A DNA stretch of 64,000 nucleotides. It comes from Asterias rubens (taxonomy: Eukaryota). The position numbers and the translations under genes are program-made. Under the pieces are notes generated by a model, which did no database searches, had not been told where the DNA came from, and saw nothing but the letters and a program-made list of their open reading frames with translations. Every line of letters begins with the position of its first letter. Position 1 is the stretch's first letter. Of this stretch, positions 1 to 64,000 are shown piece after piece. The stretch covers positions 1,984,001 through 2,048,000 of the forward strand of contig NC_047082.1 of NCBI RefSeq assembly GCF_902459465.1, written 5' to 3'.

Positions 1-2566
1 GCTATAAAGAGACGATTATAACTTATTAACATAAAAGGATCTTTATTTCATAAACAAGCTGAGAATCGAACGAGTAGCATTTAAAACTTATTAGCCCAGA
101 CAGACACATGAGTCAACATGGTACACGCGATATTTCTTAAGTAGATTCTGAAACCTTGTCGGAGAAATGTCTTTGAAAGCAAATCCACAAGATGTGGCTC
201 AATTTCAGTAAGACAAGTTTTCGTTCCTCGTGGAGGTCCGCGTGAATCCGAGTTCACAACCTACCTGCCTGCTCGAGCAGATCACAAATCGGTAACAATA
301 CCCATTAAGGTTCAGTGGTATCCTTTAGATGGTGTGTATATTTTTACCCCGCCAAATTAACAAATGGAGCTGGTATTATTATGCGAATAAATCTCGTAAT
401 AATCCAGAATCCTCCAAATTGACTGGATTAAGCACCATCAAGCCAACGACCGGGAAAGAGAAGAAGGGGTTCTCAGGTTGCCTTTCAGACGTCTTGTAAT
501 GGTAAACTTAAAGTGACTCCTTGTCTGTGAGCAGTGGTGCGCACTGGGTGTAATGATAAGATTGAAGGGAAGAACGACCCTGGAGACCTGGCAACGAGGC
601 ACATAGGGTGCGGATTGCCCGGCGGCTTTCACCGGGGGATGAGATTCACATTGTCGCCGCTACATCGTCCAACAATGAATGATGTGAAAACTTGTTAAGT
701 CGAGCCCGTAATCCAGTTAGAGGAAAGGAGACCCTCGTTGCGCGAAGGAACTGGTAAAAAAACCCAGAGTTGTTTACAACAATCGTTGTTACTGCTTGAA
801 ATGTTGACTCAAGATCATAGCCCTAGGTATAGGCCAACTACAAAATATAATTATTTCAAGAAGAATTGGAAGCTACACAATTCAAATACCTTCAAAATTA
901 AATTTACAGCAGAAACTAATTATAAGAAGCCAATAAATCTCCCGATTTTAGGAAGGTTTTGACGGAGTCAACATATCAATCATGATCAAGAATTAATTCA
1001 GTGACATCTCTCGAGTCGTTTAGACTTAAGTATTAGGCTCCGAATTGACCCTATTCTGTAAGAGGACAAAGAGGAGGTGTTACTCGAGGCCTCGCTTGTG
1101 GTTGTCATGAGAAGGTCTCAATGATGAAGCCACAGCGGCATCTAGGTATAAGGCTATGCTCCAAAATGTAGCTTCTTATCACAGCGTATGTCAAAAATAA
1201 AGACAATTTCTTTTAATAAATTATTAGTTAATACATGTGAACCAACCTGGTTTCGTTCTTCGAGTGTTTTTTTTTTTAAATTGGAAACGACTTTCACTTC
1301 AGAATAACCAACCGGCTCTTTTTAGCGTCAACATCTCTGTGAGATTTCTTATACATCTGAAAGACTATCCTACTCTACCATTCAAAGCACATGTTTTACT
1401 TCCATTTGATTCCCTTTTCGGCGAGAATGTACATTACATGTTCTCTTTTCAAGCCTCTTTATTTTTACACGAAATCTGACTGTTCTCTCTTTGCAAAGTT
1501 TTGGAACTGCAATTTGAGAAGGAGACCTGATGGCGAGGAGGCGATAAGACGATACAAAGAGATAATTGGGGGGCTTTGGGTACCATCGGTATAATAAAAC
1601 GCATTACAAGAGGGCTTAAAAGTGCCTCCCCGACTTCATCGGGTTGACTTCAATGGTTTCCATGGATAGTTAAAGACAAGATCTTGCGCTTAAGAAATAC
1701 GATCCAAATTAAAGTTTCCCTTAATCCATAAGTTGCCTTCTGTGCACCAATGGCAACGTTGTGTTCAAAAACAAATACTACGCAGGGCTTCTCAAATTCC
1801 AATCATGTAAACACTAGCCATGATTGCTTCTCTCCACCTATATACATTTAAATTTTATCAAAAACAAGCATTTCGGACAGTGGTGCAACCAAGGGGGATT
1901 GGGGCATTCGTGGCACTTACCTTTGTTCTCCTTATACCACTAGTCCGAAATATAAAACTTTATTAAAATAATTTGTTTCTTTTTATGCAATGGAAGGTGG
2001 ATTTTTATTTTAATGATTCGTGGAAAGTTTATGAGATTCATGCCAACCGAAAATACCGAGACTTTTTTTCAAACAGTGATGTATTTTTCGAGCAGTCAAT
2101 ATTTGTTCAAAATTCACCCTAAAAAACAACTAACTTTATGCTGAGCATCAAGGGTCAAAACGGGGTACACACTGCTGTCTGGTAAAGGACAAACAAGAAC
2201 CAAACATCGGGGGAACACGTGGGAGGAAAGACAACATGTCACAAAGGAAAAAAGTTTCAATGCGATGTGGTTTTCTTGATGGCTTTTCTCGAGCAGTTGT
2301 GAAGTTTATTTGTCCGGTGCTTGGGAATTTCGCGATGAGGTAGAGGTCTGATCAACACGGGGAAGAGTGGGTGGGCTATTTTATAGGCCATGCCATTCCA
2401 ATGGCACAACGCAATCAAAAGTGTAGTTTTAAGTTTGTTGAAAATCAACTCGTTGACAAAGAAACCCATTGAGGGCTATAATTAATGCTCTATAAATAGA
2501 ATCGGGAATGTCCTAATGAGTATTTTTGTTTTTTATTTCGAATCACTTTTTTTGTTGCATGGTGAA

Positions 2567-2593
2567 CCATGGAGGAAGTTTCTTCCTCCATGG
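2567..2593. repeat. Short perfect hairpin (12-bp stem)
   Basis: ccatggaggaag-ttt-cttcctccatgg. Confidence 0.8.
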
Positions 2594-5500
2594 GTGAACC
2601 TAGTAAACATGCACTCTTCTTGACCAGGGCCCAGTTTTTAGCGAAGCTAAGCAACGTTATGATGCTCAGCTTACCAGCAGAATAAGGTTTCAGCCATAAT
2701 ACGACGTCACATGTACAATCTGCGACTGGTATTATGCTCATTTCTGTTTAGCAGCAAACATTTCAGCAATATTTTTTGCTAAAACAGCTCTCTGAAACTG
2801 GAACCAGATATTTAAATGCTATAGTTACATCATTTGTTTTGTATAAGATGTACGAAAGTGGATAATCAAACAAACTTGTCTTTTCTCAATCATTGAACGT
2901 CTTGTTTTTGGGGCAAGGCTGATCAGTTCTTGGGCATAAACGGCAACGTCATCCACGTAGCCAGAAATTGTTGTAAGTCTCTCCTAAGTGATGTTTCCTC
3001 GTGCATTGACCTTTACCGAACTACAAAAGAAAACATTGATGAAAACGTGCGACGAAAAGGAGCGGGTTGTCAAACAAGAGAGTTGTCTCGAGAGATCTTG
3101 TCCAAACCCGCAAATCCCTTGTCGAGATGAATGGGGAACAGAGTTAACCCCCTGCGAGTCGAATGAGAAACAAGGCCAGCAAGGCATTTGTCCTTCAAAA
3201 TTCCAATAAAAGCCATATTTTTCTGACGGGTTACAGGTCGTTCCCAAGGGTTGGGTTTGGTGAGAAGGTGAAAGCTTTCGTTTGAGTGACGTGGGGTGGG
3301 TAGAAAGAAACTGTAACATGATATTCCGACGAAAGGGCAGTCAAAAAATGACAGGTTTCTGCCCGTGACAGTTGATTCGTATTGTTTGACGGTGGCGTCA
3401 CGTATTGTTGCAGAAAACAATACAGATATTTTCTTTTACTAGTATGTTCGTTTTAACACACTGCACCATGCCGTCTAAATGTATAATAACAAGAACTAAA
3501 CAAAATTGATGGGTTTTAATTGTTATGAAATAATTACTTTTTGTGTAAGAATTATCCTTAACAATGAATTTCGTACTTCGTAACTAACTAAGTATACATT
3601 GTCTGTTTTTGATGGAAAATACAAACATTGAAACTATCACACTAAAGCTTTTAGAATATAAAATTTTACTCTGCTGGTAACTTTGAGAAGTCTCAAGTAA
3701 TTGGTTGGGGTGGCACTCGGGAAGGGGGAGGGGGGGGACACAGAAATCAATAGGGGCACGTTCTCCCGTGCCTCCTTATAGTCAATACGAAATTGTTCAT
3801 GGAAAAAATCTCGAAAGACAATACTTTCGATTAAAGAGAACACATTTTCCCCCAAATTCCTGAAATCACAGCTTTGAATCACACAACAAAATTACTAGTT
3901 AAATATAATGATTTTTTTTTTCAAATACAGAACTATTATGTTATTGTATTGATTGAACTTTGAAGTGGTGTCAGTTATTACAGCAGGGGGTTTTATCAAC
4001 GAGGTTTATTTACGACCTCGACTGTAAACCAGTGATATTTCCCCCGCAAATCACTGTCGAACTATTTAAAGTGTTTTATGTGCTTTGACCGAATAGCCAA
4101 GGTTCAAGTGTATAAACTACCACCTAAAACATATGTGTTTATTCTTAATTGTTCGCATAATATAGGGTAGAGTATTACGTATGACTGGCGGGGGCTGTAT
4201 ATGGATGTAGACGGCTGTTCTGTGCACCCTTACTGATAAACTCTTTTTCACACAAGGTGAATATTGCAACCATGTTTAAATTTATCAAGGTACCCTTTAT
4301 AAGTTTCTCTCGAGTGAAAAGTGATTTTAGTAACTTTCAGGATTAGGCGTTTTCTGCACAGATCTCCCTGCCTTCTCTGTTTTGAAATTCATACATATAA
4401 TTTTTTCATAGAAGAAAGACAGTCCCGATTTTGGGAGTCAAAATTTGAGGGAATTGACTTCCAAAAGGATGAAAATGGTAGACGCATTGTTTGTTACCTC
4501 CACCCCATGATTCTCACCAACCATTCCCCCGGGGCACCTGCCTGTTTCGGAAACAGTCGTCCACTCGGCACACCCACCACTCCTCGACACCTTTATCATC
4601 AGTGGGTGTCAGAACATGCATTTAATATAGCATCCAAACACACAGAAGGGCCTCTCTACTGAATGAAGTGGACCCAAACTGCTGTGGATTCGGGTAGCTG
4701 CGCAACTGTCATTGTTGATCAAAGTACCCGATATACCTGCCTCACTTTTTATTTCATTTATGATGACAGCATCCATGCGACTGAGGATTCGTCATTTAAA
4801 AAAATGCGAGGAGTTGAAAATGAGTTCGAGGTTACAGAATGACCTCATTGATAACCTGAACTTGTTTCTTTATGTTGTTCAATCTCGCTGGTGACATTTA
4901 TGTGTCAAACATTACACAGCATTCCATTCTACCCTCATTTCAAACATGGCAACGACAATTATTTTTAAGTTTTAAGATCTTGACGATAAGATGTGTTAAT
5001 TTTTGCCCCTAAGAAAACTTTTGTTGACTCAAGTAATGCCAATTGCAGTGCCTCCTGGTGAAAACAGTTTCACTGTTTAGATTCCCTTCTCTCTCAACCC
5101 TTGTAAGACTGTGTTTTTGATTCCCATATGAAAGCAAGGCGTGTAACATCATGAATGCCTAGAGGGGGTGGGCAGGCAGGATCAGGTGGTAACGGTACTG
5201 CAACGGAACTCGTTCATAGAGTTACATTTTTATGCAGGGCTCGATCAAAGTGACTCTTGCAACTTATTTCTCGCTTAAAGGGCGGGGGGGGGGGGGGGGG
5301 GGTAAAATACAGTTAGGGATTCTGCATCATTTTCGTTTTATGTTACCCACGATTTTGTACAGCCTGTTTCTAAGAGTTCACTGCTGAAGGTCTAAACAAT
5401 TTGTTTTTAAGCTGGGAACAAATTAATTAATGGTTGATTATAATTAGTTTATATTTTGCTAATTACTTTATTTTGCTTAATCACCGCATGTCTTTAGGCA

Positions 5501-8500
5501 CGTTTCCCATTCTATGCAAAATGTTTTCCTGGTTGATGAGTAGATTTTATCCTCGAAAATGACAATGTGTCTCATGGAGTAACGTCAAATTTCAGAAACC
5601 AACTTTCTAAAAACAAACAAACAAGAAATCTAAATTTCCTCAAAGTACGCCCCTTTAAGCTCGCTGGGTACGGGGGTACGGGACGTCGCAATCAAGCCAT
5701 CAAAGAAGCCTCTCGAACCCCGGCACCCTTGAGGGGTCTACATGCCGTGGCAGACTTTGACAGGTAGACTTTGAAGCTGATGATTGATCGACATCCGGCA
5801 ATTTGTGCGGGCTATCAAAGTATGATAACGTTGGCACAGTTATCAACTTCAAGTATCCTAGGCAAGGCAGTCCTTTTTCGAGCTCTATCCCTCTGCTCAA
5901 AGTCAGTGGATACTTTTGGTATTAAAGCCACCGTAACATACCTTTGACGTGTTCTTAAATAAATATTACAAAATAATTATATGTAAACATATCTTAATGT
6001 TTACATCATACAGTTTAAGAGCTAGACAATTACCGTTTATTTTCTACCTCCAGTATCAAATTCAAAGGCATTGTTCTAACCTTTTTAGTTATCATTCTAA
6101 TGCTATACAGATCTCGAACTGACTTATACAAAAAATATTACTTTTCTTCGTTCGATATGAAGAAAATACTTCCAGACTTACCCAAATACTTATAACCTTC
6201 AGCTGAGATTGGTTGCGAAACTAAAAGTTCCCACACCCCTATTGCATTGTCCTATTGTATTGTCCTTATTCTAACCCTAACCCTCGTGTAGATCACGGGG
6301 GCCAGGAACAGAGTTGTCGGAACATAGAACAGTCACCGTTAAGAACCTGTCGCCATATAGTGATTAACTAAGCTATATCCAACACCACTAATTGTCTATG
6401 TGTTTTAAGTCCATAGGCTGGGCCGTCAACTTCAAGTGTTTTCCTTTTTGCTCAAAGCTCAAACCTCTTTGAATGTGCGACGTTGTTTTCCAAATAAGGG
6501 TTGACAAGTGCAAGTTGTGGTTATAGATTTCTGCATCTGTATTCTTTTTGTTGTCTTCACCGACACATTTATTAGTCTGGATCCGACGTGTGCCAGAACA
6601 TTTCACACGCCGGAAGAACATTTTTATTGAAAATTATAGCCCACACTAGACGAACAATCGAGCGATGGTTATTTGCCATTCGACCACAAAATAAGTAGTT
6701 GTCAAATTAACTTCCGAACGGACGTGCACTCTGCACGGTGCTTGGTTGTGGAAATTGATTATAAAAAGGTTTAACAAAGTTCCATTCTGCACGAGAACAC
6801 TCCACCTGAACTAAAGAATGCGAAGACAGAAAATTAAAGATGGAGTTCGTCAATGGACATTCGTATGGCTTTCAGAATATCAGTCTTAAACTATTAGCCA
6901 ATCAGGTCATTGATAAAAAAAGTCAAAATCTGCTATTTGGGAAACCTTTGATCCTTGCTCCTCTTCCTAAATAACCAACCATACCGAGTGCCCCTTATCA
7001 TTAACCATAAATCTACAATTTCAAATCAAGCTAAATAAATGGCCGACTATTAAAAACTTGAAAATGTATCACACACCCAACTTGGTGTCAATTTGGTGAA
7101 TAATTTGCTTTCAGGTGAGCGACATCATAAGCCCCCAAACCGTTCCTTTTAACAGCATAAATATACCATATGGTTTTATTGGACCATGTTTGGACACTAT
7201 GCCAAACAAGTTGGTCCATTATTGTCATGAGTAGAGTACACCAGTCCATTAAAAAGTAATTGGCCAATCGGTGGGAGTATAGATCTGGGTTTACCACTTG
7301 TTACCTGTGCCGTATTACGCATACATTTCAATGAGTACACAGGGTATTCTATAAATACAATGAGGACATTGACCAATGAGTAGAGTGTATGAGGTAGAGG
7401 ACAGGCAGTGATTTGATGATGAGTGCACGGATTGTGCACACAGTGTATAAAGTTTTAGTAGCTTGATGGGTTACCATCAGACAGTACTATACATGCCATC
7501 TAGGCAGTAGGATGGGATTGCACGCACTGATACCGTCTTGTATATAGGAGACGCGTGAAGTAACACCATTTAAGAACTTCCTTCCATCTTCAAGGTGATA
7601 CTAGAGTCTTCGAGGAAACTTCTCTTCTCACGGAAAACCATTTTCATTTTCGAGTGGGGATTCGTCAGGGTGATTTGTGTATGTTGCCCGTCCGCTGGAC
7701 AGTGACGATGCCTTTTTAAATGAACTCGTTTATTTTCGCTTTGCGCACGTGGAGAGAAATTGGATTTGAGTGAAGTTGAATTATTATACATCTTTGTAAG
7801 AGTTAGTTTTCTTTTCTGAAGCGTCTGATTTCTTAACTAACCTGAAGAGGGGCAGACAAGGAAGGAAATTGTCTATATATTATCAACACGCAAACCTTAC
7901 GTAGCATTGGGTACTCAAAACAGTGTCGCCTACTGAACGTGTTTAATTTGGCGCCATTTTTCCTGTTTGGAAACACACCACCTGTTTGGAAAAAGTAGAC
8001 AATTTTGGCGCGAAAACCAAGATAATAATTGCACTTGTCAGGCGGATGTCGGTGGGAGGAATACGTATCTCACCTGCTTTGATAAACAGAAAGTCAACCT
8101 GTAATGCATCATCCGGATTCCTTGATTGCCAGGCTCGCGGATTGACATATTCCATACCCTAGGAGGAGGGGCAAAAAGAAAGTTGACATTCCTCTCAACA
8201 TTTTCCACCTATGATATTCAAGATTACGTAATTTATATTTGTCAATGTGGTTTTTCCCAGCCGTGCTGTTTATGATTCATCGAGTGTACGGGACAATAAC
8301 ATTCGAATAATTCTCCCTCAGTCGAGAAAAGATGTCTCGTCGAGGTGCTATAATCGACGACAAATCATTCATGAAGTGAAGGGACCTTCAGCTTTAATGG
8401 TTAATTGTTTTGATGGCCATGAGGGTACAGATGAATGATAACGTGTAACTCACAATCCTCACAACGCTGATAGACCACTAGTAGGGATACCGTAACATTC

Positions 8501-9474
8501 AACCAAGGATTACCGAAAAGAAAACAAGTGCTCTTCACAGAGATCAATAATTTTCTTGGAGGAACGGATGGATGCAAGTTTATGTTCTTGTCACACACTG
8601 TGATATCAGAAGTACTACTGCCTTAGGTTTGCTGAAAAGAAAGTAACATTTTGTCGTGAGTGGAGTTAGGATCTAAACAAGGCTACTAATCCATCTTTGA
8701 TATCTGTTTTCATTTGAGATCATCCAGTTGGTCAACAGACTATGTTGGATGTCTTAGCATTACGTGATTGAGGCACACCCTGGCTTAAGGGTGGGAGGAA
8801 GTTTACGCATCACCTTGGTCACAAAAGAAGGCTGGTCGACGTAGCGTTGGAACGGGAGTGTTGTCCCTATCGACGGGTTGATGTCACCACAATCACGGCA
8901 GATTAGCTGGTGTCATTCGCCTTGACGTAACTCACTCGCCAGGATATTTTACTCAAACGCTTCAAATTTTTTGAAAATCCGAGGATCAAATTCGAGCCAA
9001 TATGTTGATAGTTTTAATTGAAGTAATTATTTGATCTACATTTGCATATTCATGATTTAAGACGACATGACTAATCGTTTTCTGTCTGTACGCGGATAAA
9101 CAAGTAATTAGCAGGAACTGAACATCAAGCTCGCGTTTAGCATTTTGTATTAAAAAAAATCAATGACATAAATACTGTGGATGTAAATATTTGTATCCTT
9201 CATACAATGTTTACCTGACCAGGCGAATACTCGAGCATCTTGATGAAATTACCGACGAGTCTTGCTGATGGGCATTCCTAATCAATTTCAATCCCTAATT
9301 GATTGGATACGTACGGAGGACAGGTTCATGATTCAAAGCTCCTTGAAATGATAAGAATCTCGCGTAAAAGACCGATCAACTTTTCCCCTCAGAGAAGTGA
9401 CTCAGGTATACCCTCGATACGAACAAAGTTGAGCTGAAGAATTATTATTGTATATTATTCTATCAAACCGAACA

Positions 9475-12400
9475 ATGGCTACTTTCCTGGATTGGGAGAT
9501 CCTGCTAATGCTGTGCTTCACTGTCATGCTTGTGGTCGTGGATTCAGGAGATACGTGGCGAGTGAAAACAAAAGGTGAGAACGATTATATGCAATTTATT
9601 CATTTATGTGTGTTAAGAATGGTTGTATGATCATAGAAAAATAACTAATTTTGTTCCAAAAGGTCAAATTTGAATAATTGATTATGGCCATTGCAAGTAT
9701 CCTGACACTACATTGCATAAATATTTATATTAAAATATACTTTGTAGAACATTAAGGAATTCCAGAGGTCCAAGGCTCGAATCGAGTCCTATTATCAATC
9801 AATAGTTCAGGCTTAACTAGCATGTTTCAACAACAACAACAACAACCCCAGCCCCTTCCCGGCGCTCTGCATGTATATACCAGACATTCCAGTGAGCCAT
9901 GTTATTCGCGAACATATTATTTTGATTGCTTTTTACCCGTCGTGTTGTCGACCGTAAACCAGAAAATAAATTGCCCTGTAAATCAAGGAAATTAAAGCTT
10001 TACTTTGTGGCAGGAACCATTAAAGACATTTGCGACTTACTATATTCCAGTTTGGCTAACCACCCAATCGATGCATGTACGCAACGACCTTTACTAAATC
10101 ATAAACAGCATTTTCTCAAGTGTAATAACTCCCTAATTAATATTGAGGCCTATCTTTTATTCCACAAGGAATATGGCAATAACTGATTGCCGAATCGAAC
10201 CCCTTGGGTTTTGAGATCAAATTAAAGCTGACATGGTCGGACAGTTTGTTTAATTTCAACCCACGTATCTTTTATTTGATCTTACATTAAAAACAAATAA
10301 TGACAATGTGCAGAGGTATTTTTCAAGCGTGAGTCAGAAGTGCCTCGTTATATTGAAAGATGATGTCCAGGTTGCAGCTCTGACACCATGGATATTATCA
10401 CTTCTTTAATTAGTCTAGACATCTCGTTAACCTTGTGTTCTTAAGAACTTCCAAACCACATTCTTATTTATATTACGGTGTCAGTTATTTCTACATCTTG
10501 GGGGAGGGGGTGTAAATCTTCGCCCTTATTTGGAAAAGTGACTTTCTTCGGACTGTTTACGTTCGAATGTAAACTAAATATAACTTTCTCTTCATGCATT
10601 AAAACGAAACAAGGCCCCAAATTGCACGTCTTGAGCCTAACATTAAGTGCTTAGCAATTCTGCTGAAAGTTTAGGCGGGGACCAGTGACAAAAAAATACA
10701 CATGCCATCCTACTTTAGCAGGCAAAACATTTCTGGTAAGCAAAATTACACACGGTGCTTAACCGATGTTTGTGACGCTCGGTAAACTCGGGTCCTGTTT
10801 GTTATTTTACTTCAAACTGTTCGAGAGTGTAGACAGGTGCTGATTTTTGAGTGTTTATCACTTAAGATTAGGAATGGGAATCGTGATCTGACATAAAACC
10901 GTCAGTCTAAACAGATTACAAACTACCTGCCATTTAATAACTCCAGTAATACGTTAACCTATTTGCGTGCAAACTAGACGCCAACCGTCCAACCACTAAC
11001 GGATTGCGTAGCTGTATCTCTGGAGATGTTCCATGACTAATTCAACCTGTCATGGTAGTCTGAGAGATGGGGACAAAAAACACACATACCCCTGGGGGAT
11101 CTCCACCATGTCTGTCGTCACAGGATGCGATCAGTCACTTTCTACCAAGCAAGGGAGCATATATCATGACGTCATTTTGAGCATTTTGGCCTATGGTAGT
11201 TAGGAGACCGGACTGATAATTGCAGTATTCAATTTGAATCAATCTGTGGGTGAGGAGTTTGCTTCGAGAATCGTGCAGACAAGATTATAATTTAGAATCA
11301 TTGAAAGGTGCATGAGGGCATCGTTCTCATCCATTCCAGTGGGGATTTTTTTGCACTTTCAGAAAGAGGGCGTGCTTCATGTTTTAGTTACGCTCAGCAG
11401 GCGAAGTGTTAATTGCAGCTTTGTATCTGCATCCGAAAGCTCTCAGAAAGATATTAATTAAGGATGCGATCAGTCCATTTTGATGAATAACCATGAATTG
11501 GCTACAATCATGTATACAAATACATCATTTTTATTTATTTGTACAACCAAAACAAGTACATGCATAGATGACGAAGTTCCAACTTGTGAGACACGGCGGC
11601 TGTTGAAATTGTTATGATTGACGCTAAATTTGTTTTACCAATGTCAGAATAGTGCACATATTTTTTATGAACTTGCTGTATTTGTTTTTGGAGAGAGTAA
11701 CATTTTAACATATTTTGTGTTGCATACTGTTTCAATAGACTTTAGTAGTCGGACGTCCCAAACCCAAATCACATTTATATCTTAATTCCCAAGCTGAACA
11801 CTTCTATCAACACCTTCACTTTCACATCAATCTGTCAATCATTTAGTAACACTGGATAATCTTTAAAGCCCCTGAGGTGTGAGCCGCTTTAAAAAACAGC
11901 CAGTGACACCGAAAAAGAAAAATACTATTTCCAGTGTGACATTTACCTGTAAAATCTTTCATCTTAAATTAATTTGAATCTCTCAGAGCTTGTCATCAAC
12001 GACCTGTTTGTAAGATAAGAAAATAATCTGATAATTATAAAAAGTTGGCAAGTTTTCATGGTAATTTTATTTCTGTAAATCATCCATAGCAGGTGCATGG
12101 CTCCGCGTACTTCCATATGATTTAGAAAACGGCAATGTTACTCATTTTCGAGATTAAAGGCTTCCTCCATAACGGCTAGGTGTGACAGGTGTAGGGCTCC
12201 TGCAAATACAGAAAGCCAACAGACACATTGGTCGTCTTGGTTGGGGAGATATCATAAAACTCTTAGGTACCAATAACAAACCTGTTTTTGTGACATAACC
12301 AGCTATATTGTTTACAATATATTCATTAGTAATAGCTGTTAAATTTGCTTCCTTCTAAACTTGACATACTCCTATAACACCACTTTAAAATCGGGTATGT

Positions 12401-15400
12401 GATTCGCACAACATTCAATCAGACTTGACCTGGAATTAAATGACGGGCACTGACCCACTGGTCACAAAACGCAGTTATACTATTCCCATGTAGAGAAGAC
12501 AGGCATGACACTTTATAAATATGATTAATATAATCTTAGATTCTCCTTGACCCACAGCCCGACCAAGATTACACCTCTACGGGTCCAGCACCGGTATTTT
12601 ATTTAAAAAAATTAATTTTACAAAATACTTTTCGTTTTCGAGGATGAACTCTTCCCGTGCCATGCTGCGCTACCCTACAGGAATAAATTGACCTTCAAAA
12701 ACTCATACTTTTTCTTACATCCTTTGCCAACTTTACCTCTCCCTTGTGCCCCCTCCCCATTAGCCACACTTCATGCCCTGCCTGCCTCACCCCTCACTTT
12801 GTACACCCATCTTCGATCTGTCTTAAGTTTGTCTCAGCTTTTGAGCTTTGGGAGTATGATTCAATTGCACATCAGACATGTAAAGGGGCACCATAGAGTC
12901 CACCATAGAATCCCCTGCCTGAGCTAATGTTTGCCCGCGCAGGATATCATGCTTAATGTACTTTCCTGTTTACCAAATAAAATTTATGAGTCCAAAAGGA
13001 ACCATGCCTGGCTCTAGACTGCTGTAAGATGATGGGAAATGAAATTTCGAAAATCAATCAACTTTAACCAATAATATGTATGTACCAATTGTGTAAATAT
13101 TATAATGTGTCTATATAGTGTCATAATAATCTCCAAGCTGCGACCTGTTTTATGTTTCATTGGCATATCGGATGAACCATGGATGATAGGCCATGTTTTT
13201 TCCCTTCTTGATGTAACCACACTTAAAAAAGAGAGTAGTTCCTGCAGCTATGAACCGCCCAGTTCGGGTATGATATTTTGCCCTGTGAAAAAAAGAGTGG
13301 GACAACTTCCTTGAGTACAAAACGGACCTGCGCAACTGTACATTATGGTATAGTCTTTAGGTCTAATACATTTCAGGCTATTAACAATAGTGTTTTCCTA
13401 TGATGAGTAATTTTTTTTCAGAAATCAGATTTAAGTTTTAGGAAAAATATCACACCAGTCAGTTTGACCAACCATGTTTATATGATGGAAACTTTTCTTT
13501 CAAAGTTTTATTTTGAATAATAATTCATTTCATTTTCCCTCCATACCACAGCTTGCCCACAAGGGTGCAATTCCTGCACAATGTTCAACGGATGCGTCAC
13601 TTGCAAGCCTCGCTACCTTCTCCTCCTTCATAGAAGTGGAATGAAACAAATGGGTTACTGCAGACACACGTGCCCTCCTGGCTACTACGCGAGTACGATG
13701 TCTGATGTTAACAGGTGTTCAAGTAAGTGATTGAAATGTGGATTTAGGTCTGGAGAGGGGTGTGGGGGCAAAAAGAACACCCTAGTTCTTGAACCTATTC
13801 ATTTGAGCACATCTCCCCAATGTTCTACTCTTTATTATCATTATCTTGGTAAACCGGGGTTTTTAATTGAAGTTAATTAACAACAGAAAAAAACATAAAA
13901 GAGAGTGTTAACCTTGACTTAATGATCTTTCAACTGAGTTTAAGTTTTCTTGGAAACTTTAGCTGATGACAGCTCGTTCAAATTGTAATGTATTCAAGAT
14001 TGTGTACTGCGCTGGCACGATGGCGACATACAATGATAAACAATTGATATGAACAGGATGTAGAGGGCGGTATTTAAGTCACCAGCAATTACACAGTCAC
14101 CATTCTAAGTCACTTCGCTTGTCTGGTTTGGGTTTTTAAAATAGTACAGACGATGTGTGGCCACACAAAGCCCATGCCAGATGTCACTAAAGATAGGCAT
14201 GAAAAAGATTACCAACACTCAAATTAATTTGATGGCGACACCAAATGCCGTACTACTATATATAGTTATAACAATAGAAATAGTTATTCTAAGAAAATAG
14301 TGTCCTTTTCGCTTCTCGTCGTGGTGGCACTGTATTTACTTGGAAACATGGTCTAAGAACTGAATAGTATTAAGCAATGACAATCTCCCCTACCCATCAC
14401 CAAACAAAACTAAAACACAACCCACCAAAAACAATAGAAACAAATAGACCCCAAAATACATTTACATGTTCTTTTACCATTCCTCATATTATTCAGAATG
14501 CAGAGTGGAGAACTGCGAGTCTTGTTACAGCCGAACCGTTTGTTCAAACTGTCAGTCACCGTTCTTCGGATACAACGGGAAATGTTACGCACAGTGCCCT
14601 GAGGGCACATGGGCAGACAGAAAGAGTGGGCACTGCGTCGATACAGGTACATACACACTGAGTTAATTTGAACCAGTTCAGTCGGAGATAAGTCATGTCG
14701 TTACCATGGTGACATTTAATTGCTGATTCTCTCAATTTGTATGTTAAAATTTAGCCATAGAATAGCAGAGCCTACTGGAAAGTTGGGACAGATTTAATGG
14801 GCACAAAGCAAGTCTTTATTTTGAACTTGTGCTCCTGTAGACTTTACTCCCAATGGCCTATGAGTATGAGTTTTAGTCAGATCGGGCCAGGGGTCAGACA
14901 GAAAAGGGCTGTGAACCCACAAGAGGGAGGGCAGCAAGACTAGCTCTCTTTTAAAATCTTTCTTACCATAGTCATCATTGATAAGACCGATGTTAAAAGA
15001 GAGCCAAATAAACTTGAGTATTCAGTTTGACTTAAACAGAATGGTTAATGTTGACGCTAATAAATGTCTTGCAACTTTAGGCAGACTTTGAATACTACAT
15101 TTGATAGGTAATCCGAATTATTATAAAAGATTGACGTCTCACTAAATATTATTTCATTAAGAGGTGTGGAAATGAAGTTAACCTACTCTTTTCGCAAAAT
15201 GATGTATTATCGATTTCTTTATCTGACTTATGAACATTAACTGAAAACTCATCATTCTCTTACAGTTAATTGCGTGGTGTCCGAGTGGGATAGCTGGACT
15301 CCTTGTCAGAAAAATGGCGCCCTCTGTGGGTACAAATGGGGAGAAGAATCTCGAATGAGAGGAATCATCACACCGCCCTCACCGGGAGGGGAGAGTTGTC

Positions 15401-16062
15401 CCGAGCTGTTAGAGACCAGACAGTGTCGAATGGTGCAAAGATATTGTCAAGGTAAACAATAGTTTTGAACATTCCTTGGATGACATGATGGAGAGAAACA
15501 TTAAGAAGTTTTCACTGGGGTTGAAGCCAATTAGACATCCGGGTAGTGGTATGTCGTCGGATTCCCCACATAAACCAATTACTGTTAGCAAGAGATTCAT
15601 TTCAACGTTCTTAGCTGACTATCAAAGTTAAAACTTGTTTGTCTGTTTATTGGAAAAGTATGACACTGTATGTAGCAGGTGTTTTGCCTAGTTAAATAAA
15701 CTTACTGCCTGCCTACATACACCATGGTCTGACGTGGACAAGTCTTCCCCCTAGATAAAACTGTACAATGACATGAAGGCCTTGTGAGTATAACTTTAGA
15801 TAAATGACTTTTTTAATGATTTTTTTTTTCAACAGAAGACGACCTTATCACTGAAGCAACGGCAGTAGGTCAATATAAAAACGACAAAGAAAGCTCGAAA
15901 AGAAAGTCGGCACGACGAAAATCACGAAAAAGAAGTCGAACTCGCAAAACGCGAACAAGGACTCGCTCAAAGAGTGGTCGTGAAAGAGATCCATCAAAGT
16001 CAAGAAACAACGAGAAACAATCTCGCGATACACCACGAGATCTTCCAGCGGATATTGCGTGA
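9475..16062 (+). CDS. RSPO: R-spondin (signal peptide, Fu1, Fu2, TSP1, basic tail), 277 aa, 5 coding exons
   Basis: Exons 9475-9574 (MATFLDWEILLMLCFTVMLVVVDS signal peptide), 13552-13722 (CPQGCNSCTMFNGCVTCKPRYLLLLHRSGMKQMGYC..., Fu1), 14497-14646 (CRVENCESCYSRTVCSNC..., Fu2), 15266-15451 (CVVSEWDSWTPC...CGYKWGEESR..., TSP1), 15836-16062 (Lys/Arg-rich tail, TGA). All introns are GT-AG and phase 1. The Cys pattern aligns with vertebrate RSPO2/3. Confidence 0.95.
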
Positions 16063-18371
16063 ATGTTCAGAGGATCCTTGGTGGATTGAACACGAGAGGG
16101 CGCTTTTGTCAAAGATGCAGTGTGAGGAGCTCTTCCATAATCTGTTTTGAAAGCTCTGAATGTGAAAATGAGGCACACGTCTCTATTAGCGTTGAATAAC
16201 CTTCAACTAAATTGACGAGAATGATTGTACGAAAGACTGTGCTTTTAAAAAGAAATGCCATGCTTTTAAACATTCTGTATATTATTTTGTGTCTCATCGA
16301 GCACAATTCGGGAAGCAATGTGTGTTTATGCAAATGCTACTTTATTAAAATTAATAATGAACGAGTAACACAAGAACAGAACCACGCAAGATGCCAATTC
16401 AATAGCTCCGTCATCAACAATTATGCACATTTCTCGTCAAAGTTCCACTATGAGACAATGGAATGATGTTAGGTTTGTGCCATCTTAAAGCCCATTGATT
16501 TAGTTGTTGTTTTGAATAGAATCGCTTATTTGATGAAATAGTATAAAATGTTGTTTTTATTGATGATCAGAGGAGAGGTGAATTCCTATAGTGTACAATT
16601 CCTTTAAAAGTAAAACTTGAGATTAGATTTCACTTTCATCTTGAGTATTTAACCATTATTGGATTTCTAGTTTTGAGATGTCGAACAAGATTTTGTCCGG
16701 TACGTATAAAGAAATCATCAGCAACTAAGAGTGTGTTAATTTATATGGAACATATGCAAATAACCGAGCTTAGAGATTCAACAATTGTATCTTTCGTAAA
16801 TGTTATACGTAATGTATAATCCATTTTTAAAAGAATGCGTACATATGACATCTTACCACTTTACTATGACATCATGATGACGTTTAATTTATTATTTTTG
16901 AATAACTGAGCTCAACTATTTATTACTTTGGGGTTCGTATACCATAAGAATTATTTTGTTAGTATCGGTATAATATGATTTTATTTTTAAAATAAACTTC
17001 TTTTGTGAAATAAACCTTTCCCGAGGTTGAAAAACTTGCTGTATTTGTATTACTTCATTGAGACAGTGACAAGATAATTTCTACACATCTATGAGTTATT
17101 ATTTAAGGAGGTTGATGCAGAGGACGGACACACGTCTACTGGGGGTTTTATCATTCGTCGTTAAATCACGCTTAGTCAACCAGCGTCATCACGTTTTGTT
17201 CGATGTGTGCGATTTATCTAATGAAAATTGATAATTTTATCAATAATTGTAATTGTAATTTTTAGACGGCGGTTATTCGGGTTATATATATATTTTTTAC
17301 ATAATGACATGCTTATTTAGCAAGGGGACAATTTTGGTAGTTGCTAAAGACCAGATCCTCACTTGGTGTACCCAAACGTATGCATACAATAACAAACTTC
17401 GGATTGATGATACCAAAGCCTACACCCGATGGTCCGTAAAAGGGGGGTAACCCTGTTCCAGCCCTAGGGGTAGGAGTAGGTGGCAACGGCCTCTGGAAAA
17501 AAATCACTGTAGTCCACACCTTGAAGTGGCCCTCAGGCCTTGTGTGTCTGGCGACTAGCATTACAAAAACTGTGAACATTTTGGCTCAATTATTGGTGTT
17601 ATCGAAAAAGCAAGAAAATGATGAAAGAAAAACACCCTTGTTGCATTTATGTGCTTTCAGATGCCCAAGGAAAGCTTCATGCCTGAAGTCTTTTTACGAT
17701 TCATTGGGTGAAAAACCACCCCCTCTCTAAAATGAAATTACTTTAAAGGAATGATTTTTTAACAATATTTTATAATATTAAAGGGAGTTAGTACAAACAC
17801 ATCCAGGCCTTTAGGAGATAATCATCTTCCAGATAGAGAGAAGAAAACATTATCTAAACTCCAAACGGACAACCAAAAGTGTAATTCAAAGAGTAAAAGG
17901 TTAATTGCATGCATTCACACTTATCCTTAGAACAATACATTCAATTACTTATTACAAATTTACAGGCATAGATCAGAAACAGGTGCCAACATATACCTAC
18001 CTCCTGTTGTTATTTACTCCACCCCCTGAATTTTGTTCACCAGGCGAAAACCAATTGTCAGAATATCTTTGTTCCCTTTGTAGCGGAACTCAATGGACAT
18101 ATTTCTTAGGGAAATAATGCGTAGCAATCAATTAGTAACAATTTGAGAACCAGTGAGGTTTGTAAGTGGTAGGTTTTCCCCCACAGCTATTTCATGTTTC
18201 AAAATAAAACGGACGTAAAACAACTACGATAACGGAACAAAATCGGATTGTTGCCGAGCTCAAATACAAACCCATCTGCAGAAAAATTAGCTTCCAGCTA
18301 ACTTCCCCGACGAAGTTAGAAATGTGTTATTGCCAGGGCTGAGGTTAATCGGAATGTTCGTAACAGGAAAT

Positions 18372-18418
18372 ACAATGTTGACAGTGGCACAGTCAGACAA
18401 TGTTGACAGTGGCACAGT
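18372..18418. repeat. 22-bp exact duplication with 25-bp period
   Basis: acaatgttgacagtggcacagt at 18372 and 18397. Confidence 0.9.
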
Positions 18419-20156
18419 TTCACAGCCATGTGAAACCATTATTTTTTTAGAAGATCAATTGATGTTCTTTAAATGCAATGCAACAGGAGTTTTACATTGT
18501 ATCCCCTCCTTAATGTGTCTTTGCCCCCGTTTGCCATCCCTCCCCCACCACCTAAAAAGTATTTGGTAACGCCATTGTATTTTGGTCATTAGCAAATATC
18601 AAAATATTTTGAAAACCCTGCAAAGAATATTAATTTGTTCCTCTATAGTTCTTTACGCAATCAACTTTTGTATATCTTTCACCTCCTTCCCATCCCCAAA
18701 TTAAGTTTTTACCCTGGCTTGCCCCCCACCCACCCATTGAAATGTTTGGTTACACCACTGCATTTTGGCCATTAGTGAAGGTTTCCGTTGGAAACAATGT
18801 AACAAAATATGACTTTGTACCTCTACACTTCTTTACGTCATGCAATGGTCGTTTTTCATTTGAACACAGTATATTTCCCAATCCCACCACTCACTCTAAA
18901 GACCTGAAAGCAACGTTAATTTGTCCTAATTCAATTTTGACCCATCAGTGTGCTTCCTTGAATGGCACCCGATTGTTTTGTTATTTCTACGTCTCGACGC
19001 AGACCCATTGTGACGTCCTCGCCACTTCAATACACGTTCAAACATTATGGAATCGATTGAACCACAGCACCATTAAACATTACACCTTTGTCTTCTTCTG
19101 CCCATCTCTGGAAAAATGTGTGAATGGAATATAATTTCTGTTAGCTAAAGTATTCAGGGTATTTTAATGCATTGAATGATTTTACTGTAGTCAATAATGC
19201 TGAAAATTTCAAGTATTGACAATGACTGTTTGCATTTTATGAACATGAATGGTTGTCTGTTGATTGTGAGGCAAAAGAAATAGTGTGAACTCAATTCCAT
19301 TGATTAAATCACAGGAAACTCTATTTTTGAAACAATTTAATGTGGTGAAAACTTATTACATTAGTTCAAAAATTTGAACTGAGGAAATATTTAAATTGAC
19401 TTGAAGATTGATTTTTTGTAATGGGTTTTGAGGTATCTCTAAAATTGAAGGCCTGCTATGAACCAGACGAATCATTAATCAGAGGGACCCAATTTGAAGG
19501 TTAAATGAAGTCCTATAAATAGAAACAATTGGGTTGAATAGAGACGTCTGAGACTTGTTATTGTCATTTTTGGCAATAGCATGACATCATATAGCTTAAG
19601 GATTACAAAGATGACACAGCAGCATTTTTTGATGGATTAAATTTAGTACAAAATGCCATGTTTCTACAGCCAAATCAACCAATCAATGCGTTATATTATC
19701 ATTACAAATCATATGGAGAGTCACTAGATGTTGATATTGGCTTCTCTAGACTAATATTATTTTCTTACTGTAGTTTCCCCCCATGTTTCAATCTTATTTG
19801 CATTACCTTCAAGAGCATTACATACATTTTGGTTTTATGAAAGGGCTCGCTTCGAAATAACTATTTATATGGGACGTTTTTAAACTCATGCCAAATGATA
19901 TCAATAATACTTCTGTAGTGAAAAAACATATTTAGTTGACTTTCTATCAGTATAAATAAGTAAGATATGACTTTAATTGACTCTGGAGCCCACTCGCGTC
20001 TTACCTTTCGCACATGTTCATTAAAAATAGTTGTGTCTTAGTTAGACTCTTAAATTATTGAAGATACACTTTTACAGTAACGATTAGATGAGGTTGATAA
20101 CTCAATACAGTGCATATAAGACAGCCAGTATTCTTGTAGGGCGTGGTTTCTTATTA

Positions 20157-20358
20157 GGGATTTTTCGTTTTCGACGACGGATGGTTCTGCGACGGTTGTT
20201 CAGCTAAACGTTGTCATTTTCAGCACAACGAAGATTCATCCCAAGTACTGTCGTAGAAATTGAGGGACGACCGTCCTCAAAGCCAAAGCATGCGCAGATG
20301 ACGCCAAATGTCATCTTTACCGTCGCAGAACCATCCGTCGTCGAAAACGAAAAGTCCC
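20157..20358. mobile_element. PIF/Harbinger (Tourist-like) MITE, 202 bp, upstream of VGAT
   Basis: 40-bp TIR gggatttttcgttttcgacgacggatggttctgcgacggt / accgtcgcagaaccatccgtcgtcgaaaacgaaaagtccc (1 mismatch), with TTA at 20154-20156 and 20359-20361. Confidence 0.88.
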
Positions 20359-20558
20359 TTAAAAGTTCAGTGCACGACGTCACGTTGAGATTACAGTAGT
20401 ACGGTAGCAGCCGGTCGCTCAAGAAAGACGGAGATTGTGTGTGAGCGTCGCGCAGAGAGTTGTTGGCTGCATTGGCCTAAATACTCTCACTTTGGCTCTA
20501 GAAGTCTTAGAAGAAAGTGGTTTCCGGTGGATTTGAAAAACCCAGCCGATCTTTGAGT

Positions 20559-23500
20559 ATGTCGAGCTACTCTCCGATACCGGGTTTGGGGGCCCCAGTC
20601 GCCAGAATACGGAATTTTGTCGGCGGTCTACTTCCCCGAGGTAGACTAGATGAAGAGCATCTTCATTTCGCTAAGTGTGATTCTACGGAGCTGTCTGTAC
20701 TGGGTCCGGGGGAAGATGAAGCGGTACTTACGAAGCAAGGAGGGGCAGAGAAGGGTAAAGTACCCGCCGTGAATGGGGCCGTGGCACCGGGCTGGAACCA
20801 GCAGGCAGCGTCTGCTGCTGGACAGAGAGGTGGATACGGAGAAGGAAGTAATGTGAACATTGTCAAGAAACAAATATCTACATGGGATGCTGGCTGGAAT
20901 GTAACTAATGCTATACAGGTAAGCTAACTATAATGTACCACTTTGTACCACTGTGTGCCATGATTTTCCTCTTTTAACATTTCCTGGGATCAATGTTATA
21001 TTTTTTGTGTGTGGAAAGTTTACAACACAAAATTTAAGCATTTCAAATGACTTAACAATATATATTTTAAGTTAAATTGCCAGTAAAATTTTTACTTTTA
21101 CAAAGTTAAATTAATGCAGCACCTCAAGTTATGGTTTGTGTTTTATATAGTTTTCATGTTATCTTTACAACATTTTTAAATTACAAATTTCTAATAGTTA
21201 TATCTTTCTGTACTATTGATTGATTGAGCTGTTAGTTCTTTCCAAATCATGTTCATGATAATATAAAACAGGCTTTGAGTTGATTTATTTTATTTAATAA
21301 TACTAAAAAGATGTTGAGATAAACATGTAGGTATATAATTAAAATAACAGGTTTGAATCTTGTTTTAGTCTCCAAGAAATAGTATTAAAGAACATAAGTA
21401 CAATAGCTAAACGAAAGAAAAAAATTATGGTGGATAAATTATTGGTTTTATGAACAGGATTACTGGAAAGCCTTCGTAAAATTTCAAAACATTATAGTCA
21501 AATTTGAGGTTTAAAAGCAATTGCCGCATTGGAGAACACAAACAAAGAACACATTTTTACAATAATCCAGAAACAGTGAAAACAGCACTCTATTTCTAAG
21601 AAAATGTTGAAAATAAATAATAAAAACAAGTTTTGTCAAAATAGCCTTTAAGCCTTCGAGAAAGAATATACAACGACCGAAACGCTAGGCCCTTGTGACT
21701 ATTTTTGCAAAAAAAAATAAAAATATAATAAAACAAACAAGGAGATTACTTGAGAAATAATGTATAAATAAACAAATAATAAATTAATAATACTAAAATT
21801 TCACAAAATGAAGTACAAATTCCATTAGTCGGTGCCACTCAGTAAAATTCATTAAAATTAATGGAAATTTTGAAGAAGTGTATGTCCTCAGAAATTTTCA
21901 TCAAATTGCTCCCCATTCATGCAATATTTCATACTTCGGACGTGCAGTTGCACCTAGCTAACAAATTATGCCTTTCTATATACAGTGTCCAATTTAAAGG
22001 GATAATTTGGATACAACTTTGCAATTTTATGTAGGCCTATAGATGCAATACTCACTAGGTTTAGGGATAACACACCATTGCACCAACCAAGCATCTTACC
22101 GAAGATCGATTGTCACGTTTTAGTTAAATTATTCATTTCTTTGGGTTTTTCTCGAGGGAAGTATAAATTTTATAATCATTGAGCTTCCAGAAGTGATCGA
22201 AATGATTTTTCTTTACATATTAAGCAAGCCTGTCTTTGAGATACAGTTCGGGTGTTATCTAAAGCGATATGTACGTTTAACCCATCGATATTTACAATCG
22301 TTCTTGCAATGACAGATATTTTAATTTTTTTCACGACAAAATTCTGTTTTTACGACTATACACTTTATCTATACCCATCTAACCCAGTCAACGCTTATTC
22401 ACAGTGTCCGAAATACTAATCACTAATTGAATTACATGATACATCGCCTGGTTGGTTTCCACACTTTCCCCCACCGCCTAGAAAGGGCACCAGTCCATGA
22501 AATCGGCGAAATATACCCGTAATTGCATGTCTCAGTTTTCATTTATTTCAACTGACCATGGCAATTTGGCGAGAAGATTTGCCACCTGATCCTGTGTGAT
22601 TGAATTTTATGTTCATGTTGCAAGCAATGTAGGCACACATGCATCCCTTCTACATCAAGAGGTCCTTCAAGTCTTGATGCAATGTCATCTCAAAGAATGC
22701 ATACTCATCGTATCTCATGTTCTGTATTTCTAGAAACAAGTTTGGTTATTATCGATAAAGGTTATAAATGTAAGGGGAAGTAGTATTGATATCTCCCCTC
22801 TATCATCAAGTTTGTTTTCAAATAATATTTTTTACATAGTTTTTTCTGTCTAGAAATAATATGCCAATTCATGTTATTATCTTAACAACTGTACAATCGC
22901 AAAGAACACGCGCAATATTTGGTTCAGCTTTGCTTGTAAACTCTAGTTTTACTAATTTTATTGTAAGGGTTATGTTATGGGGTTATTTACGAGCAACCTA
23001 TGCAAGGAAATCTCCGCGAAGAAAACAAAGAATTCATATTAAAATGCTTACACAGGGATAGAAACATCTTTTTTTTTCATCTTTTATGGTACTTAAGTTG
23101 CCCTGTGTCATGCATTGCAGTTGGTTGCCTCAAAGTTGTCTGTAGAAATTTTCATTTTTGTTTAATCTATAAAAAAACAAAAAACAAAAATGCATTCAGG
23201 AAAACAATGTTAAAACAATGGTAAATTATATTAAAACGAAAGTGAAATATTTATGCAGGTATATTTATCATTCAATTACTGTTTACCATCTTGCCATAAA
23301 ACCCCTCAAAATGCATTTAGGAAAATAATCTCGAAACAATAGAAAATTATATTAAAACGAAAGTGATATATTTATACAGGTATGATTATCATTCAATTAA
23401 TGTTTACCATCTGGTCATAACTAATTTACAACTTAATTTCACAAATTTCTAGTAGCATATGTTGAAACTTTCAAGTAAATGTCAGAACACTTCTGCACCC

Positions 23501-26500
23501 ACACATAATAATGTTCAGAGAGTGTACTTTAAACACCATTTCGACCAATACTGAAATTTAGGTTTTCAAAATGCAAACATAGACAGCAGTATGTCTACAA
23601 ACCACGCGACAGCTTGGCAGACACGCAGTATGTTTTTGATTTCGTTTGGAAACTTGAGTTGATCGAAACAGACTCGTCACCTTAAAATTGAATCTTTTGA
23701 AGACAACTAATAAGAAAGAAAGAAGGCAAAAAGGAGGGACAAAATTGCAAAGAAGGAACCTGAAATACGTGTCGCCATGACTAAATCTGCCTTTCAATGA
23801 CGTCAATAACAATTAAATCAGCGTCTGAATATTACATTAATCAAGGAGACAACCTTGAAGGCATGGCATCTCTTAATGAATAATTCAATAACTAATTTGC
23901 ATAATGTAGTTTTCTTCTGTCGGACGGAGATGTCTTTCACGTGGTCTTTGGTGTCTTCACCTTGTACAACTCTAATAAAACAAATCCATGGAGTGGTTCA
24001 CAGCAGCTCAGCATGAAGCTTTGTAATGATTCTATTATTAGATGCAGTATTCTAAAAATAGTTAAATAATTAGTCTGCACATCATATTTATATTATCTGT
24101 TTTTCTCAATAAGCTATTTTTTTGAGTAGTTGTACTCATGTTGTTATTAACATCGTCGTTTGTTTTTAAGGTATACATCATATAATTGTAAACAACTTCA
24201 CATAAAATAAAAATAAAAATCAGAGGAGAATGTTGAATATTTGCATGACCTTTGCAAACAATTGAACTGACAGACTTTCAGTTCTTGCAAATGATAATTG
24301 TTGTTAATCTGAAATGTTTTAGAGGGTGTATTCTCGGTTACAAGCTTGAAACAAAACCAGGACTACAAAAGAACACTGGTTGGTACTATGGTTTGCATGC
24401 CATCAAATCACTAAACATCCCTGATTCATTCCGACGACAACATGCATGTCTAAGACGCGATCAATTTCCTCGTTCGAATGAAAACACACTCTCTGAATCT
24501 GCTCCCAGACTCGATATGAAAACAACCAATCAGCGTGCCAGGCTGTTGACTCAGGTGGTGACAATGTAGACACAATCTCGATCAGTATGCTCAGATCTGC
24601 ATATTAGCAGCCCACTCGAGTGCAATTCGCTAGCCACTAATTGACCAGGTCTCAAAAAAGGAAAAAAGAAAACATTTCAAATTGAAGATAGAGGACGCAA
24701 GACGTTCGATGACTATACGTCACAAGAAGGTATAACGGTGAGAATTGATTGCTCATGATTGGGATAAGAAGTATCTTTATTTGATTGGGCTCAGACTTGT
24801 AGACGATCGCTCTCGTCAATTAATAATGAAAACTAGATATTTAAGGTTGAAAAAATCTATAAAAAGAAAGCCTGTGGTTCGTCTTCTCCATGTGGTGCAT
24901 TAGATTAGACATTGAAGTTGTGTCGTTTGTCAAAACAGATTCCCATGGTAAAAAGACGAACACAGTTTTCCCTCAATCGATACTGAATACAGATTTGTAG
25001 AGCTTAACGATCTGGTCTCAATTAGTGTAGGCTTGTATGAGGGTAGATCATGAGGCTAACCCTCAAATGGGGGTTGAAGCTTAGACTTGAGTCTTCTCTT
25101 GATCCACAACAGGCCGACACGTCGGCCCTTGCCGAGGCAAAGCCACGATTTCCGCTTCGACTCCGTAAAAAGTATTTTCGAAGTTATGGTTTATTTAAAA
25201 GCCACTTTTTCCCAAATCAAGCGTCTTTGGCTATGACTATAGCCGTTGGCTGCAGTAATAACTTTTACGACTATTCAGAGTAAGCCACAGCCGAAGCCGT
25301 TAACTCTGGCATCTTGCTTTCGCTGTTCTCGATAACGCGTTTGATACACCACTATGAGTATTTACCTAAATGTCACGTCATATTCCAAGGTGTCGACATT
25401 TTGCTTCTCAATACCAAATATATATCTTTCTTTTCACTGCATGTATATGACGACATCACAATCAGTAGTCTGAGCCGCTGATGGTTTACTAAAACAGCGT
25501 TTATATAGCTACAGCAAAACCCTGTTACTCAACAGCAATGTTTTGTCACGTTCAGTTGCTAAAATTGCCATAGGCTTCCCTGCCCTCCCGCAGCTAAATA
25601 ATCAGATATGGTGTGTACAGTGATTATAATAGGCTTAATCCCACACCGATATGAAAATTAATAGTGAAATAGCACAGCTTTGTAGAAATAGACATAGACG
25701 TAAAAAAAACATATTTTGTTGGTCATGTTTCCTTGGTAATTCGCTGAGCGTTCAAAAGATTTATATTAAGCTTGGACACTAGTCTTCTGATCAAGCACAC
25801 AAAAATCTACCGTAGCTTAGCAGACAATCAGCTATTCCAAGCAATGCCTTTTAGTATAAATACACTAAGCACAAATATATCGGGCTTGGCAAAATGTTTT
25901 AACATTAAATTAAACATGCCACCATTGGGTTTAACATTGACACCATGGGTGTTTTCACGTAGATACCGAAGAGAAAATCCAAATTTTAATTTTACTAACA
26001 TTAATGTAACCGCTTTTGGAATAGTGTTAGTTCAACACCCCGATGGTGTTAAATCTTATTTTAGTTGTATCTATCTGTAACAACAAAATGTGTTAATTTT
26101 AACACCTCAGTTTTTGCAGTGTAAACCTCTAGTCATTACTTCCAAGGAAATGTAAAATTGATTCACCCTCTAGCTTTCTTTCATAATTCAAAACCTAAAA
26201 ACAATATATGATATTAAACACCTAAGAAAAATGTCGTCCCACAGAAAACAATTGTTGCTCCTAATCAATTTAACTTGCTTATATTAAACCATCTACATCA
26301 ACATCCCAATCGTGTTTGGTACGAGGATATGTAGTTATTAATGAAATAAAGATGTAAAGTGTCAGAACAATATTGAAGCATCACATTCTCCAAAAGAATC
26401 CGCTTTGAAAAGTGATTCAATTACTCAATTCATCACAGCCTTTTTCCTTTTTTTTTATAGAAGAAGACGTGACAACTTTGATTTCATATACACACAACGC

Positions 26501-29500
26501 AATCTGGAATAATAGCCACATACTCCTTCGGCTATTTTGCATCCATCAAAACCTGAACGCAGTGCTGTACTTTCTTCAGACTCAAAGGGAATTCACATAA
26601 AATAGAATATTATCAAATCAAAACACACTCGGTGACTATCAGAGAAGCGGTTCTTTAACTGTTTTGCCGTATCTTGATCATTGAAAAAAACATACCCTTT
26701 CAGTTGCATCACATTTAGAAGCGGAAATTCAAAGGATCTTTTTTGATGAGACCGGTGGATAAGAGGGTAATTGTGGAGGTCTCGTTTCTTGGTTTGTATA
26801 TTCGGCCTTGGGCAATTATGTTAAGCACTAACAGCGTGTAGATATCATTTCAACTTCTATAAAAAACATATTTTGACTGTGGGAGATATCAATGTAGTAA
26901 ATCATACGGGGTCGTGAATGGTTATATTCTGTGAATATTTGATCTTAAATGTCATGATCCATTCGTTATTATGATCTATTAATATTGTGTTCGTGAAATA
27001 CACACTTATTACGACTTCAAAGTACACGGAAAGCTCAACAATTGGTACTTTTTATTTGGTCTTTTTAAATTTGTTAGACTGATTCCTCACACATTGGTGT
27101 TACGTGGGATTCCGTGGGGTTTCACCCCCTGAGATTTCAAAATGATTTGGGGATAGTTGTCCTGTTGTCCTATAATAATAAATGGACAAGCAATTTAGGT
27201 TCCATGTTTAGCTGACGGATACAAATTTGCGTCAATACCCGTCAACAGACTCATTTCCTCCAGCCTCAATTTGGTGATGTCCGTTTTGTGCACACTAAAA
27301 ATTAGATGGGGGGGATGATGCAGAAACAGCTCAGTGACCCCGAGCGAAGGGTTGAAGAGAAAACTCTCTCAAGGATCAAGAAAAAGATTAGTTTAAACGT
27401 TCCATATTACCACATAGGCTTACACGGGGTCATGGCCATTCACATGTCCAATAGAATTTCTAATAAGTCACTCATCATTGCATTAATTGGCTCGTCCCCC
27501 CCTTCCCTCTGGGAACGATCTTGCCGGCTCGTGTGGTCTTTAAGTGCAGGTATCGATTAATACAAACAATCATTATTTCGGCAAATTAAGAGTTCTTTTG
27601 AAGAAGTTTTCCGGAGGAATGTACAGATTTCACAAGCGTTTGAAGCACACAACGATTACACACATCGGTTGGATATTTTTTATCAAGAGAACGATTTCGA
27701 TATGCTGCTGTACACAAATGTATTTGATGGGCAACATTTATTTCAGTCCAGTAAAATTGTTTAAATTTTTAATAAGAAAGTTTATTATACACTTATGCAT
27801 GAGTTGAGCCACTGGCAAATCAGTGAGTTGTGTTTTCACGAAACCCTGGAGCAGTAAGTTTTCTCTGTTTCAAACTGTTGACGAAACCCACGACAGCGCA
27901 AGAACATTCGAAGTAATTGTTTCAGTAAATACTTTTCTAACGGTTGAGGAAAAACTCCGTCTTCCGGAACCCTCATCCCAGATGGAACTCGTGCAAACAT
28001 GAAGTAGCAAATTCAGGCTAGTCGGACCGGCATAACTAAATAAGACAGATGCGTAAAGACACGTCTTGGATCAATAACCAAGACAGGTGGCCGTCTTGGA
28101 ACCAATCGGGCGCATGATGCAGAAACAGCTCAGTCCAACCCCCAAGTACAGTGGTTGCAGAGAAAACTCCCTTAAGGTTTAAGAAAGACATTAGTTTAAC
28201 TTCATGCATAAAAGATAAAGATTTTGTATGCACAAGGGAAAAAAGGGGTAGAATATTTTGGGTTGTTGGCTATGTTTTACCTTCTCGTCTTGTGTCTTGG
28301 GTGTTTTGTTTAGTTTACCCGAAGTGCATCTTAATATGATTGTATTCATTATAGGAAAGTTGTCATACTGAAGCGGTTCCATTGTAAATATTTTATCAAC
28401 AAATTGTGCCAAGAACTGGTGCTTCAAAGGGATGAGCTATGAATAAGGTGAAGGGGAGGGGGCAGATGATGTGTTATACCAGTTTGTATGAAGTTAAATT
28501 CAGACCTAAGTCTTATTTTGAATGTGGCCTTGTTCCGACGCATTATGTACTGTGCTTAAAGTTTATAAGCACAACTAAGCAGAAATCGATTAAAAGTGCG
28601 AGTAGAAGACTAAGCAATATTCATCGTATCGTTGACGCATTCTGTCTCACCCAATCCCAAATTCACAGGTGGACTAAATAATATATTCAATACGGTACCT
28701 GAACAAAGTCCCTTAACAAACAGGCATAAATCCCGTTCAGCATGATGTATGATGTGTGTTTAGAACACCTCTGGGTTTACAACACCATCTTAACATTCTT
28801 CTTTCAAAACACTTCATCAGCGCCCAATCGCCCCAAGTATTGCGTCAAGTACTCCCCCCTTGGGGCGAGAATTCTAATATTACCAGACTTGACCTAAAAT
28901 GTTTCCGAGTATGTCACCTCCTATATAGAAATCTAAGATGTCTTTGAAGACGTTCGCATTACTGGGAGGGGGGCTTCCGTAAGCCTCGGGTGCCCCTGAG
29001 AGGTTGACTGATTAAAATTGTAGATTACGCTGTCATAGAGTGAGCCTACTCATCGATCAATAGACAAAGACAATGAGGAAAAATCATCTTCATACTATTA
29101 TGCGAATATTTGAAAACCAATCTCTCTTGCTGGAACTGTATGAAATCGTAGTAAGAAAAAACTAAACTTCAATTACACAATCAGGAGCCACCCGCCACTC
29201 GCTCTCACCCAAACAAGTAAATAAATAAATGATAACAACATAAAATAAATTGATATAAAACAAAAAATAAATGAATAAAATAAAAACATTATAAATAAAT
29301 ACAAAACAAAAAAACAACAACAAAACAAAACATGTTAATTTACCACGTTGCTGGTAGTTGGTATGTATTAATTTTTTTTAAAGACTGCATCATGCTTTAA
29401 AAATGACTTACTATGTCGTTCACACCCGTCCCCCTTAGTTACCCCCCCCCCCAAAAAAAAACAAAAAAAAAGTAAGGGGACTGTTTATTTATGTTAATGG

Positions 29501-30914
29501 GTGGATTATCACTGTGAGATACGAGCGCTAGTTTGATTTTATCCATATTAGAATATGCTTAGATTAGATTGGTTTATTAGCCAACGATTAAAAACAATCA
29601 CAGGAAGTTGATGAATTAGTCTCACATCATAAAAAATTAGCTATCCTCGCAATATGAAACCAATATAAAAATAGTATTCAATCAATGTTCAAATAAAACT
29701 GCGTTGAGATTAATGAGTTATTGTTCTCTTCACAGGGTATGTTCCTTGTTGCTCTACCCTATGCTGTCCTACATGGTGGATACTGGGGCCTTCTCGCACT
29801 CGTCACAGCTGCTGCAGTCACATGCTACACTGGAAAGATTTTAGTAGAGTGCCTCTACGTCACTGATGACGTCACTGGTTTGCGTGTGCGCGTGCGGGAG
29901 TCCTACGTGGACATTGCTAAGGAAGTATGGGGAGACCGTTTCGCTGCGCAGATTGTACACACTGCGCAGTTCATTGAACTGATCATGACGTGTATATTGT
30001 ACTTGGTGCTGTGTGGAGATCTCCTTAGTAACAGCTTTCCTACAGATAAGATGGATGAAACTGCATGGACAATGCTGGCAACTTTCTTAGTGGTACCTTG
30101 CGCTTTCCTCCGGGACCTCAAAGCAGTGTCCTGTTTGAGCTTTGGTAACGCCATTGTGCACCTGGTCGTCAACGCCATCTTGATTGGATTCTGCATAAGC
30201 TGTGCTGCCAGTTGGCATTGGAGTGACGTCGCAGTCCATGTCGACATCCACTACTTCCCGGTTTCCATGGGGATCGTCATCTTCAGCTACACTTCCCACA
30301 TCTTCCTACCCAGCCTGGAGGGAAGCATGATCGAACGCAACAAGTTCAACAAGATGCTCTACTGGACCCACGGTCTAGCCGGCTTCTTCAAGGCTCTCTT
30401 TGCTTATCTCTGCTACTTGTCTTTTGGCCCAGGAACCCGCGATATAATCACAGATAACCTTCCAACTCAAGGCTTCAGGGCGATCGTCAACGTCGTCTTG
30501 GTCATCAAGGCACTTCTGTCTTACCCCTTACCCTTCTACGCCGCCGTGGAGCTCCTAGAAAGAGCCTTCTTCAGTGGTCGACCCCGCACGGTGTTTCCGT
30601 CTTGCTACGCTCTGGACGGGTACCTGAACGTCTGGGCGGTGGCTTTACGTACCCTTGTAGTCGTGTTTAGCATGCTCCTAGCTATTGTCATCCCTCATTT
30701 CAACCTGTTGATGGGTCTTATAGGCAGTTTCACCGGCACCATGCTGTCTTTCGTCTGGCCTTGCTGGTTCCATTTAAGTATTAAATGGCATGAGATTCCT
30801 TGGTACCAGAAGCTGTTCAATATTTGTGTGATTCTTTCTGGGTTTGCTGTAGGCCTAATTGGGATTATTTATTCATTTGAGGCCCTTTTAAAAACATACA
30901 GAACTGAGCTTTAA
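20559..30914 (+). CDS. SLC32A1: Vesicular inhibitory amino acid (GABA/glycine) transporter VGAT/VIAAT, 512 aa, 2 coding exons
   Basis: Exon 1 is 20559-20918 and ends WDAGWNVTNAIQ|gtaagc. Exon 2 is 29736-30914 and starts cacag|GMFLVALPYAVLHGGYWG, with AQFIELIMTCILY and LLSYPLPFYAAVELLE motifs. The 8.8-kb intron is at the same position as in vertebrate SLC32A1. Confidence 0.96.
23187..23420. repeat. Diverged ~121-bp tandem duplication in the VGAT intron
   Basis: Two copies begin aaaatgcatt(c/t)aggaaaa and share aaattatattaaaacgaaagtga and ttatcattcaatta. Confidence 0.8.
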
Positions 30915-31501
30915 ATAATAATGTGCGGATCAATCAACGCATCGAAAAGGGTACCCATGCACGGAAGGACCTGTACAAGTATACGCGCCCGTTGCCTATG
31001 TCATGGTAGATCTTACAATTGGTTTTAAACATGTTTTTATTTCGAGTCAACCTTTCATCCTTCATCCAAAGAGTGGTGTTCAAAGATTGCATATTATGAC
31101 TTTAAAAGTGGGAAAAAGTTGATATTATGTAAATTATGTAAACCAATTTGGAAAGAATTAATATTTTGATGAAAATGTTTACTACTTTTGGATACTTGGA
31201 AATGTTCGAACGGTTTGGACGGTCCCTGATGCAAAGGCCTTATTGAATTTCTCTGAAAAGGTTCACAAAACTTCGACGAAAAAGTAACCCTCTAAATTTA
31301 CGAAATATCTGTGAAAACCCGAAAAAACACAAAGATGAATTGTTCAAATAGTTCTTATCCAATATTTTTTAAGGTAAATAAATATGCGAAAGGTGACGTG
31401 TGAAACCACCGTAAAGTGTTATGAAATTTTGATTATGGGATAATTTGAGGGTCTTTTGACCTGATGTTATGTACGATACTATAAAGGTGTCAAAGACTTA
31501 A

Positions 31502-31879
31502 GGGCAGTGGACACTATTGGTAATTACTCAAAATAATTATTAGCATAAAACCTTTCTTGGTGACTAGTAATGGGGAGAGGTTGGTGGTATAAAACATTGT
31601 GAGAAACAGCTCCCTCCGAAGTGCCATAGTTTTCGAGAAAGAAGTAATTTTCCGTGAATTTGATTTCGAGACCTCAGGTTTAGAACTTGAGGTCTCGAAA
31701 TCAACCATCTAAATGCACACAACTTCGTGTGAAAGGGTGTTTTCTTTTTTCATTAGTATCTCGCAACTTTGATGACCGATTGAGCTCAAATTTTCACAGG
31801 TTAGCTATTTTGTGCATATGTTGAGATACACCAACTGTGAAGGCTAGTCTTTGACAATAACCAATAGTGTCCACTGCCT
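31502..31879 (+). mobile_element. Non-autonomous TIR element, TTAA-associated (Kolobok/piggyBac-like), copy 1
   Basis: Perfect 18-bp TIR ggcagtggacactattgg / ccaatagtgtccactgcc, with TTAA on the left flank. The internal sequence is homologous to 55506-55891. Confidence 0.85.
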
Positions 31880-32695
31880 GTTTAATTTCAGGCTACTTGG
31901 GATACCACAGTCCTGTCCTCAGTGTATTCATATAGTCTGAGCATTCTTAATTACCAAAGCAAAGCAATACAGAGTGACCATTCATTTCCTAGCAATGATA
32001 AAAAACTTGGAAATAGGAACAAGGCCTTCATGTTCCCATAAACTTTGGTGAATACTTTTTGAGTAACTTATATACACAGCTATAACTTTAACCTTTGAAG
32101 TTTAACATGATTTGATTTAATTTTCTATTTATTTATCAACCTTGATAAAACCACTATTTAGAATTACCTGAATGTAAGGATGTTTTGCTCGTAAAAAGTG
32201 TCTTTTTGTCAAAGAATTAGCTTTGTTTTGGTCTTAAATGTACACTTATTGTCTATTATGATTAAAAATGATGTATAATAAAATGGATCAATACCAATCA
32301 AACTATTCTTGTCTATAGTTTTCATTTTAAATAAAGACACAAATATTTTGGTTTTTAACCTATGAATCCCAAACAAATAGAACGTCTTGGATTGGGTTGC
32401 CATCGAATTTTGCTTATTTCCCGGCATTATTAATTACCAAAGCAAAGCAATACAGAGCGACCATGAAGTGATCATGAGGTATTTCAATGTTACAGATGTT
32501 GCCTAAGTTTACCTTAATACAAATATCGGAAATATTCGGCAATATTATTCCCCAAAAGTTACCAATCAGTTAAAATCTTACTGTCTTGTCATAACTGGTG
32601 GACGAATCCATGGACGAATCCGAAATACCTTAGTAATTCTGTGTATTGAAATCAGCAGGAATAACACACTTTCAGTTTAAGTGTGAACCAAACGC

Positions 32696-33529
32696 TTAAA
32701 AATTTGACTTGATAATTTTACCGATGAGCTCAGCATCAGGGAAATCCATGGCAACAATTCCCCATCTAGTTTTTCCCTTCAAGAAATCCGACAAGTACGA
32801 GTTCACACGCTCTGCAACAGCAAGTGGCCAAGCCAGCGCACTAGTGCCACTACAATAGGTAAGGTACATAGAGCTGACTGATCCTTGCTTGGCTCTGTCA
32901 AGATTGCTCCTTACGGTATGCCATTTTGCCTCAATGTCTTCAAGAAGTAAACTCGGGATCTTCCCCCCATCTTTAACATCTAAAGACCCGTATGGAAGCC
33001 CGACTGATCCCGAACCACCATCATAGTCTCGTAGAACTACAAGTTTTCCCCGAGCTTCCTCCACCAATGGAAACTCCTCCCCTTGATAAAATAGAGTAGA
33101 TGAGAACCTATTGAGACAAAGTTGGACAGCTTCAGCAAAGGTCGTAGTGTTGCTCTCTGGTTTACACTCTTCATCAATGCGCATAAAGACGATCTCTGTG
33201 TCGTGTGCGTCTAAGAACTTCTCCGTCACCTCAAGAACATTGTCCAAGTTTGCAAGCTGGTAGATAACATCATGATGGATCAGTAGGCCATCGTTGAAAT
33301 GTCGGCATCGTATATCGACAAATCGAATTCCTGTTTCATATTGCTTGGATAAAGGCAGTGTTTGACACTGATGCGATGGGCCACCATATTGGCTCATCGT
33401 GCAGTGGGTTCCTGGTATGGATAAAGTACACACTGAGTGTGAATCAGGCAACTGTTTCATCCAACTTGTGTATGGTGTCATGACTGTCGTGTCTTTATGC
33501 AGTGAACAAAATATCCCATAACAAACCAT
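32696..33529 (-). CDS. Bacterial-type phosphatidylinositol-specific phospholipase C (PI-PLC X domain, Bacillus-like family), intronless CDS
   Basis: 277-aa ORF with WMxxLPD...LSIPGTH, GIRFVDIRCR, IHH, ARGKLVVL and WGIVAMDF motifs collinear with B. cereus PI-PLC. The true start may be the ATG at 33481 (MTPYTSWM). Confidence 0.9.
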   Translation of the reverse strand: MVCYGIFCSLHKDTTVMTPYTSWMKQLPDSHSVCTLSIPGTHCTMSQYGGPSHQCQTLPLSKQYETGIRFVDIRCRHFNDGLLIHHDVIYQLANLDNVLEVTEKFLDAHDTEIVFMRIDEECKPESNTTTFAEAVQLCLNRFSSTLFYQGEEFPLVEEARGKLVVLRDYDGGSGSVGLPYGSLDVKDGGKIPSLLLEDIEAKWHTVRSNLDRAKQGSVSSMYLTYCSGTSALAWPLAVAERVNSYLSDFLKGKTRWGIVAMDFPDAELIGKIIKSNF

Positions 33530-34276
33530 GAATATACACTTGGACTGGTAAACATGTTAGGGAAAGGTACTCCATAATTGTTTTTATTATGTCGATGTAC
33601 ATTGTACTTTGTACAACAAACCTTTATATGTTTTGGGTCAGTACACCCGTCACAATCTAATCCTATGGTGCACGATTGTGTCGCCATAACCGACCTCGTT
33701 GTTTGTGTAAGTTCTCGCGAGACTGCTCTCGACTAAGGTCCCATTTAACCGAATCTGCGAACATAGTCGTGACAGCAGTACCCCGGCAAGGAGCAGTCCT
33801 TTGCGAGATAGTTGCAAGAGAGCCGTTTTACTATGGTGCAACATATTTTAACGACTTGTTCACAAGTCTAGAGTTGATCTAACCAAACTTGAACTTAACA
33901 AAACACACAACAAAATGTTTTGCTCAATTATTATTCGAACCAATGGAGGCAAACTTAGCCTACGGTAAATGGTATTTCTTTATTGCGCATATTGCTATAG
34001 AAGACACAATCTGAAAAACGTCTCTGCCAGTAACGCTTTTCAAGTTCAAATATTTATTCGTTTTCCATAGTACATTACTTCAGAGTGAACTGGTTCTCAA
34101 AATGCTTTATAGAACGGAAAGCTGCGGTACTTCAACTGTTTTATTGTCATTAATTTTAAGAGTGATTACCAGACGTATAGTCTACCCTTATATTTAATAA
34201 TCTGGTCTCAAACTAATTGACAAATTGACACTTATTTTTAATGACAATGTAAAACAAGGTTGACATTATTTCGAAC

Positions 34277-34364
34277 GAGCTTTTCCTGCATATTCATGAG
34301 GGAAGTTGTTCAGTTATGCAGAGCTTTTCCTGCATATTCATGAGGGAAGTTTTTCAGTTATGCA
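34277..34364. repeat. 44-bp tandem duplication (43/44 identical)
   Basis: gagcttttcctgcatattcatgagggaagtt(g/t)ttcagttatgca x2. Confidence 0.92.
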
Positions 34365-34762
34365 TAAAGCATTAAAGCTCTACCAGCAAAGACGAGCATC
34401 GCTTCATGTGTCATCAACTGCTCACCCGGCTAATACATTGACTGAGCGCATTATCAAACAATGTGGGTGATGCAAATAAAAATGTATTGATATAAAAACA
34501 AATTCGCTCCCAAGAAAACAAAATCTTATAAAAAAATCTAAACAAAACAAGAAGTGATCACGAGACATTGATGAGACCATGATACACTCAAAACAGACAT
34601 TCTAGACAGTTTTTTTTTACCGACAAATCACTATATATTATCTCATAAGAAAGTTAAATCACAGATGTTTACAGCATGCTCACTCATATTCCATAAGCAT
34701 CACTTAGCTAATTAGGGCTCACTACCCCCCCCCCCCCAAACAAAAAGTATTTCACCACTCTC

Positions 34763-34797
<35 letters not shown>

Positions 34798-34900
34798 TTA
34801 ATAGAAATAATTATAAAAAATAAAAAATATATTTGTAAAGCGCCTAATGCCAAAAGCCTCTAATCGCATAAAGAGACCAACAAAACACACAATGAGAGAA
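34763..34900 (-). mobile_element. Probable L2/CR1-type LINE or SINE 3' tail ending in an (ATT)n microsatellite
   Basis: The minus strand reads ...ttaggcgctttacaaata...ttattattattatt, a typical L2-like 3' end. No RT coding remnant was recognised. Confidence 0.4.
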
Positions 34901-35236
34901 AGATAAAAATAACACAGACTTAAAACATTGCAAAGAAGTAGCCTGGAGAATACACACAGGAAGATCATTGCAAAGAAACAGTGCGGCAAATGAAAAAGAT
35001 CTGTGGCCATAACAATAATACCATCAACTAATGTATTCGGGTTCGTTCTTGTGTCAACTGAAGCTTTAACTTCCTCTATGATTCGTAAAAGGCTGAAGCT
35101 CAATAGCCTTTAGCTATTCGCCTCTTTAACCTTACACTCTTATACCTCTGAAAGGAACCGCTTTTTGGCATTCAAGTATAAATCAAATTTTTATATGAAT
35201 TTATACTAACACTACTAATTAGGGGTGTGTTCATAC

Positions 35237-35375
35237 TTTTTTTTTTTTTTTTTTTTTTTTTGGGACTATACACTTTTTTTTTTTTTATTGTGCTACGGTG
35301 GGACCGAGATTTGAACCGCGAACCCTTTGAGTGCAAGGCGAGGAGAATTGCCGTTAGGCCATCAGGCTACAGCCT
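35237..35375 (-). mobile_element. tRNA-derived SINE-like element with poly(A) tail
   Basis: Minus-strand A-box tggcctaacgg and B-box ggttcaaatc, followed by A13 and A25 tracts (T runs 35274-35286 and 35237-35261 on +). Confidence 0.65.
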
Positions 35376-36902
35376 AAACCCAATGCGTTAAAATGTGCTA
35401 TATATATTCAACAAATTACTCGTACACTATTGATGAAATCTTACTATACAAATAAAAGCAAACCTTCACTGATCCACATGAATTTTTACTGAGTCCAGAA
35501 GAGAGACAAAAACAGGTATTTTGATGACTAAATGTAGACAGATTGCGCAATATATGCAGTCATATTAATGTTTGAAACCGGAAGGTAATGCCATTCATAA
35601 CGCGAATAAATGTTCGAGGCGTTGACATGTACATAGACCCATAGACTGCTGTGTATGTAGAGGTTTATCGTGAATTCATCAGTTTGTGGGATTTCCCCAA
35701 ACACGCAATGTGGTTCAACACGCTCCTGGGCGGACAAACAGAGGGCGCTGTCGGAGTTCAGAGCGAAAACAACCAAGCATGAACACTGTATTCAAGGCAG
35801 CGTTCGGATGATTGTTATTTTCCTGTGGTAAAGCGGGGTCTTTAACTTGAAATAAACTCTTATTATTTCGTAACTCGTTTTAAAATCACGTTAAACTTGA
35901 CACTTGCTTACATGGAGTAAAATGTTAACAGTTTCAAGAGTGCGCTCGGTCTTGTATCAAGAATCAAAACAATATCAACATTAAAGAAACCAAAAATTCC
36001 CCCGTACTGGTGGGGTACTAATCAACGAAATATGTGTGATAAGATTTTTTGGGGGTAATGCTTGCAAGAGAACGTGGCATGGAAAAGTCCTTAATAGATT
36101 GACATATTATGACCAGCCAGTGCATTTTATTTACAAAATATTCGATTGTATTGTAATTTTTATTTTTCAGTTTAATTGATGTTTTTACTGTTGTATTTTC
36201 TTCTTATTATTATTCATAGGCGTAAATTACTACTTCATGCAAAACGCTGCTGTAGGCTTTGAATTAAAGGTTTTTATCACGTATGCCCCCCTTCCACTGT
36301 ACTGTGTATATTGGTTCAGCAGACCTATTTAATTTGTTTTGCTGTAAACATGCTGTCAATAAACCTGGTCGTCGTCGTACAAATTTGGGCTTGCTTGACA
36401 AATTAATTGATTTTCTAAAAAATAGACATCCTTGTCCCAAATTTAAAAACTGTTAATGCTTATTTTAACAAATATTATTCGTAAAAATATGAAAACTCAA
36501 ATTGGATATTAAACAAATTTCTAAAGTTATTTTTATTTTCACGATTTGTGTATGAATACAATTTAAAATGAAGATTGGTTTCCTTAGAAAGGTAGTCTTT
36601 GTTCGAGTCTTTTTCGATACGTCTGATACTTGCACAGTCATAACAATATTGATCGTCCATCCTATATTTAGACCCCTGGCAAATCAATGACCTTGACTAA
36701 CTGAAACCAACAAATTTGCATCGTAACAGTAGACTGAAATCGATGATGCATTACTGATATGTGTAGGCGATGTTGAATACCCTATTGAATATAACATGAT
36801 GAAACCCAATCATTGAATCAACGATACTCCTGCCGTAGACACACACAACAAATGGCATAGCACCTATACATTCACGTCATTAATACCAGCAAATCCGCCA
36901 CC

Positions 36903-39900
36903 ATGTCGTTATGGGGATGGCATGTTCTGATCATACTCGCAGCTTGTGGCCAGTTCTTCATTGCATGTTCACCGTATAGTTATAATGTCTTCTTTACCGA
37001 GCTACAATTGGAGTTTGAACAAACTGCTCTCATTATCAGTAAGTATGCAGCGTAATTGAATCTATATTGAGAAGTGTCAGTGTCGAGAAAACCATTCAAA
37101 TAGTTTGAATAGTTTATTTAATTTATATAAACACTAACGATTTCACTTGAGGCCAGTCGCATTTCTAGCTGGAATTTGTCAACACACTGTGGTCCGGCAT
37201 TGGAGTTTAAGAATTCAATTCTTATTATTAAAACTTCGAAAAAGCCTTCCAGTGCTAGAAACAATTCAGTCTCAGATAGTGCTGGTTTTATTTAAACGCG
37301 CTGAAATGGAAGGGTATGTGGTAGGGGGGGGGGGGGGGGGGGGGTTACAATCACTCGTACCAACCGCGTCCTAATTTTGCACAAATGCAAATCTTTTACA
37401 ATTGATGAGTTTTATAGAAAAGTGACCAATTGTATTATTTCAAGAGTTGTTGTTATTAATAATTTAAAAAGAAGATTTAAGTTTATAAAAACAATGTCTT
37501 CGTTTGACGTTTTCCCCCGTATTTGGTATTTATTGTTACACGCAAAACAGATGTGTTGCGTTTTTAAACTAATTATATTTCTTCCAGGTTGGGTAGGCGC
37601 CTTGGGCTCAGGTCTAGTGTGTTTAGCAAGTCCACTGACTGCAATAATCGGAAGTAAGATCGGCAGTTATCGATTGCTGCTTCTTGGTATCGTGCTCCAC
37701 TCAGCAGGGTACTTGGCTCTTTCATTCTCACCCACCATAGCGTATTGCTTTGTGACGTTCAGTATTACTGGAATTGGTTCCTGCTGTCTGTTTTCTGCGA
37801 GTGGAAACTTCATGCTGGAATGGTTCTCGGGACGGAAGAACGTCTGTGCAGTAACTTCAGCCGGCACTACTGGATCTTCTATAGGTAACCCCCCCCCCCT
37901 AGAAAAAAAAGAAAGAAAAATACAAGNNNNNNNNNNNNNNNNNNNNNNNNNNNNNNNNNNNNNNNNNNNNNNNNNNNNNNNNNNNNNNNNNNNNNNNNNN
38001 NNNNNNNNNNNNNNNNNNNNNNNNNNNNNNNNNNNNNNNNNNNNNNNNNNNNNNNNNNNNNNNNNNNNNNNNNNNNNNNNNNNNNNNNNNNNNNNNNNNN
38101 NNNNNNNNNNNNNNNNNNNNNNNNNNNNNNNNNNAAAAATGTAAAAGAAAATTGTGAACGAAGAATGTAGTTCAGCCTTTGTGCTGCGAGGACATTACTT
38201 TTATCTATCTATCTATCAAACTCACATTGAAACGTGTACGCTTGGTACGGTGATCGCATACAAAATAAAGGCCGGTTTATAGTCGGTCGTGGGATGGTCG
38301 CGCGACGGAACTCTTGCGCGCAATCCTGAGACTGAGGCCTAAAAACCGTGTCTTTATGATCGCGCGACCAGCTTTCCGACGCCCGACCATTGCGCGACCG
38401 ACTACAACTCGGCCTTAAGGGGTTTTGGTACGGTCTGCTGCCCTCTCATGTAACTCACAACTATAGATAAGCTACTCTAAGAATGGGTCCCTGTCTCGAG
38501 CCTCGAAGTGTGACGTCAGATGTTCAGGCTTTAGGCCTAAGTTAAAACATATTGACAGTTATACTTTGATTATATCCTTTCAGGTGTAATGATCCAAGGA
38601 CCTGTTCTCACTATACTAAGTGCTGCACATGGCTGGAGAAATTGTTGCAGAATCTTAAGTGGTTTTGGCTTAGTTTTCAGTTTCTTTGTCGGATTGCCGT
38701 TTTTATCCTCCCCGAAGCATAAACAACTCAAACTATCTACGGATAAGAAAACTCCATCTGATGATCAAGAAAGAAGCTCCAAAGAAGAAAAGGTTGCGAT
38801 GGCAGACAGAGACATCGAAGAGGATGGAGATTGTAAGACATTCAAAGATAATGAAAATGACGTTGCGGAATTTAAGGAGATAGGAACTAGTACTGCGAAC
38901 AACGGGAACGTGTTGCTGAATGTGGAAGTCTGGCTGTGGGTCACATCCATCACACTCTCCCAATTTGGGTGGAGCTTTATGATTATAAACTATGTACGTA
39001 TAAGACATTCAACAACATAATGGCCTCAAGCTTTGATAAGATGTTTCGCTTACATTCTTCTTAATTTTATAATACCACTGGTACCTGGTACGACTTCACG
39101 CTGCCATCAAACCAGTTCAAAAACTTAGTATCTCAATTTGTTGTCAAATCAATACATTTGAAAATGTATTTATTGTAGGCTTTTTAGGTGAACATGAATT
39201 TTTTTTTAAAACACTCACCCTGTCCCCAAAACAAAAATGAAATCTGGAAAGTATACGTCTTTGGTCACGTGTATTGAGATATATTGGAACACCGTTCATG
39301 GCCTGTGGAACGTTCTAAATATACGAGAAAGTGTTACACTTACACGTTTGGCATTTTGATTAACAAACCAAAGTCCATACTCTACTGAACCCCTAAAAGT
39401 GTCCCTAACGTCCCAATTTATGAGACGCTATCTAAAGTAGACAGTTTCAAGTAATATCTCTTCACTGTTTTATTTACCACCAGTCAAGTTTCGTGGATAC
39501 CATGGGTCTTGATACTGATAAGAAATCAGTGGCTCTCCTTATCATGGGTGCAGCAGAAGTTGGTGGGAAGGTCCTCTATGCGGTGTTTGGAGATCACCTG
39601 CCATTTTTTAAATTGTACGCCATTGCGCTATCTTCAGCCATTGCTGCCATTGTTTCTGTATTCTTAACGATATCTTCTTCGTTTGGACATTTGCTTGCCT
39701 TGTCACTGGGTAAGTGTGTATGTAATATAAATTACTTGAACGATTGGTGGCAGCAGATTAACCAGGTAAAATCCAATAGTGTTCTGTGTGAAGTGCGCAT
39801 GCTCAGAGCTACATAAACGATGTATATTTACCTGCTAAGTCTGTTGCCACCTAGTGTTCCAAATTCTCCCATTCAATATTTATAATATTGTTCCGATATT

Positions 39901-40604
39901 TTTCACTGAACAGACTAAAAGGCAAAAATGGTATGTAAAAAAAAATATATAACAATATAAACATAAAAAGCAAATAAATAAAAGCAATGTACTTCCCTTT
40001 AATATTGCACTCCTATATTTTTGTCTGTACCAGTTTGGGGAATGTTACGTGGAGTAAACTATGGATCCTGCTTTTCAGCAGCTGATGAGCTATTTCACTC
40101 TCTCGGGAGCCATTCAGTAACGTCTGTTGTACTCTTTGGGTATGGCTTGGGTGTTATTTTAGGTGCTTCGGTTACAGGTAAGGGTTTTTCATTATGATGG
40201 ACAAATTAATATTACAAATAATAATAATAATACAGTTCGTACATAACGCATGATAACAAAAGTCTGAATAATTTGTATAGCCTAACCGAATGTCTTTATG
40301 AAATGTGTCGGGCGGCCATTCAGGAAAAAAAGAATTCTCATGTTTTTTCAAAAAGGAAGGACGTCTTATACTAAATCTTTATTGGTTCGTCTCGACAGGT
40401 GCTCTTTACGATCTTACGGGTAATTATTCTCTCAGTTTGGTAGTCTTGGTCGCCATTTTCTTCATGTCAGCTTTGAGTATGGTGACCATACCAGTGAAGA
40501 GAAGACTGCAGATCAAATGCTTCACTGCCGTCAAACCAAATGAATATAGGTACCAGACTGCTAATTTCGGCGAGCAAACTGAAGTCAAAGCAGTTACCGT
40601 GTAG
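36903..40604 (+). CDS. SLC16/monocarboxylate-transporter-like MFS protein, 472 aa, 6 coding exons
   Basis: Exons 36903-37038 (gccaccATG; SLWGWHVL, the MCT GxGW-like motif), 37588-37884, 38584-38993, 39484-39709, 40034-40177, 40399-40604 (GALYDLTGNY). Splice sites are canonical and phase-consistent. A charged loop separates two blocks of transmembrane segments. Confidence 0.88.
37927..38134. other. Assembly gap (208 N) in SLC16 intron 2
   Basis: Run of N. Confidence 0.99.
38269..38415. mobile_element. PIF/Harbinger-like MITE, 147 bp, in SLC16 intron 2
   Basis: Imperfect TIR aggccggtttatagtcggtcg / cgaccgactacaactcggcct, with TAA on both flanks. Confidence 0.75.
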
Positions 40605-41563
40605 GGGCCACGTTTTGCGTATTCGTTCATCTGGATACTGTACACGGATTTACGCACGTTCTCTGAAGATTTACGTATGATTTTTCGCTAACGAGAGGAA
40701 AGAAAGGCAAAACGTTTCCACAGACCATGTTCAGAAAACGTTAAAGGACAGACGCAACAGTCTAAATTGAAAGACAAAAAAAAGTGTAAAAACTCGAAAC
40801 AGTATTTTTGTACCCGAAGAAATGACACGATTGATTCCGAAGTTCAGAGATTTAATGAAAAATAAACACTGAATTTATAAATCTCTAAACGTTTATTAAA
40901 AGGAAATTGACAGCAGTTTGTATATACAAAGACCTAAAGGTAAGGGCTTTCATTTTGACACCACCAGGGCTTTCATTAAACATTATACAGGGATCCGATA
41001 ACCGTTGCCTTTTATTTTGACATAGTTGTCAAGACAAATTAACCGCCTACGCATTCCTCAAACAAGCCTGCGTAGAAAGATACGCATACATGTTTTATGC
41101 TCAAACTAAATTCTGAGATTTTCTTGCAATTAGTAAGTTGTCTTTAAGTATATAAATACTATAAGGTGTTATCAGGGTTGTAAATTTTATTATTTATATA
41201 AAGCAATTCAACCCTTATAATAGTTTTAAATATTTGAATTTATTATTATGACTTTACAATTAATAATTTTATTTTATATTTTGTATCTATGAAAAACTCG
41301 GTTATCTAAACTGCTCACAAAAAGTAAGGAAACTTTTTTCAATCCAGTATATTTGTTATTATTTAATACTCTCTTTGTATATGGTATACATCAATGCAAA
41401 GCTGAAATATTCCTCTTTAAAATGATACCAAACTTGAAATGATTACATGTTGCTGGACTTGACCACGTTAATGAGAATGAGACAAAGTCACAAATCAAAT
41501 GTGCCAAAATTAGCAATGTTGTGTTACTGCGTGAACAATTAAATTGACACTGTAATTCAAACA

Positions 41564-41670
41564 AGCAAGACAACTTACTGATCTTAATCCACTTTATTGC
41601 GACAAGAAGTTTGGTATAGAGCAAGACAACTTACTGATCTTAATACACTTTATTGATACAAAAAGTTCAG
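41564..41670. repeat. 56-bp tandem duplication inside the Tc1 element
   Basis: agcaagacaacttactgatcttaat(c/a)cactttattg at 41564 and 41620. Confidence 0.85.
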
Positions 41671-42107
41671 TAACAAGTGAATGATCCGAAGGCGTTGATG
41701 ACAGCCTGGCACCTTCTTCTCATGCTGCACACAAGTCTTGTGATGCGCTGATGATGATGGGGGATGACGTTCCATTCTTTATTAAGGAACCTGGTTAGGT
41801 CAGCCACAGTTGATGTGTTGGTGGTTCTGGCGCGGACAGCGAGGCCAAGCTGGTCCCACAGATGTTCCATGGTATTCAGGTTTGGACTGTTAGCAGGCCA
41901 ATCCATCCGGTGCATCCCAACAATTTTCAGGTAGTCGGTCACCAGTCGGGCTCGATGGGGGCGAGCGTTGTCATCTTGAAAGATGGTATTTGGTCCAAGA
42001 GTCTGCAAGTATGGGACTGCATTCGGCTGTAGAATATCGTCTTGCAAATACCCATCAAAAAATGTGTTTTTCATGAGATGAGGGTTAATTGTGTCTGATG
42101 AGCTCAC
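41667..42107 (-). pseudogene. Truncated Tc1 transposase (C-terminal half of the DDE domain only)
   Basis: The ORF lacks the HTH DNA-binding domain and the first catalytic Asp, and SPDLNPIE has degenerated to SPNLNTME. Confidence 0.88.
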
Positions 42108-43443
42108 TGGTGCAAATCTTTGTGTAAACCATTAATGGTTCTGAAAAGCTTGATCGGTTTGATTATTGAGTATTACCTATTGACCATTCACAGACAACGG
42201 TAATTTTGGCACATTTGATTTGTGACTTTGCCTCATTGTTATTCGTGTAACCAAGTCCAGCAACATTTAATCATTGCAAATGTGGTATTATTTTAAAGAG
42301 GAACAGTTCAGCTTTGCATTGATATATACCATGTACAAAGAGGATATTAAATAACAACAAATATACTGGATTGAAAAAAAGTTTCCTTACTTTTTGTAAG
42401 CAGTTTATATTGAGCTAATTGGCTCTACCATTTTTGTAGATTGTAGATGGACAGTGTGAGATGATTATAAAAATGAAGAAGCGTTGACTTATATAAAGAA
42501 GCATTACAAACTTTAATTGTTAAAAAACATAATATGATCATAGTCCAATGAATTTATTTCTTCCCTTTGTAAATTGTTTACTAATTGTCATATTTTCTCA
42601 AATTTTATGTAGCAATATTATCACTGGCTTAAGTGAAACTTTCTAGTCTTCAAACTATTTAAATTCTTGTGTTTTCTTATTATATAAAAAAAAATTATAT
42701 TAAGCACCGTTTATTAAGTGAATCAATGGTTATTTAAGTGAATTAAGTGGATTATTATACATGGTTTCATAAAGACGAATCGGTGGAAATTTGAATTCAT
42801 GCTACATATCTGTATATTCTTACACAATAGAAATAACACAAGATGGTACAATCTTAACTACCGGTGTTTTACAAGTAGGCTCAAACAAACCAGAGCAGTT
42901 ACAAAGAAAAAACCCATTATGAAGTTATTAATGAAACCTGCATGAAAAGTCTTTTAGAGTGTTTCACTAAAACAAAACATGCACCAAGTTTGTTTGTCTT
43001 GCCAATTGGTAGAAGTAATTACATACAATTTATAAATATGTTTTAATCCGCGTATATCATACAAGCATTACGATTCGCTTTGTACACTAATTCAGTAGTA
43101 ATCCGAAATGTCTAATATAAACAACATAATCTCTCAAGCCAAACCTTTAACCAGTATGTTGTGTTTGATTTGTTCAGATGAATTCTGTTCATAATATTCA
43201 TATAATAGTTCAACTTAGACACTTGTCTCTCTTCATAAAACGTTCCTCTCGTCTAACTTTACTAGACCTTGGGACAATCCATAAATTGAGCAGAAATGTA
43301 AAAAGCTGTGAGACATCTAATTTAAAACTATTTTTTGAATATTTAGCATTTTGGACTGTATGCTAATTGCTAAGGGAGTTAGTGTCTTGCCTTCTACACT
43401 CGTCATCTATGGTTCATATAACAAAACATTATACCGCATACCT

Positions 43444-43690
43444 GGGCCCAATTTCATAGAGCTGCTAAACACAAAAAAATTGCTTAACATGCAGTTTCTT
43501 CCTTGATAAAAACAGGATTACCAACCAAATTTCCACCTTATTTTCAGGATAAGCAAACAACAGCTATATACCAGTTACAAGAAATATATATGCACCATAT
43601 GGAAATTTGGTTGGTAATCTTGTTTTTATCAAGGAAGAAATTTCATGCTAAGCAAATTTTTGTGCTAAGCAGGTCTATGAAATTTGGCCC
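43444..43690. mobile_element. MITE, 247 bp
   Basis: TIR gggcccaatttcatagagctgct / agcaggtctatgaaatttggccc (2 mismatches). Related partial or degenerate copies lie at ~2626-2803 and ~56232-56320. Confidence 0.8.
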
Positions 43691-43845
43691 TGATCATCCG
43701 TATGTTAGCTAAAACATTCCCACGTAACGACACAAGACGAATTCTGAAGAGAAAAACATCGCCCCTTAATTAAGTTTTTGACAGCGTCAACGACCGTTTT
43801 AGCCAGTCAACAAATACTGGGTGATGTGTAGTGCTAATGGTCAGT

Positions 43846-46800
43846 TTACTTGGTGTTGTTAGGGAGAGCTAATCCACTTTCGGGTCTCTCAGCCAGACAA
43901 TGTAGCACGCCCACACCGACCATAGCGCACCAGGTGAGGAAAGAGACCCATCCAGCTCGCTGCAAAAACACATAGGTAAATAGATTAACAAAGATGAAGA
44001 ACATTTCAGTTTGTCGAAGTTATTCAGATTTTTTTTATACTTTATTTCCTTCGTTTGTTGTGTATCATCACAAACCACTGTTATCTTGATGAAATGGCGG
44101 TAGATATATAAATCATATCAAGTCACAAAGTATAGTGACTTTAAAAAAAGGTATGTCGTTTAGGAGTATTTAAAAGTGTTTCTGTCAACAAACTATCCCA
44201 CCGGATGCCCCCCATAGATAATATAAATTAATAGGGCACATGTCATTGAAACTAGATGAAACTGATAAAGATCTTACCTCTGCTTTTGAATAATCTTCAT
44301 AGAATCCAGAGCCGTCATAAATGTGCCAATCCACCTGTTGAAATAACTCACAGCTAAAAAAGAAAAACAAAAAAGTTAAGACTATGTTTATGCAATAATT
44401 GACGCATTGTTTAGTGTATGTTTAAGTTCATTTTTAATATAATATCTTTAGTTGGCCAAGCTTTTGATACTCCACCTTATTTCAGATAAAGTCCTCAAAC
44501 TCATGATCCTGATGTATAAAAAAATACACAAGCCCCCTTCTTGTCACAGACAAGCTTCAATTGAGATCTCAGCAAACACATTTTTCGTTCATCTACCTCT
44601 TGTTCCCTTTTGCAGAAAGATCATTCTCCGTATTAAGGCCCCAAAAGTGGAACAAGCTTCCCGTATAAATCAGAAATTTCAGCTCAACTTCCTAGTGTAA
44701 GACACTCCAGCTTACCTGTTCCAGCAGGATAACTAACTATTCATTATATGCCTCAGCGCCGGTGTGCAAACTTTTGTTTTTGGTGCTCTTTAAATAAGAC
44801 CATTTATGAAACTCAAATGTATTCATAAGTTCGTTCAAACTCACTCATAATTTGCGGTCCTAACTTGCAGTGACCTAAATCCTTCACAGACGTTGTTAAG
44901 ACCATGTGACAAGATAGCTGCCTCTGCCAAGATGAGTACAGACATGATGCTATACACTGGAACAAGAATTATCCTTATTATTTTTCTGCGGATGAATACA
45001 TACACAATGGTAAGTCGTAAAGTTTTACAAACGATATATACACAAATTTATATGTTCACAAGTCGGAAAATTGTACGGTGTTATGCTAAGGTCGTTATTC
45101 ACGATTATGGATCCATGTTGCTTTGGCAAATTAAACACCGCAATCAAATGCCACCCCCCCCCCCATGTTTTTTGTTTTTTTTTATATTAAAAATTGGCGT
45201 GGGAGTAATTCGTCCTGTGTGACCCTTCCAAGCCACCATATCTTCGAGTTCGTTTAATCCAAATTCGTTTACATTTGTCGTCGTCGTGGTTGTCATCTTA
45301 AATAAAATGCACACTCAAACAGCTGTCGTCGTCCTTGTCATTGTCGAGTGACATTAAGGTTCTTACAAATCAAGTCGTGCACAGCACAGTACGAATATTC
45401 TGTACATTGCATTGATGAACCCAATACATGCAGCTAATCCCTGCACCCCTACTATAAAGATGCATCTTGGTGGATCGTTTGCATTCAACTCAAAGTTGGT
45501 ATGTGATGTCCAGATGACATTCCCGCCTAGCACACAGTCACCAGCAAATGCTTCCTATTCAATGAACGAAAAGAAGATAAAAACCATAGAAATTAGACCA
45601 TTTTTATGGACGTGCATACGTCATTTTGTTACGCGTGTATGGCAAAGTATTTTGATGATGTCATTGTATGGCAAACATTTTGCCATACAATGACATCATC
45701 ATCGACCAATGAATACTCTATAGAAACGGTCTATGTGCGCTGACATCTTGCCATAAACCTTATCGCAAATGCCAATGCACAAGCGCAGACTGTTGAATGA
45801 GGTGCATTGTGGGATATATATGGATCAAATTTGATACCAGCTAGACCACAATGCACCTAATTTCAAGCTTTACGCGCGCGCCCCGGTTTTTGCGAAAAGG
45901 TTTTTTTTGCCATACGCGCGTCTCACGCGAGGATCATTTTGCCATACATGCGCATCGCGCGTATAATTCGCTGCGTCCACAGACGACGACACAGAGGGTG
46001 ATCGCGAGCTCAGCGTTCTCCGGGTTCTATTTCTATTGATAAAATCCATAATAAAACCATGGATTCGCAATCCGACACAGGAGTCGCAATCCGGTGAAAA
46101 TAGTTCGCAATCCCTTTTAACGTAACGGTTTCGCAATCACTCGGGGCCAATTTCACAAAGAGCTAAGATTTATCTTAGCTACAAATCAATCATAGTTACG
46201 AAGTATTAAGAATCGTGTCAAAATACAAATCACTATGGTAATACTGTCAGTATGTCTTGCGATGATTTTTTTTGCTTTGTGAAATCGACCCAGACTTAAA
46301 CACATTCTCAACCCAATATGTCTACATCAATCTGTTTCTTAAGGTAATACCAAAACAAGTGCAATCTTACTCTAAAGTGCTGGTAAATATCGTTTGCATT
46401 TCCAGTATTTCAAGAAATTGTTTCCAAAGTATCCCATTTCCGTTAAATATTTTTAAAACACCCATACAACATTGAACTTGAATATACCAAACGCGTAATG
46501 TCTAATCATATAAAAGTGTTTTGCCTTTTGTGCTGAAATATCTAGTTATTAATATAATTGATAAGAATTTTTTCCTATATGGTAATCAAATGATTGACTT
46601 ATCTGGAGTGATTTGCACTGTTAGCCAGCAGCTCGGAGAAAAGATAAGGAATAATCGATGTGGTGTTTAAAACGTTCAATAACTCTATAATAAGGCCTGC
46701 AAGGGACACCATCTGTCAAGAAACTAAATTTCTTAACTCATCCCTAAATGTGACTCATTTGGTAAGACATTCAGCACTGACTGGGTCACAGTGAACACAA

Positions 46801-47771
46801 ACTCACAAGGTCAAAACAATAACATGTTCTTAAGACTATAACTTTTCTTGTAACTGTAACATATTAATTGGTCTAAGCAGGTTTTAATAGTCGGCTTTTT
46901 GTATTACTGTTTATAGAGAAATTTATGAAATAGAAATTTAACTGAAGTGTACACAGATCTATTTTAGCCGTGGATGATTGATCCTCATCCGTTGGTTTTC
47001 AAAATAGCATTCGATATTAAAAGGTCATACAGTTCTATAGTATAGGCCTACTAGCATTATGAACTTTAAGTTCATAATGCGCATACCGCCCAAACAACAT
47101 TTTTAAGTTACCATGATTTGGTGTTCTTTTTTGGTCATACAATAATATTGGAAACATAGTCCAATTTGAACACGGTTTTCTTATGGACAATTTATTTCTA
47201 AAAACAAATTGTACCAAATTTAAGCAAATAGGCTTAACTTGCATACAATTAGTACAAATAAAGTATTAGGCCTGCTAAAACTAAACTGTTGATATTTCCG
47301 CGTTAAGATTTCATATGTGTGTGTCGTTCAAACGCCGGATCCGTTTACAATTGTTCTGAAGACTACACACAAAATTTATTGGGAAAGAGTGTGCACGAAT
47401 TTAGGTTAAATTTAGAGTTGTTGTTGTTGTTGTTGTTGTTGCTGGAGTTGTTGTTGTTGTTGTTGTTTGTATAATTTTTAATTATAAGCGACCAAGTGTC
47501 TATTAGCACTGCGTATTAATTTAATAAACAGTGATGAATCGTGTCCATAGCACAATCGTCGAACAAAAGTCACCCTTACCAATAAAAAACATTCAAAGAA
47601 TTAGAAACAAACAAAAATAATTATGAATAAAACAGTGTGAAAACATGAATGAGATTCCAAACAACTTACCGTTTGTCTACCCACAAGTGAAGACACTACG
47701 AGCCCCGAAGCCACTGCGGTTACACACAATCCTATCTCCACTAAAGACAATGTATAATATAACGCCGGCAT
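43846..47771 (-). CDS. TMEM179: TMEM179-family four-pass membrane protein, 206 aa, 5 coding exons (possible N-terminal extension, see findings)
   Basis: Minus-strand exons 47771-47670 (MPALYY...GRQT), 45554-45367 (EAFAGDCVL...PPRCIF), 44985-44845 (ILSHGLNNVCEGF), 44353-44278 (CELFQQVDWHIYDGSGFYEDYSKAE), 43959-43846 (RAGWVSFLTW...). Splice sites are canonical, and the Cys/DW/FY/W pattern matches TMEM179 from recall. Confidence 0.8.
47417..47468. repeat. (GTT)n microsatellite in TMEM179 intron
   Basis: Interrupted gttgttgtt run. Confidence 0.9.
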
Positions 47772-48929
47772 CTTGGAAAAAGTTCTCTGGGTTTTCTCTT
47801 CAAGTACTCTTAATCTTACGGCTACAAGAGTGTCTAACTTCAACCAAGGTTTTAAGTTTTTAGTCGTAGTCTGATAGTTAAGTCTTTGATGGGCGGGATT
47901 AGAATAGTTGTATATGAATTGTATGAGATCCTCTGAGTAATCCAACCGGTTCGCCTCTAGAGGAACACCAACTAAGCCTTTTCTTTGGAACAGTGTACAC
48001 TGAAGGAGTCGATACCCCACTAGTTTGATGTTATATTGCAGTATCGACTCGCGCTACTGTGCACTGGTTCGCCTGACCGTACAATTTGCATTGACGTTAT
48101 CGGTTATTCGGAATCGTTCAATGTAATCACAAGTATTCCGACTAGCGGAATAATGATCATGTTCCCTTCAATTGAAATAACTGACTCACATCCCGGCCGT
48201 GGTTGCCTGTGCGCCCCTTACCAATCCAGGGACAAACTTGCTCAATTTCCTGAGAAGGGGTCTTATCAACATGACCCGAAAGCACTAAGGGATCAGCTTG
48301 AATTATTTTGTCGGTGTAAATTGGTCTTAAATGCCAATATCCTGATTGGTTTACATTGGTCTGTTGTGGCGGAAGACTATCAAGATGGATTGGTTTTGAA
48401 GGAGGGGCATACGTTTGGCAATCTCTTACTTGGCAATAAAAACGTTTGGTTGGAACTTTTCCAGCAAAAAGTTCTTAAAAGAAGCAAACAGCAACTTTTG
48501 AAAGTATACAGCATGCTGAGAAACTTGTATTGCTCGAGGATATTTCCCATAGAAACTCAACAATACTTGACCACGACCACGCAAACGAATCTTGTTATAC
48601 TTGCAAGCTTTTCGTGCTGTGTTTGTCCAAATAAATGAATATGAAATTAAATCAAACTTCTGTATAAGAAGTAAACCAACTTAAATGTACTTATGCATGG
48701 TAAGATTCATTAGTCCAAAACGTCCCACTTCCATCAATGTAACTTTATTGTTTTAATTGAACACTTATTACGGTCTCAGACCCCAATTTATCCCCGTTTT
48801 CCTTGACCACACCCATTTTCTGTCCATTATGTAATGGTCACAAACACCTGTCACGGTGTGGTGCACCTGATACAACATGCCCCCTCTCATACCGTAAAGG
48901 ACCAACCGTACCGAATCAGCCATTCTCGA

Positions 48930-49090
48930 TCATCCCTAAAGCCAAGAATGTATCTACACAGTGACGCACACGCGCAGAAACAACGCAAACGCTCGGGGTT
49001 TGTTTTGCGCGCAAGACACATTTTTAGCTAAATAACAATCGAAGGTTCATTTTGTTTTCGAGAAAGTTGGATCACGTGTTGTTGATACGT
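48930..49090. promoter_or_regulatory. Putative bidirectional promoter of TMEM179 (-) and RD3-like (+)
   Basis: Short CpG-rich segment with gcgcgca/cgcgcag (NRF1-like) motifs between divergent genes. Confidence 0.45.
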
Positions 49091-49550
49091 GTAAGAAAAG
49101 CTAAACTATAGGAGAATAATATGGAAAATAAAATAATGCAGCCAGGGACATACTGAACTGCCGTGTCACCATCGGGGAGGAGAATAAAAAAAGGTAAACA
49201 CTGATGTAGGGCCTAAGGGCATAAGCTTAATGTTTGAAGTAGGGCTATAGTAATGTTTTACTGGCCATTCCTTACTTGTGTGGTGGTTCTAGTTTGGTTT
49301 ATCATTTGGTTTATCATTCAAGCACACACTGATGTTTGCGTCACATTATATCCTCTCTTCATTAAGAAGTGCAGACTTATACTTTGGCATTAAATGACAC
49401 TTTTGGGCCATTGAACAGGACCTATTATAAGGATTGAAGGTTTCCCAAACATTATGACAGAGTACTTTGTGTCTTCTTGATTTTGTAGAAAGTGAGTAAC
49501 TGGAAGTCATTGATTTCATCACCTCATCATCCCAAGGTATTGGAACGGCC

Positions 49551-50498
49551 ATGTCGCTGTTCTCAACTAATGTCTTGGGTTTACAAATCAAGAGATGGCG
49601 CTTGTTTGATGTGGAGACGACCATGAAGCGCAAAGCAGAAAACGACATCAACGTCAAGATGCTGCACTGGGAGTTAGAAAAACAGATGAAGATACATGAG
49701 GAGATCAAACGCCGGAAGATAGAGAACCAGCTCCGGGATGATGACGCAATTAACTACAATTGGCTTCGACGGGACGCCCTCATGCGTCCAGAGTTAGAGA
49801 TGTCAAACAGTATGAAGCAGGAGTTTCAAGATCTCTGTGAGAGAACGAGGCCGTCAGATATGAATCAAATAACGAAGACTATTTCAAGATTACTTCAAAG
49901 CAAAGAACCAGCTCCAGAGGATGTACCGAGAATTTTCGTCAACGTCCTTCGTTCGTTTGTTCCTGATGATGATAATGATGATACACGAAAACAGAGCATC
50001 GTGCACAGATTAATCTCCGGATCATTGAGGCGTTTAAAAAGAACAAACAAAATCGATCACAATAATGACACAGAAACAAAAGTAAAATCTTTATCGAATG
50101 GAGACGTTGAGGGCAGTACAGCTTGCAGAGACCACTTGCTTTTTGCAGGTAAGAGCAGGCTGCATTGTCTAATCAACTTGGAGAACGAGACTCATCCGAT
50201 GACAAACTTTGACATGCCGTTTAGTAAACGTGTGAGAAATGACGCAGATACAATATCTTTAAGCAACACAGGCAATACAACGAGGCATCATTCTGAAGCA
50301 TGGACAAGCCGCATTGAAGAAGTTACACCAGATCCAGAGAATCTTGACTACCAGACCACTGGAGACAATGTCTTAACTGAGGCTGGTTATTCACGTGTAG
50401 CGAGTGATATGGAGGTAGTTGACCTGGCTTCCGCCTCGTCCTCAGAGGAGGGTCATGTAGATAAACACGGTACACTAAGTGCGTCATTGCCCGTGTGA
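49551..50498 (+). CDS. RD3: RD3 (retinal degeneration 3)-domain protein with long low-complexity C-terminal extension, 315 aa
   Basis: LHWELEKQMK...INYNWL...QEFQDLCERTRPS...EPAPEDVPRIFVNVL aligns with human RD3 LMMELTGQMR...VDYSWL...LQLEDVCVKIHPS...EPEVQEVSQLFRSVL. Candidate 5' UTR intron 49091-49536. Confidence 0.8.
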   Translation: MSLFSTNVLGLQIKRWRLFDVETTMKRKAENDINVKMLHWELEKQMKIHEEIKRRKIENQLRDDDAINYNWLRRDALMRPELEMSNSMKQEFQDLCERTRPSDMNQITKTISRLLQSKEPAPEDVPRIFVNVLRSFVPDDDNDDTRKQSIVHRLISGSLRRLKRTNKIDHNNDTETKVKSLSNGDVEGSTACRDHLLFAGKSRLHCLINLENETHPMTNFDMPFSKRVRNDADTISLSNTGNTTRHHSEAWTSRIEEVTPDPENLDYQTTGDNVLTEAGYSRVASDMEVVDLASASSSEEGHVDKHGTLSASLPV

Positions 50499-51672
50499 AG
50501 ACTTACTAATCCCTGTATCCCATTTGCCATCGTTTAATTGAATTTGAAACAATAAATTTTAGTCTGCCAAAAGTAAATAATAATTGTTGAGATCATGCCC
50601 ATAATAGTTTTCTGTTTCTGAGGGGTTGTTGTTTTCAGGCGCATCGGTGTACATGGGATTGTAAAAACATTTTTCAAAGAGACGTTTTTCTCTTTTATAT
50701 TATCAAATGAACCATTCATTGCCATCTTAAAAAGCCCTCGGTCGAATCCAACAACCCCAATACTATCATCAAACTTTTGTTTTTAGAAATAAAGAATCTT
50801 TACAAAACTGCATTTTAGGAAGAAAATGTATGTAGATCATGAGACATGATTTTAATAAGAGCACTTGAAATAATTATTTAAGTTTTCAGCCATAATGTAA
50901 TGCTGCATTGACAGTGGTTAACAAAGTAATAAAAGTGTACAAAAAATAGCTGTGCAAATAAACTTCTCTCTAGTCAGCAATAGTTTCTATTACATTTTGT
51001 CTTTGATACGTTTTAAGCAAAACAGCTTAAGCAAATGGGCACAACTTTTAACACTTTTTTTTTTTAACAATTGAAGAAGAGTTTAGAATTATTTTGGTAA
51101 GCATTCGTTGTGACTATCGATAAACTAATGACAAATCGAGTCGGTGGAGTTTCACACTTTGAAAAATAAACAATAATACTTTGTTATTTTCCAATTGGAA
51201 AACTTAAAATATATAATTAATTTTATAGCAGTGAATTGCAAAGAAATTAAGCCAAATAGTCTGTTTGTATATAAATGATTATATACATTATACATTTTTA
51301 TTAATTCTCAAAAATTATGTATGGAGTAATAGGCCTACTTAGAAAATACAATTATTGTCCAAAATTTTGTCATTATTGATTGTGGCAGCAGAGAGATCGA
51401 TTGCAGTTATTTTACGTAATTTTGAGCTTGCCCATGCTTCCGCGATCAATGGAATATGGTAACAAGGCTGCTGCTACATTGGATCCACTAAAGTCCAATT
51501 ACTTTTAATAACAAATGGAAATCGTCACAAGAGCTGTAACGAAAGTACCTTTTAAGCCGAGATTTATAAGAAAAGTGGAAATGGAACACGGATAGCAACA
51601 TTTTCGTTAGTTGAAAAGTGTTTCGTAAACGGATCGGTCATTTGTCGAGACAGGTTGTTGACTGAGAGTAGA

Positions 51673-54600
51673 CTACATGACCGCTGCAGCGGTCTGCACG
51701 GCCGCTCGTTTTGCTCGTCTCTTTAAGTCTTTAGCATCCTGTGCTTTCTTTGCGTTGTCAACAAAACTCTAAAATAAAAAGAGAGTAGAAATCCACATTA
51801 AAAGGAGATAGAATATTGGAAATTTATTTTAAAACTGCCACACAATGGTGTTTCCCTTACCATGAGATTTTTGCTCATGAAATACGGCTTGGAGATGCCG
51901 TCATTTCGTTCACAGTCTTCGCAGAAACAGAGGAACAGCGTGTCAATCGCCATCTAGGAAAAATAAACCATTGAGATAGTAATTGTCAACAGAATACTTC
52001 AATTAAATCCAAGCTGTAATTCAATTCAATACTTCAGAAAATTTCAAAAAATACATAACAACATTTCTAGAACATTACCTCATAAACTGACAGAAAGATG
52101 TGGCTGAGAAGAAAGGCAAAGATGGCGGCCAGGGTGAGCGGTACAAACTCGTAGTGTATGTCCGGCTTGTCCTGTAAAACATAAACAAATTCACCATCAT
52201 GTTAATTATGTCCTTCATTAAAGTCTCCAGCCCTTGAAGAGTTTTGAAATGTTGAAACTTGCCGATAGAAACTCGGTGCTTATTGATTGACACTTGTGTT
52301 TTATTTTGTTTATGAAATGGCAAAACACAGTTTTAAAATGACTGTAGAAAAATACTGTGCATAGGATAGACTAATAAACACTGCTTCTTTTTGAGCATGT
52401 ATTAAATTTTAGCGACATTGTTATGCTCTTGAAAGACTGATTTACCTTGAAGAACTGCATACCAATGACAACGACCACGGCGACAACGACTGCCTTGCCG
52501 AGAAGAAGAACGAAATCACCCACTGAGTTGATGGCAGCGACACGCAATACGTTGGCAACGAGGAGGGAGAACGCCTTCTGTGCAGCCTTACAAAAACCGT
52601 ATCCGTAGATTGCTGGATGTTAATATGAAACATAAAGCATACATTAATATTTACTGCACCATAATAGATTTCTTATTTCATTGTGTATCAATGTGCCAAA
52701 ACACAGAGTCAACTTCGTTCCAAACGATATCGGCCCATCGTCCCCAACCTTCATGCATGTCATATTTTTAGGACAAGATGTCCGGAAATCATCCCAAAGA
52801 GCAATTGGAACATTTGGTGTGAGCTATTCTTAAACAGCGGCTCAAACGTTCAGCTTTTATTTCCATCTCATTTTTCCAATAACTGGAGATGCAAGGTAGA
52901 CATAAGCATTCATCAGTCTAACGCGAATGCATAACCTACTTTATAGGTTAGTTTCCAAAGTAGTCTTTGCACCTGCGAGATCTTACCGATTTCAATGTAT
53001 GCGTTCCTGTTGATGAAGCGAAGAACTTTCTCGAAAAGCCAAAGGCAACACTGTAGGCATTTAATGATGTAAGCCACTATGTCACTCTGTGAGTGACGAA
53101 GTCTGTCAGAAAAAGGAGAAACGAATTAAGTTACACAGGAGGTTCTTCAACACCTTTAAAAAGAAGAGTTATGATATATTTACTTCTTCGGGAAGAAAAA
53201 AGTGACAAAAGGAGCTTCAATGTTCAAAAACAATGGATTTTAGTTACAGAGCTCTTGACATTGTATCTTTAGTTTAACCGCCACCTTTATACAAAGATAC
53301 TGTGACAACATTATTCAACGTGTACAGTTTACAAAATGATAATGATAAATGTATAGATTTTGTTCTTTTTCCTTCAGAAAAGTATTTCAACTTTCGAAAC
53401 TCCATTTTATGAAACATGCAAAGGAGGAACCACAAGCAGAACCTACCTTGATTGAATGTAGCCCAGGATAATACGAGCCATCATGACAAGAGCGATGATG
53501 AAAGATCCAAATGCTAAAGATCCAATATGATATCTGCCAATAATAAACATATCAACCCATCAGTGTTAGAGAGTCAAATAAGATCCAATATGATATCTGC
53601 CAATAATAAACAAATCAACCCATCAGTGTTAGACAGTCAAATAAGATCCAATATGATATCTGCCAATAATAAACATATCAACCCATCAGTGTTAGACAGT
53701 CAAATAAGATCCAATATGATATCTGCCAATAATAAACATATCAACCCATCAGTGTTAGACAGTCAAATAAGATCCAATATGATATCTGCCAATAATAAAC
53801 ATATCAACCCATCAGTGTTAGACAGTCAAATAAGGTCATACAAAACACACTAAGAATTGATGAGATAAAGACACATCACAACATAATGTTTTGTGAAATT
53901 CTTATCGATGGAATGTGCCCACCCCCCTTAATTAAAAATAAAATAAAAAAATAAATAAAAGCCGACAAAAAATATATATTTATTACGATCGATAGTACAT
54001 AAACATTCTCATTTTAGAATACACGGTAAAAAGGGAAAATTGCCAATTCCCCAATTTCAAAAATTACAAACCCTCGATAAAACAAAAAGCTAACCTGATA
54101 ATTCGTTGCACTGATTTCATTATAGGCCAGTTGAGTTGACTTTTGTCACGAGCAAAGAACCAGGCTGCCACAGCGCCCGCTATGGCGCATTGTTGACAGG
54201 CCAAGAGGAATTGAGATCCCCAGAGTAACCCGAAGAGATGGTACCACCACATGTACTGTATGTAAGGAGGAAGAGGACGAGTTGAACACAGAGAAAGGAG
54301 TGCATTGTCAAGGTTCATTATAGGTAAGTAAGATTTTATCATAATGTAGTTGTGGGACCTAGTTGTGAGTGACAATAACTAAATTCACATCTGGCGTGGA
54401 CAAGACATGTTTGAAGACATGCAATGTGTCAAATCGCACTGTAGTACCATAAGTACATTCCTGAATACCGTTGTAACTGTAAGTAATTACTGCTTCAACA
54501 AAAAGCTTGACCCCGCAACAATGGACACAACTCGATCCCATGTCAAGGAATAACAATAGGACATTTCCACGGGTCATTGGTCTGCTTTGTAGGAACATTG

Positions 54601-57600
54601 GGTGCGTTCGTTTAGCTTCCCTGGGTCGACCCCGGTATGTGGCGGTTTTTTTTCCAGGACGAACGTGGGTAATTATCTGCACACGTTCGTCCTGGAAAAA
54701 GAAAACGCCACACATCGGGGTCGACCCGGGGAAGCTAATCGAACGCACCACTGTTGCTCTTTGCGTTCAAATCCATTCAGCGCAACTGTGTTAAAATCCA
54801 GTTTTCCTGTGAACAACTTTTCAGTTTTGCGTTGTAATAAAAACAAAAACCTTCTTTTATTTATTTAATAGTGTTCAAACAATTCGTTGGCAGTTGGAAT
54901 AATGTCATAAGAGGGTTTATACTAATTAATATTTACCCTTCATTTTGATTGTCATTGTTTTTGTCTTCCAATGACAACTTATGTAGGCCTATTTACTCAA
55001 TCAAAATGACCAACGAACCGATAAAATCACAAAATTAATCCAAGAAATCAACAGTCAAAAGAATATGAAAACAGAATTCAGTTAAAAGTTCACCGGGGCA
55101 AGTTGATCCGACTTGTAAGTAACGTATCCAGTTTCTTTGTCGAGTTCAGGATGACCGGCAGTGACGAGATACAGGTATACGAAGCCCCAATAGGCAATCA
55201 AAACAGCTAGGGCAAGGAGGGTCTGTATAAATAAGAGAAAAACAAGTTTTTAATTTGTCATGAAAATTACAACAAAATGCTGGACAATTTTTGGTCTTCG
55301 CATTTTCCATAAAATACTTTGAACGCATAATTTGTTATGAGGCTTACTTTGAGACTTGTTTTGTCATGATTGATCTGAACAATGTGGTGTATGTTTATAA
55401 GTGTAAACAAAAATAAATAACAACTAAATCAAAATAATATGCAATATAATAATTTAATATTTTTCATTGTTTCGCCTTTCTTGTTGATGCTTGACATTCT
55501 TTTAAAGGCACGAGACACTATTAGAAATTACTCAAAATAATGTTCAGCATTAAAACTTACTTGGTTACAATCAATGGAGAGCTGTTGATAGTATAAAACA
55601 TTGTTCGAAACGGCTCTTACTGAAGTAATGTGGTTTTCGAGAACGAAATTGTCCACTAAAATATTTGAATTTGATTTCGAGACCTCAGAATTATGTATTG
55701 ATGTACCGAAATCAAGCATCTGAAAGCACACGACTTTGTGATACAAGGGTGTTTTTCTTCCATTATTTTATCGCGACTTCGACGACCATTATTGAGTTCA
55801 AACTTTCACATTTTGTTATTTTTGTTAATTATGTGAGATATATCAAGTGAGACGACTGGCCTTTGACAATTACCTAAGGTGTACCGTGTCTCTAAAAGAT
55901 AACAAACATAGGGTGCGTTCGTTTAGCTTCCCTGGGTCGACCCCGTCGTGTGGCGTTTTTTTTTTCCAGGACGAACGTGTGCAGATAATTACCCACGTTC
56001 GTCCTTAAAAAAAAAACCGCCACCCATAATGTATTGACTTACCCATACTGGTTGAAGGAGAAGGAATGGCATAGATGCTACCGCCCTGCCTGCCTCCTTG
56101 AATAGCGCCACCACTAGGGCAATCCGTTTGCGCATGACGAGGAGCACCAAGAGAAGAATGACCTGGAAATTCAATCCAGTCATTACAAATGATTTAAACT
56201 TATAGATAAAGGTTACGCTGGTGGGTTTGAGACCAGGGCCGACTCATCAAGGATATAAGCACAAAAATTGCTAAGCATAGAAAAGTATTGCTTAACAGAA
56301 ACAGGTAGCCAGCCCAAATTAAGGTTTATATAGTTGTGACTGCATTGGTGCCCATGTCAGATGCAACTGTGTCCGCCATGCAATACTGTCCGCTCCGGAA
56401 ACTTTTGCATATGGGGCCGGGGCTATGCAAAAACCGTACGTGTACGTGCTGCGCACGTAAGCGAGCGTGCATGCACTGAACCTACAGACATGCAGCATGA
56501 ATATTCGCGTATTTAACGATTGCAGCGAATACCCAACGGCCGAAAATTTCACATGTCATTCATGACATGCACTTACAGCTTTTATATACCGTCGACCAAG
56601 GGCGTTTAATTTACTGCAAGGTCGGTTTGGCACGGGGCGGACACAACTGCATATGCAAATGTGTCCGGGCGGACACAATTGCATTATGTAGCAGCGTCCG
56701 GGCGGACAAGATTGCATATGCAAAACCGTCCGGCGGACAGTAATGTATATGCAATAATGTCCTCCGGATAGTATTTCATAGAGGACATAATTGCATGCGA
56801 CACCTATTCAATTTTTGCTTTGCAAAGAATTTTGTCAAGCAGTATTTTCTTCTAAACAGCTTTTTTTACGATGGGCCCTGAATTGTTCGAATTCACTGGA
56901 TAAAACTGTTGTAAACTACAGACAACACTACAGTAAACTACATACACAAATCCAGTAACCCTTACCGTCACTCCACTAGCTACTCCTGCATAAATCAGCA
57001 TGGTTTTCACTGTATGGTCTTGTTCATCTTTAGACGCTTTGAAAAATAAGAAAAACACAACAAGTTTATACATTAAGTTTACATTGCTGGTAACTGGTGT
57101 CCAACTCAATTTTTTATGACCAACGAAAATGTCAAGCAGTATTTTCTGCTTATTTTAAAAGATTTATGAAATAGGAGACTTTCCAACGCTAGGCGGCAGC
57201 AGACATACCGGGTAAATTTCCATTGTTTACGTAGTTCTGAACATGCGCACAATTCTGAGAACAATGGATTTACCCGGTAAGTCTGCTGCCCTCTATCGTC
57301 CCAGAAAGTCTCCCATTGGGCACTGCACGTTAAGTCAATTAACCAAATATAGGATGTTGGTGAAACTAGTCTGGTGCCGTATTGTTACAGTCAGTATTTT
57401 GCTATTTTATTATACACGAAACAATACAACCAGCACTGACTCCAACCTCCAATATTTCAACCTTACGATCTGATGGCAGATATGTCTGTAGTATAGCGTT
57501 CTCCAGCCACCATAGGTACCACAGATATCCTGATCCCCCAAGACTTCCTACTATGAAACCACATACTACCGTCCATATAAGAACCCCGGCAAAGAATCGT

Positions 57601-60600
57601 AGAAGGACTAGCACCACCAAGGATAGACCTGGTATGTCAAGTAAACAAGAAACAAAGGTGTTCAAGAGTTAGTACTTATTTTTTGAAAAGATTAATTTAT
57701 TCACACCGTGGAAATTCGTACAATTTAAAAATATCATTAAAATGCTCATCAAACAGGAAACCAATATTACATCGTAATAGATGTTAAATTTTGCATCGGG
57801 GATAAAGAATATTAATTTTTGTTTTTACCCATACACCGATGTGTGTTAGCACTGTATACTCAGTACTTTCCCGAGTCCTGTGAAAAAATATCACAGGCAT
57901 GTTACTCGGGTGGGATTCGAACCCACGACCCTTGCAATTCTAGAGCAGTGTCTTACCAACTAGACTACCGAGGTTGCCCGGCAGCTAGAGGCAGTTCGAA
58001 TCCTATGTTTTGGCAGCGGGTACCGCAACGATATAATAGATGTTAAATTTTGCATCGGGGATAAAGAATATTAATTTGTGTTTTTATATTTAATCAATTA
58101 AAGTTTTCTTTACACCAATGTTTGGAACTCTTTTGACCAATATTATACAAAGTTTCTTTAGTGATACTTATTTCCAATGTATATCTTTTGTCAGTCATTG
58201 AAATCGCTAGCTTCCCACCTTTGGATGCCCCGATGTTTTATCAGAATACAATTGCTAAAAGTTGCTTTTTGGAAAACAAAGGCGACACAAAAGAACACTT
58301 GTTGCATTTGCTCTAAGAAATGAAATTTTAACAAGAAAAACTTAAATAAAAGGTTAACAGCGCACTAAATGGGAGGAAAGTCCTCTACATTTTAATTTTT
58401 ACCGAAAGAAATTGCACAAAGGTAGAGTATCTCACGCCAAGAGTTCTCAACGTCAGTGGCCGCTCTCTGATGGCAAAAAGTTAAGGAAAGTTTATAATTG
58501 TCTCATAGTAGTTATAATTCAAATTTTGATATACTTTTATTTTCATGCACTCAGTAGATGATGAAAACACCTGTTGTTAATTGCATGATTCATTGGGTGT
58601 GGCCCACTATATTGTTCTTGAGGGGGTTACCGGGTTGATTGATGAAGGATATTATTCTGACCTTAATCAAAACAAAAATGAATGACAATTGAGTATTGGA
58701 GTTGTATTTCAGGCCTGGAATTTCATCTTTGAGAGAGCACAATTTGAAAAGGGCACTTCCATTGGACAATTTTAAAGTCAATGGGAAACTTTTTAAGGGG
58801 CACCAAGGCCAAGGGAAGGGCGGAGTTTTCAAAATGTATACGACATGTATTCAAACTAAATGTTAATCGAGGTGACTTACCTTTAGCCAGTCTGTATCAA
58901 TCATGGAGGATGCAATGCTTATAGCTGCAGATGGAATGCAGCGATTCAAGATTGGGACACTGTGGACAAATCACCAAAATAATAAAATACCTTTATAGTG
59001 GATGATTTGAAAGATAAACACCCATAACAACCCCCTTGTAGTTCAAATGATGCATACATCGTTGGATAAGAGTACTGATAGTCTGATACTTCAAAATCAT
59101 CCTGTGCATCTTTCATCTTTGCATTGTTGTGTAGTTTCTTTAGAACACAGAAATTTAACCTTTGTTCAATGTTGCTCGTACTTTTGACCGCATGAGGGCG
59201 CTTTCAACTTGAAATTTCTTTGCATCACAACATCTTTTTTTGACTGCCTTTTTATGTTTTCTTGTATCAATGGCAAATGAACAAGTACGAAGAAGACGAG
59301 AGTTCATTTTACTCACATGGTTCATACTTCAAACTGAATCTTAAGATTTTCTTAAAACTGACACTTAGAAGTAAGGTTAATTAAAAAATATATAAAAATG
59401 ACAACGTTTTAAGTCCATTGTATTACCTGGCAAGAACAGGTGTATTTGGGCATGGTGCATTGTCTCCTTGCTCTGCCGTATCATAATCATCTATTGTGAC
59501 GTTGTATTCACACAGGAAGATGGAGCGATTCCTTGCTAGTTCGATGACGTCACTCATGAAGAGGAGCGTAGTTTCAGGGCATGCTGAGACGCAAATTGTT
59601 TTCCCCGGTTTGAGTGGATTTTTGATGGCGTCCGAGTTGAACATGAACACGAAGCTGAGGGGTAAGATACAAGTGCTTTTAATTTTAAAACCGACTCACA
59701 CAAAACTGTACATAACATTCGGTCTAGGACTCCATATTTAGCACTGATAATACAAACTTCCTTTGCTGCAATTTATTTGATGGCATTCTGATATAGATCT
59801 CGGTTAAGCACCAAGCCAAAGTCGGTTGTGATACTCGTGTGTTAATAGGCTGATGGCCACATCAAAAAGGGTTGCTGCGACTGTTGCTGGCTGCGGCTGT
59901 GCAGTAGGTAGGGGCTTAGCACATTATTTGCTAGAGGACTTTCATTTTTGTGCAAATACTCGTGTGACGTCATGTTTTCAGGACGGACAATTGTGTACCA
60001 TCTATGTACATCACAAGAACGTCTACCTACAAAAAAAAGAGTCGGTGTACTTTGGGCTGCTTTTTGTGCACGTTCGTGTTGTTAATGAGGATAACATTCT
60101 TACGGTTTGTCAGTAAGGTCAGTCCCGGAGAGCCGAACCCCGTCAATGTGCTGGTTTTGTCGGCCACAAACGTTCCCGAAGCTATCGGCACCAAAGATAA
60201 GCCGTTCTGGTTGGCCATCGCGGATTGACACCACAGCTACATAACCCTAACAGTGGTCAAAAAGAGGTGTTTCAATTCAATTTAATATTGATTCATATCA
60301 CACTTCTCGAAATAAGACATACAAAATATGTGGGTTTTGTAGATAATAATTATCTGAGGATGTGTGGGCAAAAGGGGGTTCTGAACATATGAGGCTGTGT
60401 GAGTAAGCCTCCTATACTCACCATTCCAACCCAGAACAGGAGGAAGATAATGAGACAAATGACGTCACGACAGCTACGGTCGGCAAGGGGTCCATCAAAA
60501 CCATCTTCAACGTCAACGTCATCAGTCTGGTTAAAGAGTTATATGAGGGGAAAACAGTAATGACGTGAAAACGTGTCAAAGAAACAAAAAGCTATATATA

Positions 60601-60739
60601 CGTGATGGAACATTATAGAACAATATCTACAGAAAAACTATGATTTTAACGATTACAAAAACTGTTGAAGAAAGTCCGTTAGATAGTCCGATACCTCAAC
60701 TGGCATTTCTCCGTTGCGTTCATCAATAGATATCGCCAT
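51673..60739 (-). CDS. SLC44A1: Choline transporter-like protein 1 (CTL1), 652 aa, 17 coding exons
   Basis: Minus-strand exons 60739-60695, 60526-60422, 60246-60104, 59654-59427, 58959-58881, 58466-58403, 57628-57467, 57036-56966, 56162-56043, 55222-55094, 54255-54095, 53533-53447, 53102-52987, 52612-52446, 52171-52079, 51953-51861, 51768-51673. Motifs include [57 protein letters not shown] and [11 protein letters not shown]. Confidence 0.93.
53518..53832. repeat. 63-bp x 5 tandem repeat overlapping an SLC44A1 splice acceptor
   Basis: Units start at 53518, 53581, 53644, 53707 and 53770, and are near identical (single substitutions in units 1 and 2). Confidence 0.97.
54601..54749. mobile_element. 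Fold-back palindromic MITE, 149 bp
   Basis: Nearly the whole element is one inverted repeat (ggtgcgttcgtttagcttccc...gggaagctaatcgaacgcacc) around a short loop. Confidence 0.85.
55506..55891 (+). mobile_element. Non-autonomous TIR element, same family as 31502-31879 (diverged subfamily), copy 2
   Basis: Shared internal blocks (aattactcaaaataa, tttgatttcgagacctcag, ctttgacaatta), TTAA/CTAA flanks and diverged TIRs. Confidence 0.8.
55911..56022. mobile_element. Second, truncated copy of the fold-back MITE in opposite orientation
   Basis: Same left arm. The loop gtgtgcagataattacccac is the reverse complement of the loop in copy 54601-54749. Confidence 0.8.
56353..56804 (-). mobile_element. ~450-bp non-autonomous TIR element with internal gtccgcc/tgcatatgca subrepeats, copy A
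   Basis: TIR-like ends (ca)tgtcagatgcaactgtgtcc / ggacataattgcatgcgacacc. Highly similar to 62520-62973 in inverted orientation. Confidence 0.82.
57775..58077 (-). mobile_element. tRNA-derived element bracketed by 44-bp direct repeats
   Basis: Exact repeat taatagatgttaaattttgcatcggggataaagaatattaattt at 57775-57818 and 58034-58077. The minus-strand tRNA-like core ~57905-57975 has an A-box (tagtctagttgg) and a B-box (ggttcgaatccc). Confidence 0.75.
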
Positions 60740-61024
60740 GGTGGTATTTTAACTTCCCTGTACACGGCCCTCCTGAGAAGGACCGGTAAACTTGAAGAAG
60801 AGATTACACGACGGCCGCTAGGGGGCCCTTCCCAATTTGCAACTATCTTTTGATGAGGTACCTGCCGCTCGACTGTGGAAGGTAGCCAGTAGCCGGCCTA
60901 CGATGTATGTGTGATGTTTGTTGCCGATTTGGGGCACTCGCGTGCGTTGAAAACTTAGAACACACGCCGCGCGTTTTGGAAACAGGCAAACAAACGTACG
61001 TAGCTGTGAGCATATTTTAAATTG

Positions 61025-61058
61025 TGACGTCAGAAAGTGACGTCAGAAAGTGACGTCA
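61025..61058. promoter_or_regulatory. Three tandem full CRE sites (TGACGTCA) in the putative SLC44A1 promoter
   Basis: gtgacgtcagaaa x2 plus gtgacgtcac, ~290 bp upstream of the ATG at 60739 in CpG-rich sequence, with CCAAT boxes nearby (~61102, ~61164-61175). Confidence 0.65.
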
Positions 61059-61827
61059 CAAGACCACACTAACGCCCCACTGAGGTAAATGAAGGCCTTT
61101 CATTGGCTGAGAGTAGTGCGCGGAGCGTACAAGCGTGCACGTTTCCATTGTTTGATCTCAGCGATTGGCAGCCAATACGCCTCTCTTAATATCTATGCAT
61201 GACGTCATAATTCTTAAGAAAGGCGTATGCGAGAGGTCTAGTTTTGCAATCATTGCGTTACAAAGCTTTCGCTGCTGCCGACTACAAAGCTGGCATTAAA
61301 ACGTTTGTGTTAAAAAAAAAATCTTTTAGAAGCCCTTCTTATCTGGAAGACCCTTTTAGTCTCAAGGGGAAAAAAACCGCAAGTGACGTCATGTATAAGG
61401 GTGTAGAACAAATTAGGCGTTTTCCTTCAGAGGATGTTGAATAGGCCTAACTTATGTTGGTTTGTGCATAATTAGTTGGACAATTTGAATCATAATCTTA
61501 TTTTAGTGACGTGAACATAATTTCAAATGATCAAACTTTTGCCCATCTTTACCTTGAATGGTTTCACCCGGTTGTCACCACTGCAACATCCCATAATGGT
61601 TTCTTGTCTCTAGGCACGTGACATTATTGTGCTGGACCTAATGACAAATGAAAATACATAGTACGCTCAGAAATGGTCAACAATGCTATTGATGATAAGG
61701 GCAATTTGAACACGCATCGTTTGCTGCAGTTCTCATCAACGAGGTTAAAAAAACACAACCAGACTGTAAGAGCACCACGTCACTTTAACCAACCAGACAG
61801 GAGCGTCCCCACCCTGCTGCCTTGGAC

Positions 61828-61915
61828 AATGTCATTATGTATCTTTAGCCCGAGAGGTAGGAGTGCCTACACCCTTCATCAGAAAATGTCACTATGTCTA
61901 TTTAGCCCAAGAGGT
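61828..61915. repeat. Diverged 31-bp direct repeat with 57-bp period
   Basis: aatgtcattatgtatctttagcccgagaggt / aatgtcactatgtctatttagcccaagaggt. Confidence 0.7.
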
Positions 61916-62519
61916 TCCCCCACCGTGGCTCAGACTGTGTCACTACGCCCTGCTATGGCCACCACGTTCTGCCAATTTGATGCCATCAATGAACGTGAAT
62001 TTCGGAAGTAACATCTATGATACTATAATAATTACTATAGATCACCATCCTACTTGTAGCCACGTTGGAAGCTTGTTGCCTGTTTTGCAAAATGTGTTTG
62101 TCTGATATAACACATTGTACTTTTTTTTGCATTTATCGACTGCTTGGTTCAACCTGCTGATGTTTTATTACATAGTGTCTGTGGACAATAAAAACACCTG
62201 CTAGATTCTTATTAATAATAGTGAAGGGGTTATTACTTATTAGGAGTAATCAAACAAGTGACATTTACTGAAACTCTTACTTTAAGATATAAACTAATTT
62301 ATTGCAAAGCTTCCATTTTGGGGAGAGAGTAACTTTGGCCTAAATTTAAGCAAAACATTAAGTCAATCACCAGACATTATCCATGTTCCAGAGGACAAAA
62401 AACCAAACACTTTCGATCTTGGCTGTGCTCCGTGGTCATAATGGGTTGACGTTGTAGCCGCGTCCTTCGCAATTTTGCTTTAGCTGCGAGTAAGGACGAT
62501 TAGCCCCCCCCCCCCAAAG

Positions 62520-62973
62520 TATTATTACTGCGTATGAAATAATGTCCGCCGGACGGTTTTGCATATGCAATCGTTTCCGCCCGGACGCTGCATAATGCAA
62601 TTGTGTCCGCCCGGACACATCTGCATATGCAGTTGTGTCCGCCCCGTGCAAAGCCGTCCATGCAGTAAATTAAACGCCCTTGGTCGACGGAACACGTTCG
62701 CCATTTTTTAAAAAGCTACAAATAAGTGCATGTCATGAATAACATGTGAAATGTTCGGCCGTTGGGTATTCGCTGCAATCGTTAAATACGCGAATATTCA
62801 TGCTGCATATCTACTGGTCCAGTGCATGCACGCTCGCTTACGCACGCACATACATGTACACATTCATGTACATGTCAGCCGGACGGTTTTCGCATAGCCC
62901 CGGACACGATTGCATATGCAAAAGTGTCCGGAGCGGACAGTATTGCATGGCGGACACAATTGCATCTGACACC
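62520..62973 (+). mobile_element. Same ~450-bp TIR element, copy B (5' end truncated)
   Basis: Shared blocks such as ggccgttgggtattcgctgcaatcgttaaatacgcgaatattcatgctgcat. Ends ggacacaattgcatctgacacc. Confidence 0.82.
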
Positions 62974-63693
62974 GGCCACAACAACGCAAACTTAATGCCA
63001 ATTTTTTTGGGGGCGTACAGTCTATGTTGGGCCCAGACCACAAGTAAAAGCAGTATGAAGTCCTCTTTAAGTTTACGGTTCCCAACTCCCCGTGGCGAAG
63101 CCGTGCATTATTATTTTCTTATGTTGTAGGTGGGGCGGGGGTCAAGCGGAGGCTATACTTTAATATATCGAACCCCATGGGCGGGGGGGGGGGGTGGTTG
63201 CAAGAGGGCACAGGTTTACTCCTACCTAATAACTCTTCTTTCTACGAGTCCAACATTTGACACATGGTTTATGGCAACTTTGTTATTTCATTACAGTCAC
63301 CTTTTCCCCCCTGTGGATCGCGAGTTGTAATATCTTTCTGAAGTGGCTACTGGGCTTACCCGTGTCGTTGTTAAAGAGGGCACATACGCAGAAATTGTAG
63401 GTTGGTTAGTATAGTGCCGTGTTACATGAATAGATAGGCTTGTATAGGCTTTAAAATCTAGTGGCGTAACATGAAGGGGCGTGACAGCCCCCCCCCCCCC
63501 GCTCAGAACCCTTTCACCAACATGAGGTTAACCAAAATAATTACAACATATTTGCGCAAAACTTAATGGAATAGTTCGATACGCAAAATAACTCTCGAGG
63601 TGAGTACTTTTGGTATGCTTTTACCGCCACTGTGGACTCTAAATAAACCACACAAATTGCGTTGTTCTGAGACAAAAAGGGATGAAAACTCAC

Positions 63694-63850
63694 CTGAAGT
63701 CTTCAGTGCGTGTAACATTAAGCCTACAGCTCAATACAGCGCACTATGAACTCCAATCTCCAAGCTAGCTGTCTCAAAAGAGTAGAGCTAGCTGGAGATC
63801 TTCATGTCCGCGTGTTGTGTGAGCGTACATTTTCCCCGTAACTAGGTGGT
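63694..63850 (-). other. Candidate non-coding upstream first exon of SLC44A1
   Basis: Consensus donor CAG|GTGAGT at 63694/63693, downstream of a CpG-rich segment (gcgcgcgc ~63850). No in-frame ORF joins the coding exons. Confidence 0.4.
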
Positions 63851-64000
63851 GCGCGCGCGTTCGGTTATGGTAACAGTAACGACAACCTTGTTGTCATAGA
63901 ATATCTGCATGCATTTAAAGTACAGTTCTCTATCAAGGGAAACGAAATACAACAACGAGAGAATTGGGTTCAATCTCTTGCCAATAATTCCCTTGTGACG

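Follow-up and report, generated by a model that had tools for sequence, protein, structure and literature searches.

The starfish Asterias rubens carries a naturally clamp-altered R-spondin: both phenylalanines with which R-spondins clamp their LGR receptors have been exchanged and R87 is absent. Comparison with the corresponding genes of its relatives suggests, further, that the R-spondin/LGR interface has been relaxed on both sides in echinoderms and retained in hemichordates. These two points are new; the gene and its family are already known and annotated, and the gene itself is ordinary. R-spondins find use, and are engineered, as growth factors for stem cells, and debate continues over which R-spondin contact – that with ZNRF3/RNF43, that with LGR or that with heparan-sulfate proteoglycans (HSPG) – is the essential one. 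Echinoderm R-spondins have been catalogued previously, in work that called the clamp residues F106 and F110 nearly universally conserved and left the Asterias exception unmentioned (PMC12111769).

The window (the whole stretch of 64,000 nt that was analysed) is eukaryotic DNA with a GC content of 34-44%. Frame 3 is open across 13552-13727 and 14497-14651, two cysteine-rich segments: the Fu1 translation (of 13554-13727) contains HRSGMKQMG, and the Fu2 translation (of 14499-14651) reads CESCYSRTVCSNC. Both lie in a gene of five exons, all on the plus strand. Exon 1 (9475..9574, ending in phase 1) supplies the start codon, the signal peptide and a short N-terminal stretch. A scan for an ATG, a hydrophobic stretch and a phase-1 donor singled out one start codon; two ATGs lie in frame there and there are two candidate donors, and the choice 9475-9574 agrees with the protein P0001, the exon 1 peptide being identical to its residues 1-33. 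Exon 2 (13552..13722) encodes furin-like repeat 1 (Fu1) with the hairpins that bind ZNRF3/RNF43, and exon 3 (14497..14646) encodes furin-like repeat 2 (Fu2) with the clamp loop YSRTV; both were placed by Pfam, PDB alignment and RNA joints. Exon 4 (15266..15451; Pfam TSP1_spondin and RNA joints) holds a spondin-type TSP1 domain with a WxxW motif, and exon 5 (15836..16062; translation and RNA contigs), lying 3' of a polypyrimidine/AG acceptor, encodes an acidic linker, a strongly basic tail and the stop codon. The 3'UTR extends past 16162, beyond which RNA contigs run.

Spliced contigs were found in two RNA-type runs, one contig being identical to the window and one ~1-2% divergent. They join 13722 to 14497, 14646 to 15266 and 15451 to 15836, in each case across GT..AG, and they show 14646 to be the true end of the Fu2 exon; in contigs X17 and X19 the unaligned end 5' of 13550 consists of the last bases of exon 1. 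Because spliced contigs carry GT..AG junctions and the exon 1 overhang matches, the gene is real, intact and transcribed. The five-exon join equals P0001, a protein of 277 residues with the NCBI name 'R-spondin-2-like [Asterias rubens]', which the Fu1 exon, searched against 1.8 billion cluster representatives, matched at 100% identity. A Pfam scan of the whole A. rubens assembly found no second R-spondin locus: exons 2 and 3 belong to the sole R-spondin gene of the species, which is intact, spliced and expressed.

Both furin-like repeats pass the Pfam model Furin-like_2 (PF15913; 65.2 bits for Fu1 and 42.5 bits for Fu2, cut-off 28), and TSP1_spondin (PF19028) passes on the open reading frame piece 15241-15459 (47.6 bits, cut-off 41). 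When compared with PDB chains by phmmer, Fu1 (E 5e-15) and Fu2 (E 1e-10) align gap-free to RSPO1/RSPO2. All of the top 34 matches (E <= 0.001) are RSPO1/2. Identity to vertebrate RSPO2 and RSPO3 is 40-48%, with a cysteine framework that is ungapped over Fu1-Fu2. Residue equivalences are unambiguous because the alignments of both repeats to RSPO1/RSPO2 are ungapped, and an alternative register that places another aromatic residue at the clamp is impossible because the cysteine framework is invariant. An AlphaFold model of the protein, built on 22 homologues, has a pLDDT >90 over residues 35-205 and superposes in its Fu1-Fu2 part on solved RSPO1/2 with a TM of 0.85-0.94 and an rmsd of 1.1-2 Å. 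In this model the YSRTV loop (residues 101-105) lies between the first two strands of Fu2 (97-100 and 106-109), and a single TSP1 domain follows Fu2, again with pLDDT >90. The signal peptide takes the form of a hydrophobic N-terminal helix (residues 3-23), and the basic tail contains 25 K/R in 76 residues, its densest 30 residues holding 18. The protein is an R-spondin, orthologous to those of other sea stars.

R-spondin touches ZNRF3 through S48, N51, R66, R70 and Q71 and through a finger at residue 69, a Met in RSPO2/3 (PMC3861454). A sequence-only reading of the window had recognised this finger in the motif HRSGMKQMG, with R at 13632, M at 13641 and Q at 13647. Translation bears out every position, and the ungapped PDB alignment makes the three codons (13632-13634, 13641-13643 and 13647-13649) the equivalents of R66, I69 and Q71. 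Together with R66 and Q71, the residues N51, L64 and G73 are identical in Asterias, and the finger is kept, as had been claimed; the substitutions on this face are I69 (M68 of RSPO2) to M, R70 to K and S48 to T. A Met finger is the usual invertebrate state, found in 19 of the 21 other members of a 22-sequence alignment. The face that Asterias R-spondin presents to ZNRF3/RNF43 is conserved.

A genome search for orthologues of the partners, suggested by the same reading, turned up one ZNRF3/RNF43 and one type-B LGR. The single ZNRF3/RNF43 orthologue occupies C5:18898485-18927841, where PF18212 (the ZNRF3 ectodomain) matches three consecutive exons of this contig. Compared with solved ZNRF3, it retains M101, H102, L104, G105, V195, N196 and A201, and differs by Y116 to F, K125 to Q and E127 to V; the exon with I98/Q100 was searched for in A. 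rubens and not located. The orthologue retains most of the matching platform.

On the opposite partner's face, F106 and F110 clamp Ala190 of LGR5, with single F-to-E or F-to-A changes abolishing binding, and K59 and R87 form a second, charged LGR site (PMC3937510, PMC4533229). In the LGR4-RSPO2 pair, R86 bridges D137/D161/D162, and F105/F109 stack on H157, W159, A181, V204, V205 and H207 (PMC12462478). Using contact lists drawn from a review and later open papers (PMC3937510, PMC4533229, PMC12462478), the PDB alignments give F106 = Y, F110 = V, R87 = T, N109 = T and K59 = R for Asterias. That the Tyr codon at 14526 (TAC, 14526-14528) corresponds to F106 and the Val codon at 14538 (GTT, 14538-14540) to F110 was already part of the sequence-only reading, and both translation and the ungapped PDB alignment agree. 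Its description of the LGR clamp as degenerate also holds, and is extended by R87T (codon 13695-13697) and N109T, neither of which it had mentioned. Other aromatic residues at the clamp positions, which it had named as evidence that would overturn it, are not placed there by the alignment with PDB chains. The canonical LGR-docking set – the F106/F110 clamp plus R87 – is not kept in Asterias, where Y, V and T stand in its place: three of the best-documented docking residues, and N109 in addition, have changed. The clamp and R87 mark canonical LGR docking; family membership does not hinge on them.

The differences between Asterias and the valvatid sea stars affect 5 of 10 LGR-contact sites, against 14 of the 86 others (Fisher p=0.024, a test that rests on 10 LGR-contact sites). 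At ZNRF3-contact sites there are two differences among 12, with no enrichment. Position 113, which is R or K in 19 of the 21 others in the 22-sequence alignment, is Asn in Asterias.

The clamp pair could be read from the Fu2 of 44 cluster representatives: it is FF in 38, FY in three, and YF, HY and YV in one each; YV is the Asterias protein, which carries the sole non-aromatic clamp residue of this set. Val at the second clamp position is found only in Asterias among the ~50 R-spondins surveyed, and all other invertebrate R-spondins sampled have F, Y or H at both positions. The 22-sequence alignment has F or Y at position 110 in each of the other 21 proteins, 19 of which have R at position 87. 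An F/F clamp is accompanied by R87 in the valvatid stars Patiria and Acanthaster, in the hemichordates Ptychodera, Saccoglossus and Glandiceps, and in the oyster Crassostrea virginica; R87 occurs with F/Y in a cephalopod and in the annelid Owenia, and with H/Y in a nemertean. The crinoid Antedon has H at position 87 and an F/Y clamp, S. purpuratus has S and the loop YSRTF (Y/F), and the UniParc entry P0002 has a Y/F clamp. Three echinoderms have lost R87 (crinoid, urchin and Asterias, the last with T87), and Y106 is common to Asterias and a sea urchin. A maximum-likelihood tree places Asterias as sister to Patiria + Acanthaster (support 96/96) within a group of echinoderms and hemichordates, on a somewhat longer branch (0.30 vs 0.20-0.24). 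The occurrence of F/F with R87 in valvatids, hemichordates and oyster means that the clamp is older than the vertebrates and that the Asterias state is derived. The aromatic clamp and R87 therefore predate the protostome-deuterostome split, R87 was lost several times among echinoderms, and V110 arose on the Asterias line: the Asterias clamp state is a recent starfish change within echinoderms.

The Y/V/T states are fixed in close relatives, which are known from sequencing-run contigs alone. In one related organism the TAC (Tyr) and GTT (Val) codons are retained in DNA as well as RNA contigs. A 5%-divergent contig from another run has five substitutions in its Fu2 exon; each is synonymous, and one of them turns the Val codon GTT into GTA. 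The Fu2 exon, Y and V codons included, is under purifying selection: the changes being synonymous only, the clamp loop still does something. The five relatives obtained by protein search with P0001 include no R-spondin from another forcipulatid sea star.

A. rubens has one type-B receptor, labelled 'BursiconR' (PMC11863921 supplement), and a 60-residue peptide of that receptor located the gene on C23. An arrangement with R-spondin and LGR 0.8 Mb apart on one chromosome was considered and rejected: the LGR peptides are absent from C22:1156001-1240000 and were found on C23. Searching with the 7TM exon gave the full protein, P0155, and its orthologues, which come from other echinoderms, from a hemichordate and from insects, and a search of the A. 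rubens genome with the hemichordate receptor found no second type-B LGR. The best PDB matches of the P0155 ectodomain are LGR4/5. At 13 LGR4 contact positions, Q113, H157 and N226 alone are identical, the changes being D137N, W159Y, D161E, D162G, A181V, V204I, V205E, H207S, E228K and T229G. The other echinoderm type-B receptors, which come from two stars, one brittle star and one urchin, are without W159, A181, V204/V205 and H207, the valvatid ones having Ile or Phe in place of A181. All of them keep D137, so that Asn at 137 is found in Asterias only among six ambulacrarian receptors. A strict rule of co-variation between R87 and LGR D137 was dropped, the urchin being without R87 and retaining D137. 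Against LGR4 the Ptychodera receptor scores 221 bits in an ungapped alignment, and it has retained D137, H157, W159, A181 and V205, a retention that partly reflects its higher overall similarity to LGR4. Echinoderm type-B receptors seem to be ~two LRRs shorter than LGR4, like insect rickets. Outside vertebrates, the usual ligand of type-B LGRs is bursicon. In A. rubens both bursicon alpha and bursicon beta are expressed (PMC4772807), which gives the type-B LGR of the species a plausible ligand other than R-spondin.

In cells null for LGR4/5/6, human RSPO2/3 still potentiate Wnt signalling as long as they can bind ZNRF3/RNF43, by way of Fu1, and heparan sulfate, by way of the TSP1/basic region; clamp mutants are unaffected in this setting (PMC5800842, PMC7239654). 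Asterias R-spondin has the sequence features of this LGR-independent mode – a Met-finger Fu1, a TSP1 domain and a basic region – and the combination of an intact ligase face, TSP1, a basic tail and a degraded LGR face fits an LGR-poor, HSPG-assisted mode. The mechanism that we favour, and to which we give about an even chance of being correct, is antagonism of ZNRF3/RNF43 with weak or no canonical LGR docking. Asterias R-spondin would potentiate Wnt signalling by capturing ZNRF3/RNF43; its recruitment to the cell surface would be mainly by heparan-sulfate proteoglycans through TSP1 and the basic tail, as is possible for human RSPO2/3; and canonical docking on the type-B LGR would be weakened or lost, Asterias marking the far end of a relaxation of the R-spondin/LGR interface throughout the echinoderms and not an ancestral condition. 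We favour this mechanism because the parts for an LGR-free mode are present and because the substitutions prefer LGR-contact sites, not ZNRF3 sites. Several observations serve as counterpoints to it: Tyr replaces Phe conservatively, and Val remains hydrophobic; the substitutions that abolish binding in mammals are to Ala or Glu; the pinched LGR residue, Val for Ala in Asterias, could offset a smaller clamp; the Fu2 exon, with its Y/V codons, is constrained; and the valvatid R-spondins keep F/F and R87 although the valvatid receptors are without the vertebrate hydrophobic patch, so that LGR-side sequence predicts binding poorly.

The main rival of the favoured mechanism is a co-evolved interface, according to which Asterias R-spondin still docks on the type-B LGR with unchanged function, its Y/V clamp and T87 being matched by V181, Y159 and N137 of the receptor. 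We consider this possible, with the balance tilted against it. The pinched residue is bigger where the clamp is smaller; D137, a salt-bridge partner of R87, is Asn in Asterias only among six ambulacrarian receptors, and Asterias is one of the species without R87; and the changes seen in the Fu2 exon are synonymous alone. However, the urchin has lost R87 and yet keeps D137, the valvatids have F/F opposite a receptor in which A181 is replaced by Ile or Phe, leaving no consistent pairing rule, the hydrophobic patch is mostly missing from all echinoderm type-B LGRs, and the apparent match comes from a single lineage (n=1). A bolder relative of the favoured mechanism is that echinoderms as a group uncoupled R-spondin from the type-B LGR, the latter then serving bursicon only, in which case Asterias R-spondin would be an LGR-blind Wnt potentiator that works through ZNRF3 and HSPG only. 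We put this forward tentatively and would sooner expect it to fail than to hold. The LGR hydrophobic patch is gone in the sea stars, the brittle star and the urchin, and R87 is lost in crinoid, urchin and Asterias, with Asterias having gone furthest in losing an aromatic clamp residue. If such an uncoupling did occur, and since both sides are kept in hemichordates, the R-spondin/LGR/ZNRF3 module would be of at least deuterostome age.

The sequence-only reading had instead proposed that an ancestral LGR-independent, HSPG-dependent mode is preserved in this protein, the Phe clamp having been perfected only later, in vertebrates. This accords with the Met finger being common in invertebrates (19 of 21 others), with the presence of the basic tail, and with a 2014 review that took the module as vertebrate-specific (PMC3937510). 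It is contradicted by F/F with R87 in Patiria, Acanthaster, Ptychodera, Saccoglossus, Glandiceps and Crassostrea, by F/Y in the cephalopod and the annelid, by the restriction of V110 to Asterias, and by a hemichordate LGR that retains the docking residues D137, H157, W159, A181 and V205; we regard it as very improbable, and the evolutionary part of that reading is given up. There is, finally, the idea that the altered Fu2 loop and the third hairpin of Fu1 were selected for binding to something other than LGR, or that the main role of the protein lies in TSP1, as with the antagonism of BMP receptors by RSPO2/3 in Xenopus. Synonymous-only change in Fu2 despite the loss of canonical residues would be expected on such grounds, position 113 has turned from a basic residue to Asn, and a BMP-receptor role of RSPO2/3 is on record (PMC7642414). 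No candidate partner was identified, however, and conservation of both the ZNRF3 face and its partner speaks for an ordinary Wnt role; we consider this idea unlikely.

The survey corrects two published generalisations. F106/F110 are not universally conserved (cf. PMC12111769), and the presence of docking residues on both partners in hemichordates argues against the view that vertebrates invented the R-spondin/LGR module (cf. PMC3937510). As a natural R-spondin under purifying selection, the Asterias protein provides a comparison that is already to hand, above all next to orthologues from a sister order that have the canonical residues; its value lies in a ligase face and basic tail that are intact, a clamp residue that is non-aromatic, and an R87 that is absent.

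Among known systems, vertebrate RSPO2/RSPO3 share with the starfish protein the two Fu repeats, TSP1, the basic tail, the Met finger and the R66/Q71 equivalents, but have an F/F clamp with R86/R87 and bind LGR tightly, whereas the starfish has Y/V and Thr. The engineered LGR-binding-deficient R-spondins (F106E/F110E and F106A/F110A) are substituted at the same two clamp positions, and RSPO3 clamp mutants of this kind go on signalling in LGR-null cells as long as they bind HSPG and ZNRF3/RNF43 (PMC5800842, PMC7239654); unlike them, the starfish changes are natural, milder (Tyr and Val) and joined by R87T. The orthologues of Patiria miniata and Acanthaster planci, which form the sister clade, are 65-67% identical and have the same Fu1 finger, RSGMKQ, but keep R87 and the F..NF clamp and have two TSP1 domains vs one in Asterias. 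Closest in the clamp loop itself is S. purpuratus R-spondin, in which R87 is also lost (Ser) and YSRTF differs from the YSRTV of Asterias in its last residue – the second clamp residue, which in the urchin is still aromatic.

The doubling of the spondin-type TSP1 domain in the R-spondins of valvatid sea stars is probably the product of an exon duplication specific to that group. Two TSP1 domains stand in tandem in the proteins of Patiria miniata (P0151, 345 aa) and Acanthaster planci (P0152, 342 aa); a single domain is found in the R-spondins of Asterias (exon 4, window 15266-15451), of crinoid and urchin, and of hemichordates.

Elsewhere in the window, an uninterrupted ORF of 405 codons on the forward strand (29697-30911) encodes a complete amino-acid transporter domain of the Aa_trans type, matched at E 5e-83, and an ORF of 286 codons on the reverse strand (32699-33556) encodes a PI-PLC X domain. 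A further ORF, which reads like a multi-pass membrane transporter, is broken by a run of 208 Ns (approximately 37900-38110). Contigs from a public sequencing run (X3) that align to window 13452-16162 include some with at least 99% and some with 90-95% identity to the locus: the run thus contains two related genomes, or derives from a hybrid or pooled sample.

Numbering of contigs in the A. rubens assembly agrees in part with the chromosome numbers of the literature: C1 is chromosome 1, and the gene placed in the literature on chromosome 22 is on C23, with matching within-contig coordinates. This gene encodes the single type-B LGR protein of A. rubens (P0155), which as annotated has an N-terminus without a signal peptide. 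Immediately 5' of the second P0155 coding segment is an ORF piece (C23 1156779-1157069) that begins with a hydrophobic, signal-like peptide, includes a Cys-rich LRRNT-like stretch, and continues in frame into the sequence of that segment; this piece may be the true first exon of the gene. Within the region C23:1226863-1234257, the last intron contains several open frames of 200-255 codons composed of repeats of a unit of about 14 residues, a long minisatellite-like array.

A protein search with the 7TM domain of P0155 returned arthropod, mostly insect, rickets-type receptors at 56-62% identity, and none of the best 120 matches was named as a vertebrate LGR4/5/6. These matches fit a predicted, conserved role as a G-protein-coupled bursicon receptor.

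In the alignment of type-B LGR ectodomains, those of echinoderms seem, around P0155 residues ~240-300, to be about two LRRs shorter than those of LGR4 and the Ptychodera receptor; judged by eye, the repeats in question are present in the oyster receptor. The aligned sequences suggest that the echinoderm ectodomain was shortened independently, at a site adjoining the R-spondin docking region. In the apparent absence of about two LRRs, echinoderm type-B LGRs resemble insect rickets.
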